Shown here: piece by piece, positions 1 through 64,000 of the stretch
Layout of the letters: every line of letters starts with the position of its first letter
Position numbering within the stretch: position 1 is the stretch's first letter
Assembly (NCBI GenBank): GCA_028534125.1
Contig: CM052817.1
Span: 17,608,001-17,672,000 of the forward strand
Origin: Lama glama
Taxonomy: Eukaryota
Direction: 5' to 3'
DNA: 64,000 nucleotides
Translations under genes and position numbers: made by a program
Notes under the pieces: model-generated
What the model was told of the DNA's origin: nothing
Databases searched by the model: none
Seen by the model: the letters and a program-made list of their open reading frames with translations, nothing else

Positions 1-254
1 ACCTGAAACGCCCACCTCTTTCCCATCCTGGGTCACCACGGACTCCAGCTCCACCTTAGGGACACCAGAGGTCCAACCCTGAAACCTCCCTCTGCGGGAC
101 CCGAGTGTCCTTTTCTCTCGCCGAACCATTTCCTTATGTGTCCACCAACCAACCTCATCGAATCATGAATGTAACCAGGGCAGTACTGACCTTCACATAC
201 CGTTTTCATGTCCATCTGGCCATCTGACCCTCACTGCACTCTTGGATATTGGTT

Positions 255-400
255 ATGTTTGCATCACTCATTTTATAGATGGAGACACTGGGACTCAGAA
301 TTCCAGAGACCCATTACTCTGTGCGGTTCATCTAGTAAGTGGCAGAGCTGGCTCTGGGCCCACATCTTTTGACTCTAGATCCTGTCCACTGTCCACTCCA
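255..400 (-). mobile_element. MIR SINE fragment
   Basis: Antisense MIR core 'cattttatagatggagacactgggactcaga...agtaagtggcagagctgg'. Confidence 0.7.
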
Positions 401-791
401 CCCCTTTGCCTTATCCTCTGCGTATAGTAAAGTTATAATGAAGGAGAGAGAACAGAGGACTTCTCCATCCTCCCCCTCCAGCAGGGGCTGCCAGCCTGGA
501 GTCACACAGAATCTTCTCAACCCTGAAGCTGAAAGAGCTTATACATGGGCCTTACTCTCATGAGTAAGGCATAGTGTGAGGTGCCCAGGAAGGTCCCCCT
601 TCAGCCTAGAACTTGACAGGGTGGCTGAAACCAGAATTCCACTATTAGAGTCCATTCCTTTTGTGTCTCAACGTCACAGGGCAGCAGAACTTTGGGATCA
701 GACACCTCAGGATTCCAAACTCATTTCCACTCCTTAGCTGGGTGGCCCTGGGCGAGGCTAGCCTTTCTGCAGTTCTCACCTACATGGTGGA

Positions 792-925
792 CAGGCCTTG
801 TTACATAATTTGCACAAGCCCAGTGAAAGTGAAACTATGGGGCCTCCTCATTCAGAAGTTAAGAATTTTGGAGATGGTGACATCAGGCATTAAGCCAAAG
901 GTGGGGCCCTTCTAAGCATGGGAGG
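792..925 (-). mobile_element. MER91-like hAT DNA transposon relic
   Basis: 'ttacataatttgcacaagcccagtgaaagtgaaa...aagaattttggagatggtgacatcaggcattaagccaaaggtggggcccttct' resembles the reverse complement of the recalled MER91A consensus. Confidence 0.65.
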
Positions 926-1699
926 TTCCATCCATGAAGTCAGTCCTGAGAACGGGGGGTTGTTCCATGGAAAGGGTGTTAGGAGAATTTGATGCTTAAT
1001 GGAATGTTCGATTCCTTTCCTGTCAGTCTCCAGTTCTTCAGCCAGAAGACCCATTTGGGGCGTTCCTGCACAGGCAGGTTCCCAGAACATTCCTAGTCCA
1101 TTCCGATTCCTGGGTGGGGCCCAGAAATTTGTGTTTTAACAAGGATCTCAAGAGAATCTGATGGAAATGACAGCCTCCCTTTAAGAATTTAGGCAGTGAG
1201 CTTTTTTAACTAGCAGTTAGTTCCCTGAATGTGATGGTTTTATAAACCCCAGTACGCAGCTGACCCAGTGGCCCTGGTCCCTTGGGTGTGCCCTGGAGGA
1301 AACAGCCACAGGTCTGTGAACTGAAAGAGCCAGCCACCAGGAGGGTTCATGTCCGGCATCCCTGGTCTGTGTTGGCATGAAGCATCCTCAGCTGAACAGA
1401 ACTCCCCCTGAGGAACAGCCACCCAAGCTCGGGATGGCCTGTGTCTGCCTTGTTCCTCACCGCGCTTCCACCTTGAGACCCTCAAGCAGTCCTGCTGCTT
1501 CTGGAATTCTATCCCCCTGGGGCTCTGTGGGTCCTGGAAGCACCTGCTCTCCCCTCAGTGCCCTCCGTGTGCCCCACAGGTAGACCAGGTTTATGTCTAA
1601 GTCCCCTTCAATTTCCAAAGGAAAACGGGGCTTCTTTCCTGACATGGGATAGAAAAGCATCTTGGAGTTTAGAAATCCTGATTGCCTCCTTGTGGTGCA

Positions 1700-1990
1700 A
1701 TTTGCATCCCTCATTTCATTTAAGCCTCACCACAACCCTCTGAGGAAGGATCTGCAACCCCATTTTACAGATGAGGAAGCTGAGGAGGACTTGCGGCCTT
1801 CCCTCATAGGAAGTGGTGGACTTTAAATACAACCACTCTGCAAGACAGACAACGCAAATGTTAGCAATCCTTATTTTACAGCTGAGGAAACTGAGGCCCC
1901 AGTGGGTTAGGCGGTTCCCCAAGCATGAATGCTACAAGCAGGAAAGCTGAGATTTGAATCCCAGCAGCCTGACCTCAGGCCCCAGGCTCT
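1700..1990 (-). mobile_element. Two adjacent MIR core fragments
   Basis: 'cccattttacagatgaggaagctgagg' and 'tattttacagctgaggaaactgaggccc...gatttgaatcccag'. Confidence 0.75.
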
Positions 1991-2039
1991 TCCCAGCTCA
2001 CTCTCTCTGTGCTTCTCCAGATTTTCTTCCCTCCATCCC

Positions 2040-2385
2040 CGTCTCAGCTGTTCAGGCCATTATAGCAGGACACCATAGACTGGGTAGCTTATCAACAACA
2101 GAAAGTTATTTCTCACCATCTGGAGGCTAAACGTCTGAGATCAAGGTGCCAGCAGGTATAGTATCCAGGAAAGGCCACTTTCTGGCTCACAGATGGACCC
2201 TTTTCCCTGTGTCCTCACAGGCAGAAAGGTCAAGGGCACTGTCTAGGGTCTCTTTTCTAAGGGCACTAATCCCATTGGTGAGGGCTCCACCCTCATGCCC
2301 TAGTCACTTCTCAAAAGTGTCCCCTCTAAACCATCACACTGGGAATGAGGTTTCAGAGTGTGAATCTGGGGAGGGGGACACTGAG
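2040..2385 (-). mobile_element. MLT1A/B-like MaLR solo LTR
   Basis: 'caccatagactgggtagcttatcaacaacagaaagttatttctcac...ctggaggct...gagatcaaggtgccagcag...ccatcacactggga'. Confidence 0.8.
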
Positions 2386-3099
2386 TTTCTAGCAGCCCTC
2401 TTTGGTAGAAACCAAAGAGGCTCTCTGCTGGGTACTTAAGGGAGGAGCTGAATTCAGCAGGAAGGAGGGAGCCTCCGCATAGTGAGGGCTCGTGGCATCC
2501 TGACCTCCGCGGCCCACACACAAAGGTTGCATCAGCCTCTGTTGGAGAAACGTCTCTGGCACATCCTGGGACCTGAAGAGGTGGGCCCCAGGTGTGATGG
2601 TTGTCTCTCTTCCAGGGCCACACCTGGCTGCTCTACTCAGGGAGGAAGGTCAGATGTGGACCTAACTTCACAATCCAGGAAGCTGGAAGGATCCCTTCTT
2701 TCCCAGGGTGCCATACCCAGGCCTCCTGCTCCTCCTCTCTCACCTCTCCCCCATGCCAACCAACCTCACCCACTGCCACCCAGGCTGCCCCACAAGTCCC
2801 TCCTTGAGGACTCCCACACCCCCAGCTGCCACTCCTGCTGCTGTGGTGAGGAAATTGGAGGACAGGTCCCCTGGAGTGACCCAGAAGCAAGGAGCTGCGG
2901 GGGAAATAACAGACCCAAATGGCGTAGATGTTGCATGAAAACAGCTTGCTGCTGGAGCCCCAGGGCGTGCCTCCACCCTGGACTGCCCTGGCAGCACCCT
3001 GCGGTAGTCAGGCCTGTCAAAAATTTAGATGACTTAGATGGAAAAGAGAAGTCAGTCATAATGGGCACTTAGAAATATCATAATCATCATCCTCATCAT

Positions 3100-3350
3100 C
3101 ATTGCTGATGTTTTTACCACGTATTTTGTGCCATGCACTACTCTGCACAGTAATCTATTCATTGAGCATTTAGCACGTCTAATTTCTTTACTTGTCTTAT
3201 TTCAATGACCCTAAGGGGCCAGGATTCTTGCTCACTCATTTTGTAGATGAGAAAGTTCAAGCTCAGAAACCTAAAGTCATTTGCTCAGAGTCACACAATC
3301 AGTAAGTGGTGGACCTCAAACTTAAATCCAAGTCCTCCTGGCCCTGAAAG
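3100..3350 (-). mobile_element. MIR SINE
   Basis: 'cattttgtagatgagaaagttcaagctcagaaacctaaagtcatttgctcagagtcacacaatcagtaagtggtgga'. Confidence 0.75.
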
Positions 3351-3425
3351 CCTATATTCTACTGTTTCTGTATCTAGCAGAGTCACTGCTAGAACTAGAC
3401 AATGCAGGTGGAACGTGGCTTAAGC

Positions 3426-4762
3426 CTACTGAAACTCTTAGCAGCAGTACAGCTTCCAAAAAAGTTGGCAGTGATTCATTATAGGGGTCACTGAAAGGGG
3501 GAAGCAGAGGTAATAAGGGGAAACAGCAAGGTGGACACAACTGCCAGCAGGGCAGCCCTAGAGCCAGTAACTTGGCAACTGCTCCTTATACCCCGAAGGC
3601 CAGATTCATCCAATTATTCCCCAGTCTACACAAAGGAAAAATTAGGCAAAACCCGAAAATGGGGCTTTAGTTGGGATTTGGGGAACCATGGGTGGCTAGT
3701 TAATGAACATGGACAACACCTGTTTCCCCAGACGGTAGTTTTGTCAAGCCATCAGGGAGGCCCATCAAGGAACTCACTATGGGAGGGAAGCCCTATATAA
3801 TTGGCTGGTTGAGATCATGGTAACCCCTGGCATGAAGAGCACAATCAATGGGGTAGATGAGACCCGCCCCATTTGCTCAATAAATAACCCCAAGACCAGA
3901 CTCCTCCAGAGGCCCCCAGATAAGACCCATCCAGACCAGAGGAACATATCCTGGAGAAGACTGACAGACTGATTTCATGTCATCATCCTCTTAGTACCAA
4001 GCAACTCCAGTATCTCTTGGTGCTGGTAAACACATTTCCTGGGTGGACGAAAGCATTCCCCACTAGAACTAAAAAGGAAGCTGAAGTGGCTAAAGCATTA
4101 CTAAAAGAAATAATCCCCAGGTTTGGGCTCCCAGGATCCCTACAAAGTGATAATGGTCCAGCATTTGCATCTCAAATGGTGAAGCAGATAACAAGTGCTC
4201 CAGGCATAAAATAGACCTTGCCCTATTCAGCCTCGGGGAGAGCAGAGAGATCCCATCAGACCTTGAAACTGGCCTTAGCCAAGCTATGTCAGGAAACTCA
4301 AGAAAATTGGGTTAAGTTGCCTCCCATTGCCCTGCTCTGCATGCCCTTAGTCCCAAGGGATAAGTTAAAGTTTAGTGCATTCGAATTCATGTATGGTAGA
4401 CATATTCCCCAAGCCTGAGAGAAGGGACACCTTAATGTCCCTGAAATGAAACAACTCAAGTGTGCCATCCAGGTAGGAGAACCTTGGAAGCTGTCAGGGA
4501 ATGTGGTAACCAGCTGCTATCCACACCCACTGACCTGGCCCTCCACCCCTTCCGGCGAGACCTACAAACAAACCTAGAAAACCAGCAGTTCGCAAGATCA
4601 GCCCATTAAGTGAAACGGACTCCATTTGGCGATCCTAACTACCCATTCTGCCTTGAAGTTGCAGGGGATCCCTCCGTGGGCACATCGCCCTCCAGTGAAG
4701 AGACCCCCGAGCCCCAGCCAGAGACAACGGATGCCCCTAACTACTTGTGTGAACCTCTCTCC
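3426..4762 (+). pseudogene. pol: ERV pol remnant (RNase H C-terminus and integrase), disrupted by stops and frameshifts
   Basis: Translates to LLAAVQLPKKLAVIHYRGH*KG..GNSKVD (RNase H), HQGTHYG (zinc finger), PGED*QTDF, LVLVNTFPGW..AFP, IIPRFGLPGSLQSDNGPAF, SGRAERSHQTLK, FEFMYGR and LTTHSALKLQGIPPWAH (GPY/F-like region). Confidence 0.93.
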
Positions 4763-5126
4763 CTAGATTGCCAGGGAGGCTCCGTGTGCTGGCCAATACT
4801 GCTTTTATGTCAGTGCAGGTAGCTTGGATGGAGAAAGTGCAGACAGATCACTGGAAGACACAACTTAGCAGACAGAAGTCAGCCAGCCTCATCTGGCCAA
4901 ACAAATGCAGAGCGAGGTAAAACAGGCCCTCCCCAGAGGCACTTGGCTTCTACTTTTCCTGGGCCCTTTCACAACCATTGTTCTCCTACTAATACTCGGG
5001 CTGTGTGTCTTAAATTGCCTGGTGTCCTTTGCCTCCAAAAGTTTAGAATCTATAAAACTTCCAATGGTGGTCACTCAGGGCAACGAACACTCAGGGAGAA
5101 GGCCTGGGACAGCCAAACAGATCTAA
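4763..5126 (+). pseudogene. env: ERV env transmembrane-subunit remnant (SU absent)
   Basis: LD..QGG and CFYV remnants of the ISD/CX6CC region, then WLLLFLGPFTTIVLLLILGLCVLNCLVSFASKSLESIKLPM, typical of a gamma-type TM anchor and tail. Confidence 0.85.
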
Positions 5127-5248
5127 AGGCAGCTGGAAAGAAGTTCTGCTTGTCTCCCTGGGGTTAACACAATGCCCATCTCAGCAGGAAGTAGTTACGG
5201 AAGACAGACCATCGCCCCTCAGAGCCCTTCAAGAATGAGGACCAGGAT

Positions 5249-5265
5249 GAAAGGCAGAGGAGGGA
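5249..5265 (+). other. Retroviral polypurine tract
   Basis: 'gaaaggcagaggaggga' ends 2 nt before the LTR-initial TGT. Confidence 0.85.
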
Positions 5266-5267
5266 TT

Positions 5268-5775
5268 TGTCACCAGCAAAGCCCACTGGGGTCCCTGGGA
5301 AAAATAAGATGAAATTTAGGTGATAAGATAAGGTCTAACTTCTCTTTTTGTGCTTAGTCTAGTTGCACTTGCCTGTAGAGGGCTGCGTGCAGAGGCCCTG
5401 CACGGAACACAGAGGGTTAGAGCTCCCAGCTCGGAACTGCTGCGGCCACTCAACGCCGCTGCTCGCGGGCCCTGTGCGGAAGCCCTGCGCATGCGCCTCC
5501 GTTCAAGATGGCGGGGGCAGGCCGTGCGCAGAGGCGCTGTGCCCAGCGGTTAGCTCCGCCCCCTCGCTGCAGCCTAGATCGCTGCAAAGCAGCCCCGCCC
5601 ACAGCCTGCCGGGGAGATGCGTGCTCTAGAGCTTGAGCTCACACCTCTCCATTCTTTGATCAAAGAATAAAACTTTCCTTCCACTTCTGAACTCAACTCA
5701 TTCTCCTTCTATTGGTGTGAGTGACACTGGGCAGGAGGACCCTTGTTGGGGCCCAAATCGAAAGGCTCAGTAACA
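5268..5775 (+). mobile_element. ERV1 3' LTR (508 bp)
   Basis: Starts TGTCAC after the PPT and ends GTAACA (imperfect terminal inverted repeat); AATAAA at 5666-5671. Confidence 0.85.
5386..5621. promoter_or_regulatory. CpG-island-like LTR promoter core (NRF1, YY1, Sp1/KLF motifs)
   Basis: About 23 CpG in ~240 bp; TGCGCATGCGC 5486-5496, CAAGATGGCGG 5504-5514, GC boxes 5554-5563 and 5593-5601. Confidence 0.6.
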
Positions 5776-6085
5776 AGAGCTAAAGAAGACATGGCATCTT
5801 CCCTCAGAGAGTGTGAGGTCTGACACTGCATAGCTGTCGTGACTAGCATGAAACAAGACCCTGAAACAGCCAGGGAACCATCCTGTGAAATCTACGGATA
5901 AAGCCCACACTGTGGAATGCAGAAGGAGAGAAATGGGGCCCTGGTGCCTTCGTTGCTGGAGCAAACCTTACCTAATGTCATCCCAACCACCAGACTTTTT
6001 AGTTATTCTTATGACTAAACAAATATCTTCCACTATTCAAGCCAGCTGGAGTTGGATTCTCTGTTATTTACAACAGAATGCTCTG
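5776..6085 (+). mobile_element. Old MLT1 (J/K-like) LTR, 3' part
   Basis: Ends 'ttcaagccagctggagttggattctctgttatttacaacagaatgc', like MLT1J-type termini. Confidence 0.6.
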
Positions 6086-7619
6086 CTGCATCAGTCCCCT
6101 TGCTGCTCCTCTCCTTCCTTGTCCATTGCTGGAGGCCTCTTTCTCACAGGGAAAAAAGGAGGGAAGAAAAGAGGAAAGGATTTCAAAGCCAAATCCATAG
6201 ATTTGACTTCTTGGTAGCTGCCCTGGAAAGAGGTCCAACAAGGGATACTTGGAGCTGTCAGCCAGAGTAAGTTCTCAGTTATTTGGAAATGTCAGTGGTC
6301 CATCCTCTCCCTTCTCCCACAGATAATCAAGAGTTGGCTGAGAGTGCTGATCCCCACCAAGCACAGCCAAGGAAATATCACTGCTCTGGAATCTTCAGTC
6401 TTTCCAGAGGTATAAACCATCATGTTCAGAATGAGTTCTAGGGCCAAGAGCAGAGGCCACCTCATGTTAGTGACCCATCTGGAACACCTCAGGCCACCTC
6501 ACAGACACTAGGAGAGCAGCGTGTAAGCACCTCTGCTTGCTCCTCTTCCTCTGTGCCCCAAAGGACAAGATGAGTTAAGGCCTGAAGGCCAATCTCACCA
6601 ACCGATGAAAGTCAATACAAGAACTCAAGTGCACAACACAGCCCTTCCTGGTAGCAGGATTTCAGACAAAGCATGAGGCTTAGTGGCACTCCTTGAAGTG
6701 CCAGGCAAGAAGCTGGAGACAACCAGGACCACCTGAAATTGCTCTGAACCCAAGACAGGAGAGAGAGGGTGAGCCTAGGGGACAATACAGTAATAGTCCA
6801 CAAGCCAGGACATCCAACTGGCTGGGCCAGCTCAGGAGCAAATCAGGCAAGTGCCAGCACCTGAATTTCCAAAAGAAGGGAACACATCACAGCAGCAGGG
6901 TGCTGGGGAGATGGTCACTACCCAAGGGGTGTGTCCACGAGGGGTAGAGCCCCAACCCCCAGTCCCCAACTCCAACACATACTAACTGGGCTCCTCAAAG
7001 AATCTCTTAGAGATTCAGTTTCCTCATCTTGAAAATGGGAGTAACAATAATTCCTCCCTTATGAGATTGTTTTGATAAGTAAATGTGTGTTAAATGCTTA
7101 GGACAGTGCCTGGCACACAGTTGAACTCAACACACGTCAGCCCCTTGGCTACTGGGCCTAAGGGGACTGGGATCCAGTGGGGAGGCTGAGAGGGGGAAGC
7201 GGCAGCAAGCAAAACAGAAGCCTAGTGCTTGCCCCTCTCTAATCGTCCAACACTTGCACTTACGGTGTGCCAGGCTCCGAGCTAGAGACACAGAGGGGCC
7301 CAGGAGCGCTTCCAATTTAAGAGCTGTGTAATCTTGGATATGTTCCCCAACCTCTCTGTGCCTTTAGCTCCCATCTTTTTAAAAAGTGGAGATAATGATA
7401 ACTTGAATTGGCTAATATGAGTGAAAGCACTTAAAACAGTACTTGGGATAGGCCACACAAGTATTTGCTGACACTGTGCCCATGGCCCTAATCCACATTC
7501 CTCCAGGCCCTGCAGCTCTCCCCAAGCCTCTGAGCTCCCAGCTCAGACACAGGGGCCTTTTTAATTGCCCAGTTACAGCTCAGACTATGGCACCAATCAC
7601 ACATTTACAGAGGGCTTCA

Positions 7620-8030
7620 TGTATCCATTTAGGATTCTTTCGGTTACAAGTAGCAGTAAACCTGCCCCAAACCAACATCAGCAAAAATGAGATTTTATGA
7701 GCACACATTACTGAAGAGTGCATGGCTTAGTTCAGATGCTCAAAGGGTGAGGTCAGGCTCTGGTGTCACTCTGTCGACTTGGCTCTACTTGGTGTGCTAA
7801 CTCTATTCCCAGACTGGGATCTCTACTCATGGTCACAAAATGGCTGCCAACAGCAGCAGGAGCTGCCCCCTCCCTGGCTCACAATTAGTGAGAAAAGAGT
7901 CAAGCTGCTTCCCTACAGGCTCAAATGAAAGCCCTCAATCCAATCTCTTTGCCTCTGACTGGCCTGACTTGGTCATATAGTAGTCCCCAGTGTTTTGATT
8001 AGCAAGGTCTGGGTTAGGGGCCACCCCTAG
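7620..8030 (-). mobile_element. Old MLT1 (J/K/L-like) LTR
   Basis: 'tgtatccatttaggattctttcggttacaagtagcagtaaacc...aaaatggctgccaacagc...ctctgactggcctgacttggtca'. Confidence 0.65.
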
Positions 8031-8763
8031 AGCCAGAAATAAGGCCATATAGACAAACTCCACATACTCCCCTCCACCAAAAAAAAAAAAAATTGCGATA
8101 TTTGAGAATTGCAGAGGAGGATTATAATGAAGGAAGGAAAATTTCTTCTTCCTTAACATCTCCCTCTAAGCAGTTCCTCGCCTCTTTCCATCCCCAAAAT
8201 GAGAGTCAAGGCAAGTTGCAGCTTGACAGAGAAGAATCCACACTTGGAAATAAGACCACCTTGAGCAAATCCTGGCTGCCTGGCTGGCTGCCTCTGTGAC
8301 CCGGGGCAACTGACTTTTCCCCTTTGGGCCTCAGCCTGCTCGTCTATAAAACAAGACCAGTAATCCTATGTACTTCACAGGGCTGTTGTGAGATTAAATG
8401 AAAGAATAAGGCCCGTCTGGCCCACAGTAAATCGTGAATTTGCACTGGAAGTTGTTCTTATTGAGCAGATGCTCCTACATGTCTGCTCCAGCTCACTCAG
8501 CACTGGGCTCTGGGCTAACAGCCTCCAGAGGAGAGAAGGGCGCAGGGACGGCCCTCTGTGACTGAGTGACTCCCTCCTGAGAGTGGGGTCAAGAGTGCAG
8601 GACCCAGGAAGGCCAGGCTGGAACACAGGCCCAGGGGTGGGAACCCAACAATGCCAAAGAATTCCTAGGGAGTGCTCCCTACCCCCAAGTTCAGAAGAAA
8701 ACCACAGCATCTCTTTTTGCCTTCACAGCCCTCTCTCCTGAGGGAGGCAGTGAAACACATGAT

Positions 8764-9110
8764 CCAAATAAGGCCCAGAGCTGTGCCGGAATTTGCATGC
8801 AGAGTGTTTATATAGATTTGAACCTTTCTGTTGACTCGCGGCTTAGACCTCCGAAGCCTTGTAGTTCATGAAAGTTTAATGTTCTGTTTCATGATGTTCC
8901 TTGCCATCGCTAAGTGGCTCTGTCAGCTCTTGGAAGAGAAACTTCCCCCTTCAGGGTCTATTTCCCCTGCCCTGAGCTGGAGAGCCCCGTTGCTAAGGGC
9001 ATCTGTTCTGTTTGCTTACGAGAAGTACAGATGTGAATAGTCACCAAGTTGCCTCTTTTGTTCTGCTCATCTGGCAGCCGGGGCAGCCGGCTGATGTAAC
9101 AGCTGCAGAA
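8764..9110. promoter_or_regulatory. Candidate enhancer (motif cluster in non-repetitive DNA)
   Basis: CArG CCAAATAAGG 8764-8773, octamer ATTTGCAT 8791-8798, RFX-like GTTGCTAAGGG ~8989, several CATCTG/CAGATG/CAGCTG E-boxes. Confidence 0.35.
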
Positions 9111-9694
9111 CACTGGGGCTCCCCGAAGGGGGAAAGAGAGCAAAGAAAAAACCCAAACGTAGCCCAGGAGAAGATGCCAGCACTCAGAGGCCTCCAAGAA
9201 TTGGACCTAATCTTAGGAAACTCACTCCACATCACTCCGACCTGCATGGAGGCTGCTGGGATGCAATTCAGCTCAGCCCACCTCCGTGGAGCCAGCGCAG
9301 GGCAGCTGTCAGGGGAAGATGGTGGCTCAGAAGGATCAATAAGATACAGTTTCTGCCCAGGACAGGAGTGGGAGGTTCCTGGCAGGGGAAGAGCTGGCTT
9401 TACTGTGAAATAGTCTAAATTGCCAAGTATTCATTTGTGTCCCATCCCCATCAGAGGAGAGGACCAGTGGGTTTACTAGCAGGTGCTCAGATCTTAACCT
9501 GTGCTAAGTTATTTGTTCAAGTCAAAAGTACAGACTTGTCTTGAGTAACCAATGGGTTTCCTACACTGTGAAAGCACAAAAGAAAGAATAGATGTTCAAG
9601 AAATATTTGTCTACTTGCTGACTCCCTCTGAAGTATACACCCAGATTAACTTTATAGAGCACAATAATGCCATAAAATAAGGAGAAAGCATAGA

Positions 9695-9990
9695 TGAATA
9701 TTTGTCCAAATCCAATCACACCTTATCAGCTCTGCTCGCTGCCTCATTTGTCCAAACCACCATTATCTCTCACCTGAGTTATGTCAGTTACTCCCTAACT
9801 GGTTCCCTCTGACAGCCCGTCCCTTTTTCAGTTTATTCTCAACACAGCAGCCAAGATAACCTGAGAACACTAAGTTATATCACGTCATTCTTGTGTTTGA
9901 AATCCTCCCATGGCTTCCCATCTCACAAAAGGCAAAAGCCAAAGCTTTCCCAGGGGATGACTTTCAGGGCCCTCAGTGACGTGTGCCCCC
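9695..9990 (+). mobile_element. L2 LINE fragment
   Basis: 'tccaaaccaccattatctctcacctg...ctccctaactgg...ttctcaacacagcagcca...tcccatggcttcccatctca'. Confidence 0.75.
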
Positions 9991-10714
9991 CACTTGTGGG
10001 GCCACCTTGAAAATGGCTCCCACAGCCCCTGCACCTCACATCACATGAAGTAGAGGTGCGTTCTTCCTTGTGGAGCCTCGAGACACTGCAGAATCACGAA
10101 TGAATAAACAACTGTGATTTTTGTGAGTTTACGGTGGTTTGTTACACAGCAATAGATAGCCATTAAGATTCCATAATTTTCTTACAAGTTCACTGCAAAA
10201 AAGATTCAAAAGCCGCTATTGCAGAAAAATATTTAATGAACAGATAAACGCTTCATTGTGCATTAAATTTCAAAACATTAAATTATATATAACACAAAAA
10301 GTATTTTTTGGTGTATAAGTTCTCTGTCAAGTTCTCATGTAGCTTGAATTTTTAGTAAATTCATTTCCATAGTAGGTATAAACAAGTTGCAAAATGCAAC
10401 GCAAGATTTTAACAGAATTGCCAGTGATTTGTTTGTTCTGCTTTCTTTATAGAGGGAAAGAGAGGAATAGGGAAAGAAAAGAAATTCTTTCATTTATTTC
10501 TAAACCCCCTACAGTCTAAAGCAGACATTGTCCTCGAAATCCCAGAAAGGAAATGCACAAAGAAATAGAAAAAGTTAATTCTTTGGCTGAGGTACCAGGA
10601 GCCCGGTTTCTGATGACTTAGGAAATTTGGATAATTTTTCAGCATTTTAAAATACATTTTGTTATATACTGTTGGCAGCAGTGGTGGTGGTGGTGGTGCC
10701 CTTGATCCAGCCCC

Positions 10715-11560
10715 AGGTAAGACGCAGTTCCATTGTGTAGTCTGGGAGACCAGCCTGGCTACGGAGCAGGTGAAATCGGTCCCTTGTGTTCCTTCCTGTG
10801 ATTTCTTAACTCTTTTTTATGTGTCTTTAGTCTAGTGCTTGTCACTGCTCCTTGCAAACAGAACAGGTCTAAATCAACACAACCACACTGAGTTTTCAGG
10901 CAGCTAAAATCTCATTATTTTTTCCTAAGCTTCCCTCACTCTGGCATTGATTTTTTTTAACTTTTTTTAAATTTATAATCATTTTACAATGTTGTGTCAA
11001 ATTCCAGTGTAGAGCACAATTTTTCAGTTATACATGAACATATGTATATTCATTGTCACATTTTCTTCTCTGTGAGCTACCATAAGATCTTGTGTATATT
11101 TCCCTGTGCTATACAGTATAATCTTGTTTATCTATTCTACAATTTTGAAATCCCAGTCTATCCCTTCCCACCCTCGGCCCCCTTGGCAACCACAAGTTTG
11201 TATTCTACGTCTATGAGTCTGTTTCTGTTTTGTATTTATGCTTTGTTTGTTTGTTTTTGTTTTTGTTTTTCTTAGATTCCACATATGAGCGATCTCATAT
11301 GGTATTTTTCTTTCTCTTTCTGGCTTACTTCACTTAGAATGACATTCTTCAGGAAGATTTTTTTTCTTTGAGACAAAATGCAGTAGTTTACATTTTTCTG
11401 AGTTTCATTTCATCTTCATTCTTGTTTCCAATGGTGCTCCCCAGCCTGTCAAGTCCAACTGAACCTTAGTTGGATGACCTGTCATACAAGCCATTCCTCT
11501 CTGCCTTAGGTCTTCTGGAAATTTTATAAGTATGTCTTGAGGTGTCTTCATTGAGAAAAT
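10715..11560 (-). mobile_element. L3/CR1 LINE relic interrupted by a younger L1
   Basis: Minus-strand translation 'LIKFPEDLRQRG...VQLDLTGW...MKMK' resembles the CR1 RT motif LIKFADDTKLGG..IQ.DL..W...MKF; flanks on both sides of the L1 resemble L3. Confidence 0.65.
10959..11355 (-). mobile_element. Young lineage-specific L1, 5'-truncated 3' end
   Basis: T-rich tail, then 'ataatcattttacaatgttgtgtcaaattccagtgtagagcacaattt...tggcttacttcacttagaatgac'; candidate TSD 'gatttttttt' 10949-10958 / 11356-11365. Confidence 0.9.
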
Positions 11561-11673
11561 TGCTGAATTTTTAAACTCTGCTGGAGTGGATGGAGCCTTC
11601 CTGCAGAATTTCATAGTCATTTAAGTGTTTAAAAATTTCACAACCTCTACCAGAAAATTAATAGTGTCAGACA

Positions 11674-11876
11674 CCACGCTTATCTCTGTAACTCTGTTGC
11701 TTTGATGTTGTGCTGCTGTGCATAGAAATATGTGCATATGTGCATCCAGAAGAAAAACACCATAGCTTTATGAGTTAAGTACTGCTTTGATTCAGTTTAC
11801 ACTGGAATTTTTTCTCCCAGTGAAATGTAAGTTAAACTTAGTGTTTGTCACCAATAAATGGTAATACTTTTTATAA
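11674..11876 (+). pseudogene. Possible retroposed mRNA 3' end (5'-truncated processed copy), source unknown
   Basis: Exact 14-bp flanking repeat 'aatagtgtcagaca' (11660-11673, 11877-11890); AATAAA at 11853-11858 just inside the right repeat. Confidence 0.45.
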
Positions 11877-12239
11877 AATAGTGTCAGACAAATAGGTAGG
11901 AACGATGTAAGCAGGGATTAGGTGACTTTAAGATCAAGTGTCCACAGCCCCACCCAAAGTCAATATGAAACTCCCCTGAGAATCCCTTCCCTTCAGTTAC
12001 TCTTCCACAAAGGCACTAGCCCTTTTTGAGGTCCAGTGCAAATATCTGTTCTGTATTTATTATTCTAACATGTCAACGTCCTCTTCCTATTTGCCACCAT
12101 GAGCTGTTTTGAGACAGGGACAATTGTTGTCATTTGGTTAAACAGAATACAGGATTAGGGGCTTCTCAAATACTGGATGGGGAAAAATGGGATGAGTCAC
12201 AGTAACATGCAGGATGTTTCTATAAAAACCTCTTTTAAC

Positions 12240-12870
12240 CATTTAATAAACATAACAGATCAATGGCGAAGGAAAGGATTACTCAGTAAACAATGGCAGG
12301 ATATTCATCAGACATCTTGAGGAGGAAAAACGCTATTTCAGCCTTAAATTCATACCATACATCAAAATAAATTCCAGAAAGATTAAAGAGACAGATGATG
12401 CAAACGCAAATCATTAAATAGACATACAGATCAATGGAACAGAACTGAGAGTCCAGAAATAAATTCTTACATTTATTCTTACGTTTGTGGTCAATTGATT
12501 TTCAACGAAGGTGCCAACACAATTCACTGGTGAAAGGACAGCCTTTGTAATAAGTGCTGCTGGGACAACTGGATAGTCACAAGCAGAAAGATTCTTCCCT
12601 CCACGTTAAACACTAAATTTAACCCAGATTGGATAGTGGACTTGAATGTAAGTGCTAAGACAATAACACATTTAGAAGATAACATAGGAGAAAATCTTCA
12701 AGACCGTGAGTTAGGCAAAGATCTCACCAATATGTCACCACGAGTATGAGCCACAAAAGAACAAATTGGTAAATCAGAACTCATGCAGCTCAAAAACCTT
12801 CATGCTTCGCAAGACAACATTAAGAAAATGAAAAGATAAGCAACAGACTGGGAGAAAATATTTGCAAACA
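12240..12870 (+). mobile_element. L1M ORF2 C-terminal fragments
   Basis: 'gatcaatggaacagaactgagagtccagaaataaat...ggtcaattgattttcaac...tgctgggacaactggata...acagactgggagaaaatatttgcaaa' (DQWNR.ESPEIN/GQLIF/CW.NW/WEKIFA). Confidence 0.85.
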
Positions 12871-13300
12871 TGACTCCTGCTCTCACGGAGTTTATCTTCT
12901 TTAGAGGGTATGGGGGACACAGACACAAATTAGCAAATAACAAAATATCAAACCATGCATGATTAGTGCTCTGCAGAAGACAAAAGGACTGTGACGTGTT
13001 GACTGTTGTCCATGTTAGAGTGTGTAATTAGGAAAGAGTTCTTTGCTGAGATGTTATACATCAAGCAATTTGAACTCTGAGTAATAAGCAAAGAGTCAGT
13101 CACATGAAGAACCATAGGGAGCATCCAATGGGCAGAAGCCGCAGCATGTGCAAAGGCCCTAAGGTGGACAAGAAACGATGGCAGGTGAGGCTCTGTTCAT
13201 TTGAGCAGGAGGGAGAGTGATACCAGATGGGGTGGGAGACTTAGGAGGATGCCTGGCCCCAGAGGTCTTTGTGAACTAAGATGAAAAAGTGTCTGTCCTT
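12871..13300 (-). mobile_element. L2 LINE fragment
   Basis: 'cctgctctcacggagtttatcttct...gcagcatgtgcaaaggccctaaggtgg'. Confidence 0.7.
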
Positions 13301-13984
13301 AAAAGTAACTGAGTCAGATCAAAGAATGATCTCTACTGAACAGAGAATAGAGTCCAAGAGGGTGTATCACTCAGAATTCTGAGCTGCAAATGAACAAAGC
13401 TGACTCTGGCTGGTGTAGCAGAAAGAAACTTAATTTAATTAATTTATTTAAAGGGCTTTATTTTAAAAGAATATTGGGCAACACAGAGATATTTTTGGAG
13501 GACCTGAAAAACAAGACTTAGGGTCAAGGGTCCAGGGACAATTTCTAAAACCATAAGTGGGGAAGCCCCACTGCTGATGTTCCACTGGGGGTACTTCTGT
13601 GTGTTGAACTTAACTTGGCATCCTTGCCACCCCCAAAGCTTTTGCTGTTTCAAAAAAAAAAAAAAATCTGCACAGACGTTCCTTTTCCAAGCTGCTCCCT
13701 GTGAAATCAAAGTTTCCAAAGCGTGCTGAGTGGCAGAGCCTGGTCACCAGGTTACATCCTAGTTGCAAAGGAAGCTGGGAATTTGAGTTTTCTAGACTCT
13801 AAATTCAGGGAGTAAAACTTCCAAGGCTGGCATTTTCTCATGTATAAGAAGGATGCTTTTAAAATTACTAGGAAGTCAGAAAACATAATAAAATCCAGTA
13901 AATGGAAGGAGAATCACAAGGCTGTTGCAGCATTTCAGGTGAGGGATAGTGAGAGACTTGACCAGCGGATACCATACAATAGGA

Positions 13985-14173
13985 CAGTGGCTCCCAAAGT
14001 ATGGCCCAGACCAGCAGCATCCACATCCTCTGAAAACTTTGTTAGACGTGCAAATTTCAGGCCCCACCCTGAACTTACTAAATTTGAAACTCTGAGGGTG
14101 AGTGTGGCTCAGCAATTTGTCTTTAAAAAACCACCCAGATGATTATGAAGCACGCTAGAGTTTAAGAACCAAG
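13985..14173. mobile_element. MER5A hAT-Charlie MITE
   Basis: 'cagtggctcccaaagtatggcccagaccagcagcatc...tttgttagacgtgcaaatttcaggccccaccctgaac...agtttaagaacca'. Confidence 0.85.
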
Positions 14174-14525
14174 TACTGGCATCACACTGGGGTTAGAGCT
14201 TCAGTGCATGAATCTGGGAGGCGGCCATGAGCCAGTCCAGAGTAGATAACGTAATATCAAGAAGATTCCTTCTCTTTGCTAACGTGAGTGTAAGGTACAT
14301 GAATCTGTGACGTTGCTACATTAGTACCTTCAAACCCTTCTCCTCAACTCCCATCCCTCCCACCCCTCCCCTCATCAGACTCTCATATAGACAAACTGCG
14401 TCCTCATCTGTCCCTAGATCTCTGATTTTGCCATCTGGCCTCCAGTGCACCTTCCGCTCACCAGACTGACTTCATGAAATAGGCAATTCTCTCTACGCCA
14501 GTCCTTAGCCCCAAACCCCATAGCT

Positions 14526-14683
14526 CAATGGTGTTTCCAAAATGTGCCTAATTCTAAGAATCACCAGGGCGTTTGTTAGTCAGACCCACACCCCTCCCAA
14601 TGGTTTTGGAGTGAGTCTGAGGCATCCAGAATTTGATTAGGAGTCAACCAAGTGATGCTTATCATCCAGTTCGAGAAACACTG
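14526..14683. mobile_element. MER5A1/MER5-type MITE nested in an L2 (L2 spans ~14290-15160)
   Basis: Termini 'caatggtgtttccaaa'...'tcgagaaacactg'; internal 'aagaatcaccagggcgtttgtta'. Confidence 0.65.
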
Positions 14684-15215
14684 CTCCACAGGTTAAAGTT
14701 CAAGAATCTTAGCAAAGCACAAATACGACTCTGTAAACTGGCCTCATCCTTTCTCTCCAGCTTCCTGCCACTCCCCTACCCTGCCCCCAGCACTCCAACT
14801 CCAGCCACGGGGAGTTGCTTGTGGCTCCTGGGCACCCCATTCTTCCTTGTGCTCCCCTGAGTTAGCATCTGCCTCTCTGTCTGAAAGGGTGCCCTCCTTT
14901 CTCCTGGTTACCTAACCAGCTCCTCATCTTTCACCTCCCAGCTCAAGCCGCCTTCTTCCATGAAGGCCATGGAGTGTGTCTCCACTGCAACAACCATTTC
15001 GGTTTTATATTTGCTTATTTGCAGGTTTGCTTCCCCACCAGATCAATAGGTCCTCCAGAGAAGCAAATGTGTCTTCTCGTCTTTGTATCCCTGACTCCTT
15101 GAACAGAACCAGGCTCAATCCAAGTACCCAATGGATGCCTGCTGACTTAATCAATTAGTAAATTACTGTGGGCAGGACAAAGAAATTCAACAGAATTGCA
15201 TATTCCTTAAGAACT

Positions 15216-15243
<28 letters not shown>
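15216..15243. repeat. (CA)n microsatellite
   Basis: Direct reading. Confidence 0.95.
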
Positions 15244-15246
<3 letters not shown>

Positions 15247-16969
15247 CTCTCCCACACACCCAGTCGTATCCAAAGAGAAGACGAATGCCACCCAATATGG
15301 AAACTAAGGCACTAGCTATTGCAGCCAATAATGGTAATGATTAACCACAAGCCACTCCCTCTCTGGGTTCAGATCCAAATGAGAGATGGACAGAGGGCTT
15401 GGTCAGAAATGGGGAAGAAGCTGCATTGTTTCTGGCAGTGAGGCTGGAGAAGGTGGAGGCTTCTGTCTAAGACATGGTTGGGCTTCTGAATATTTTCCTC
15501 TGACTGAAGACCTTGGCACAGACCCTCTCCCAGAAGACGGGCCAGAGTCCTAACCCACAGGTCTGCTTCCACCCGGACGCCGAGGATGCCTGCTTCCAGA
15601 GAGCAGGCTGCTCTGCGGGAGAGCCTTAGAAGAGCCTTCCCCTATCTCACCCTCCAGAGGAAGTCACTTCTCTTTCTAGGGGGCGAAGATGGAAGAGTGG
15701 GGAGTGACAGACATGTTTCTCCCACGTGCTTCTCTCCTGGGAGGGGACCAAGAGGCCCCGCCCCCATGGAAATGTGGGGCGTGGGGGCACATTCCCCTCA
15801 CTGAGCCCCACAAGGAAGTGCTTCAAGATGGGCTGATATCTGTAGAGTCAGGTTTAAGAAGGAAGTGAGCAGCAGTTTTTCCAAAGTCAGAAAGGAAATG
15901 GAAAAGTTTACATCACGTGAATCTCTGGAGGGCTGAGAAGGATCCTGTATGAGACTCAGAGTCTGAAGTTCAAATTCTCCCCAACTTCAGCCAGCTTGTA
16001 AGAAGGTGGAGGTGCCACTTAATATCTCTAGGCCTCCCTCCAGTCATCCACCAGACTAGGAGTGAGGAGGTTAATCGGTCCTGGCTCTGGTCAAGTTCGA
16101 GATGAAGGCGGAAGGGCTGGGTGGACTCAGTAGTACCTATTATCATGGGTACCAGTAAGAACCAGTGTCACACTCAACACATGGGTGACTAGGGAATCCA
16201 CACCACTGACACTCTGGTGGCTGGCCCTCCCTCATCGACCTCTCCCCCCACTTTTCCTGCTAGATCTGCCCACCTCACCAACCTCTTTCAGCATCCGCTC
16301 TGCCCCCAGACCCCAAGAGACGGAATTTGTGTTTTCTGCCCCCTCAAATGCTGCTGCAGTTAACATTTAAGAACTCTCCCACACTAACCGCAGTCTCTGT
16401 GCCCTTAAACCATGCTCTGACGTTATCACTGCGTCTGGTTCGGAGGTTCTAGGGATTCGCGTGTCTCAAAAATGAGCCCCCTTTTTTTATCAGATAGAGT
16501 TCTGAATTTAGTGGAGAACGGTCTTCCACGGCACAAGCAAACCCCCACCCTAGAGGCTCTTCCTAAATGTTAGATGTTGATGGCAAACTCTCTAGCCATA
16601 TTCCCTACAGCTGCCCCCTCTCTCATGTGTCCACACCAGCAAAATTTAGACCCGGGAAGGTCTGCCCAGTCATCAGACGCATCCTGTAGATAAGGACCAC
16701 AATTTCTAGAGGAACTAAGCAACCTGGCCAAGATCCCACTGCAAGAAAGAGGCTAAGTAGGGAGCTTCCTGGGGACTTTTTTCTCACCTGCTGAGACTGG
16801 AGTCGGGAAAGCAGACCTCTGGCCCCCAGCTAGTGCAAATGTGGTCAGCCCCTTGAAGTCTGGCTCAGTCCTAGACTCTGCATATTTACCTCCTATGTGC
16901 CAGGCACCAGGTGAAGCCTTTCACAGACATCACCTTATTGAATCCTCATAACAGCCCGAGATGTGCAGC

Positions 16970-17130
16970 CTCAGGGAAGCTACTTAACCTTTCTATGTCT
17001 CGGTTTCCCCATCTGAAAAAGTGGATTCTAAAAAGTCCCCACCTCTTAGGGTGGCTGTGACGGTCTCATGAGTTAACACACTTATAGCGCTTAGAACAGT
17101 GCTGGGCAGAGCAAGCACTATCTGATTAAG
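16970..17130 (+). mobile_element. MIR SINE
   Basis: 'acttaacctttctatgtctcggtttccccatctgaaaaa...gcgcttagaacagtgctgggca'. Confidence 0.75.
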
Positions 17131-18599
17131 TATTTGTGATATAAATAATGGTACAAGGACAGTGGTGGATACAGGAACACTGAGGAGGAGGGCCCCTGCC
17201 CCAGGCCTAACAGGTGAGAGAAAATTTCCTAGGAAGCCACCTACCTGGTGAAGCGCTAAGCCACGTTGCCACTAGGGGACTACAGGGGACATTTTCTCTA
17301 GTCCCCTCCAATGGTCACATGTGAAATGCTGCTTCGGAGGAGAGTAAATGTTCCCTCCAACACGTAGATACTTGTGCTGGTCCTTACTTACAGGCAGACT
17401 GACGTTGGAGAACTCGTGTTCCCCCATCTGACCAACTCTGAGAACAATGCCAGAGGCTTCCTGTAATGAAAGGGACTAAAAATACTTTTTGATGTTGGAG
17501 AAGTGGAGGTTGAGCAACACTGACTGAGTGAAATACAGAAACAATTCCAAATGGTAGCCAAGCAGCCATTGCAAGCCGCCCACCTGGCCTTTGATCTCTC
17601 AATCTTGCCCTAAGACTCGGTGTGTCTTGTTTTGTTCTGGGAGGCCATGCTGTGTCTTTGTGTTTGCAAGCTTCATCTAATTGTCTAGAGAAAAAAGTTG
17701 TTCAACTGTGACTAATGTTGAATTATAGCGTGAGATGGTTGCCAGTAAATTGAACACCTAAATAATATAACTTTCTCCCCTTTGCAACCCTTTGAAGAGC
17801 TTGAAGAACTGGGAATTTGCTTAGTGCTTTTGGACTCAACAACCACTTCCGTATTTATTACCAAATTATTGTTAGAATCAGGTAACTTCACATACCATCA
17901 TAGTTTCGGTTAAATTTAACTTCTGTTAAACCCCAGCGGAATAGTCTTTATGGTTTGTAAAACTCATCATGTATATTATTTCCTCTTACTCTCTTCCCAG
18001 CTCAATAAGAGATAGTCACGACCCCCACCACAACCACCCACTTTTAAAGATGAAGAAACCGAAGCACAGGGCAGTGAGGAACTTGTCTGAGCTCACACGG
18101 CGGGCGGATGACAGCCAGCCTTCTGATGGTACAGCAGCCCCTCATTCCATGCCTCCCCGCCAACTCCCTGGAATTCCATTTTATTCTCTGTTTGGGGTAT
18201 CCTCCTTGTTATAAATTTTCTCTGTTTATGATGGCCGATCTCCAAAAGAGGCCTCAGCCTGGCCAAGAGGAACCTTCTCTTTCTCTTTGCAAGTAAGTTT
18301 TTCCTCTTCTCCTGTCTGGAAAAGGTGGCTCAGCAGCCAATTCAGTGAGCAATTCAGTGATTTAGGAACAAATATGTGGTAGAGCTGAGTCTCTCCAGAT
18401 GTTGAGCAAAATGAGCTAACTAAGGCACACTTGGACTTTTGGGGTCTGACACCTCTTTTGGCCAAACAAAGGGAACGGGGGCCCCATAAACACTTGAAAG
18501 ATTAATGATAATATTCTTATTCAAGAAGGCCTACTATGTACAGATGCTCTACAGGAAGCTGGGACTCAGGATGACTAGCTGGTGAATAATTATATGATT

Positions 18600-18965
18600 A
18601 TGTGATAAAATATTACAATTTGCTTCCCTTCCATTTCCGTCCCTACAGGAGGATTTTCCACCTTTGCACTGTTGAACTCAGGAGTGGCTGGATGATTGGT
18701 ATCGGCCTATGACAAGTACACAGAGGTGACACATGTCTTCCAGCTCATGTTGGGCTCCTCTGTTTTCCATGTGCCACACTGGCTGGCAATATTCCAGAGA
18801 CAGGCTGCCCTGGGTCCCAGAGAGGGTTGGGGAAGCCAAGCTTTAGCCAGTGCAGAATGGCCATGTCATATAAGCAAGCCCTCTTTCTCTGCTGTGTGTT
18901 TAACCACTAATGTTTTCATATGGTTGTTACAGCAGCAGGATCTAGCCTCTCCCAACTGGTAAATT
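18600..18965 (+). mobile_element. Old MLT1 LTR
   Basis: 3' end 'tgtgtttaaccactaatgttttcatatggttgttacagcagcaggatctagcctctcccaactggta'. Confidence 0.55.
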
Positions 18966-19532
18966 TGCATGAGCTCCCATAACTCGCACATAATTGAACC
19001 AAAATAGTTTTCCAGAATTAAATGAATGCCTACTAAGTTGGATTAACTATGCTAAGTGCTTTCCCTATATTATCTTAATGAGTCTTCACAATGACCCTGT
19101 AACTTGTATGTAGAGTTCTTCTCCCAATATTTCAATCAGGGACATTTCAGCTCACATTGCTCAAAAGGAGCAGATCCAGGACTTGAACCCAGATTGCTCT
19201 GAATTCCTACCTCAGTTTCATAATGACTACTTCATGCTGTATCCTTGTTCACTTCTTCAGGACACAGAGCTGGGGAGATTGAAAAAGAGTAGACTGCATT
19301 TTCTCACCAGTATCAGACTGTCAGATGGCACTCATGCACTTATAAAGTCAAGAGAATAACAATAATGTGAACCACCCCAAATTATGAACAATTACCTAAG
19401 GAACACCCTGTCTATGGACAAAGGAGGTGGATATATTTGTTGCTTCCTTGACACGTCTCCATTCCTGCTTAACTCCTTCTTCAGTTTAGAAATCCTGCTC
19501 AGCTACTGACCTAAAGTTCCTACCTTTCTCCT

Positions 19533-19638
19533 TCTCCTCCTCCTCCTCCTTTTCCTTCTTGATGGAGGTACTGGGTATTGAACCTAAGACCTCGAGCATG
19601 CTAAGCACATGCTCTACCACTTAGCTATACTCACCCCC
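19533..19638 (-). mobile_element. tRNA-Ala-derived SINE (camelid vic-1 type)
   Basis: Minus strand 'ggggtgagtatagctaagtggtagagcatgtgcttagcatgctcgaggtcttaggttcaatacccagtacctcca' resembles tRNA-Ala(AGC); purine-rich tail. Confidence 0.85.
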
Positions 19639-21374
19639 ACTACCCTCTTCTTGGTGCACAAATGAAGATACAAGGTCTACCTTCCACTCTGACAGCAGAC
19701 AAACAGTATCTCAGGGAATGGAAACAACAAAGACTTTGGAAGGAAACAGATCTGAGTTCAAGTTTCGACTTTGCTGCTTACTAGATTGGGGACTGGGTGA
19801 GTTGCTTGAGAAAGTCTGCACCTATAAAATGGAACACATAAGATAATTATGCCTACCTCACTGGACTATCGGGAGCAGAAATTGGGATCGTTTGACAAGT
19901 ATCTTGGTCAGGGCCTGGCATATAATAGGTACTTGATGGATATTAGTTCCTTTAAGAATTTACCCAAAAAACATGGCATGGATCCTCTGCTTTCCTGACT
20001 GCCCTTGCCCTTTGCCTGTAATCCCTGCCCCTCACCCCCTGCCCACACACACCTTCCATGCTGACTCCAGGGGAGGTGCTGGCTTCCACTTGTATGTGTT
20101 TCCTGATCTGACTGGGGCCTCAGCATACATCTTCGTCCTGAGAACTTGGTTTGGAAATGGAGATTGGGTGGCTTGAAAACTAGACTGGGCTTGAAGAATG
20201 TTAAGAGTTAAACAAACCAGAGACAAGTTTTGGAAATTAATTATTTTTAGAAATATCATTTATAGGGGAAAATGCAAACCAAGTTCCAAATACTCAACTC
20301 CCAGCAAACATGTGGATCACAATCCTTTGAAACTGAGAGGTAAATACACATGCTTGTATATATTTATACCAATCATTTCCTTATATGTATTTATTCCAGT
20401 TATTAAACAAAAATTATGTATTTTGACCATTTCCAACTAACTCCTACAGTTACTAAAACATTTTCTAAGTGACCAATAAAATACCATCTTTTTCTCAGCC
20501 CTTCAGCCCTCAAGCTGAGGTGTGGAGCAGGGGACCCACGAGTCAACCTGAGGTCCATTCTCTCTGAGTCATTGATCTCCTCACCTTTTTCTTAAGAAAA
20601 TCAGTAAGGAAGGCTTTTCAAACATGCAACTCCTTCCACAGTGGAAGCCTGAAGATCAGGCCTGGTAATCCTTGAGGTTTCTTCAATGAAGACACAGAAG
20701 AAAGAAATTCCATTTGACCATTGACACATTGACATTTTCTCTCCATTCACCATATCGACCATGTTGAGAAGATAGTACAGTGTGTGTTTCTTCACCATGT
20801 TATCCATGTAATTCAGATTCTCTCCTGGACACAAACAAACATCAGTGAGATGCCAAAAAGGGCAGATAGAGCCCAGGGACTCAGGCAGACCTGATTTCAA
20901 ACCCTGTCTCTGATGTGAACAACTTCTATAATGGAGGCAAGAAGTTTAACCTGTGGGCTGCAGTCCCTCAACCATAAAATGGGGATAATAATTCCCACTT
21001 CACAGAGTATTGCAAGGATTAAAGACCTTGTATAACGCTACCTAGTGCACAATACCTACTCAAGGAATGACTACTGTCATTAATGGAATCTAAGGTCAAG
21101 TTGACAATCTGATGTTATGTGTGTCAGCTGAGGAAGAATTGCATTTCAAAAACCCATCAGATTGAGTCTCAAGCATCAGGCTAATGATTTATCCAGTTCC
21201 TGATTTACTCAGACAAATATGGAATTGGGATTTCTGGTTAAAACTAAATCTTCCTATAGATTAATATTAATGCTCTAAGCAGCCTATTTACTTTTTAAGG
21301 AAAAATTAATTATGCTATTTTAGGGAATACACGGAGACCAGTATAAAGTGAGGTGAGTGACAAAAAGTAGTCAT

Positions 21375-21878
21375 AAATTTATGCAATCCCTGTATGCATT
21401 CTTCATTGTTTTATGATTTTGTTCCTCCCCCCACCACAAAATAGAGTTCATTTCTTGACACCTTGACTCTAGGCTTGGCTTTGTAATTTACTTTGATCAA
21501 CAGGTCAAGAGCAAATGTGATTTAGACAGAGGCACACTGGAGTGTGCCCTCTCTTGCTTCCCTGAGACCACCACGTAAAGAACCTCAGGGTAGCCTACTA
21601 GAGGATGAGAAACCACATGGAGTAGCAGTAGGTTTTCTCAGCTGGTAACAAACACTAACTTCCAGACATGTAAGTGAAACCATTTTGGACCAACCAGCCT
21701 CGGTTAAGCTACCAGATACCGGCAGCCATAAAATTGCCCCCAAGTGAAACCAACAGATGAGCCATCCGGCTGAGCCCAGCCCAAATTGCTGACCCACAGA
21801 ATCATGAGCAAGTAACACGGTTGTTGTCTTAAACAGTTTTGAGATGGTTTGTCATGCACAAAAGGTAACTCATTCACA
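21375..21878 (+). mobile_element. MLT1G/H-like LTR
   Basis: 'ccggctgagcccagcccaaattgctgacccacagaatcatgagcaagtaa...gagatggtttgtcatgca...taactcattca'. Confidence 0.75.
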
Positions 21879-22232
21879 GTCTTTCACAGGTGGTTCTTTG
21901 GGTGGCTGCTGGGTTCACAGTAAATCCCCAATCTCTAGGCATTGCCCCTAAGTCATAGCTGCCCTGCTCCCTTGGCCATAGTTTCTTGATCAAGAGTGAG
22001 CCCTGTATGAGACTGGGCCAATCACATTCCCTCTCACATCACAGCAGTGCTGTAGATGGCTGGCCCACCTACTGACATTGCTGAGGGTCCGGGGTTGCCT
22101 TGGTTCTGCTCTTTTCAAGGCCTGGTTGTTCTAGTTCCTTATATTTGATGAGCTTCCCTGGTATCCTTCAGATCAGTTCCATTTCTCTTCAAGATAACTA
22201 GCTTTGCTTTCTGTTCTTTATACTCCCAAAAT

Positions 22233-22450
22233 TCTTTTTTAAAAATTTTTGTTGAAGTATAGTTGATTTTCAATATTATATTAGTTATAAGTGTATAGCA
22301 TAGTGATTCAGTATTTTTACAGATTTTAATTCATTAAAAGTTATTATAAGATAATGGGTATAATCCCCTGTGCTATACAATATATCCTTGTTACTTGTCC
22401 ATTTTATACACAGTTATTTGTATCTCTTAATCCCATAACCTCCAAATTCC
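22233..22450 (-). mobile_element. L1 3' end (cetartiodactyl type)
   Basis: 'ttgaagtatagttgattttcaatattatattagtt...atccctgtgctatacaa'. Confidence 0.85.
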
Positions 22451-22929
22451 TAATGAATAAAAGTCCCCATTGAAAAGTTTGACCCTCTAGATTTCTGAGG
22501 CAAGAGGCAAGCATAGTCGGTAAGTATATTTGAACGTTCCTTGTACACAGAACACCATGCCGGCCTCTGCAGAGGAAGAAAGGGTAAAAAGAAGGTACCA
22601 ACCTCACCCTCATGGAGTCTCCAATGTAAATGTCCTCCTGGCTCAATTTTCTCCCAACTTTTTCCTTGATTTATAGACTGGCAACTAAAGAGAATTCTGC
22701 CAAGTCAGTAGACTCTGAATTATTCCTAGTTAACTTGAATTCTAAGACTGTGTGTCATCATTAGCTTTACTGGGAAAACCCACAAGCACATCTGATTCTT
22801 CACTCCTTGCCTAAGGCCATTCACATCCTTGAAAGATGAGGAACTAAAATTCACTTCTCTTTCTGAGTATCCCACAGCCCAAAAAGGATCTAATGCCCTT
22901 CCTTGTGATTTTTAAGAAGACTCACTTAT

Positions 22930-22985
22930 CCTCTCTCTTTCTTTCTCTCCCTCTCTCTCCCTCTCTGTCTCTGTTTCTCTCTCTT
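22930..22985. repeat. Imperfect (CT)n tract
   Basis: Direct reading. Confidence 0.8.
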
Positions 22986-23354
22986 TCAATGCAACCCCTT
23001 TTAGAACTCAGGCAATATAAGAAAAGCATTCATCTAACTGATCTTGGCTTTCATTTTCACTTTTACTTGAGTGGGGAGGAAACTTGAAAGTAAACTTTGC
23101 AAGATGGGAGAAGAGTGTGGAATGACTCATGAACCACCACAACTAAATGTGAGGAAATCAAAGTAGAGCCTGATGGTATTTCATAACCTTCTCCCTATGC
23201 ATCTCCCTCAAACCAGGCCTTTGCTCCCAGAACTGAGGCAGCTCTCATCCACCCTGGTTCTCCCACAGTGTCCCTGAGTCTATTAAGGAGAAAGGGGCCT
23301 CCCCTTGCCCTGGTCTTCTGCTGTCTTATTGCAGTTAGAGCACCAAATACAAGC

Positions 23355-23835
23355 TCTGAATGATTGTGGTAACTGGCAAAAATGTCTCCAGACACTACTC
23401 TCCCTGTTTCTACACTCACACTCTCAAGTCACAGAGACCATTTCTCCAGCCCTTGAATCTGGTCTGGGTTTGTGACTTGCTTTGACCAACAGAACAGGGC
23501 AGAAGTGATGCTGCCAGTTCTGGGGCTCAGGAGGCTTTGTACCCTTTCACTACCTTTTCCTTTGGAAGGCTGCCACCACCATGTGCTCAGTATATGATCA
23601 CCTTGTGATCAAGTCCCTGGAGGACTCATCTGCTAGGATGATAGATCACATGGAGCAGAAATGAGCCATCTGAGCTAAGGTCACCCTGGTTCAGCCAGTT
23701 TCAGCCAACCCAGCAGATACACGGTTGAGCCCAACTGAGCCAAGTCCAGATTGATGACCCACAGCTGGAAAAATGGTTATTGTTTGACATTACTAAGTTT
23801 TGGGTGGTGTGGTACATATGAAATTTAACTGGTAT
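23355..23835 (+). mobile_element. MLT1F/G-like LTR
   Basis: 'cccttgaatctggtctgggtttgtgacttgctttgaccaacagaa...gcagaagtgatg...actaagttttgggtgg'. Confidence 0.7.
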
Positions 23836-24247
23836 AGTGAATTAAGCAGAAAAGGAATTTATTAAAAGGTTGTATCACCTGAAAAACCAGGGCACCGTGA
23901 AGCTTAGAGGCTATGCCCAGCACATCACAGAACTATGGTCACAGAATCATGCTCTGCTGTGGTGAACAGCAGCACTGAGACTGCACCATGACCCAGGACC
24001 CTGATAGCAGCTACTGGGACCATTGTCCTTAGGAAAGTGGATGGAGCTCTTTTTGCTGCCACCTGTCCCCAGAATTAGGTCACACGCAGGCAAGTTAGTC
24101 TATAAATTAAATAATATATAAAGGAAAGGGCATCGAACCAACAAAGCAGAAGACCCAGAGCCAGGGTCCAGGAAGCCCCCAGTGTTGCTAGACATTAACC
24201 CTTTAGTAGCTGAATGGGGGAGGTTAGCACAGCATTCCTGGGGCAGG

Positions 24248-24300
24248 ACCTGGGGCACTGGGACATTTCCTTACCTGGGGCACTGGGACATTTCCTTACC
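24248..24300. repeat. Perfect 25-bp tandem duplication
   Basis: 'acctggggcactgggacatttcctt' x2 (24248-24272, 24273-24297) plus 'acc'. Confidence 0.95.
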
Positions 24301-24695
24301 AAACACTATAGAGCATGTCAATGTTTTAATAGCTAGCAATACCATACCAGTGCATACCATGTTTCCCTGCTAACTCAGTCTCTGGCAAGGAGAGTGCAAT
24401 TGCATGCTTGCCTTAGGTTAATCAAGATCTCTCCTCATCTTGGTGACCTGGGGTTACAGTCACCTTTTCTGGGCACAGTTGGCAGGGGAACAAAAGGATA
24501 AAATCAGGACTCTGCTAACAATGAAGGAGGTGATGAGGAAAGGTGAATTGGCAAAAACGATCGTTAGCGTCTGTGACATATACCAATCCATTCCCCACTG
24601 ATAAGGTGAAGGGAGGGGTGCAGGATAGGGCAGCTCAAGGCTCAGGGGTTTGCTCATCAGTTTACCCTGGAAACACAGCAAGGGTCACATGGGCC

Positions 24696-24795
24696 CAGGG
24701 TGATCTCTGTCCCAGTCTACATTTAACAGGGGGTTCCCAGGACAGAGACTTTCCCTGCTAAAGTTGACAAAGCCTGGGACAAGTTGGTCACCTTA
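24696..24795 (-). mobile_element. MER81-like hAT-Blackjack MITE
   Basis: Termini 'cagggtgatc'...'gttggtcacctta'; internal 'ggggttcccaggacagagactttc...tgctaaa'. Confidence 0.65.
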
Positions 24796-27032
24796 TGGCA
24801 AGGCCAGTGGGTTCATGATCTGCACGATGTCACTTAAGATGTCACTTAAGAGGGGCTAGAAATGGCCAGAGAGGTCAAGGGTCTTGACCAACATCCCACT
24901 GCTGATTCATTCATCCCTTTTCTTCAACTAGTCACGCGTTCAACGTCACTTACGTGACGTTTTACAGTTCTACATTTAAGGTTCTGTCTAGGGTTGGGGG
25001 ACCCAGTTCACCCAGTGATTTCAATTCTACAGAACTAACTGAGGTCAGGAATATCAAGGCAGCCAGGAAACATGAAAGAAAATCAAATTAACCTAAAGCA
25101 GCTATAACATCACTTCTTTCTTTTTCCCCTTTGGTAATTTGTTTTGCAGGCCACTCTTACGTAAAAATCAGGCCTCAGATTTCAGGACAAGCCCAGGGAA
25201 AAACAAGAAATAAAAAAAAAGATGATTTCTTATTTGCCTTTACAGATATCCTCTGTAATCAAAGCACTTCCGAACACGCCACTCCACCAAAAAAAAAAAA
25301 GCTTATGTCTGCATTTTTCCCCTCAGAGAGAATGTTGACTTTCTTCTCTTCATTTTGACACTTTCACTTCCTTTGTTGCAAGGTGAAGTGGGCACCAGAT
25401 TCGGGGTGCACAAGGCTGTCTCTTTCTGCACCCGAGCCTCCAAAAAGAACCCATATTAAGAGTTTCTCTCCAAGATGATCGGACTGCTCTACCCAGCATT
25501 GTTGAGGTGAGTGAATCCTCTAATGAATTCTCGATGTCACACTGCCCATAAAATACCTAATATGTTTTAGTTTATGATCTATGAATAAGTAAATTGCTTT
25601 TGCACTGCCACTTCAAGACGCAGTGAACTCTCTCCTCTGCCCGTTCATCTCCACCCGGGAGCGTGCTGGGCACATCGCCTTCTCTCTGAGGAGGCCTCAG
25701 GTTACTCAGCAGAAACTGAGGCGGGCTTCAAGAGATGAGCTTTCTATGCCTTTGATGAGATGCTCTCCATTTCTCACAGCCGACAGCACTGCTTCGTGGG
25801 CCCTTCCCCTTCTCCTCATGCTTCTCTTACTCTGTCCTTTCTTTCACTTACCCTCACAGGGAAACACAAGGAATGTTCTAGAATCAAAGACAACTCTATT
25901 CCTTCTAGGTATTTTAAATTTTAAATGTTTCCTTTTCAGTAAGGTCTTCCAGACGTGCATCTGTTGGTAGGTAACACGGATCAAGTTCTTAGTTTATTTG
26001 GAAGCAGGTAGCTCTCTCTTTGCACAGTGTTGGGTTCTGCTTGGGACGCCCAAGGGCCTGCAATGTCCTTGCTGTCCTCCAAATTGTAACCTAATTAAGA
26101 GACAAGGGTAGCATTCATTCATACGTATGTTCAGTACATGACTGGAGAGTGCCTACTGTATACTGGGTCTTTGGTAAGCTATCCAAGGAGTTTCCAAGCT
26201 CTGAGCTCTGGTCCCCAGGGCAGGGGTTGGGAATGAATTTATGAAAAAAAAGTCAAAAATATCCACATATATCAGAAGCATTGCCTGCATATTTATATTC
26301 TCTTCTTATCCATTCATTTATTTGACACATATTTCCTGAGTGTCATATACATGCCTGATGGAAGAGTGTCTCAGACATGTCTGCGTATTTTGTATTTATT
26401 TGCATGCAGTTATTATAGACTAAATGTGAATCCATTTAGAGATTTTACTGAATTTGTAATGTCCTTGTTGTCCTTGAGCATTTTCTCAATGAATGCCAGA
26501 GTTCATTGTCATCATGGAACTGCACAAAAAGAGTTAACATTTAGGAAATATTTCCTTATACTGGAAAATATGGGAACTTCTGCAAGAGAGGGCTGACACG
26601 GGGTGTAACAATACCAGGTGTGGGGTTTGTAGAACAGCCAAGAATCTACAGGCAAAAAACCAGAAGGCATCAATCCTGTGTCTAAGCAACACCTACCCAC
26701 GTCAGGCTATGGTCTGAAAAGGGCGTTACTCTAAATAATGCATATAAAGCCCTTCTTTTAAAATTATTTAATAACATTAAATTATTTTATATAATTAGTA
26801 TACATGACATATAGCAAACAAATAAATCCAGAACATCCATATCTTCTCCTCCCCGAACAATCCCTGTTGTTTAGCTCCATTTCTACAGTTTAAGTTTTTC
26901 TAAAGCAAAATATACTATAATTCTCTGTTCCCATGGTTCTTTACACTTTTCCAAGTGATTTCCCAGCACGTTGTTTGTTTGAACATCACCAAATCTGTGA
27001 AATGTAGACAGGACAGGAATCGTTATCCCCAT

Positions 27033-27609
27033 CCCTTGGTTTTTTTCTTCCAGTTTTACTGATATATAATAGACAAACAGTGCTCTACGAGTTTATGGTG
27101 TGCAGCATAATGATCTGACTGGCATACATCATGAAATGATGACCACAATAAGTTCAGTGAACATCCATCGTCTCATACAGATACAACTTTAAAGAAATAG
27201 GAAAAAAAAAAAGATTTCCTTGCTATAAGAACTCTCAGGATTTACTCTCTTAACAACTTTCATATATAACGTGCAGCAGTGTTAATTATATTGGTCATGT
27301 TGTGCATTACATCCCTAGTACTCATTTACCTTATAGCTGGAAGTCTGTACCTTTTGACTTCCTTCATGCAAGTCCCCCTGCCCCCAACCCCCTGCCTTCA
27401 GTAACCACAAATCTGATCTCCTTTTCTCTGTGTTTGTTTATTTTTGAAGTATAATTGACCTACAATGCAATGTTAGTTTCCATTACTCAACACAGTGATT
27501 CAATATTTCTATACGTTTCAAAATGATCATTGTGATAAATCTAGTTACCATTTGTCCCCATACAAGGCTACTATATAATTATTGGCTATACTCCCCACAT
27601 TGTACACAG
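27033..27609 (-). mobile_element. L1 3' end (laurasiatherian type with two stacked 3'-end modules) inserted in a MIR
   Basis: L1 3'UTR motifs 'aagaactctcaggatttactctcttaacaactttca' and 'ttttgaagtataattgacctacaat'; candidate TSD 'tatccccat' 27024-27032 / 27610-27618. Confidence 0.85.
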
Positions 27610-27839
27610 TATCCCCATTTCATAGATGAAGTTAGAGTGTTGAAGAATAGGCAATGAGCTATGCAGATACAAAATGGGCAAGGGTTAGCTAGGTAAATCG
27701 TCAGGAAAATGGATTGTGAATAAACTTAAAATGATCTTGGAACGTGCAACCTGGAATTTGGGAAGGAAAAGACAAGCAAAAACCCCCTTCTTCTACTGGA
27801 GATCATCCAAGTTGTAATTAAGAATACCATGCTCACTTT

Positions 27840-27975
27840 ATTTTTATTTACTTTTTTTGAGGGAGAAGTGATTAGGTTTATTTAATCTTTTATTGTGAAT
27901 GGAGGTACTGGGGATTGAACCCAGGACCTCATACATGCTAGGCATGCACTCTACCACTGAGCTACACCCTCCCCT
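27840..27975 (-). mobile_element. vic-1-type tRNA-Ala SINE, long form, with TSD
   Basis: tRNA-like head with A box TAGCTCAGTGG and B box GGTTCAATCC; TSD 'taccatgctc(a/c)cttt' 27825-27839 / 27976-27990. Confidence 0.9.
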
Positions 27976-28959
27976 TACCATGCTCCCTTTAATTGCCAAT
28001 CTCTTAAATTTGAAGTAGAGACATTTTAACAGGACCCAGGGAAAAAAAGGAGTAAAAACATATTAGAGAAAAACCTCAGAAAAGACAGACCAAGAAGCAG
28101 AGTATTTCACAACAGGAAAAATTAAAAGTAACTAAGTGAGGCTCGAGTCGGCTGAATGGAATTCCATCAGCCAAGCATTTCTGTTAACTGTACTTCCGTG
28201 GAACTATAATTCGTGTGACCTTAAAAACTCCTGAAGATTAAACTATAATGCGCCTTGTTTTAGACAATGCGTATTTAAGTGAAAGGTAGCACCAAGAAAA
28301 GGATGGGCTTGGGTTTGAATTTTGCATTCAGCACACAGCCATCAGGAAACTCCTTAATACTCAATCCTGCCAAACTTCCATTTTTTTCCATCTCTCAACT
28401 GAGGGTGATAATACTCTCACTGCATAGTTGTTTCAAGAATTTGAAATGTTTGCTGTATGCTAAGCACCTAGTAAGACACCCAGAACACAGCAGAAACTCA
28501 GGCAGTCGGATCTTGTATGTCGGCTGGCGGTGCTGGTTTAAATTAAGTATGAATTCTTGTGACCTGAGCACTAGACTCTGAGTAAAGGCCTGGGTTTGAG
28601 TCCTGATTCTTTCACTTAGTAACTGTAGGAAGAAATATTGTTGAAGGAATTGAGGTTTATTCATCCTGAATCTCTTCACTTATAAAAATGAATAGAATTT
28701 ACCTTCTTATTTTTAGCTAAAGATTCTAATAAAAGGTATCTGTGAAATATCTTTTAAATATAAATGTCATAAAAATAGATTTTCACTGCTATTAATTCTT
28801 TGAAAACTTTAAAACAGACATGTCACTATATGTACAAAAATATCACTGAAATAGGAATACAGAGTAGAGTTCTATCTATATTTTCAGAAGTCCTGATAAA
28901 AATGACAACCAAAACAATAAAAAAAAAACCCTTCAAATTCCAAGAAATTTGCAGTTAGC

Positions 28960-29080
28960 ATAAGGGGAAATTTCTCAGTTTTAAGGATGGAGAAACCTTT
29001 GAACAGGCTTACAAGGGTCACGGTGGACTGTCCGCCCCTGGGGGGACATCACAAAGGATGAGCAGCCATCTGTCCTGGGT
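28960..29080 (+). mobile_element. L3/CR1 3'-end fragment
   Basis: 'gaacaggcttacaagggtcacggtggactgtccgcccctggggggacatc...cagccatctgtcctggg'. Confidence 0.45.
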
Positions 29081-32000
29081 AATTTATCAGAGAGTCCTAA
29101 CGCTCAGGAGGGACCAGGGATAGTGCAGCCCACCCTCCACGTCTGACAGAAGAAGAAGCTGAGATCCAGAGAAGTGAAGTTACTCAATCACCAGGACACC
29201 ACTGAGGGGGCCCAGGGGTGAGCCGGCCACCTGCTCAGTGTGTTCGACGATTGTTGCTTCTGTTCAGATGCATACCCCACTGGCTTTCAAATCTCTGCTT
29301 CGGGGCAATGGGAAGGCCTGCGGAGCAAATTTAAAGCTGACTGCTTAGTGAGAGGGTAAAATCCCCCTAGGATGTTCCAGTATAGGGCAATGAGGGGCTG
29401 GAAATCCACATCTTGAAGTTCCTCCCATCCTTATGCATGTATGATATCATCCAGGAAACATTTACACAACAGAGATGGAACTAAATGTCTTGCCAGGTGG
29501 TAGCTCGTGATATATACAGGCAGCCCCTGCCTCACAAAGAAAGACTACAGAGATCGCATACATACAGACAGCTGCTGCCATCCGCCCGGCCCCCACCACC
29601 TTGCAGCTGCCGTGGGCTGTGTGAAAAAATTAAAAAAGAAAGAAAGGGGTTAGAAAAAACCTTGGACCACTTGCAGATTCGGCACATTCAGAGGCAGAGG
29701 AGGGGAAGAAGCTGTGGAAACAGGAACTACAGCAGGGAATGGATTCCCAGGATACCTTTTCAATCCCCAGTGATCTGGCAACAGGCGCCCCCCTGCCTCT
29801 GCTTCTCCCCCACACTCCCAGCCCCACCCCACCCCCACTTACTTTGCCCTGAAAAATCTCCTCCCGGGCATGTCTGTCCTCTCCCATCCCTGCTGCCAGA
29901 GATTCTGCCATTGCTGCATTTGGCCTCAAAGCCTTTTGGGAAGCAGGAAGGCAGAGAATAAATAACCATTAATTTACCATTAGGAATCTCTTTCATGAAT
30001 CACTGTCCTTTATTACAGTCAATAATAAAAGGACCTGTCTCATGGGGTTGTTGAGAAGATAAAGTGAATTAATGAACTAAACGTCCTTAGCTCTGTGACT
30101 GACATGTGATATAACACTGAGTGTTTCTGAAGTATTAGCTCTCTTAATAACCACAATTATTCCCATTTTGCTGATAAGAGAAGTGAGGCTTAGAGAAGGT
30201 AACTTACTTTTCCTCGGCCACATAACTCAGAAGTAGAACCCGGATTCGAGACCAGGTCTGTCTCCAAATCCTATCATCTTAACTTCTGTGCTATAAACAG
30301 TCCCGTGCTTAGCACTGGGGTGGAGGGCAGGCTGGGGTGGGGGGCGATGAAATGGAGGTGGAGCTGTCGCTCACAGGTTAATAAGAATTAACTCAATCAG
30401 AATGTTTCTTGTGGAAAATCACTGTGCTCGCCTGCATTCAGGGAAACGTGACTGGCAAGTAGGTCTCAAGTAGGTTATGTAGGAGAATAGTAGGAGAACA
30501 GGGAAGACCCAGGCAAGGGACCACAGCTGGGTATTGTGTAGGAAGCCTGGAGACAGTGATGCCCGTAGACGGGAGATGTAGCGAAAAGAGCAGTTTGGAG
30601 AGAGTTGAAGATGAATTCTGACCCACATGAAATTTCATCTAGGTCTGACCCAGGAAAGGGGGAGGAAGATTCTATCTTGTTCCCCACCTACCTGTTGCCC
30701 TACCCACGGTTCCAGATAACTTATTAGTGTTCTTGGTAGACTACTAGAAAGGTTAAATAAACTCTTGTGGGCTGGTTGGAAACATAATGCTTCCACTCCC
30801 AATTGTAATGCGTTTCTTTTGGGAAATGTGTGCTGAGTTCCAAACAAATGACTTGTAATTTAATACAACATGTGTATACTTTGGGTCTCCGCACTGTGCT
30901 GGGTGCTGGGAACACGAAAGGAAATGTAAGGCAAAGTCTCTGGCCTGGAGCAGCCAGAGCCCTGGGGGAGAGAGATGTGTAAGCAACTAAGAGACAACGT
31001 GCTGAGTGTAATAGGAGAGGTGTGTACAGAATGCCTTGGGGCACAGAGCAAGAGGACGGCGAAACTGCTTTTAAATCAAGTTTTGGAATCCAGCCCCTCT
31101 GCAAGTTGGGAACTGCATGCAAGGCATTAGAAGTTACGGAAAGGACGCTCTTAGCTTTTCATTCTGAATGAACTCTTTCTTCAACAGAACTGTTGCCTGC
31201 TTTTTTCCTGGCAAGCGGTGGGATCAATACCTGTGTTTTTTTCCTAAGTGGTTAGGGAGGGGGTGATTGCATGGACTCTGAACTCAGGCTTCTCTGGTTT
31301 GAATCTGACTTTCACTTACCAGCAATATGACCTTGACTTTACCCTTTTGGTCTCAGTTTCTTTTATCTGTAAAATGGGGCCAATAAAAACACCTTCTTTA
31401 TAGAGTTCCTGAGAAGACTAATGAGCTAATACATGCAAAGTCCACATCTCAAAATGGAGTAAACATCTCACTCAACTGGCTGTTGTTAACTGACTGATAA
31501 GACTCTGGCGTCGAGCAACTTCATGAAGTCAAATTGAAAGAGTTTTAAGTGATACACAGATGAACATTTTAAAATTTTAATAGCATATATTTATCTTCAT
31601 ATATTGGGGGAAATATATACAGCACATCAAACCCTAGATTTTAAAGATATACTTTCTTAGGATGAATAAAAAATTTTGGAAAGTAAATTAAGTTAAAGAA
31701 AACTAGTAAATAATGGTCAGATGTTATGTCTTTTCTCAAAATAAAAGTAACAGGCTGACTGTGGTCCAGAGTGAGGACCAGACCAACAGATTGGAGTGTC
31801 CCTTTGAATTTTTCTTTTTCTTTTCTTTTTCTCTTTTCCTCCTTTGCACTGGGCCTGGCTTGAATTCGTCTCATTTTTCTTAATGTTATATACTATTTAA
31901 TGTCTAAATTTTTAAAAGGGGGAGAAACATGACAGGGATTAGGAAATGTAGTAAGTGATGGTCTCCCTTCGTGTGTTTTCTCACTGTGATGAAATTCAAA

Positions 32001-32913
32001 ACTTTACCCTAGGCCTCTGGCTACAGGCAATATTTTCTAATGCCCCAACTACAGAGAAAAGCATATCGGAATAGTAGACAGAATGCCTTCCGCGTGCCCA
32101 TGCTTTCTTGGCCCCAGTTTGAATCCTGGAGAAAAAATTCCCTGAAGCCGATGACAGCTGAGCTCCTCACCCAGCACTCAGATGCTCAGAGAAGGAAAAT
32201 TACACCCTGAGGTTCTGGGGACGCGGGAGCAGCGGGCGGTGCACATCAAGGCCAGAGAGTGGACCTGCTGCTGGTCCGTCTCCACCCCACGAGCCTGGAG
32301 CTGAAGTTAGAGAGGATTCCAGTTTGGGGGAGACTGTGCAGAGGAGACATGAAAAGGGAGCAGAAGGACAGACCTGTGTCAGCTCACACCCCGGGTTTCC
32401 CCCGAGCTGCAGTGAGGTCTCTGGGGCACCCCGTCCCCTTTACCCCTTCTTTGTAAAAATCACCTCCAGGAAAGTCCCGCCGTCTGACACAACAGTTGGC
32501 CTTTGAAGCCTATGAATGGTCATGCCCAGACGGGGTTTCCCTGGGCTCGGCGTCCCCATCTGAGCGCCTTGTGGCCCCATGGTGTCACGTCCACTGTCAG
32601 GCTTGCAGAGAGCAAACAGAGTGTGTTAAAGGCACATGGGACCAAGGGACACTGTTGGTGGGGCCTTCAAACATGTCTGTTAAGCAGCAGTTTATCTCAT
32701 ATCAGCCTCTTTGTGTCTTCTCTCCCCTTATTCCTCCCGTGGAGATGTCCTTCTCTCTCTGAGCATCCTCACCTTCCTTCCACCAACCTGGTCAGAGTCT
32801 CTATTTCCCCTGCCGTGGAAAAGAAAGCGATTAATTGTGGGGCCCTCACGGGGAGAGCCACAGCAGGAACTTTCAGATAAACCCCTTTATTTCAGCCTCA
32901 AGAATAGGCTGAA

Positions 32914-33098
32914 AGTGTTGTCAGGTACAATGAAGGACACCCCATTCAATTGGAATGTCAGATTAAAAAACAAGTAATTTTTTAGTAATTAATATGTCCT
33001 GTGCAATACTGAGGACACACTGATACTAAAAAAGTACTTGTTTGTCTGGCACTCCAATTTAACTAGCTATCTATATTTTTGTTAATTTTAGCAACCCT
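32914..33098. mobile_element. MER53 palindromic hAT MITE
   Basis: Termini 'agtgttgtcag'...'tagcaaccct'; centre 'atgtcctgtgcaatactgaggacaca'; self-complementary arms. Confidence 0.8.
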
Positions 33099-34169
33099 CC
33101 TCAAACACAACCCCATGAGGCTGACATTTTTATTCTTATTTTAAATGTGGGGGAAATGAGGCTTCAAGAAATTAAGCAACTTGCTTGAAGCCACAGTGCT
33201 TGCAAGTCACAGAGTAGAGATGAGATTTCAATCCAGACCCATAGATTTCAAGACCAGTGCTGGTTCCACACCACACAGGGAGTCAAGACTTAAACCAAAG
33301 ATATAGATGGGATGCCATTGGAGGAAACTGAGGCATTTTCTAAGGAGTTTGGGGAATTCTTGGATGCCTTGCTCAAAATGTAGACAATCAATCAACAGTT
33401 GGTGGATGTAGTGAACTGAATTATCACCATGTTTGGCAGCTAAAAGACACTGCTGCTTTCCTAAAATGATCTTAAGACTTGTTCTTCACTCCCAGCTCAA
33501 GTCCTCCTTCAACACTGCCCTTCAACGCCCAGAGGGAGCACTTCACCCCATGCATATAGGCAGTGGTAGATGAGGTCAGGGGACACAGCGCCAAGAGAAG
33601 CTTCGCGTCGTGTTACATCCATTTAACACATGGCGGAAACCCACAGGCCTGAAGGAATTGGCTGGCCCAAGGAATAAACCAGTCCCCTCTTGGCCAGACA
33701 CCCTTCAAAGCTCAGCGTGTGCACTCCAGTCACCTTGCCTGAACCAGGCTGCCTTGAAAATATCTGTCTGCACTTCCATCAACATGGTTTCAGGGGAGCA
33801 GAGGCTATGGGGCTAAGAGGGAAGGGGAGTCCCACTAGAACTCTTTCTCACCCAAAGATGAGGTCAGTCAATAGATGTAAAGTTCCTTCAGCCTTGTTTC
33901 CTTCTTAAATGAGTGACACTTTATGAATCTGTAGGCAGAAATCCAGACAGAACACATGCAGCTCATAGATGCTCACAAACCTCCCAGTCCCAAGGGAAAT
34001 CACTGTCTCTGTGCAGAGGCAACCGTCTTAACCTCCTCAGCTTAAGTCCCAGTCTTTTCCTCTGGATCTTCACTGGATGAGCCTTGGGAGGATGGAGGGT
34101 AGTAAAGAACAAAAAACCTGATATTGTTAGAAAATGTGGACCCCAATCTGCCGCCACCAAGAAAATCGG

Positions 34170-34540
34170 CTACTTATAATCACATTATTTTCTGATGATC
34201 AAAATAATAAATGCTCATTGTGGAAACACTTGAAAATGCTGAAAAGCATAAAGAAACAATAAAAACAACCTATAATTCCATCATGCGAAACTATAACCTG
34301 TCCTAAAATTGTGGTGTATTTCCTAAGGATTTCTGACCATATAGTAAATGTAGTTGGCCTCACACTTCACATATGACTATTTCCACTTTTTTTTTCTAAT
34401 CTAACAAACCACAGCCACTTCTCTCAACCTCATTAAAGACTCTCCAAAGAATCTTTTGATGAATCTTTAATGGATGTATTGAAAATAGTTCTAGTTTATT
34501 TACCTATTCCCCTCTTGGTAAGCATGCAAAATGTTTTCCC
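34170..34540 (-). mobile_element. Old L1ME 3' fragment
   Basis: 'aataaatgctcattgtggaaacacttgaaaatgctgaaaagcataaagaa...cctataattccatca'. Confidence 0.55.
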
Positions 34541-34861
34541 TTCTAGAAATAGCATAGCAGAGAGCATCTTCTTCACAGACATTTTTATCAGACCCTTGGC
34601 ACCTGTAGCCTCATGTCTAGAATCTAATATAAAATGGCGTTCGATCTGTTGCAAAGACATGTGTCTTATCATGTTTTCTGCTTTGCCATGTTCTCCAAAG
34701 AGCACTGTGTCTTCCAGAGGCCTCATCCACTGAGCTAGTTGGAGAACCACTGCCGGTGATTATAGAACAAGGACAACCTGGTCCTTTGTCGAATGAAAGA
34801 GGCTCCTACGCGAGCAAGAAGTCTCTGCGCCCCGCTCCTTAAACTCAGGCCATGGTTTACA

Positions 34862-34927
34862 AGAGAGAGACAGAGAGACAGAAAGAGAGCAAGAGAGAGA
34901 CAGAGGGGAAGAGCGAGAGAGAGAGAG
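34862..34927. repeat. Imperfect (GA)n polypurine tract
   Basis: Direct reading. Confidence 0.85.
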
Positions 34928-37055
34928 TCCCAGGGATGATTCTCAGAGAAACCACCACACGATGTAATTCCTCAGGGAAGGGGACGATGAAAGTCCTCAG
35001 AATTGTGCCGCTTGGTGTTTTTACTGAACCATTGCTTGCTGATTTAGTTAATGATAATGTTTGGTTCCAAATTTCCTCTAAAAGGGAGTCTTAAGTGTTC
35101 TCAGCTTGGACGGGGCTGGCTTAAAAATAAACAAATAAGTTATATAAGTCCAAATTTTGGAGGATCAGGTTTTGGAGGCCAAGGCTCGGTGTAGGATTAA
35201 AAGGGCCCGCCTCGCATCTTGTGGTTGGGCCTCACGTGCAGCCTGCAGGGTGGAGCAGCAAGGAAGCCTTCCAGCTGTCCCTGAATCCAGCTTCTAATTT
35301 GAGAGCCAACACCCACAGAAAACTCATGCAGGGTGCACCCCATGGCGCCTAAAAGACACTTGCATTGCTTAAAAGATAGTGAAGAGAAACAAAAAAGCCA
35401 TCGCAACCACTGGTAGATGATGGCAGACTTCTTTTTCTTTACTCTCTTCCAACCTTAGATGTTTTACAAGGCTGACTGGTGATGTTTAAGAGCTGTCATC
35501 TTCTGCTCCAGAGTTGGCCGCATTTGGGTGGGAAGTGAAGAGATTACTACATAGGGCCTTTTAAAAGTTCTTAAGGGTTCTCCAGGAATTCGGGATTCCC
35601 CAAAGTTACCATGGTGGATGGAGCCCCACTTTGGGTCCAGCTGTGGGAGTCAGTCAGGGACAGAAGAAGCCTGATGCTCTGATGAGGTCCAGAATCCTCC
35701 ATACACTCCTAGAATGGTGTGAATATGCAAAAGGTCACACAGGAGTCCATTCATTCACTTATTTGTGTCACATAGTTATTAAGAGCTGAGCAGTAGGAAG
35801 TACTGAGGATCTAAGGGTTAAGAGAGAAAACAGAATAGGCCCTGCCCTCACATTGCCTTTTCTAGGTGAGGAGATTTGATGAGTTTACAAACAGCTAGAA
35901 AATGCTACACACCCATCACGGATGGTGATATAAACCAGGGATCTAGATGGGCCAGGAGTACAACGTAAAAGTACTGGAACAGAAGTTCTAGCCGGTAACT
36001 GGCTTCCTGGAACGCAGGCCTAGTATGACTAGACCTTCAGATTTTCCAGAGCAGGAGAATGTGACTTTTCTGTAAACTATCCTGATTTTTTTTGTTTGTT
36101 TGCTAAAATTTTTTAACCATGAATACTAAACAAAACATACCTATAGACTGAAACAGGACAAGCCACTCAGGTGAACCTCTGATGCAGACTGTATTTGTTA
36201 ATATGGACACATACCTACCCTTTTGAAAAAAAGTACTTTATACCAGCCGTATGTTTACTCTGATCACATTTTTGTTTTGAAATTCTGCATTTATATATAG
36301 AAAAAAGATGGAAGTTGATACATCTTTGTTTTTCTTTTTTTGTGAAAATTTTTGCTGTGAGCATGCATTACTTCTGTAATCAGAATTTTCAACCAAATTT
36401 AAAATGTTATAAAAAGACCTAAGTGCTTTTACATTAGCACAGATAAAATATTATGAAATCATACAGAAATTTTTTTAAAGAATTAAATGAAAATAAAAAT
36501 TACTGAAAATGTTAAGAATAATAAGAAAATAAAGTATGTATATTGGACTTTTACGATGCCAGGGAAGTAGGGGCACTCACAATGGGCTTTACTGGCTCAC
36601 TGTCTTACTTATTCTTCCCAACTTCTGTGTGACAGTACTACTGCTATTCCCATGCATAGGAGAGAGGATGAGGTTCAGAGAGGTTAAGTAACTTGCCCAA
36701 GGTCACACAGCATGAGTAGCAGAGCTGGCACTCAAAACCTAGGTCATCTGTTTCCAGAGGCTGTGTGTTCTCCTAACTTTAAGTAAGAGATTCCTAGAAG
36801 CAAAGTAAATGAGAAAGGTCAGGGAGATGGTATTTGATCTTGGCCTCAAAGAACCAGAAATAGTTCAACCCCTAGATACAGGAAGGAAACAATACCACCA
36901 AAGAGGTAGAGATGATGCTAAATGTGTAAGAAGTCCTAATGAAGTGAGGTTAGTAGGCTGGAGACCATCACAGGAGTCTTAGTATTAAATGCCGGTCTAA
37001 GGAATTAGAATTTATTTACAGTCAGTGGGAGCCATTGATGTTCAGGAATAAGACG

Positions 37056-37420
37056 GGTGCCTTGTTAGGCTACTGCTAACAAAATTCTGCAGGCTGAGTG
37101 GCTNNNNNNNNNNNNNNNNNNNNNNNNNNNNNNNNNNNNNNNNNNNNNNNNNNNNNNNNNNNNNNNNNNNNNNNNNNNNNNNNNNNNNNNNNNNNNNNNN
37201 NNNNNNNNNNNNNNNNNNNNNNNNNNNNNNNNNNNNNNNNNNTCGTGTCTCACCTTCCTCTTCTTAAAAGGACAGCAGTCAGATTGGATTATAGCCCACC
37301 CTAATGGCCTCATTTAAACTTACTTCCCCTTTAAAAGCCCTGTCTCCAAACACATTCTGTGTTACTGGGAGTTAGAACTTCAACGTATGAAATTTGGGGG
37401 GCACAGTTCAGCCCATAACA
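37056..37420 (-). mobile_element. MLT1B/C-like LTR spanning an assembly gap
   Basis: 'ggctactgctaacaaaattctgcaggctgagtggct'...'cttcaacgtatgaaatttgggggggcacagttcagcccataaca'. Confidence 0.8.
37104..37242. other. Assembly gap (139 N)
   Basis: Run of N. Confidence 1.
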
Positions 37421-39789
37421 CATGGTGATGCAGAAAGAGCATAGGACTTGGAGAGTCAGAAGCCCTGAGTTTAAATGCTGCCAAGACCATTTATTAGACG
37501 TGGGACCTTAAACAAGACGTTAAAGAAAGCATTTTGCTCCTAATTCATAAAAAATCAGCGAATGTACCTTGTCTACACTGCAGGGTATGGTAAGGCTCAG
37601 ATGAAACAATGTGTGTGGAAGCAGTTTGTAAACTATAAGGTCCTATCGAGTAGTTGGAAATTAGCATTTTACCAAGTTGGACATACAGCTCTGCACAGAG
37701 TAAGGCCTCAAATCCTTATTTAAGAAATAAAACAACATCACTGTGCTGACTGGGGGAAAACAGAGAGAGCCCAGCACCGTTGCAACCCACAGCAATTTCA
37801 TCAGAACACATTTGTTCAACTTAATTTTTTAAAAAGACTGATCAAACATTCCTCTTGTATTTTTAAACCAGCTTTCCAAGGGGGTTCAAAATAATTAATG
37901 TGTTTTTAATGTATTGCACCCATTTAAAACATTTTAGGGCCCCTTGACTACTTCAACATAAATGCATTTACATTCATAATTTAATCTGTAATTCTGAATT
38001 AATAAACATTTGCTGAGTATCTATAATGTGGAACATGCTAGAATAAATGAGTTTCCCAGGTCTCATTTAATCCTCAAAACCTCACTGGTCTGGAAACAGG
38101 CCACCTCCTAATACTTTTATCTGGGGGGTTAGGATGTAACATATGAGTTTGGCGGGGACAAATTCAGACCATAGCAATGAAGTCATCTGTTCACATCTCC
38201 CCATTTTATTCAGAACAAAAACAGCCCAACATGAACAGTAACCATCTCGGCTCTGGAACACTAAACACTTATCAGTGGCAAGTGTGTTATTAATTATTGT
38301 TAAGATTCCTCTCCTGATTTTTCTGCAGCTCTAACTTCGGATGAACTGTCCAATATCAGCCACAAGGTCACATCCAAAGAAACACAGTCAAAATAGCCAT
38401 TGGAGTTGCAAAATGCAGACCTCTGGTTTGCATCTTTCAAAACAAAATTAGAAAGGACCAATTCACAATCTCCCAGCAACACTCATACCTCCCAGGTCCT
38501 CCCAAGCTCAATGCTGCTGCTTCACTGCTCCTCTCACACAAAGGTTAGCAAAGACATTACCCTCTTTTCCTACCCTTCTCCTCCATCTCTCCATTTTCTA
38601 TTACTTAATTCCTTTTTACAAAGCAGGGGACAGGGAAGAACTGGAGCACAGGGTCATATTCATGACCATCTCCCCCTATCACACACAGAGATGTCTCTCC
38701 AATGCCATGAATAGGCCCTGACAGTGGTATAGCTCTTTTTAAACCAAAACTTGTTATTCACTTCAGTTCTATCTCCTGATGCACCCAAGAACTCAGACAA
38801 CTAGAAAACAATTTATTCATTGCGGGGGGTTAGAATTAATGAGGTTTGGGGAGATTTTTCTAATAGATTTGAGGCTGGTTGGTGGATTCCTGCATCCTTC
38901 TTACCAGACTTCTAGTCCATGATGCTTTTAAAAATCCTCATAACAAGTTGGAGTGAGGATTGACGCACAGCTCTTCAGTGCCCTCTATAATATTAAGGAC
39001 ACTGAAATGTCCCAGAGACGCCCCAAAGTAATTTTCACTTGCAGGAAAGCATGATGGTAGATACCAATCTAATCTATAAATGCAGAACTTTTTTTTTAGA
39101 TAGTTATGTTGTTTGGGGGATTGGATTTTTTTCAGGAGAGGGTTGCATTTTTAAAGCAGTTTTCCTTTTGCAAAGTGGCAAACTTCCTAAGGTATTTTTC
39201 ACTTTCAAAGTTCTTGCAACCTCTTTTGACACCCTCTGCCTGTGTCAAATGGCAAGCCCAATGGAAGTCATTTGGAAGGCAGAGGCAGATGGCAGAAAAA
39301 CGGTTTCTCCCCTTAACTACGCTGTCAGGGTAATTTGTTTTCCTCACTGATGTAAAGGAAACTGTAAGAGCACTTTGCCCACTCCAAGCCTCTGAAACTG
39401 GAGTTATGAGGTCGTCTGGAGGAGGCCAGGAAAAATAGTTTTGGGAGGGGGGTGGTTGATGCCTTTTACTAGTGACCTGTGATACTAATTACTGAGCCTT
39501 CCTGTCTGAAGAAGACATTTATTTATATGATGATTCATGGCTATGGAAGCCAGCGTCAATATACAGACCATTGCAATTCAATTCTATTGCATCTCAAAAT
39601 GGGATTCTTTGGATTCTCACAGGCAAATCTGATGTACTTGTAATCCGGACAAGTATTGGGTACAGAAAACAGAGCATGAGCTACCAAGACTGTTGGGGAG
39701 AAGGTAGTCTGATGGTGGTCCACCTTGGGGACTGAGGATAGAATCTTTCTGCTCCTCTGGGGGAAAAAAAAAAATCAATGTATAAGAAG

Positions 39790-39995
39790 TCCTGGCTCCA
39801 CCACTTATTGGCTTTAGCAACCACCTTTAGCAAGTTCCTTATTCTCTCTGTGCCTTAGTTTCCTCATCTGTAAAATGGGATAATCACAGTAATTACCCAA
39901 TAGGGTTTTTTATGAGGCTGAAATGAGTTACTATTTATAAACCAATTAGAACAGTGTTTGGTACATAGTAAGTGCTATCTGTGTGTTTGACAAAT
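39790..39995 (+). mobile_element. MIR SINE
   Basis: 'ctctctgtgccttagtttcctcatctgtaaaatgggataat...ttagaacagtgtttggtacatagtaagtgct'. Confidence 0.85.
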
Positions 39996-41300
39996 ACACT
40001 TTGAGAAAATAATCACGTTTAATCAAATTAAGCAGCGTAATCTGAAGGTCGACCGTGCCCTGCAAATTTGACGCTCTCATCCCTGCAGAATGAATCTGGG
40101 TGAGACACGCTGAGGTCAGGGCTGAGCAGTCCTTCAGAAACAAATCAAGAAGTGGTCCGGCAGGATACACAAGTCCAGGCATGGCCACTAGCTTTCAGAG
40201 AACTGCTAACGGCCACTCAGAAACGAAGTCAGCAGACTTCAAGATTTTTTCACTCTAATACTCCTAAAAATGAATTTTTGTTAAACTTGTCTCAGTAAGA
40301 GTTGAGAAAATCAAAACATTTCTTTCCATTCATCTTTTAGAGTAGAACCACTTTAAGGCTTTTATCTTGTTGTGTGGCTTAGATAAAATTTTGTCAAAAT
40401 CTTGGAGCTTCAGATCTGGCTCTTTCAACTGATGAAAAATGTTCCTGCATATAAACCAATTGTTGAACCAACTGGCCAAATTAGATGTATTTCTTATTTT
40501 TAAAAGTGTGACTTTATTTTTCAGTTATAGTAAGTGTCTTAATGTTCATTCTGGAGAATATTATAAAAACCACTGAAAAATAAATTATGGAAGTCATCCT
40601 ATAAAATAGATTCCTGAAAAGCAGCCAAGTTTACAATGATGTGGATTTGATAGAATTAATTTAGCAAAAATGTAAAATAGGATAATAATGCTGTTTCTCA
40701 TTACTTGATTTGCAATAAAATGACATACTATTTTGCTAAAATTGTTATTTATGGAGTTAGAAATATGACAGAAGGCATAATCTCCTTTCCTTAAGTGGTA
40801 TGAATGTATGCATCTAACTCTGAGATGTGGTTTGGGGAATAATTAAGTAAGAATTATGTTTAAAGATCAGAAAAAAATTTTATTAATTTCATTAGCCTCA
40901 TGCTCAAATTTTTCTGTTTAATGAAATCACTTAATATGAAAATGATATGTATCTTTATACTATTAAAACAAGTCAGGCCAGCACATATCAAAAATCTAAG
41001 TGTTTATTCGCACGAGGAAGGAAATACATATATGATCTTATAACATCTGTTCTAACTGCCTCATGGCACACACAGTGTCTGAAAAACAGACCCTAAAATT
41101 TCTATCTGCCAGTTTTATGTAATGTATCATGGAAATCTTAGTAGCCCCAGAAAATATTCTAGTTGCATCTGTTAAGAGTTAGCATTGTTAACTGGCCTGG
41201 ACAACTCAGCTGTTGTCAGGGGGTGCTTTTTTTCACAGCTCTTTAAAGACAAGTCCTAGGAATAAGGAATCAGACTTTTCTTAAACACAAATTCTCCCAA

Positions 41301-41302
<2 letters not shown>

Positions 41303-41332
<30 letters not shown>
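41303..41332. repeat. (CA)n microsatellite
   Basis: Direct reading. Confidence 0.95.
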
Positions 41333-41334
<2 letters not shown>

Positions 41335-41705
41335 TGTTGCCATTAATAACTAAATTCAACCACAGGGGAAAAAAGGATTATAAATACCCATCCATTGGAT
41401 AGTAATGGCCACTATTTAATGAGCACTTACTATGTGCCAGTCATTGTTCAAAGTTCCTGACATACGCTAGCACTTAATTGGTCCTTACAGCAACTTCGTG
41501 AGGTGGGTCTGATTCCTATTCCCATGACCAGATAAGGAAATAGACACTCAGAGGCCACAGGACGGGCAGTTGGGGGAGGCCATGTGCAGACTCAGGATGC
41601 ACGTGCCCAGAGCTCAGGTTAACTCTCACACATATTGCTGGCACATGACTCCATTTATTACTTCCATTCCATAATTAACCACTATTATTGCATAATAACA
41701 ACCAC

Positions 41706-42209
41706 AGTGGTAGGCAGAATAATTCATCCCTCTCAAAAAGATGCCCATGTCCTAATCTCCAGAACCTGTGAATACATGGCCGGAGGGACTTGGCAGATGT
41801 GATGAATTTAAGGCTCTTGAGATTACAGAAATATCCTGGGTTATCCAGGTGGGCAAAATATCATCACTAGGGGCCTTATAAGTGAAAGGGGAGGCAGGAG
41901 AATGAATGTTAGAGGAGATGTGACAATAGAATGAGAGGTCAGAGTGACGTGATTGCTGACTTTGAAAATGGAGGAAGGGGCCACCAGCCAAGGCATGCAG
42001 GCAGCCTCTAGAAGCCAGAAAAGGCAAGAAAACAGATCCTCCCCTTGAGCGCTCAGAAAGGAACACACAGCCCTGCCAGCATTTTGATTTTAGCTACATG
42101 AGACCCATGTCAGGCTTCTGACCTCTTGAACTGTAAAATAATACATTTTTGATGGTTTAAACCTCTAAGTTTGTGGTAAGTTATGACAGAAGCAAAGGAA
42201 ACTGATACA
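41706..42209 (+). mobile_element. MLT1D solo LTR, near full length
   Basis: 'gtggtaggcagaataa...tcctaatctccagaacctgtgaata...gcagcctctagaagccagaaaaggcaagaaaacagat...ggaaactgataca'. Confidence 0.88.
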
Positions 42210-43405
42210 ATCTCCAAAGTGCTATTAAAAGCCATTGATCAGAGGAGCGTATGAGCATTTAAAAACCATTTTATACAAGCTGATCATAGCAACATGCTTG
42301 CTGCCCAAATAAAACCAGGAAACACATTGAGCAGCTAAGAAGCAACAAACAAGTTCTTGCTTCCGTATTGAAAATGAAGGTGCCTCTTATCTCAGTTTTG
42401 GAACAAGTAAAGATCATCCACAGAGGCTCTTTCTCATTTTTACTTTTACAAAACTGACTTTGGTGGTGCTTTGAAATTTTCCCCTTTTTCTTTGTTTCAG
42501 TGTCAATTTTTTACTTAAAGATTTTTTCAAAACTTTCCCTTCCTGAATATTTTCCACTGTGTTTGAGCCCTAACTCTGCCTTTCAAGTCTCTCCAGAACA
42601 CTAGCATTATTATAATTGCTAGTATAATAAATCATATAACTATTACCCTGTGTTCAAAGTAAGCACCTTCTAGGCTCTAACGTAATTGCTCTTTCTGTCG
42701 ACGGATGGTCCTCACGGTCCTCTTGGAGCTCAGCTGCACACAGCAGCCAGAGGGAGCTTTTTACCCCAGAAATCTGACAGTGTCATTCCTATGCTCACAT
42801 TCTTTCCCCAGCCCGGATTATGCTCAGAATGAAGAGCAGGCTGCTAAGCCTGGCATCCAGAGCCCCTCTGATCTGCCCCCTCGACGGCTGCCACCCAGCC
42901 TCACTTGGAGTCTCTCTCCCACACTCTCCCATGCTCCAGCCCTACCAAGCTGTCCAGAGACCCGGCAGATTCTCTCAAGCCTCTGTACCTGCAGCTTCTG
43001 CTTCCTTTACCTACAGCAAAAGCTGTTCCCTTTTCCATCAGACTAATTTTGTCTCCTCCTTCCTCAGACTAACTGTGTCTCTTTCCTTAGCTCAACGATA
43101 CATCCAGTTGTCCCAGCATCATCAGAAAGACATAGGTAATAGCACTTGGTAGACACACAGGTGTGGGTCCAGAACATCCTTCCTGTTTATTTTCGAGTTA
43201 CAGTTTCCTGTGTCATCCGTCTCTAATTTTTTGGCTGCATACTGACCTATCCACCTCCGTTCTCTGGCTTTTCGACCTTGACCTTCCCAACAAGGCAGCT
43301 GATGCTATGATAATTACTCCTATGAACCTGTTACCATTTGCAGCCCCAGGTAAGAGACCCTCCCCCGGAGGTTTCAGCCTCAGCTTATAACTACCCCATC
43401 ACTAC

Positions 43406-43462
43406 TACACACACACACACACACATGCACGCACACATGCACACACACACGCATGCACGTGC
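43406..43462. repeat. Alternating purine-pyrimidine (CA/CG/TG) tract
   Basis: 'acacacacacacacacacatgcacgcacacatgcacacacacacgcatgcacgtgca'. Confidence 0.9.
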
Positions 43463-44497
43463 ATTTACCCCAGATGAGAATACACTAAGGGAGACTGATA
43501 AAATACCAATAAAAGATACTATTGAGCACTTACAGCACACCAGGCATTGTGTTAAGCACTTTGTTTCTCTAATTAAAAAAAAAAAATCACCTGTAAAGCA
43601 GGTACTATTTTTGTCCCCATTGAAAGATGAGGAAGCTAAGCCCATTAAGATGAAACATCACATCCACTGCCACACAGCCTTCTAGTGATGGAGCTGCTAG
43701 TTCGCATGACTTCAGAGGGCTCGGCTGATCAATCACCCCCAACACAATTTTTCTGATCCTTGTGGACCCCCACTCACCTCCACAACACCTCCAAGTACGG
43801 CTCAGAGCTACCAAAGTTATCTTTGCATTTAATTCACTGGATTCTAAGTGTGTGGACCTGAGTGTCTCCCTAGGAGACATGAGCTCCTCAGAATGGGGAG
43901 TATGTCTTTCAAACTTGAACACACAAAAGAAGCCCCCAAAAAAGTCTTCCTAAACAAGTAGCTATTATCAGGGGCCCCAAAACATATCTATTCCTCGAGC
44001 TTTTTGCAAATCCTCCAAATTACACTGACACCTGTACCTACCAGGGAGCAAGCGAGGTACTAAATTTCAGTCTCCCACAAACCCTCTCAGCTCAGGTCCC
44101 CGTACAGCTATGAGTTCTCTTTCTGAGCTGATTTTGAACTGCCTTCTCAGGTTGATATTACAAGTCATTCAAAATCTCTTGGGAAATAGAAGTGAGTTTT
44201 ATTTGTAAATGGATGCATGTGGATGTGAAAGTTGAATAAAATCCTAGGAAAGTAAAATTTAAAAGCTGAAAGAACCCATGGGGTCAGCTGGTTCTCTTCT
44301 CCCCTTTTGCAGACAAGAACTAAGCTCTATACCAAACTTAAAACTTGGTCCCTGAATATGTTTTGTGTTTGGCCCACATGACTTCTTTTTTTAAGTTGAG
44401 TCAATATTGTTCAAGTATGTACTTATACAGCAAGAAAGAGAGAAAGGGTTCTGTTGATTCTGGTTCTGTTGGAATATTGAAATATCTGACAGCCTTT

Positions 44498-45107
44498 ATG
44501 AATATACCAAGAGAAATAAAAACATCTGTCTTCGCAAAACTTGTACATAAGTGCTCATAGCAGCATTACTCATAATAGCCCCAGAGTAGAAACTGTCCGA
44601 GTGTCCATCAACTGATAGATTCATGATTGCGGTAGATCCATACAATGTTATTCAGCGATAAAAAGGAAGTACCGATACACACTGCAACAAGGATGAACCT
44701 TGAAACACTACACTGAGTGAAGGAAGCAGGTCACAATAGGCCAAATTTTGTATGATTCTACTCATATGAAGATTTATTTATTTGTTTACTTACTTACTTA
44801 CTTACTTATTTTTAGAGGAGGTACTGGGGATTGAACCCAGGATCTTGTGCATGCTAAGCGTGCACTCTACCACTGAGCTAGACCCTCCCCTGATTCTATT
44901 CATATGAAACGTCCAGAATAGACAGATCTGTAGAGACAGGAAGTAGATTAGTATTTGCGTGGGGCTGGGGGAAAGCAGGAATAGGGAGTAACTGCTAAAT
45001 GGGTATGGGGTTTCTTTTTGGAGTGATGAAAATGTTCTAGAATTGGTTGTGGAAATGGTTGTACAACTCAGTGAATATACTAAAAAAAAAATCTGAACTG
45101 TTTAAAA
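44498..45107 (+). mobile_element. L1MB-like 3' region interrupted by a SINE
   Basis: 'catagcagcattactcataatagcccc...tgtccatcaactgat...ggggtttctttttggagtgatgaaaatgttctagaatt'. Confidence 0.88.
44771..44890 (-). mobile_element. vic-1-type tRNA-Ala SINE with 18-bp TSD and (TAAG)n tail
   Basis: Minus strand 'ggggagggtctagctcagtggtagagtgcacgcttagcatgcacaagatcctgggttcaatccccagtacctcc'; TSD 'tgattcta(c/t)tcatatgaa' 44753-44770 / 44891-44908. Confidence 0.92.
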
Positions 45108-47605
45108 CATATATACATAGACACATGCATGTGTTGATATAGATGGAGCTACACAGCATAGTGGGTGTTACTGGCTGCCCCTGAGTAACGGCTGCCCCTT
45201 TAAATGAAGCTTGCTTCCTCCAGTTCTCCACAATCTCCACCTCTTCCCATCCTCAGCTCTAAGCTTGCCCACTTCACTCAACTATGTTTTCTGCCTGGCC
45301 TGGGTCTTTGAGTTTTTGGCTTTTGGTCAAGACCACCGTGGAATCTCCAAGCTGGAAAAGATGTCACCAGTCTGACCTCCCCACAAAAGAGGACAAAAAG
45401 AGTCCTCATTCGCATCCCAGGTGTCCTCTTCTTGAATCTCATCCTCCACTTGACCTCTCTCAGGGAGGAGCTTTCCCTGCAGGGCAGGGCCACCACCACT
45501 GTTGTCACTATTGTCAGCACCGTCAGCAACATTTAGGGAGTGATTCAGGATTTACAAAATGCTTTATCTTGCGTGATCACCATAGCAAACCTGAGAATTA
45601 CTTACTGTCATCCACATTTTACAGGTGGGCACATGGAAATATTGGGTCACCTGTCTGAGGAAATGGAATTCGAGCTCAGATTTTCTGACTTCAATTCCAT
45701 GTCTTTTTAGTACAAAATATGCCAAAATACATAAAAGTACCAAATCATGTAACAGACATTACCTCCCCTTCAGATTACAGAGATGTCAGTTTTTGCCTCA
45801 TTTGCATCAGAGCTCCCCCATCTCTCTCCACTGTGTCACTGATGTCACAGTGTTCTTTATCCTGTGCCGGGATCTACTATCCTGGAGAGGACCAGATCAC
45901 CCCACCGTGGGGTGCAGAGTTTAGTACAATCCCTGCATCATGGAGGGCCATTTTCCTTCATTTTAAATTGATTCAAAGCAATTGTTTGGAAAAGAAAGAG
46001 GACCCCAAGGGAAGAATGATATAGAAATATTTGATCAATATTCTTAACATCTGCCATCCGTAACAATCTCTCCCTCTCTCTTTTTGTCTAACAACTGGTA
46101 ACCCTCCTTTCAAACACACTATGAGCTTGGCCCCATTGTTTTGTTATTCTGCAGTACAACTGTGTCAAATTAGTGGACTTTAATTGAGGTGGGTAGGGGA
46201 AAGCTGGTGGAGAAGCCAATGGTTTGGATGTGCTGGAATCTACTAGCAGCTGTAGAAACAGCATGATGCACAGCGGAAGAATCAGAAGCCTTCCCGACCC
46301 TACCACACATTGGCTGTCGCACAGACAACAGCCTCCTTTCCATCAACTGTAAAATGGAGATAAGAACACAGGCTGGACCACTGTTAACTCCTGCCCCAGC
46401 CCAGTCCAGATGAGCTCTACCACCCAGCACAGCTAAGGCAGAATCAGCCTATGCCCAGAAAGTCGACTCATTTCATGAGCTGAATACAATCAGAGGGCTG
46501 AGGAGCCAGCTCAAGATGAGTCATTTGGCTCAAGAGATGATTGTCAGTGGTCCTAGCAACACACTCCACCGCCAATAGCCATTTCATTTGATCTCTGCCA
46601 TGATGCTCAAACCACAGATTTCCTGGGCCTGCAGCCTCCCAGGAAATGGAAGCCAAATAGCAGATGATTCATATTTCCTCTAAAGTAGCAAGAGAAAAGC
46701 TACCTGCTGCAGAAATTGCCATCAGCCTTGCAAAGTCTAAGCTGCTCCCTCCGTTTCCTCGGCTGATGGGCGTGACTTCCCTGGGGCCCAGGGGCTGCCT
46801 GTTCTAACTGGTTTTCTCTCTAAAGAGAGAGAAGGAAAAGAAGAGAGAGCAAGAGAAAGAGAAGAGGAGAGGGGCGGAGACTTGACATTAACATTTATTA
46901 AGTGCCCATTGTGAGCTCCATCCGCCAGCTTTCGTCATATCCTATCTCATGTAATTTCCCTACAGTCAGCTGCTCCCTGCTGTACCATACACTTCTTAGC
47001 CACTGCCTGCTGCCCTCACTAAATGGTAAGCTCCAGGAAGGCAGACTTTATTCGGCTCATTGCTGTATCTACAGTTTCCAGAACTAGGACATAATAACAT
47101 ACAACAATTATAGGTAAAACTTACACCAGACACTGTTCTAAGTACTTTCACGTAGCAACTCTAGCAAAGAAGAAGAATAATGGTAGGTAGCATTTATCTT
47201 GTGCCAGATGCTATTCTACTTTCAAACATTAAGTCAAATATTTCTCGGTTTTTTTTTCTGTCAATTATTTCTCATAACAACCCTATGATGGAAAAACTAC
47301 TCTTTACTTTCCAGATGATGAAACTGAGGCAGAGAAAAAAAAAATGGGCTTGCCTGTTCCCCTACAGCTAAAGAGCTATGGAACCAGGATTTGAATCCAG
47401 GCCACCAGCCTTTGATTTTAACCATGATGCTATTCTGCCTCTCTCCTGGTGGATACTCAGTAAGCATTTTTTAAATGAATGATCACACCCATTTTGCAGA
47501 TTCAGACACTCGGCTTCGCACTGAAGTCCCACAGCTTGTAGGGCCAGCTGGGGTCCCAACTAAGAACTGTCTGATCACAAACTACCACAATCACAGCCTG
47601 TAGCA

Positions 47606-47812
47606 TTCTTTTTAAAAAAAAATTATGGTGAAATACACATAACATAAAATTGTACTATGTTATGGTACTGTAGCCACTTTCAACTGTCTAGTTCTATGGC
47701 ATTAGAGATACTCACATTGTTGTGTGACCGTCATCACCATCCATCTCTGGAACTTTTGCATCTTCCCCAGCTGAAACTCTGTACCCATTAAACACTAATT
47801 CCCTTTTCCTAT
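47606..47812 (-). mobile_element. L1MB-like 3' end
   Basis: 'ggtgaaatacacataacataaaatt...ctcacattgttgtgtgaccgtcatcaccatccatctc...gaaactctgtacccattaaacactaa'. Confidence 0.85.
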
Positions 47813-48118
47813 AAAATTCTTAACAAGGAGGAATGTGGCCAGGGTTAGATGCTGGAAGGGAAGTCAGCCATGTGGAATGATTCGAGAGGAACAGATAAGG
47901 ATTACTACCCTTGAAATTTGCTCTTCTGTTGGCAGTTATAAATTCCAACATTCTACCACCAACTAATCATTCATTCTTGTGGGTTTTTTTTTTTAATTTT
48001 GAGGCCCCCCCCAAAGTGGGGTGAGGACATCAAGCTGCTTTCAACAGAAGTATGTGGAGGCATCCAGGGAGGGCTCAAAGGGAAGACTTGGAGGCTGCAC
48101 TGCAAAATTCCCTCCCCT

Positions 48119-48346
48119 GAGTTTGGGATTAACAGATGCATACTATTGTATATAAAATAGATAAACAACAAAGACCTACTGTATAGCACAGCGAATTATA
48201 TTCAGTATCTTATAATAACCTATAATGGAAAAGAATATATATGTATAACTAAATCACTACACTATACACCAGAATCTAGCACTTCCATTTTAAAAAAGAG
48301 AGCGAACACAGCATTGTAAATCAACTATACTTCAATTTAAAAAAAA
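48119..48346 (+). mobile_element. L1 3' end (cetartiodactyl type)
   Basis: 'gagtttgggattaacagatgcatacta...aacaacaaagacctactgtatagcaca...ttgtaaatcaactatacttcaatttaaaaaaaa'. Confidence 0.88.
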
Positions 48347-48990
48347 GTGACTGTGGGAACAGAATCATCAGGACTCAATGATTACAGGGAGAGAGAGGGT
48401 CACAAATGATGCCTGGATTTCTAGTCTGAATAAGTGAATGGGTGATGGTTAACAGTCACCCACTCACTAACATAAAGGGCCCAAGGAAAGGTGCTGTGTG
48501 GGGTGGGAAGTTAATCAGTTTCATTGTGGACAAGTTCAATTGAGGGTCTTGTGAAACACTCAAGGGTAGATGCCAAGGAATACAGGGGAAGGGAACCAAA
48601 GGTCCTGCTGGTATGATTCTCCCCTCTTCTATATGCGGGGGTTAGGCAGGGAGAGGAAAGGATGATAAAAGGACAGGTTAACTGCTAGCTAACAGGTATC
48701 CACTAACACACACCACACACACACACACTATATATATGAATATTTATAAAATATACACACATGTCAGAACGGAACACAGGACAGTGTTGCTGTGTGACAA
48801 TTCTAGGTCAGTAGAGTTTGAAGGTCTAAAGTGAACCTGCAGGGGATGGGAAGGCAGGATGCAGAAAATTCCTGGAACAAGCTTTCTAATTCCAATTTGA
48901 TGCTGTTTATAAATTTCCTGATCACAGACACTTTTATTTCTACATCAGCAATTCTGGCACAGCCTTGCACCATTCCAAAACCTGGCAAGT

Positions 48991-49131
48991 GGTTTCCTTT
49001 TGGGGTGATGAAAATGTTCTAGAATCAGATAGTGGTGATGATCACACAACCTTGGGAACATGCTAAAAACTACTGAATGGTACATTTTTAAAGGTGTATT
49101 TTATGGTCTGTGAATTATATCTCAATAAAGA
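48991..49131 (+). mobile_element. L1MB-like 3'-end fragment
   Basis: 'ttttggggtgatgaaaatgttctagaatcagatagtggtgatg...tgtgaattatatctcaataaag'. Confidence 0.85.
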
Positions 49132-49562
49132 GAATTCTTAATAAAAAAATACACACACAAATCTGGGCCAAGATCATTTAGTCACAGGGATTCTGCTGAC
49201 TCTTTTGTAAATGTTTCTGGTCAGGCCGGTGCCCTGTGATTTATTTTTTCAGGGACTGAGGATGGTGCCTTCCACCCTCCAGGAGCCTTTCCACACCCAG
49301 TTCTGATGGTTCTCATTTCTCTCCCCAACATCAAGGGCAGAGCCTGGAGACCTGGCAGTTGCTGCATTTGCTATTGCAGAACTTAAAGTGTTGTAAGGAA
49401 AGTAGCATTTTGAATGAAGTTAGTAAAGCCCTTGGAAATATATTTTTACATTCCAAGTGACAAAACGTAACTTCAAGCGAGGAAGATACTGTTGACATTT
49501 CATTCAACTTATCTCCTTAGCTATGTTTAGGTGCTATGCTTAATGCTTTACAGACTTTCTTT

Positions 49563-49766
49563 TTTTATTTTAATTTTTTAATTGAAGTATAGCTGATTGA
49601 CAATGTTGCATTAATTTCTGGTATACAGCACAGTGATTCAGTTATACATGTAAATATTCCTTTTCATATTCTTTTTCATTATAGGTTATTACAAGCTAAT
49701 GAATATAGCTCCCTGTGCTAGACAGTAGGACTTTGTTATTTATCTATTTTATATATAGTAGTTAAG
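49563..49766 (-). mobile_element. L1 3' end and A-rich tail, the L1 half of a U6-L1 chimera
   Basis: Minus strand 'tatataaaatagataaataacaaagtcctactgtctagcacaggga...cagctatacttcaattaaaaaa'. Confidence 0.9.
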
Positions 49767-49850
49767 AAATATGGAACACTTCATGAATTTGGATGGCATA
49801 TTTGAACAGGATCATTCCAATTTTAGTATATGTGCAGCGGAAGCAAGCGC
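49767..49850 (-). pseudogene. RNU6: U6 snRNA retropseudogene with internal 21-nt deletion
   Basis: Minus strand 'gcgcttgcttccgctgcacatatactaaaattggaatgat|cctgttcaaatatgccatccaaattcatgaagtgttccatattt' aligns to U6 nt 1-40 and 62-105; TSD 'cagactttcttt' 49551-49562 / 49851-49862. Confidence 0.93.
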
Positions 49851-51189
49851 CAGACTTTCTTTAATCATCATAGCAACTCTTTGAAAAAGGTAGTCTGAGA
49901 CCGTGAGGAAGTTGAGGCATAGAAAGATGAGTAACTTCACTGAGGTCCACAGCCAGTGGCAGAGCCCAGAATTGAACCCAGGCAATGGAATCCAGTACCT
50001 CTGTACCATGTCTCCTCCCATGTAACAGGTGCCCAGGATCACTTTATTCTCCTCACTCTCATCTTCAGGTCTCCGCTGAGACATTGTTTCATCTCAGAAC
50101 GGTCCTTGACCCCTTGATCAAGTGCCCCTCTTCTGTGGCTCTCTAGTGCTTGCATTTCTCCTCTCACACGATTTACCCCACTAGGGCCGTCATTGCCTAT
50201 TTACTCAGCTGTACCGATGACAAGGTGGTATGAGGGCAGAAATCACGTGCACCTCATTCTCTGATCTATCCCCAGGGCCTGGCATGTGGATGGTTTTCCA
50301 GAATGAAACTGAATGAATGCACGACTTTCCCTTTACCATCCTTTACTCTCAGGAGACTATCCAGGGTCTCTTTACTCTGTAATTTCCAAAAATGTTTGGA
50401 AATTTTTTTGGCTTTGTTGTAGATAATGCACATAAAATAAAGCTCCTCTCCCCTGATGGGTTCTCCTTTCAAATATTCGATGCTTTTTAAATTTTGTAAC
50501 TGACAGTTGTTGACTATTTTTGCCTCTGGGGTCTTTCCTCCTGGTTTAAATTGTCGTTCCAAACTTGCAGTGTAATTGGGATATTGTAGATGGAAAAAGG
50601 ATGGCGTAACTTTTACTTAACTGGGTGACATAGTCGAGTAGGTATTTCTTAATTCTGTCTCCGGTACTCAAGGTTAAAGAGCTTTAGCTCTGTTATGTTA
50701 GCTCTGGGCCAAAAAAACATGTCATGGACCTCCCATTACAGGTGCCTCCATCCTCCACCCTAAGAGGGCATCAGTGTGACTCCAAGGACCAGGTAGATTT
50801 TGCCCTCATTTTCCATATATTACTCCCACGGCTTCATTGCAAAAACCTCCACCCTTCCCTGCCTTTACCTCTGCCTCTCAACTTCCACCACCAACAGGCA
50901 TGACCCACAATTCACGGTCTCAGGAAACAAAAGGTACACTGAAATGAATCTCAAAGCAATAGGTGTAGATTGTTCTGTCACACCCTGGAGTGTCTAAAAT
51001 GCCACTTTTCTTTAATGTTCTAAACCAAATTAAACCTTTATCATGCCCTGCATTCAAAAGGATTGAGAGTTACCAAATTCCAGAAATTTTCCGTGATTTA
51101 TTCTTGCCCCCTGCATCACACAAGAAATTTGGGGCTTACCCAGATCAGAAATTTAGGGAAAGCCCCTGGTCCTCCATCCATCATTTCAA

Positions 51190-52166
51190 TGATACCCAGG
51201 AGCTGCTAGTTGCAAAACGCCATGGTAATTTTTTTCAGTCTTTATCTTATAGCATTTGACACGGTTGATTTCTCCCTCTTCCCCAGAAATCTTTCTTTCC
51301 TCTTCTCTGACTTGTGCCTCCCCTTCTCTGGTAGTGACTTGGCTGGTTCCTCCTCCTCTTCTCTAACTCTAAAATTGGGGTACCATCTTTAGACCTCTTC
51401 TCCATCTTCACTCCTTGTGTAGATGAGCCCGTGTAGCCCCGTGGCACCCAATATCATCATTCTACACTGATCATTTCCGAAGTGACCTCCAACTCCAACT
51501 TCTCCCTTCAACGCTAGACCCATCGAGCTGACTGCCTACTTGACAGCTCCACTTAGATGCCAACAGATATCTCAAATATGACATGTCCAAAACCCGATCA
51601 CCTCTCTTCCCCCCAATTCAGCTCCATCTGCATTCTTTCCTATCTCAGTAAAAACAATTTCATTATACTGTTTGCTCAGGATAAAAACCATGCAGTCATT
51701 CTAGACTCCCTCACCTCTCTCTCTCTCTACCCCACCCCCGCCATCTCTCTATCTCTATCTCACATTCAATCCATCAACAAATGTGATTGCCTTGTATAGT
51801 TTCCCGCCTCCTCCATTTCTACCAGCCTAGTCTAGGTCACCAGCATATCATTGCCTGCATTATTGCCACAAAGATTCCACTTGCTTCACTTGTGTCCTTA
51901 TCCCCTAAATCTATTCTTCACAGAGCAGCCAGAGTAATCCTTTTCAATGAAAATTCTGATTATATCACTTCCATCCTCAAAACTTTCCAATAGTTTCTCA
52001 TCACAATCAAAGTAAAATCCAAAGACTTTACAATGATCTGCAAGTACTTTCACGATGTTGTTCTCTCTGCCTGGAATACTCTTTCCCAAATACTCGTCTG
52101 GCTCATTTCCACACCTCCTTTATGTCTGAATTCAAATGCAGCCTCCTAAGTGGTGCCATCCCTGAC
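51190..52166 (+). mobile_element. L2 LINE, long 3' segment running into the gap
   Basis: 'agcatttgacacggttgatt...ctgcctacttgacagctccacttagatgc...aatatgacatgtccaaaa...cacagagcagccagagtaatccttt'. Confidence 0.88.
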
Positions 52167-52666
52167 NNNNNNNNNNNNNNNNNNNNNNNNNNNNNNNNNN
52201 NNNNNNNNNNNNNNNNNNNNNNNNNNNNNNNNNNNNNNNNNNNNNNNNNNNNNNNNNNNNNNNNNNNNNNNNNNNNNNNNNNNNNNNNNNNNNNNNNNNN
52301 NNNNNNNNNNNNNNNNNNNNNNNNNNNNNNNNNNNNNNNNNNNNNNNNNNNNNNNNNNNNNNNNNNNNNNNNNNNNNNNNNNNNNNNNNNNNNNNNNNNN
52401 NNNNNNNNNNNNNNNNNNNNNNNNNNNNNNNNNNNNNNNNNNNNNNNNNNNNNNNNNNNNNNNNNNNNNNNNNNNNNNNNNNNNNNNNNNNNNNNNNNNN
52501 NNNNNNNNNNNNNNNNNNNNNNNNNNNNNNNNNNNNNNNNNNNNNNNNNNNNNNNNNNNNNNNNNNNNNNNNNNNNNNNNNNNNNNNNNNNNNNNNNNNN
52601 NNNNNNNNNNNNNNNNNNNNNNNNNNNNNNNNNNNNNNNNNNNNNNNNNNNNNNNNNNNNNNNNNN
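52167..52666. other. Assembly gap (exactly 500 N, probably a placeholder length)
   Basis: Run of N. Confidence 1.
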
Positions 52667-53204
52667 CTCTCTCTTGCTGTGGACCCTCAGCCTTGTTGTT
52701 TAACCTCCCCTGGCCTTCATTTCATCTCCTTAAAATGACTCAATTGGGCAGGTGATCTCTAAGGATTCTTTCCAACCCTAAGCGTCAGTGGTTTGTTTTG
52801 TTTGTTTGTTTGTTTTAATTTGGAAGAAATAGAAGACACAGTTCTTGCACTCAAGGAATATTGAATCTAGCTAAGGAAATTGTTCTCATGCCCGTGAAAG
52901 AGGAGATAACCTCTGAGGATAGGACGTCAGGAAAGGTTCCCTGAGTGCTCTGTTCAGGAAGACTGAGAGTTCTGGAAATGACTCACAAAGGAAGGCAGCT
53001 GGCTAGGTCCTTGGGGTTGGATAGGTGCAGCCCCATCATCTGTGTAATCACCCAGTGTATTTATGGGCAAGGGTAGCTGGTGAGGACCCTCACAGATGTG
53101 GCCTTGCGAAGAGGTAGCACAGTGGGACGAAACGACCTGCTTGTTAGTCCAAGTTGGAAGTGACCTGGCTCCACTGTGAGACACACCTGGACATCCCAGC
53201 ACCG

Positions 53205-53350
53205 TTACTAGCTGTAAGCTGCCTGGCCTCAACTTTCTCATCTTGACCATAGTTCTGCTCTCATAATACATTTGTCAGGATTCAATACAAATAAAGCTTG
53301 CAAAGTGCTTAGCACAATGCATGATAGACAGTAAGTGCTCAATAATTGTT
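53205..53350 (+). mobile_element. MIR SINE
   Basis: 'ggcctcaactttctcatctt...aaagtgcttagcacaatgc...cagtaagtgctcaataa'. Confidence 0.75.
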
Positions 53351-56277
53351 AGCAGTAGCCTTGTTTTATGACTGTCAGTATGTGTCCAGCATGACCTTCC
53401 TGAGATGGGCTGAAAATAATCCCGCCCTCTGCATTCATTTCACCCGAAGACACGTGTCAGAAAACTGCAAGAATCTGGCAAGGGCAGAGTTGGCCACCTT
53501 TCCAAAGGGACATGCCAAGCTCCCCGTCTCAACACCAGGGGCCACGTGGCTGAAAGGAGGGGTCTCTGATAGCAGAGTCACATGTGGGTGGGGCTTAGGA
53601 AGACAGAGGGTGCCCACTGGCCACCAGGAGCACAGGTTAGGGGTCAACCAGCAGGTCCTTAGAGGGGACATGTGGGGACATAAGGCGACAGCTCTTGGCT
53701 CAGTCTTTCCCAGGCAGGGCACAGTGGCTGCTCCAGCCCTGTGCCATTTTTCATTGCCAACTGTTAGCGTAAAGGACTTTGCTCCACCGTCCTCAAAGCG
53801 TAGGAGAATCCAGTGCAGACAGTGAAAGGCAGAAAAAGGCTGGTAGATTCGGGTGTGATGATGTGGGATTCCTTTCTAGCTTTTCTTATTGCCCCGCCCC
53901 ACCCCTCACAGTTAGGCATTGCGTTTACACTTAAAATGAAAATCCAGACCAAAGTTACAAAGAATAAGGACAAATAACCCCACCCAATCTGCTGAGTTGA
54001 GTAGATAAATGCATGTTTTCTTTGTAAATATATGCGCATGTAAACATGTGGCGTAGAGGCTTATGCCCAAAATAAATTGATAATATGATAGTCTAAAAGA
54101 AAACACAAAACCTTTCCTACTTCCCTCCTTAAACATCCCAGCCACCACCACGATCCCCCAACCCAAAATGGAAAGATTTAAGCCATTTTAAAGTAGACAG
54201 CTCCATCGCATCTGCAATATGATTATTTTCTTTCAAAGCAATGGTTTTCACTTACCAACATTGATTTATTTTTGTCTAGTTTGGGGTTTTCCCTCTTAGT
54301 GTGATGAGTGTAAGTGAAAAATTTAGCAGTGAGAGGCAATGAGACCATCCTCCTGAAATTAAAAGTCGCCCCATGTTATCTCCTTTCTCCAAAGGTCGCG
54401 ATTTCTTCCTCGGTCCCTCCCAGAAGCTCACCGTGGTGGCTGCTTTCTGAGAGTTTATGTGTAACTTCCTTCACTGCCGAGGCCAGGATCTAGGTTAACT
54501 TCTGGAAGTATCTTTGGAAACTAATGCCCAGGCAAAACTCCAAGAAAAAGAGGCACATGGTGAGGAACTGACATAATTTTTTAACACCACAACCAGCATA
54601 TTTCTGGAGGCAACTGCAGCCAAAAACGGGGTTGCCAAGATCAATATTGATCTAGCCCTTCATCCAATCAACAAATGCCATTGTTTATAAGATATAATTT
54701 TTCTTGGTTAAAGTTCAAAGTTAAACTCCAAGGATTTTCAAAACTATAAAAATGAGAGGCTTTCATACCCTCAAAAAAAAAAAATTCTTGGCCAGTTTTC
54801 CTCCTTCATGGGTTTTCACAGTCACTATAAGAAACATAGCCAAGAAAACATTTTTGGGTCTTTTTTCCTCTGAACTCTGGTAGCTTTTAAAAGGAGGATT
54901 ATGCTAAATATCTACATAAAAGTCCCTTAAATCTTGGTACCTCTTCTGAAAATCATGGCGTGTCAGCTGCACAGGTGACTAAGGGTTGCATTTCTGTTCC
55001 ATGACTACCCACCTGCAGAATTCCATAAATCAATTCAGCTTTTTCCAGATTTAGACTCAACAGCCCTCTCCCTTCCTAGCCCTCTTTTTTAATGTGGAAA
55101 TGACAGAGTCTTTTCTAAGCCCCTTGGAGTAAGGCAAAGTGTTCTGTGGCTCACGTCTGATTCCGAAATGGAAAACCTTCGCGAGTAAATGGTGAGCAGA
55201 TGGTGCTTTGGAAACCAGTTCCTCGTGGTTCTTCTAGATCCAGACGAGCATCCACTTCTGGGAGCCGGTGTCAGTGACAAGCAGGTCAGGTTTCAGATGT
55301 GGAGGCAGGGTGGGATAATAGTTAGATCTGTGAGCACCTTCAAGTTGGGCACCTTCTTTCCTAAAAAAAAAAAAAAAAAGAGTCTTAACAGAGACCAGAT
55401 TTTCCCCTCCACACCTGCCTTCCCCCCAGAAGACCTGGCAGAATGGCTTGTACGCACATGTAGCTGAGAGACTGCTGACTGATGGATCGATTGGTTCCTC
55501 TGTGGATGCCTACAGAATACTGATCCCTTCCTACGGAGATGCCGCTCAGTTCACTCTTCTGGTTTGGAGGAGACGTGAGCTGAGGACGCGAGCATCCACT
55601 CCTACCACAAATGGGTATTGAGCGTCTATCACATACCAGGCTCTTGTCTAGACTCTGGGGGGTCCAGCCATGAATAAAACAGACAAGGAGTCCTTGCCCT
55701 CTAGGAGCTTATGCTCTAATGGGAGGAGAGCATGTAGATTATGAACAATGAACTAATCTCTTCGAGGAGATACCTTGCGTACATTTATGTGATACTCTTT
55801 AACAAAAGACAGGAAGAGGAAGGAAACAATTGGAAGCCAGCAAGCTGTGACTCTGTGCTCTAGGACACAGCAATGCGAGTTTGGAAACCACCACAGCCCA
55901 CCAAACACTGAGCCATCACGAGACCAAGAACCCAAAGGCTAATTTTGACCACAGACATCTTTTGCCAGCACCGACACCTCACATTTGTACAGAACTTTCC
56001 AGTCTGCCAAGAGCTTTCACAGACACTGCTTCCTACAATCCTCACAATAGCCCTGCAGGGTGGGCAGAAATGATCATTCCTGTCCTGTCGATGAGGAAAG
56101 AGGGGTTTCAAGACCAAGAATGCCTTGCACAAGGCATGAAACACACATAGCAGGGCTGGGCTTCAAACTCAGCAGAACAATAGCAATAACAATAAATATA
56201 GTGCTTACTACATACTCAGCGCTATTCTAAGAGCTTTATATGAGTTGACCCATTTTAATTCTTACAACATCCCGATG

Positions 56278-56357
56278 AAATTGTGCTCTACACTGGAATT
56301 TGACACAACATTGTAAAATGATTATAAATCAATAAAAAATGTTAAAAAAAAAAAAAA
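56278..56357 (+). mobile_element. Very short young L1 3' end (same family as 10959-11355) inserted in a MIR
   Basis: 'aaattgtgctctacactggaatttgacacaacattgtaaaatgattataaat' is the reverse complement of the 10970-11020 sequence; AATAAA plus poly(A). Confidence 0.9.
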
Positions 56358-57213
56358 GAAATCCCAATAAGATAGATGTGATGATTTTCCCCAACGTACT
56401 GATGAGATCATTTAGACACAGAGAGGTTGAATCATTTGCCTATGGTCACACAGCTAAAAAGTGCCAAAGCTTGGATTCAAACTCTTGTCTTTCAAACTTA
56501 AGCAGCCTCCTCCAACCTTGGCTGCAGCTCCAGGCCTAAGGGCAAGGCGTTCTCTCAGTGCAGAAAAGAAGGTCGGTCCATTGAGCAATTGGCCAGGAAC
56601 ACATGAATAGCAACACACCAGAGATGCCACCACCTATTACAAAGAACAATGGTCTCTCTGTGTTAATAACATAGTTCAAGAGTGGTCGTAACATTAAGAG
56701 GGAAAGAAACACAAAGGATTTTTTTTAAAAGGACTGTCTAAAGATCCCTTTGCTGCAAGCCATACATCCCATTAGGATGAAGCTGGTTTATCTGTTAATC
56801 CTTTGAATTGATAGAGGACCATGATTTGCATGATTTCCTTGCTTAATTTTAACCATCCTGTGATGCCTGTCTTCTCTGAACTCTGACTCCATCCTGTATT
56901 TACAAGATAATATTACATGTAATTATATTTTGCTTTGTACTCTCACATAATTATTCCATGTATTCGCATCCTGTCCCCCCAAAACAAATTGTAAGATACT
57001 CAATAACTGAGATCTGTATTGAATGCTTTCATTGGCCTTTCAGGATTAACTTGGTACTCAATCAGTGTTTGTGGACTGTTTGAATGACGATCTTTAAGAT
57101 GAATTCTAAGTTGCCCTTCAGAAATATTTGTGCTTATTTCAAATGGTTGGCTAGAGAGATTTGCTGTTTTTTGTTTTCTTGGAGTTAAAACCGTAACTAT
57201 TCAAGTATAAAAA

Positions 57214-57400
57214 CAGGGTGCTGATAAATGTTTAGCAGCCAGCCCTCCAGGAAAAAAAAAAAAAAGGCCTTGATCTCCAGCATTTCCCTCAGTACAAATT
57301 CTCTCGCCATGGCTGAGCTCATGCTACCAGCATGCTGTCAACTGGCTTCCAAAATTCCTGAAAATTTAACAATCGATTTTATTAAGCTGGTACAAAACTA
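57214..57400. mobile_element. MER63-like hAT relic
   Basis: 'gtgctgataaatgtttagcagccagccctcc...caaaattcctgaaaatttaacaatcgat...aagctggtac'. Confidence 0.65.
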
Positions 57401-58513
57401 CAGTTTCTCCCCCTGAAATAAGATCTTTGCTGGTTATAAGGACTTTTGGTTCTCTATCTCAACAAAGGCTTTCTTAGTGGGCAATTGTATGCAGGTTTGT
57501 CTGAAGTATAAGACTTTAGGTTTGGACATATACTAATTTGAAATACAAACCTTAGCCGTGTAGCAATCACTCAGTCATTCCAGAATCAGGTTGTGGGAAA
57601 GGTTCTGTATTTAAATTGATGAAACTAAAAAACTGAAATCTGTTATTTTAAGCCAAACAAACAACCAAGCTCCATGCTTCCTCCTGCCTTTTTTCCTCCC
57701 TCTGTTTCTTCTTCCATCACTTCACCTCCTTTACTTCTCATGCCATTTTCATTCCCAGTGGCAGATTTTGCTCTTAACTTATGGTGACGTTGGTGGAATA
57801 AGAAAACACCTTTGAGGCCAGTGATCTTGCCAACCTAAATCCACGTGATAATCACCACAGAACTTAAAACAACTGTTGGATTGGTTTTCCTTCTAGCCAG
57901 TCTTCCAGAGAGTCCTTCTTCTAATTCAACTTTTTTTTCAGGGTTCCTGAAGTGTCCTTAATGGGATATGTACTGGCCACAGTCGTCTTAGAGGAAAAGA
58001 GACAAACCTCAATACAGTTTGGAGAGTTTTACAAGGTTCTACAGTTGAGAATGTTGTCTTCCCTGAATTTATAAAGATTCTAGCAGCCAGTTAGAAGCCC
58101 AGGCCCTCCTCTTCACTGAACCTCTTGTTATGAGAATTTCTATTCGGTACGTGAGGGGAGGAGGGTTAAGGCCGGTCCACATGGAGAAACTGGCTCCACT
58201 GCGGCCTGGCTGACGGGCCTGTCCGGGCGCCGAGAGCAGCAGAATGTGATGACATTGATTCAGAATCATCCTCATTGAATCAAAAATCATTAGTATTTTG
58301 TTTAAAATAGGAGCTGTATGACTTTAACAGGTTTTTAAAGGAAAATAAGGAAAATCGCTTTTATTTCAATGTTTATTTCAAATATCAATGAGACTTTTGT
58401 TAAATTCATTATGTCAGACCTACTTTTATTGACTACACTGGTTCTCAGACCCTGAAATGAGCTTGCTTTCTCTTTTCTTTCTCACAAGCATGTTATTAAT
58501 ATGAATGCAGTTC

Positions 58514-58607
58514 TTTTTTTTTTTTTTTCAAATGGAGGTAGTGGGGATTGAACCCAGAGCCCCATGCATGCAAGGCATGTAATCTACCACTGAGCTATGC
58601 CCTTCCC
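58514..58607 (-). mobile_element. vic-1-type tRNA-Ala SINE, short form with poly(A)
   Basis: Minus strand 'gggaagggcatagctcagtggtagattacatgccttgcatgcatggggctctgggttcaatccccactacctcca' plus A15. Confidence 0.88.
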
Positions 58608-58929
58608 TAAATTCTCCTTCTGTCCTTTTTCCTACGTGTGTCTGGCTCTTTTGTCCATGTGCCAAAGGAAAGCCTAGTCATGGGTGCTTTCAACCCAAGA
58701 GGCTGGATGAAACCTTTCTCCACGTGATTTTGGATTACATGTTTTTTTTTTTTTCCTCTCTCCAAGTTGACCACAATCTCTGTGCAAGCACAGGCAAAGT
58801 ATTCTGTTTCTACCCGGATCCCCTGCACATTGCAGAGCACACTGTGTGTGCAATCCCATAATTTTCAGAGCTCGGAGGGTCTTTGGTCAGATCCACTAAC
58901 CTAAGCTTCATGACTTCAGTCCGTGGAGG

Positions 58930-59095
58930 CAGTCTTATTCAAGGTGTTCGTGAGGTGTCCGTGACCTCTCTGAGGTTCCGTAGAAAGTAGTGTACGCAGC
59001 TGTGTGTGGACAGACGTGCCTGTGCCTGTTGGCATTTTACTGGGGAGAAATGTTCATCAGATTCTCAAGAATGTTAATTTGTTAAACCTCTGGGG
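58930..59095. mobile_element. MER103-like hAT relic
   Basis: 'ggtgtccgtgacctctctgag...gcattttactggggaga...ttcatcagattctcaa'. Confidence 0.5.
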
Positions 59096-59448
59096 ATTGG
59101 GACATCTGACAGAGAGAGAAAGTGAGCCCAGAAAGAATAGATCCTTCCACAATAAATAATCATTGCATCTGTACATTCATGAAGGAATTATTTGTCTGAT
59201 TTTGAGAAACATTTCATATACGATCACTTCACAACTTTAAGGTGTACAATGCAGCGGGTTTCAGTATACTCAGAGTTGTGTAACCATCCCCACTAACTAA
59301 TAGGGACTACTTACTGAGAGCCTTTGTGCCAAGCAGAGTTCTTCGTACAATGGATGTAGCTGTGGAAACAGGAGGAATGACATCTCTACCCTCAAGTAAC
59401 TTCTGTCGAGGCACAGTAAATTTTAAGTAATAAGCAAGTGGACAACCC

Positions 59449-59865
59449 TGTTGTGGGTTGAATTGTGTTCCCCCCAACCAAAAACAAAAAAATTCATAGG
59501 TTGAAGTCCTCGTCCTCAGTACTTCAGAATGTGACCTTACTTGGAAAGAGGGTTATGGCAGATGTAATTAGTTAAAATGAGGTCATACTGGAGAAGGGTG
59601 CGCCCATCATCCCCTTTATAAAGAGGGGAAATTTGGAAGCAGATCCATCCACAGGGAGAACACAATTTGAAGCTAAAGGCAGAGATCGGAGTCATGCAGC
59701 AGAAGCCAAGGAACTCCCCAGACTGCCAGCAACCACCAGAGGCTGGGGGAGGGGCCGGGAGCAGATTCTCTTTCACAATCTTCAGAAGGAACTAATCCTG
59801 CCAACATTGTGATCTCGTCTTCCAGTCACCCAGTCTACAGCACTTTGTTTCGTCAGCCCTATTTA
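59449..59865 (+). mobile_element. MLT1B/C LTR
   Basis: 'tgttgtgggttgaattgtgttcccccc...cagaatgtgaccttacttggaaa...gactgccagcaaccaccagaggctgg'. Confidence 0.85.
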
Positions 59866-59879
59866 GCTTGCAGTCTGCC

Positions 59880-60660
59880 TACAGAGGAAATTATAAGGGT
59901 GCCACAGGATAGTTGGGAAAGGGGTTACTTTTTACTTTGTACAGAGGATCATAATGGAAGCCTTCTTCGAGAAGAAGCTTGGCGTGGGAAAATGAGAAGG
60001 AGCCACTCTTATGAGCATCATAAAAGAGCATTCCTGACAGAGGATACAGCAAATGCAAAGGCCCTGAGGCAGGAATGAGATTAGCCAGTTAGAAGAACAG
60101 AGGGATGACGGGTGAGGCTGTGGCATGGGGGTCATTGGTGACAGTTGTACCAGATGAAAAAGGAAAGGTTGACAAGGGCTGGATCCACCATGACTTGGGA
60201 GGCCATGGTGGTGAGTTCAGGTGTTCCTCTAAAAGCAGTGAAAAGCAATTGAAAGATTTCAATCAGAGGATTGTCAAGAGCAGAGTTATGTCTGGAAAGA
60301 TGACTCTGGCTGTTGAGTACAGACTAGATTGTAAGACAGCAGGCTGTGAATCTGTGGGGAGGCCTTGGTCGAAGTCCAGTAGTGGGAGGATGGTGGCTTG
60401 AACTAGAGGGGAGGTTTGCAGTGGGTGAGAGGCAGGGCACCTGGAGATATGTTCTGAACAGAAAACGAACAGCTCTGGCTAAGAGAGGTGATGGCAACAG
60501 AGAAAATAAAGGTATCACTCAAGTCAGGGGATTGCCCAGCTCAGTGGAGGGGGGTGCCATTCACCAAGATGGAAAGGCTGGTAAAGGTACAGATTTGGGG
60601 GAAAATAATCAAGAGTCTGTTCAACTCCTGTAAAGTTTAAAGGGACTCATAGATACTCAA
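59880..60660 (-). mobile_element. L2 LINE
   Basis: 'acagcaaatgcaaaggccctgaggcaggaa...ggaaagatgactctggctg...ggtgccattcaccaagatgg'. Confidence 0.8.
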
Positions 60661-61034
60661 ATGTACTTGCTAATTAATTGAAATATGTTTTTAAGTAAAC
60701 AACTACCTTTTCAAAGTGAATTCAACCAATTGTGCTGAGAGAACATTTCTGAGACTTTGCAGCGCCTCCTGCGATAATAGGAGGCACACTGGAGTATCCT
60801 GTGAACAGGGCTGCAAGTCCCACTCCAGGGTCCCTCATCTAAGAGGAGAGCGATGGGGCACACTGGAGGTTTATCCGGAAATTGCTACCTTTTAGCATCT
60901 CTTGGCTCATCTCCCCATCCCCACTCTCCCCAGTCCCTCTCATCTCCCTGATAGTCTCCTGGACTTGGTTCATTCAAGAAATTCTCGAGGCCCCAGTGCT
61001 CACAGTCAGCATGGTGAGTGAAAGTTGTACAGCC

Positions 61035-61450
61035 GTGTGGATGTCTCCTTGGGTTATGGTCACAAATTACCACCAACTTGGTGGCTTCAAACAGCAGAAA
61101 TTTATTCTCGGAGTTCTGGACACCAGAAGTCTGAAATCGGCAAGGCTGCATTCCCTTCTCAGGCCTGAGGGGAGAATCTTTGCTTCCGGCTCCCAGGTTC
61201 TGGCGGCTCCAAGTGCTTCCTGCCTTGTGGCTGCATCACTCAGTCTCTGCCTCCATCTTCACATGGCCCTCTCTTCTGTGGCCTCCAAACTCCCTCTGCC
61301 TTTCCCTTATAAGGTCACTTAGCATTGGATTTAAGTCCTGCGTGGATAATCCAATGTGATCTCACCTGCAGATGCTTAACCACATCTACAAAGACCCTTT
61401 TTCTAAACAAGGTTACATTTACAGGTACTAGATGGAGATACCTTGGGAGA
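61035..61450 (-). mobile_element. MLT1C/D-like LTR
   Basis: 'acaaattaccaccaacttggtggcttcaaacagcagaaatttattctc...cacatctacaaagaccctttttctaaacaaggttacatttacaggt'. Confidence 0.85.
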
Positions 61451-61479
61451 GAGGGGACTATCCCTCAACTGACACTGAG

Positions 61480-61910
61480 CAATGAGTGAGAGACTTGCTC
61501 CATCTTCTCACAGGATATTAACTGAGACCTGAATGTGAACGTGAACTTGTAGAGAGAAGGAGAGAGAAGGCATCCAGGCAGGGTCTCTGGCAGATCTGAA
61601 GACCTTGAAGAGAGAGAGTGGAACGTCTTGAGGACATGGGCCAAGCTAGATGAGGTCGGAGAAGTCATGCAGGACCAGATCATGGGGGGCCTGCTGAGCT
61701 CTGGGAAAACATTTGGCCTTAGAGGCAATGGGGGATGGCTGAGGATTTGAAACAGGGGAGGGTCATGGCCAGGTGTGCGTTTGAGAAAAATAAGACTTGT
61801 GTCTTGTGGAGAATCAATGTGAGAAAGGAAAACTGGGGCTAGACAGGTCAGTTAAGATGCTCGTTGGAAGTCTATCAGAACATGGTGGTTTGGACTAGAT
61901 GGGTGGCAGA
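61480..61910 (-). mobile_element. L2 LINE fragment
   Basis: 'tgagacctgaatg...ggcatccaggcaggg...gcaggaccagatcatggggggcc...ggtggtttggactag'. Confidence 0.65.
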
Positions 61911-63641
61911 CGAATTTTAGGGCAGAAAGGATAGAACCACCAAATTTTACTGGACTGCCTCTCCCAACCAGAGATTTGATTAGTCATATTGAGGAAGGCA
62001 ATATGTAAAGACCATGCCTTGTTGTGGACTGGTAAAACCATTTAAAAAGGGAGTCGACCTTTATAAATTAATTTTAAAGGCTTGAAGAAGACATTTTTAG
62101 AAGGACAGATGAAAGCTTCTAATAATTGGTGCTGAACTCACCCTGAAAATATCCCCTCCTTTTCCATTCAGCTGTGCTCTTTTGTGGCCTTGAAGAGCAA
62201 TACTGGTGTAATTTGGAGGTTTTAATAGTCTCTGCATGGAATATGTGGACATGTGGTTGTCACAAGTATTTTCATTCTGGTATTTTTATGGCCTGGGAGA
62301 TTTCAGCTAGCATCCCCACAATGAGAGGACCCGAGCAGACCCTAAAAGCCCAATTATTGTCCCGAGGAAATGGAATGCCCCATAACTCAAAAGGCTGTGA
62401 GAAGCAGCTGTCCCAGGATTCAGGGCAGTACCCCTTCCCCTACTCAGAACCGTGGCGTGGGCCCCCGATTTGAAAGTAGAACATCCTTCCTCTCCTGGCA
62501 GTGTTGCTTGCCTTCAGGGTAAAGCCAGAAGTGGATGGAGAATTTGCCCAGTTGGTAAAAACCACGAAAAATGCGAACCAGGATTTGGTATTTTCACCTA
62601 ATGCCTCCTACTCTGACACAATCTTCTAAATTCCCCGCCAACAGCCAGCCTTCTCTGGGACTGGGGCTGTTCTCGAGGTCAGGCTTGGGTTTGGACCATC
62701 CATATCTCACAGGAGGGTCTGGTCTGGCTCCACAGTTCTGCCCGGGGACAAAGCCTGAGTCTGTGGATCTCTGTCTCACAAGTGTCAGGCATGTAGACGT
62801 GCTCAGGAAATACTCATCACGGAGCAGACCATGCTCAAATGTTTTGGAAAGAGGAAAGAATAAAACAAAACAGCACAGGGCCTTATCACAATGCAGTAAG
62901 ATCATCTGGGTGGAGGCAGTGTTGATTTACCACCAGACCTGCCCAGGGAAAGAAAAGATGCAAGGCCCACTTCAGGGTCTTCCTAGCCCTGTGCAAGCCC
63001 AGAGCCCTGTCTGGGACACAGTTTGTTCAAGTGAGGAGTTGGGTTAGGGGACCCCACGCAATGGCAATCCAGCGCCAGAGCATCCCCCTAGCTGTGGTCT
63101 GCGGCCGCGTGCATCCACAGACTGTCTGCTGCTGATGGGGAAGTAAACGCAGACAGGTTTTCAATGATGTAACCAAGAGAACCGAGCAGATGGCTCAAAC
63201 GACAGAAGGAAAAGTCCATCCCAGAACCATGGCTGCCTGAGGAAATTCTCCCTGAAGCACCCTGATGGGCCTGAGGGCAGGAATGCCTGGTTCTGCTCCC
63301 GTCCAGGCCTCTCTCCCCGCAGAAGGATGCCTGATCCGAAAAGCACTAAGGTGGAAGCACTTCTACCAGCACATGCTAGTGAGCTCAAACATGGCCCCAC
63401 TCTGGGGCCTAAGTGGCCTGCTGGTTCATAAATGACCCTCTGGCCACGCCGTTGCTGCCTGTGCCAGGAGGGCTAACCCCTCAGGGCTGGCCCTTTCCTT
63501 GTGTTTCTGCCATAGCCTCTCCCTTTCCCCACTGGGGTCTTCAGCCCCCTCTCTGCACACAGTAGGCACTCAATACCACCTATTGATTAACCCTTAAAAA
63601 TAAGCCCTGTCAGGATGCTAAGAGCCTGGGAGAGGACGACT

Positions 63642-63664
63642 GGGGTAGGGTGGGGCGGGGAGGG
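63642..63664 (+). promoter_or_regulatory. G-quadruplex-forming motif containing a GC box
   Basis: GGGG-TA-GGG-T-GGGG-C-GGGG-A-GGG; includes GGGGCGGGG. Confidence 0.5.
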
Positions 63665-63849
63665 CACGGAGCCTCCCGGAGCCAAGTGGAGCCAGAGCAC
63701 CGACCAGAAGCAGGCCTCAGCACTGAGGAGAAATTAGCTGGCCTCTCCTGTCCAGAGCCGGCCGCCAGAGAGCCTCAGACCCACGGCTGAGGCCAAGGCC
63801 GAGCCTGGGCCCCTTACAGGGCTAACCTCCAACTCCCAGATTCCAAGCA

Positions 63850-64000
63850 TTTTTTTTTTTGTATGTATGTTTTTATTGAAGTATAGTCAGTTTACAATGT
63901 GTCAGTTTCTGGTGTACAGGACAGTGCTTCACTCATACATGAACATGCATGTATTTGTTTTCATATTCTTTTCACCGTAAGTTCCTACAAGATATTGAAT
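63850..64000 (-). mobile_element. Young L1 3' end, continuing beyond the window
   Basis: T tail, then 'ttttattgaagtatagtcagtttacaatgtgtcagtttctggtgtaca...ttcatattcttttca'. Confidence 0.9.

What the first reader, a model, noticed from the sequence alone, without database searches (positions are those of the whole stretch)
5268..5775. Old ERV LTR that keeps a CpG-island-like NRF1/YY1/GC-box promoter core: candidate exapted promoter
Seen: about 23 CpGs in 5386-5621, an NRF1-type TGCGCATGCGC (5486-5496) followed 7 bp later by a YY1 CAAGATGGCGG (5504-5514), and two GC boxes. The attached pol is CpG-poor and riddled with stops and frameshifts, so the insertion is old. Known: methylated CpGs decay in the germline, and NRF1, YY1 and Sp1 mark unmethylated TATA-less promoters. 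Inference: this LTR has escaped germline methylation and may drive a lineage-specific, perhaps germline or embryonic, transcript. It is the densest CpG cluster I see in the window. A GTGAGT donor-like site at 5717-5722 could splice such a transcript outwards.
Basis: partly seen in the sequence, partly recalled or inferred. Interest (0 to 1): 0.7.

Follow-up and report, generated by a model that had tools for sequence, protein, structure and literature searches.

The report
ERV 3' ends keep CpG islands
This CpG-rich spot is the tail-end repeat (3' LTR) of an old, broken retrovirus relic and is typical of its family: in all 22 relics with both once-identical ends, the tail end kept more CpG than the head end, which likely records tens of millions of years of one-sided germline methylation, while nothing found shows that this copy serves as a host promoter.

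Summary
In detail: 23 CpGs in 236 bp, with NRF1, YY1 and GC-box motifs where stated. The element is the 3' LTR of an old ERV1-type provirus that lost its 5' half. Youth is ruled out, since twin LTRs differ by 22% outside CpGs. The copy is not special, though: at 4.7 CpG/100 bp it sits at the median of 38 3' LTRs. The real finding is a family rule. In 22 of 22 proviruses the 3' LTR is CpG-richer than its own 5' twin (aligned sites 176:37). Only 1 of 28 5' LTRs is CpG-rich, against 30 of 38 3' and 23 of 36 solo LTRs. Twenty-seven repeat pairs from other ERVs show no such bias (67:68). The YY1 core is intact in 50 of 58 non-5' copies that keep the segment, against 6 of 20 5' copies, and is the best-conserved of 471 windows. 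Likely mechanism: the LTR is protected from methylation by default, and a silencer at the PBS/leader overrides this only locally. The perfect NRF1 site is private to this copy. No transcript start, splice joint or host exon was found. Single-copy exaptation is unsupported; the family is a natural twin experiment on CpG-island protection.

The parts
3379..3382 (+). Likely left target-site duplication (same 4 bases as follow the LTR)
   Evidence: the 4-mer before the start of proviral homology equals 5776-5779; a 4-mer match is weak on its own
3383..5267 (+). Internal remnant of an ERV1-type provirus: end of RNase H (read by eye), integrase, short env/3' UTR remnant; 5' LTR, PBS, gag, pro and RT are missing
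   Evidence: homology to paralogous interiors (67-85%) starts at about 3383-3406; CpG o/e 0.20
3739..4211 (+). Broken integrase: zinc domain (3739-3969) and core (3924-4211) in different frames
   Evidence: PF17921 E 0.0015 (below cut-off), PF00665 E 9e-9 (above cut-off)
5250..5267 (+). Polypurine tract, which marks the LTR as a 3' LTR
   Evidence: same tract precedes the 3' LTR paralogues
5268..5775 (+). 3' LTR, TG...CA, 508 bp, 24 CpG (4.7/100 bp)
5386..5621 (.). CpG-island-like core, 23 CpG, GC 0.70, o/e 0.79
5486..5496 (+). Perfect NRF1-type palindrome, private to this copy
   Evidence: 0 of 94 paralogues carry it; looser GCGCnnGCGC in 8 of 73 non-5' and 0 of 21 5' copies
5504..5514 (+). 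YY1-type site (motif identity recalled); family-wide, conserved in 3' and solo copies and eroded in 5' copies
5556..5561 (-). GC box (Sp/KLF-type, recalled)
   Evidence: a GC box is present in 47 of 52 CpG-rich paralogues (partly circular, as the box holds a CpG)
5595..5600 (-). Second GC box
5666..5671 (+). LTR polyadenylation signal AATAAA
   Evidence: present in 61 of 94 paralogues
5717..5722 (+). Donor-like GTGAGT; no evidence of use
   Evidence: 3 of 94 paralogues; no joint listed from it
5776..5779 (+). Right target-site duplication

Best explanation
This is the 3' LTR of an old, 5'-deleted ERV1-type provirus whose CpG content is average for 3' LTRs of its family, and it likely kept its CpGs because this LTR family is protected from germline methylation by default, probably through its YY1 site and GC boxes. 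Shown: CpG retention depends on position. 3' and many solo LTRs are rich, 5' LTRs are poor, within the same provirus. The YY1 core is kept in non-5' copies and eroded in 5' copies. Inferred: (1) CpG loss records germline methylation. (2) The 5' LTR is methylated by a short-range silencer at the tRNA-Arg PBS or leader, of KRAB-ZFP/TRIM28 type (mechanism from papers on other ERVs), which does not reach a 3' LTR 2.4-8.2 kb away. (3) The protected LTR behaves as a small orphan CpG island with promoter potential. Whether this copy fires, and whether the host uses it, is untested; it is most likely a bystander.
For: Twins: the 3' LTR is CpG-denser in 19 of 19 proviruses (sign test p 3.8e-6; medians 5.1 vs 1.7 per 100 bp; CG opposite TG/CA 176 vs 37). 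Three more pairs agree: 35 vs 7, 27 vs 3 and 9 vs 3 CpG. Classes at >=3.5 CpG/100 bp: 30 of 38 3', 23 of 36 solo, 1 of 28 5'. All 10 new 5' LTR pieces found through the leader alone have <=2.4. Control: 27 repeat pairs around integrase hits of other ERVs give 16:11 pairs and 67:68 sites (difference from the family p 1e-10). Age: non-CpG distance between twins is 0.217; rich-rich 0.265 vs poor-poor 0.235; both subfamilies hold rich and poor copies. YY1 core: rank 1 of 471 windows for identity in non-5' copies (0.71 vs 0.11 in 5'; medians 0.13/0.14); intact in 50 of 58 vs 6 of 20 (p 6e-6); within pairs intact only in 3' 9 times and only in 5' once. PBS: 6 of 21 5' LTRs are followed by 12-13 of 15 matches to the 3' end of this genome's tRNA-Arg(CCG). 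Host-side flank CpG is alike for 3' and 5' LTRs (0.57 vs 0.50).
Against: No methylation, ChIP or start-site data were available, so methylation is inferred from CpG decay alone. The silencer is not identified, and position cannot separate PBS-directed silencing from antisense read-through. YY1 is not strictly needed: 8 of 15 non-5' copies lacking the segment and 4 of 8 with point changes are still CpG-rich. Point changes in the YY1 core are rarer than a neutral bystander model predicts (11 of 348 sites; binomial p 4e-10 against an assumed 12% per site), which leaves room for selection at many copies. Solo-LTR CpG correlates with flank CpG (rho 0.56, n 33), so locus context may contribute. Control ERVs are younger (mean twin identity 0.92) and less CpG-rich, so they are not age-matched. 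Exact 4-bp TSDs were seen by eye for only 5 of the 19 pairs.
Confidence: 0.68

Rival explanations
1. This single copy has been exapted as a germline or embryonic promoter: it gained a private NRF1 site and splices out through the donor-like hexamer.
For: The perfect NRF1 palindrome is found in this copy and 0 of 94 paralogues. The YY1 site, both GC boxes and the CpG core are intact. The copy is among the shorter branches (15 of 95) and ranked 3rd of 40 hits for another copy's R/U5, though both results are biased by how the copies were picked. Near-identical low-depth RNA-library contigs cover pieces of 3335-5468 in run X1 (strand and start unknown, DNA carry-over not excluded).
Against: CpG density is the median of its class. 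GTGAGT is common by chance and lies downstream of the LTR's own AATAAA. No Pfam domain over cut-off other than integrase in 285 ORFs from 1-44 kb (insensitive to short exons). An NRF1-like site arises in 1.3% of shuffles of this core, so one such copy among about 50 CpG-rich copies is unsurprising.
Confidence: 0.1
2. The asymmetry is caused by the 3' LTR itself: it is a bidirectional CpG-island promoter whose antisense transcript runs back through the provirus and brings transcription-coupled methylation onto the 5' LTR.
For: Explains the 22 of 22 polarity without a PBS factor. HTLV-1 has an unmethylated 3' LTR and minus-strand transcription from it (PMC6305241, abstract and passages). In one search, near-identical contig pieces lie on the interior side of the LTR.
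Against: 5' LTRs stay CpG-poor where the 3' twin is crippled or poor: L095 (3' core deleted, 5' has 2 CpG), L080 (9 vs 10), L220/L081 (3 vs 9). Twin densities are not anti-correlated (rho +0.33, p 0.17). Contigs show no strand.
Confidence: 0.1
3. CpG-rich copies gained their CpGs by GC-biased gene conversion at recombination hotspots rather than keeping them.
For: In loose alignments 3' twins have more G/C at non-CpG differences (transversions 210:131), and 137 3' CpGs face a dinucleotide other than TG/CA. Kocher et al. name gBGC as a possible source of orphan islands (PMC11170920, passage).
Against: The bias fades with strict alignment: 112:81, 66:48 and 33:31 for 2, 3 and 4 matched flanking bases. 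176 3' CpGs face TG/CA in the twin and 50 are shared, as decay predicts. gBGC at promoter-like hotspots would itself need the unmethylated state first (established knowledge, recalled).
Confidence: 0.06
4. Host context decides: copies that landed in low-methylation regions kept their CpGs.
For: Solo-LTR CpG correlates with flank CpG (rho 0.56, p 7e-4). L020 and L005 have CpG-rich flanks.
Against: Twins share a locus yet differ in 22 of 22. Host-side flanks of 3' and 5' LTRs are alike. This copy's downstream flank is CpG-poor (0.43/100 bp). Hypomethylated islands are known to lower methylation on their shores (PMC4509998, abstract and passages), so the correlation may run outwards from the LTR.
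Confidence: 0.04
5. The family is young and all copies are equally CpG-rich.
For: None beyond the CpG count itself.
Against: Best paralogues match at 67-83% identity. CpG counts range from 2 to 37 with no young clade. Twin divergence is 0.217.
Confidence: 0.01

Closest known systems
Sperm-hypomethylated mouse IAP LTRs (Shimosuga et al. 2017, PMC5729234; abstract and passages) and Iap5-1 solo (PMC8084528; abstract and passages)
   Same: Escape from methylation goes with TF sites in the LTR and with absence of the internal sequence; internal or PBS-bound factors are proposed to methylate flanking LTRs.
   Different: In IAP the escape is rare (43 LTRs in sperm, 84% solo) and both LTRs of full elements are mostly methylated. 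Here most 3' LTRs escape while still attached to the interior, the family is tens of millions of years old, and the evidence is CpG decay rather than bisulfite data.
HTLV-1 provirus 5'/3' LTR asymmetry (PMC6305241, abstract and passages; also noted in PMC2725788, passages)
   Same: Same polarity: 5' LTR methylated, 3' LTR unmethylated.
   Different: HTLV-1 is exogenous and somatic, and the state is short-lived. Here the polarity is written into germline sequence of a fixed ERV1-type family. ERVWE1 in placenta shows the opposite polarity (PMC2725788).
CpG-dense LTRs such as human LTR12C that recruit ZF-CxxC proteins when KZFP silencing is absent (Costello et al. 2021, PMC8555987; Fukuda et al. 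2022, PMC8967385; passages)
   Same: A CpG-dense LTR that is unmethylated unless a KRAB-ZFP acts on it; copy-to-copy variation within a family.
   Different: There the KZFP site lies inside the LTR (ZNF850) and the elements are evolutionarily recent. Here identical LTRs diverge by position, which points outside the LTR. No sequence relationship to LTR12 was tested.
Orphan CpG islands (Kocher et al. 2024, PMC11170920; passages)
   Same: A small island with no annotated gene found nearby; TE insertion is named as a possible source.
   Different: That study excluded repeat-masked sequence, so LTR islands like this one were outside its scope.
Class I ERVs with a tRNA-Arg PBS (HERV-W/ERV9-like group; recalled)
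   Same: tRNA-Arg(CCG)-type PBS in several copies, 4-bp TSDs, TG...CA LTR, pol-env order.
   Different: No pol phylogeny or Dfam/Repbase comparison was run, so the family name is unknown. Several copies have other or decayed PBS types.

Membership tests
3' LTR of an ERV provirus | TG...CA ends | tested here: met
3' LTR of an ERV provirus | Polypurine tract and pol/env remnants directly upstream, host DNA downstream | tested here: met
3' LTR of an ERV provirus | Dispersed paralogues occurring as 5', 3' and solo LTRs | tested here: met
   95 near-full copies
3' LTR of an ERV provirus | Target-site duplication around the element | tested here: inconclusive
   identical 4-mer at both ends, but the 5' end is a deletion junction
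ERV1 with tRNA-Arg PBS (HERV-W/ERV9-like group) | PBS complementary to tRNA-Arg | tested here: met
   6 of 21 5' LTRs match 12-13 of 15 bases; the window copy has lost its own PBS
ERV1 with tRNA-Arg PBS (HERV-W/ERV9-like group) | RT/pol phylogeny groups with that clade | not tested
   RT is missing from this copy; no tree with reference ERVs was built
[quoted passage not shown] | >=200 bp, GC >0.5, o/e >0.6 | tested here: met
   o/e 0.85, GC 0.705; met by 32 of 38 3', 23 of 36 solo and 2 of 21 5' copies
CpG island (functional sense) | Unmethylated in germline DNA | not testable with these tools
   Inferred from CpG retention against twins
Exapted LTR promoter | Transcript starting in the LTR and spliced to host exons | tested here: inconclusive
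   contigs only, no joint from the donor among those listed, stretch limited to 3300-6280
Exapted LTR promoter | Locus-specific constraint beyond paralogues | tested here: not met
   median CpG density; branch rank 15 of 95 despite a bias towards short (paralogue comparison only, no orthologue test)
Exapted LTR promoter | Host gene within reach | tested here: inconclusive
   no host domain over cut-off in 285 ORFs >=55 aa (1-44 kb); short exons and lncRNAs would be missed; 44-64 kb not scanned
IAP-type solo-LTR escape | Escape largely confined to solo LTRs | tested here: not met
   3' LTRs of two-LTR proviruses are as CpG-rich as solos (p 0.36)

The most novel reading that the evidence does not exclude
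An ancient ERV family seeded this genome with dozens to hundreds of YY1-dependent CpG-island promoters. Every copy freed from the PBS/leader stayed unmethylated in the germline for about 40-60 million years, and the YY1 core has been held by purifying selection at many loci at once. Core bases changed at 11 of 348 sites, the degenerate base at 8 of 58, and 5' twins at 22 of 120. This would be a dispersed, family-wide exaptation of which this locus is one member.
Probability: 0.25. Interest if true: 0.8.

Novelty: new variant of a known kind. Interest (0 to 1): 0.52.

Why it matters
The two LTRs of a provirus are identical at insertion, so each pair is a same-locus, same-age, same-sequence control. 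A 22-of-22 polarity turns this family into a ready-made test of what creates and protects a CpG island in the germline. It also tests how far PBS/leader silencing reaches, and whether YY1 protects rather than silences an ERV. It warns that a CpG-rich old LTR is not by itself evidence of exaptation, and that LTR-pair dating can be skewed by one-sided CpG decay. For this single locus the result is ordinary.

Tried and rejected
RNA: 24 runs listed; the five on record as RNA that hold part of the stretch hold only 0.18-0.21 of its words. Four runs (X1, X4, X6, X7; contigs only) were laid on 3300-6280. Most records are paralogues (90-95% alike). None of the four covers 5800-6199, and no joint from 5717 is among the 15 shown of 31. 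Contigs give no start, strand or level and a hole proves nothing, so transcription is undecided; splicing to anything beyond 6280 was not examined. First control set: the query lay too far from the LTR and hit unrelated repeats; none of 37 stretches held a family LTR or a true LTR pair, so the set was dropped. gBGC: the loose-alignment signal vanished under strict alignment. Faster evolution of CpG-rich copies: branch 0.129 vs 0.113, p 0.19, not shown. A resemblance of window 3396-3411 to a PBS was rejected, as it aligns to RNase H in paralogues. Alignment-free 7-mer scan: a YY1 7-mer ranked first of 259 (p 0.006, not significant after correction). Pfam hits below cut-off at 25165, 26237, 34202 and 41623 were treated as chance. 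Literature: ten searches showed no paper reporting 5'/3' CpG-decay asymmetry in an old ERV family. The tool cannot match the prime sign, most subscription papers are absent, Molaro et al. 2011 was not held and no supplements were read, so absence from print is not established. PMC1950553 and PMC5490807 (passages) had nothing on the point. Earlier findings: nothing near the locus, by words or by sequence.

Full report
Verdict. The CpG-rich LTR is real and probably germline-unmethylated, but it is an average member of a family in which CpG retention depends on whether an LTR is the 5' or the 3' copy. The family rule is the interesting result; exaptation of this single copy is unsupported.

Observation. 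It meets the usual island criteria (best 200 bp: o/e 0.85, GC 0.705). In CpG-preserving shuffles of the core, an NRF1-like site arises in 1.3% and a YY1 site in 0.4%. The motif names are recalled from consensus patterns, not from a call.

Anatomy. The LTR (5268-5775) follows a purine tract, so it is a 3' LTR. Upstream, 3383-5267 aligns at 67-85% to the interiors of paralogous proviruses. It holds a broken integrase whose two domains lie in different frames. Homology begins inside RNase H (read by eye); no 5' LTR is found in the window (best local score 34) or in 20 kb upstream of the window. The 4-mer before the junction equals the 4-mer after the LTR, which suggests a deletion from the old 5' edge. 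Six of 21 paralogous 5' LTRs are followed by a PBS matching this genome's tRNA-Arg(CCG) at 12-13 of 15 bases.

Age. A search with the LTR scored 40 of 379 candidates; the other copies match at 67-83% over their best stretches. Among 24 distinct full-length copies, CpG counts ran from 2 to 37. Non-CpG distances were 0.265 rich-rich, 0.235 poor-poor and 0.251 between classes, and both subfamilies held rich and poor copies. There is no young CpG-rich clade. Twin LTRs differ at 21.7% of non-CpG sites. That gives roughly 43-64 million years at recalled rates of 3-2e-9 per year, probably inflated by alignment error.

Twin test. I fetched 40 proviral stretches and found 19 with two usable LTRs. Left out were stretches with no partner, three with 5' fragments of 174 bp or less, one whose 3' core is deleted and one with three LTRs. 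The 3' LTR was CpG-denser in 19 of 19 (p 3.8e-6; medians 5.1 vs 1.7 per 100 bp). CG faced TG/CA 176 times in the 3' copy and 37 times in the 5' copy. Three more pairs, matched by coordinates, agree, giving 22 of 22. Exact 4-bp TSDs were seen by eye for 5 of the 19 pairs; the others were imperfect or unclear. Most 3' LTRs were found with a query that excludes the CpG core and extra 5' LTRs with the leader alone, so the contrast is not made by the query.

Classes. From 209 hits, 120 were distinct and 95 near-full; six were reclassified by hand from pair or flank evidence. Seven more 5' LTRs were added from 11 new loci, four being too short or lacking an LTR. At >=3.5 CpG/100 bp: 30 of 38 3', 23 of 36 solo and 1 of 28 5' copies. 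Solo and 3' do not differ (p 0.36). The window copy, at 4.7, has 19 of 37 other 3' LTRs above it.

Control. Forty stretches around integrase hits of other ERVs gave 27 direct-repeat pairs, none of this family. 3' was richer in 16 and 5' in 11, with sites 67:68; without three doubtful pairs, 15:9 and 54:58. These families are younger (mean identity 0.92) and less CpG-rich, so the control shows only that the polarity is not universal.

Motifs. The perfect NRF1 palindrome occurs in 0 of 94 paralogues, so it is private to this copy. The YY1 site is family-wide. Its six non-CpG core bases form the best-conserved of 471 same-shaped windows in non-5' copies (pair identity 0.71 against 0.11 in 5' copies; medians 0.13 and 0.14). 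Among copies that keep the segment it is intact in 50 of 58 non-5' and 6 of 20 5' copies. Core bases changed at 11 of 348 sites and the degenerate base at 8 of 58 (p 0.002); a stricter threshold gives 50 of 55 against 6 of 16. Against a simple reading, the segment is absent about as often in both groups (15 of 73 vs 8 of 28, p 0.43), and about half of the copies without an intact site are still CpG-rich. A per-column identity average did not separate the groups (0.86 vs 0.85), because each 5' copy is hit at a different base and a few 3' copies are misaligned. YY1 therefore looks like one of several protective inputs, and its base-specific conservation is more than survival of unmethylated copies explains. 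Selection and mutational protection at bound bases cannot be separated here. Germline TF sites are known to attract indels (PMC8559717, abstract and passages), which could mask selection against deletions.

Mechanism. Shown: position-dependent CpG retention and YY1-core conservation. Inferred: CpG loss records germline methylation; the LTR is protected by default; and a short-range silencer at the PBS or leader overrides this for the adjacent 5' LTR only, since 3' twins 2.4-8.2 kb away stay rich. This follows the models of PMC5729234, PMC8084528 and PMC8555987 (passages read). Antisense read-through from the 3' LTR is the main rival. Against it, 5' LTRs remain poor where the 3' twin is crippled or poor (three cases), and twin densities are not anti-correlated.

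Is this copy used? Nothing shows it. Its branch is 15th shortest of 95 with ascertainment in its favour. The donor-like hexamer lies past the LTR's polyA signal, is in 3 of 94 paralogues and is common by chance. No host domain passed cut-off in 285 of 418 ORFs of 55 aa or more; those beyond 44 kb and three others were not scanned. RNA-library contigs give low-depth, near-identical pieces over 3335-5468 but no start or strand. One such contig, with 4 differences in 147 bases, bridges the 5' junction, so the truncated element probably also exists in a genome about 3% away.

Comparison and novelty. The element works like the TF-protected IAP and LTR12C copies and shows the polarity known from somatic HTLV-1. 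It differs from IAP in that 3' LTRs of two-LTR proviruses escape as a rule. My ten searches found no report of this polarity as a long-term germline record, with the limits given under Tried and rejected. I rate it a new variant of a known kind: low interest for the locus, moderate for the family.

Noticed in passing
L172:1001-1750 (G000:C11, 3' LTR of L063): This 3' LTR runs into a very dense island (26 and 36 CpG in consecutive 250-bp bins; 69 CpG in 705 bp), the most extreme family member seen and a better exaptation candidate than the window copy.
   Followed up: partly
L020:251-1000 and L005:1001-2750: L020 is a CpG-poor 3' LTR lying next to a separate CpG island (62 CpG in 1 kb); L005 is a CpG-rich solo LTR with CpG-rich flanks on both sides.
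   Followed up: partly
window 5635-5690 (paralogous contigs in runs X1, X4, X6): Contigs of other family copies in RNA-type libraries pile up on the R region at higher depth (up to 90), and one loose end finishes in a run of A just past the polyA signal, hinting that some copies are transcribed and use the LTR polyA site.
   Followed up: no
solo LTRs: Six of the nine solos with a perfect 4-bp TSD are CpG-poor, while most CpG-rich solos have imperfect TSDs; this may reflect faster change near open copies or boundary error.
   Followed up: no
LTR segment homologous to window 5478-5520: The YY1-bearing segment is deleted independently in one twin or the other in at least eight pairs, some with similar end points, which suggests a deletion-prone repeat structure.
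   Followed up: partly
L009 (G000:C14:41496661-41498262): Two family LTRs lie about 0.9 kb apart in opposite orientation, one CpG-poor (7) and one CpG-rich (22).
   Followed up: no
L120: A tRNA-derived SINE has inserted directly behind the YY1 site of a solo LTR.
   Followed up: no
G000 contigs C262381, C109063, C87954, C96842, C95731, C104619, C11148: Hits come as mirror-image identical pairs within one contig, which suggests palindromic assembly artefacts or recent inverted duplications; duplicates were counted once.
   Followed up: no
window 32001-32750 and 34751-35250: The next CpG-richest bins (13-15 per 500 bp, o/e up to 0.54) are well below island level.
   Followed up: no
window 5333-5341: A second U3 window is much better conserved in non-5' than in 5' copies (0.55 vs 0.05, rank 2 by difference), but most 3' copies were found with a query covering it, so this may be ascertainment.
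   Followed up: partly
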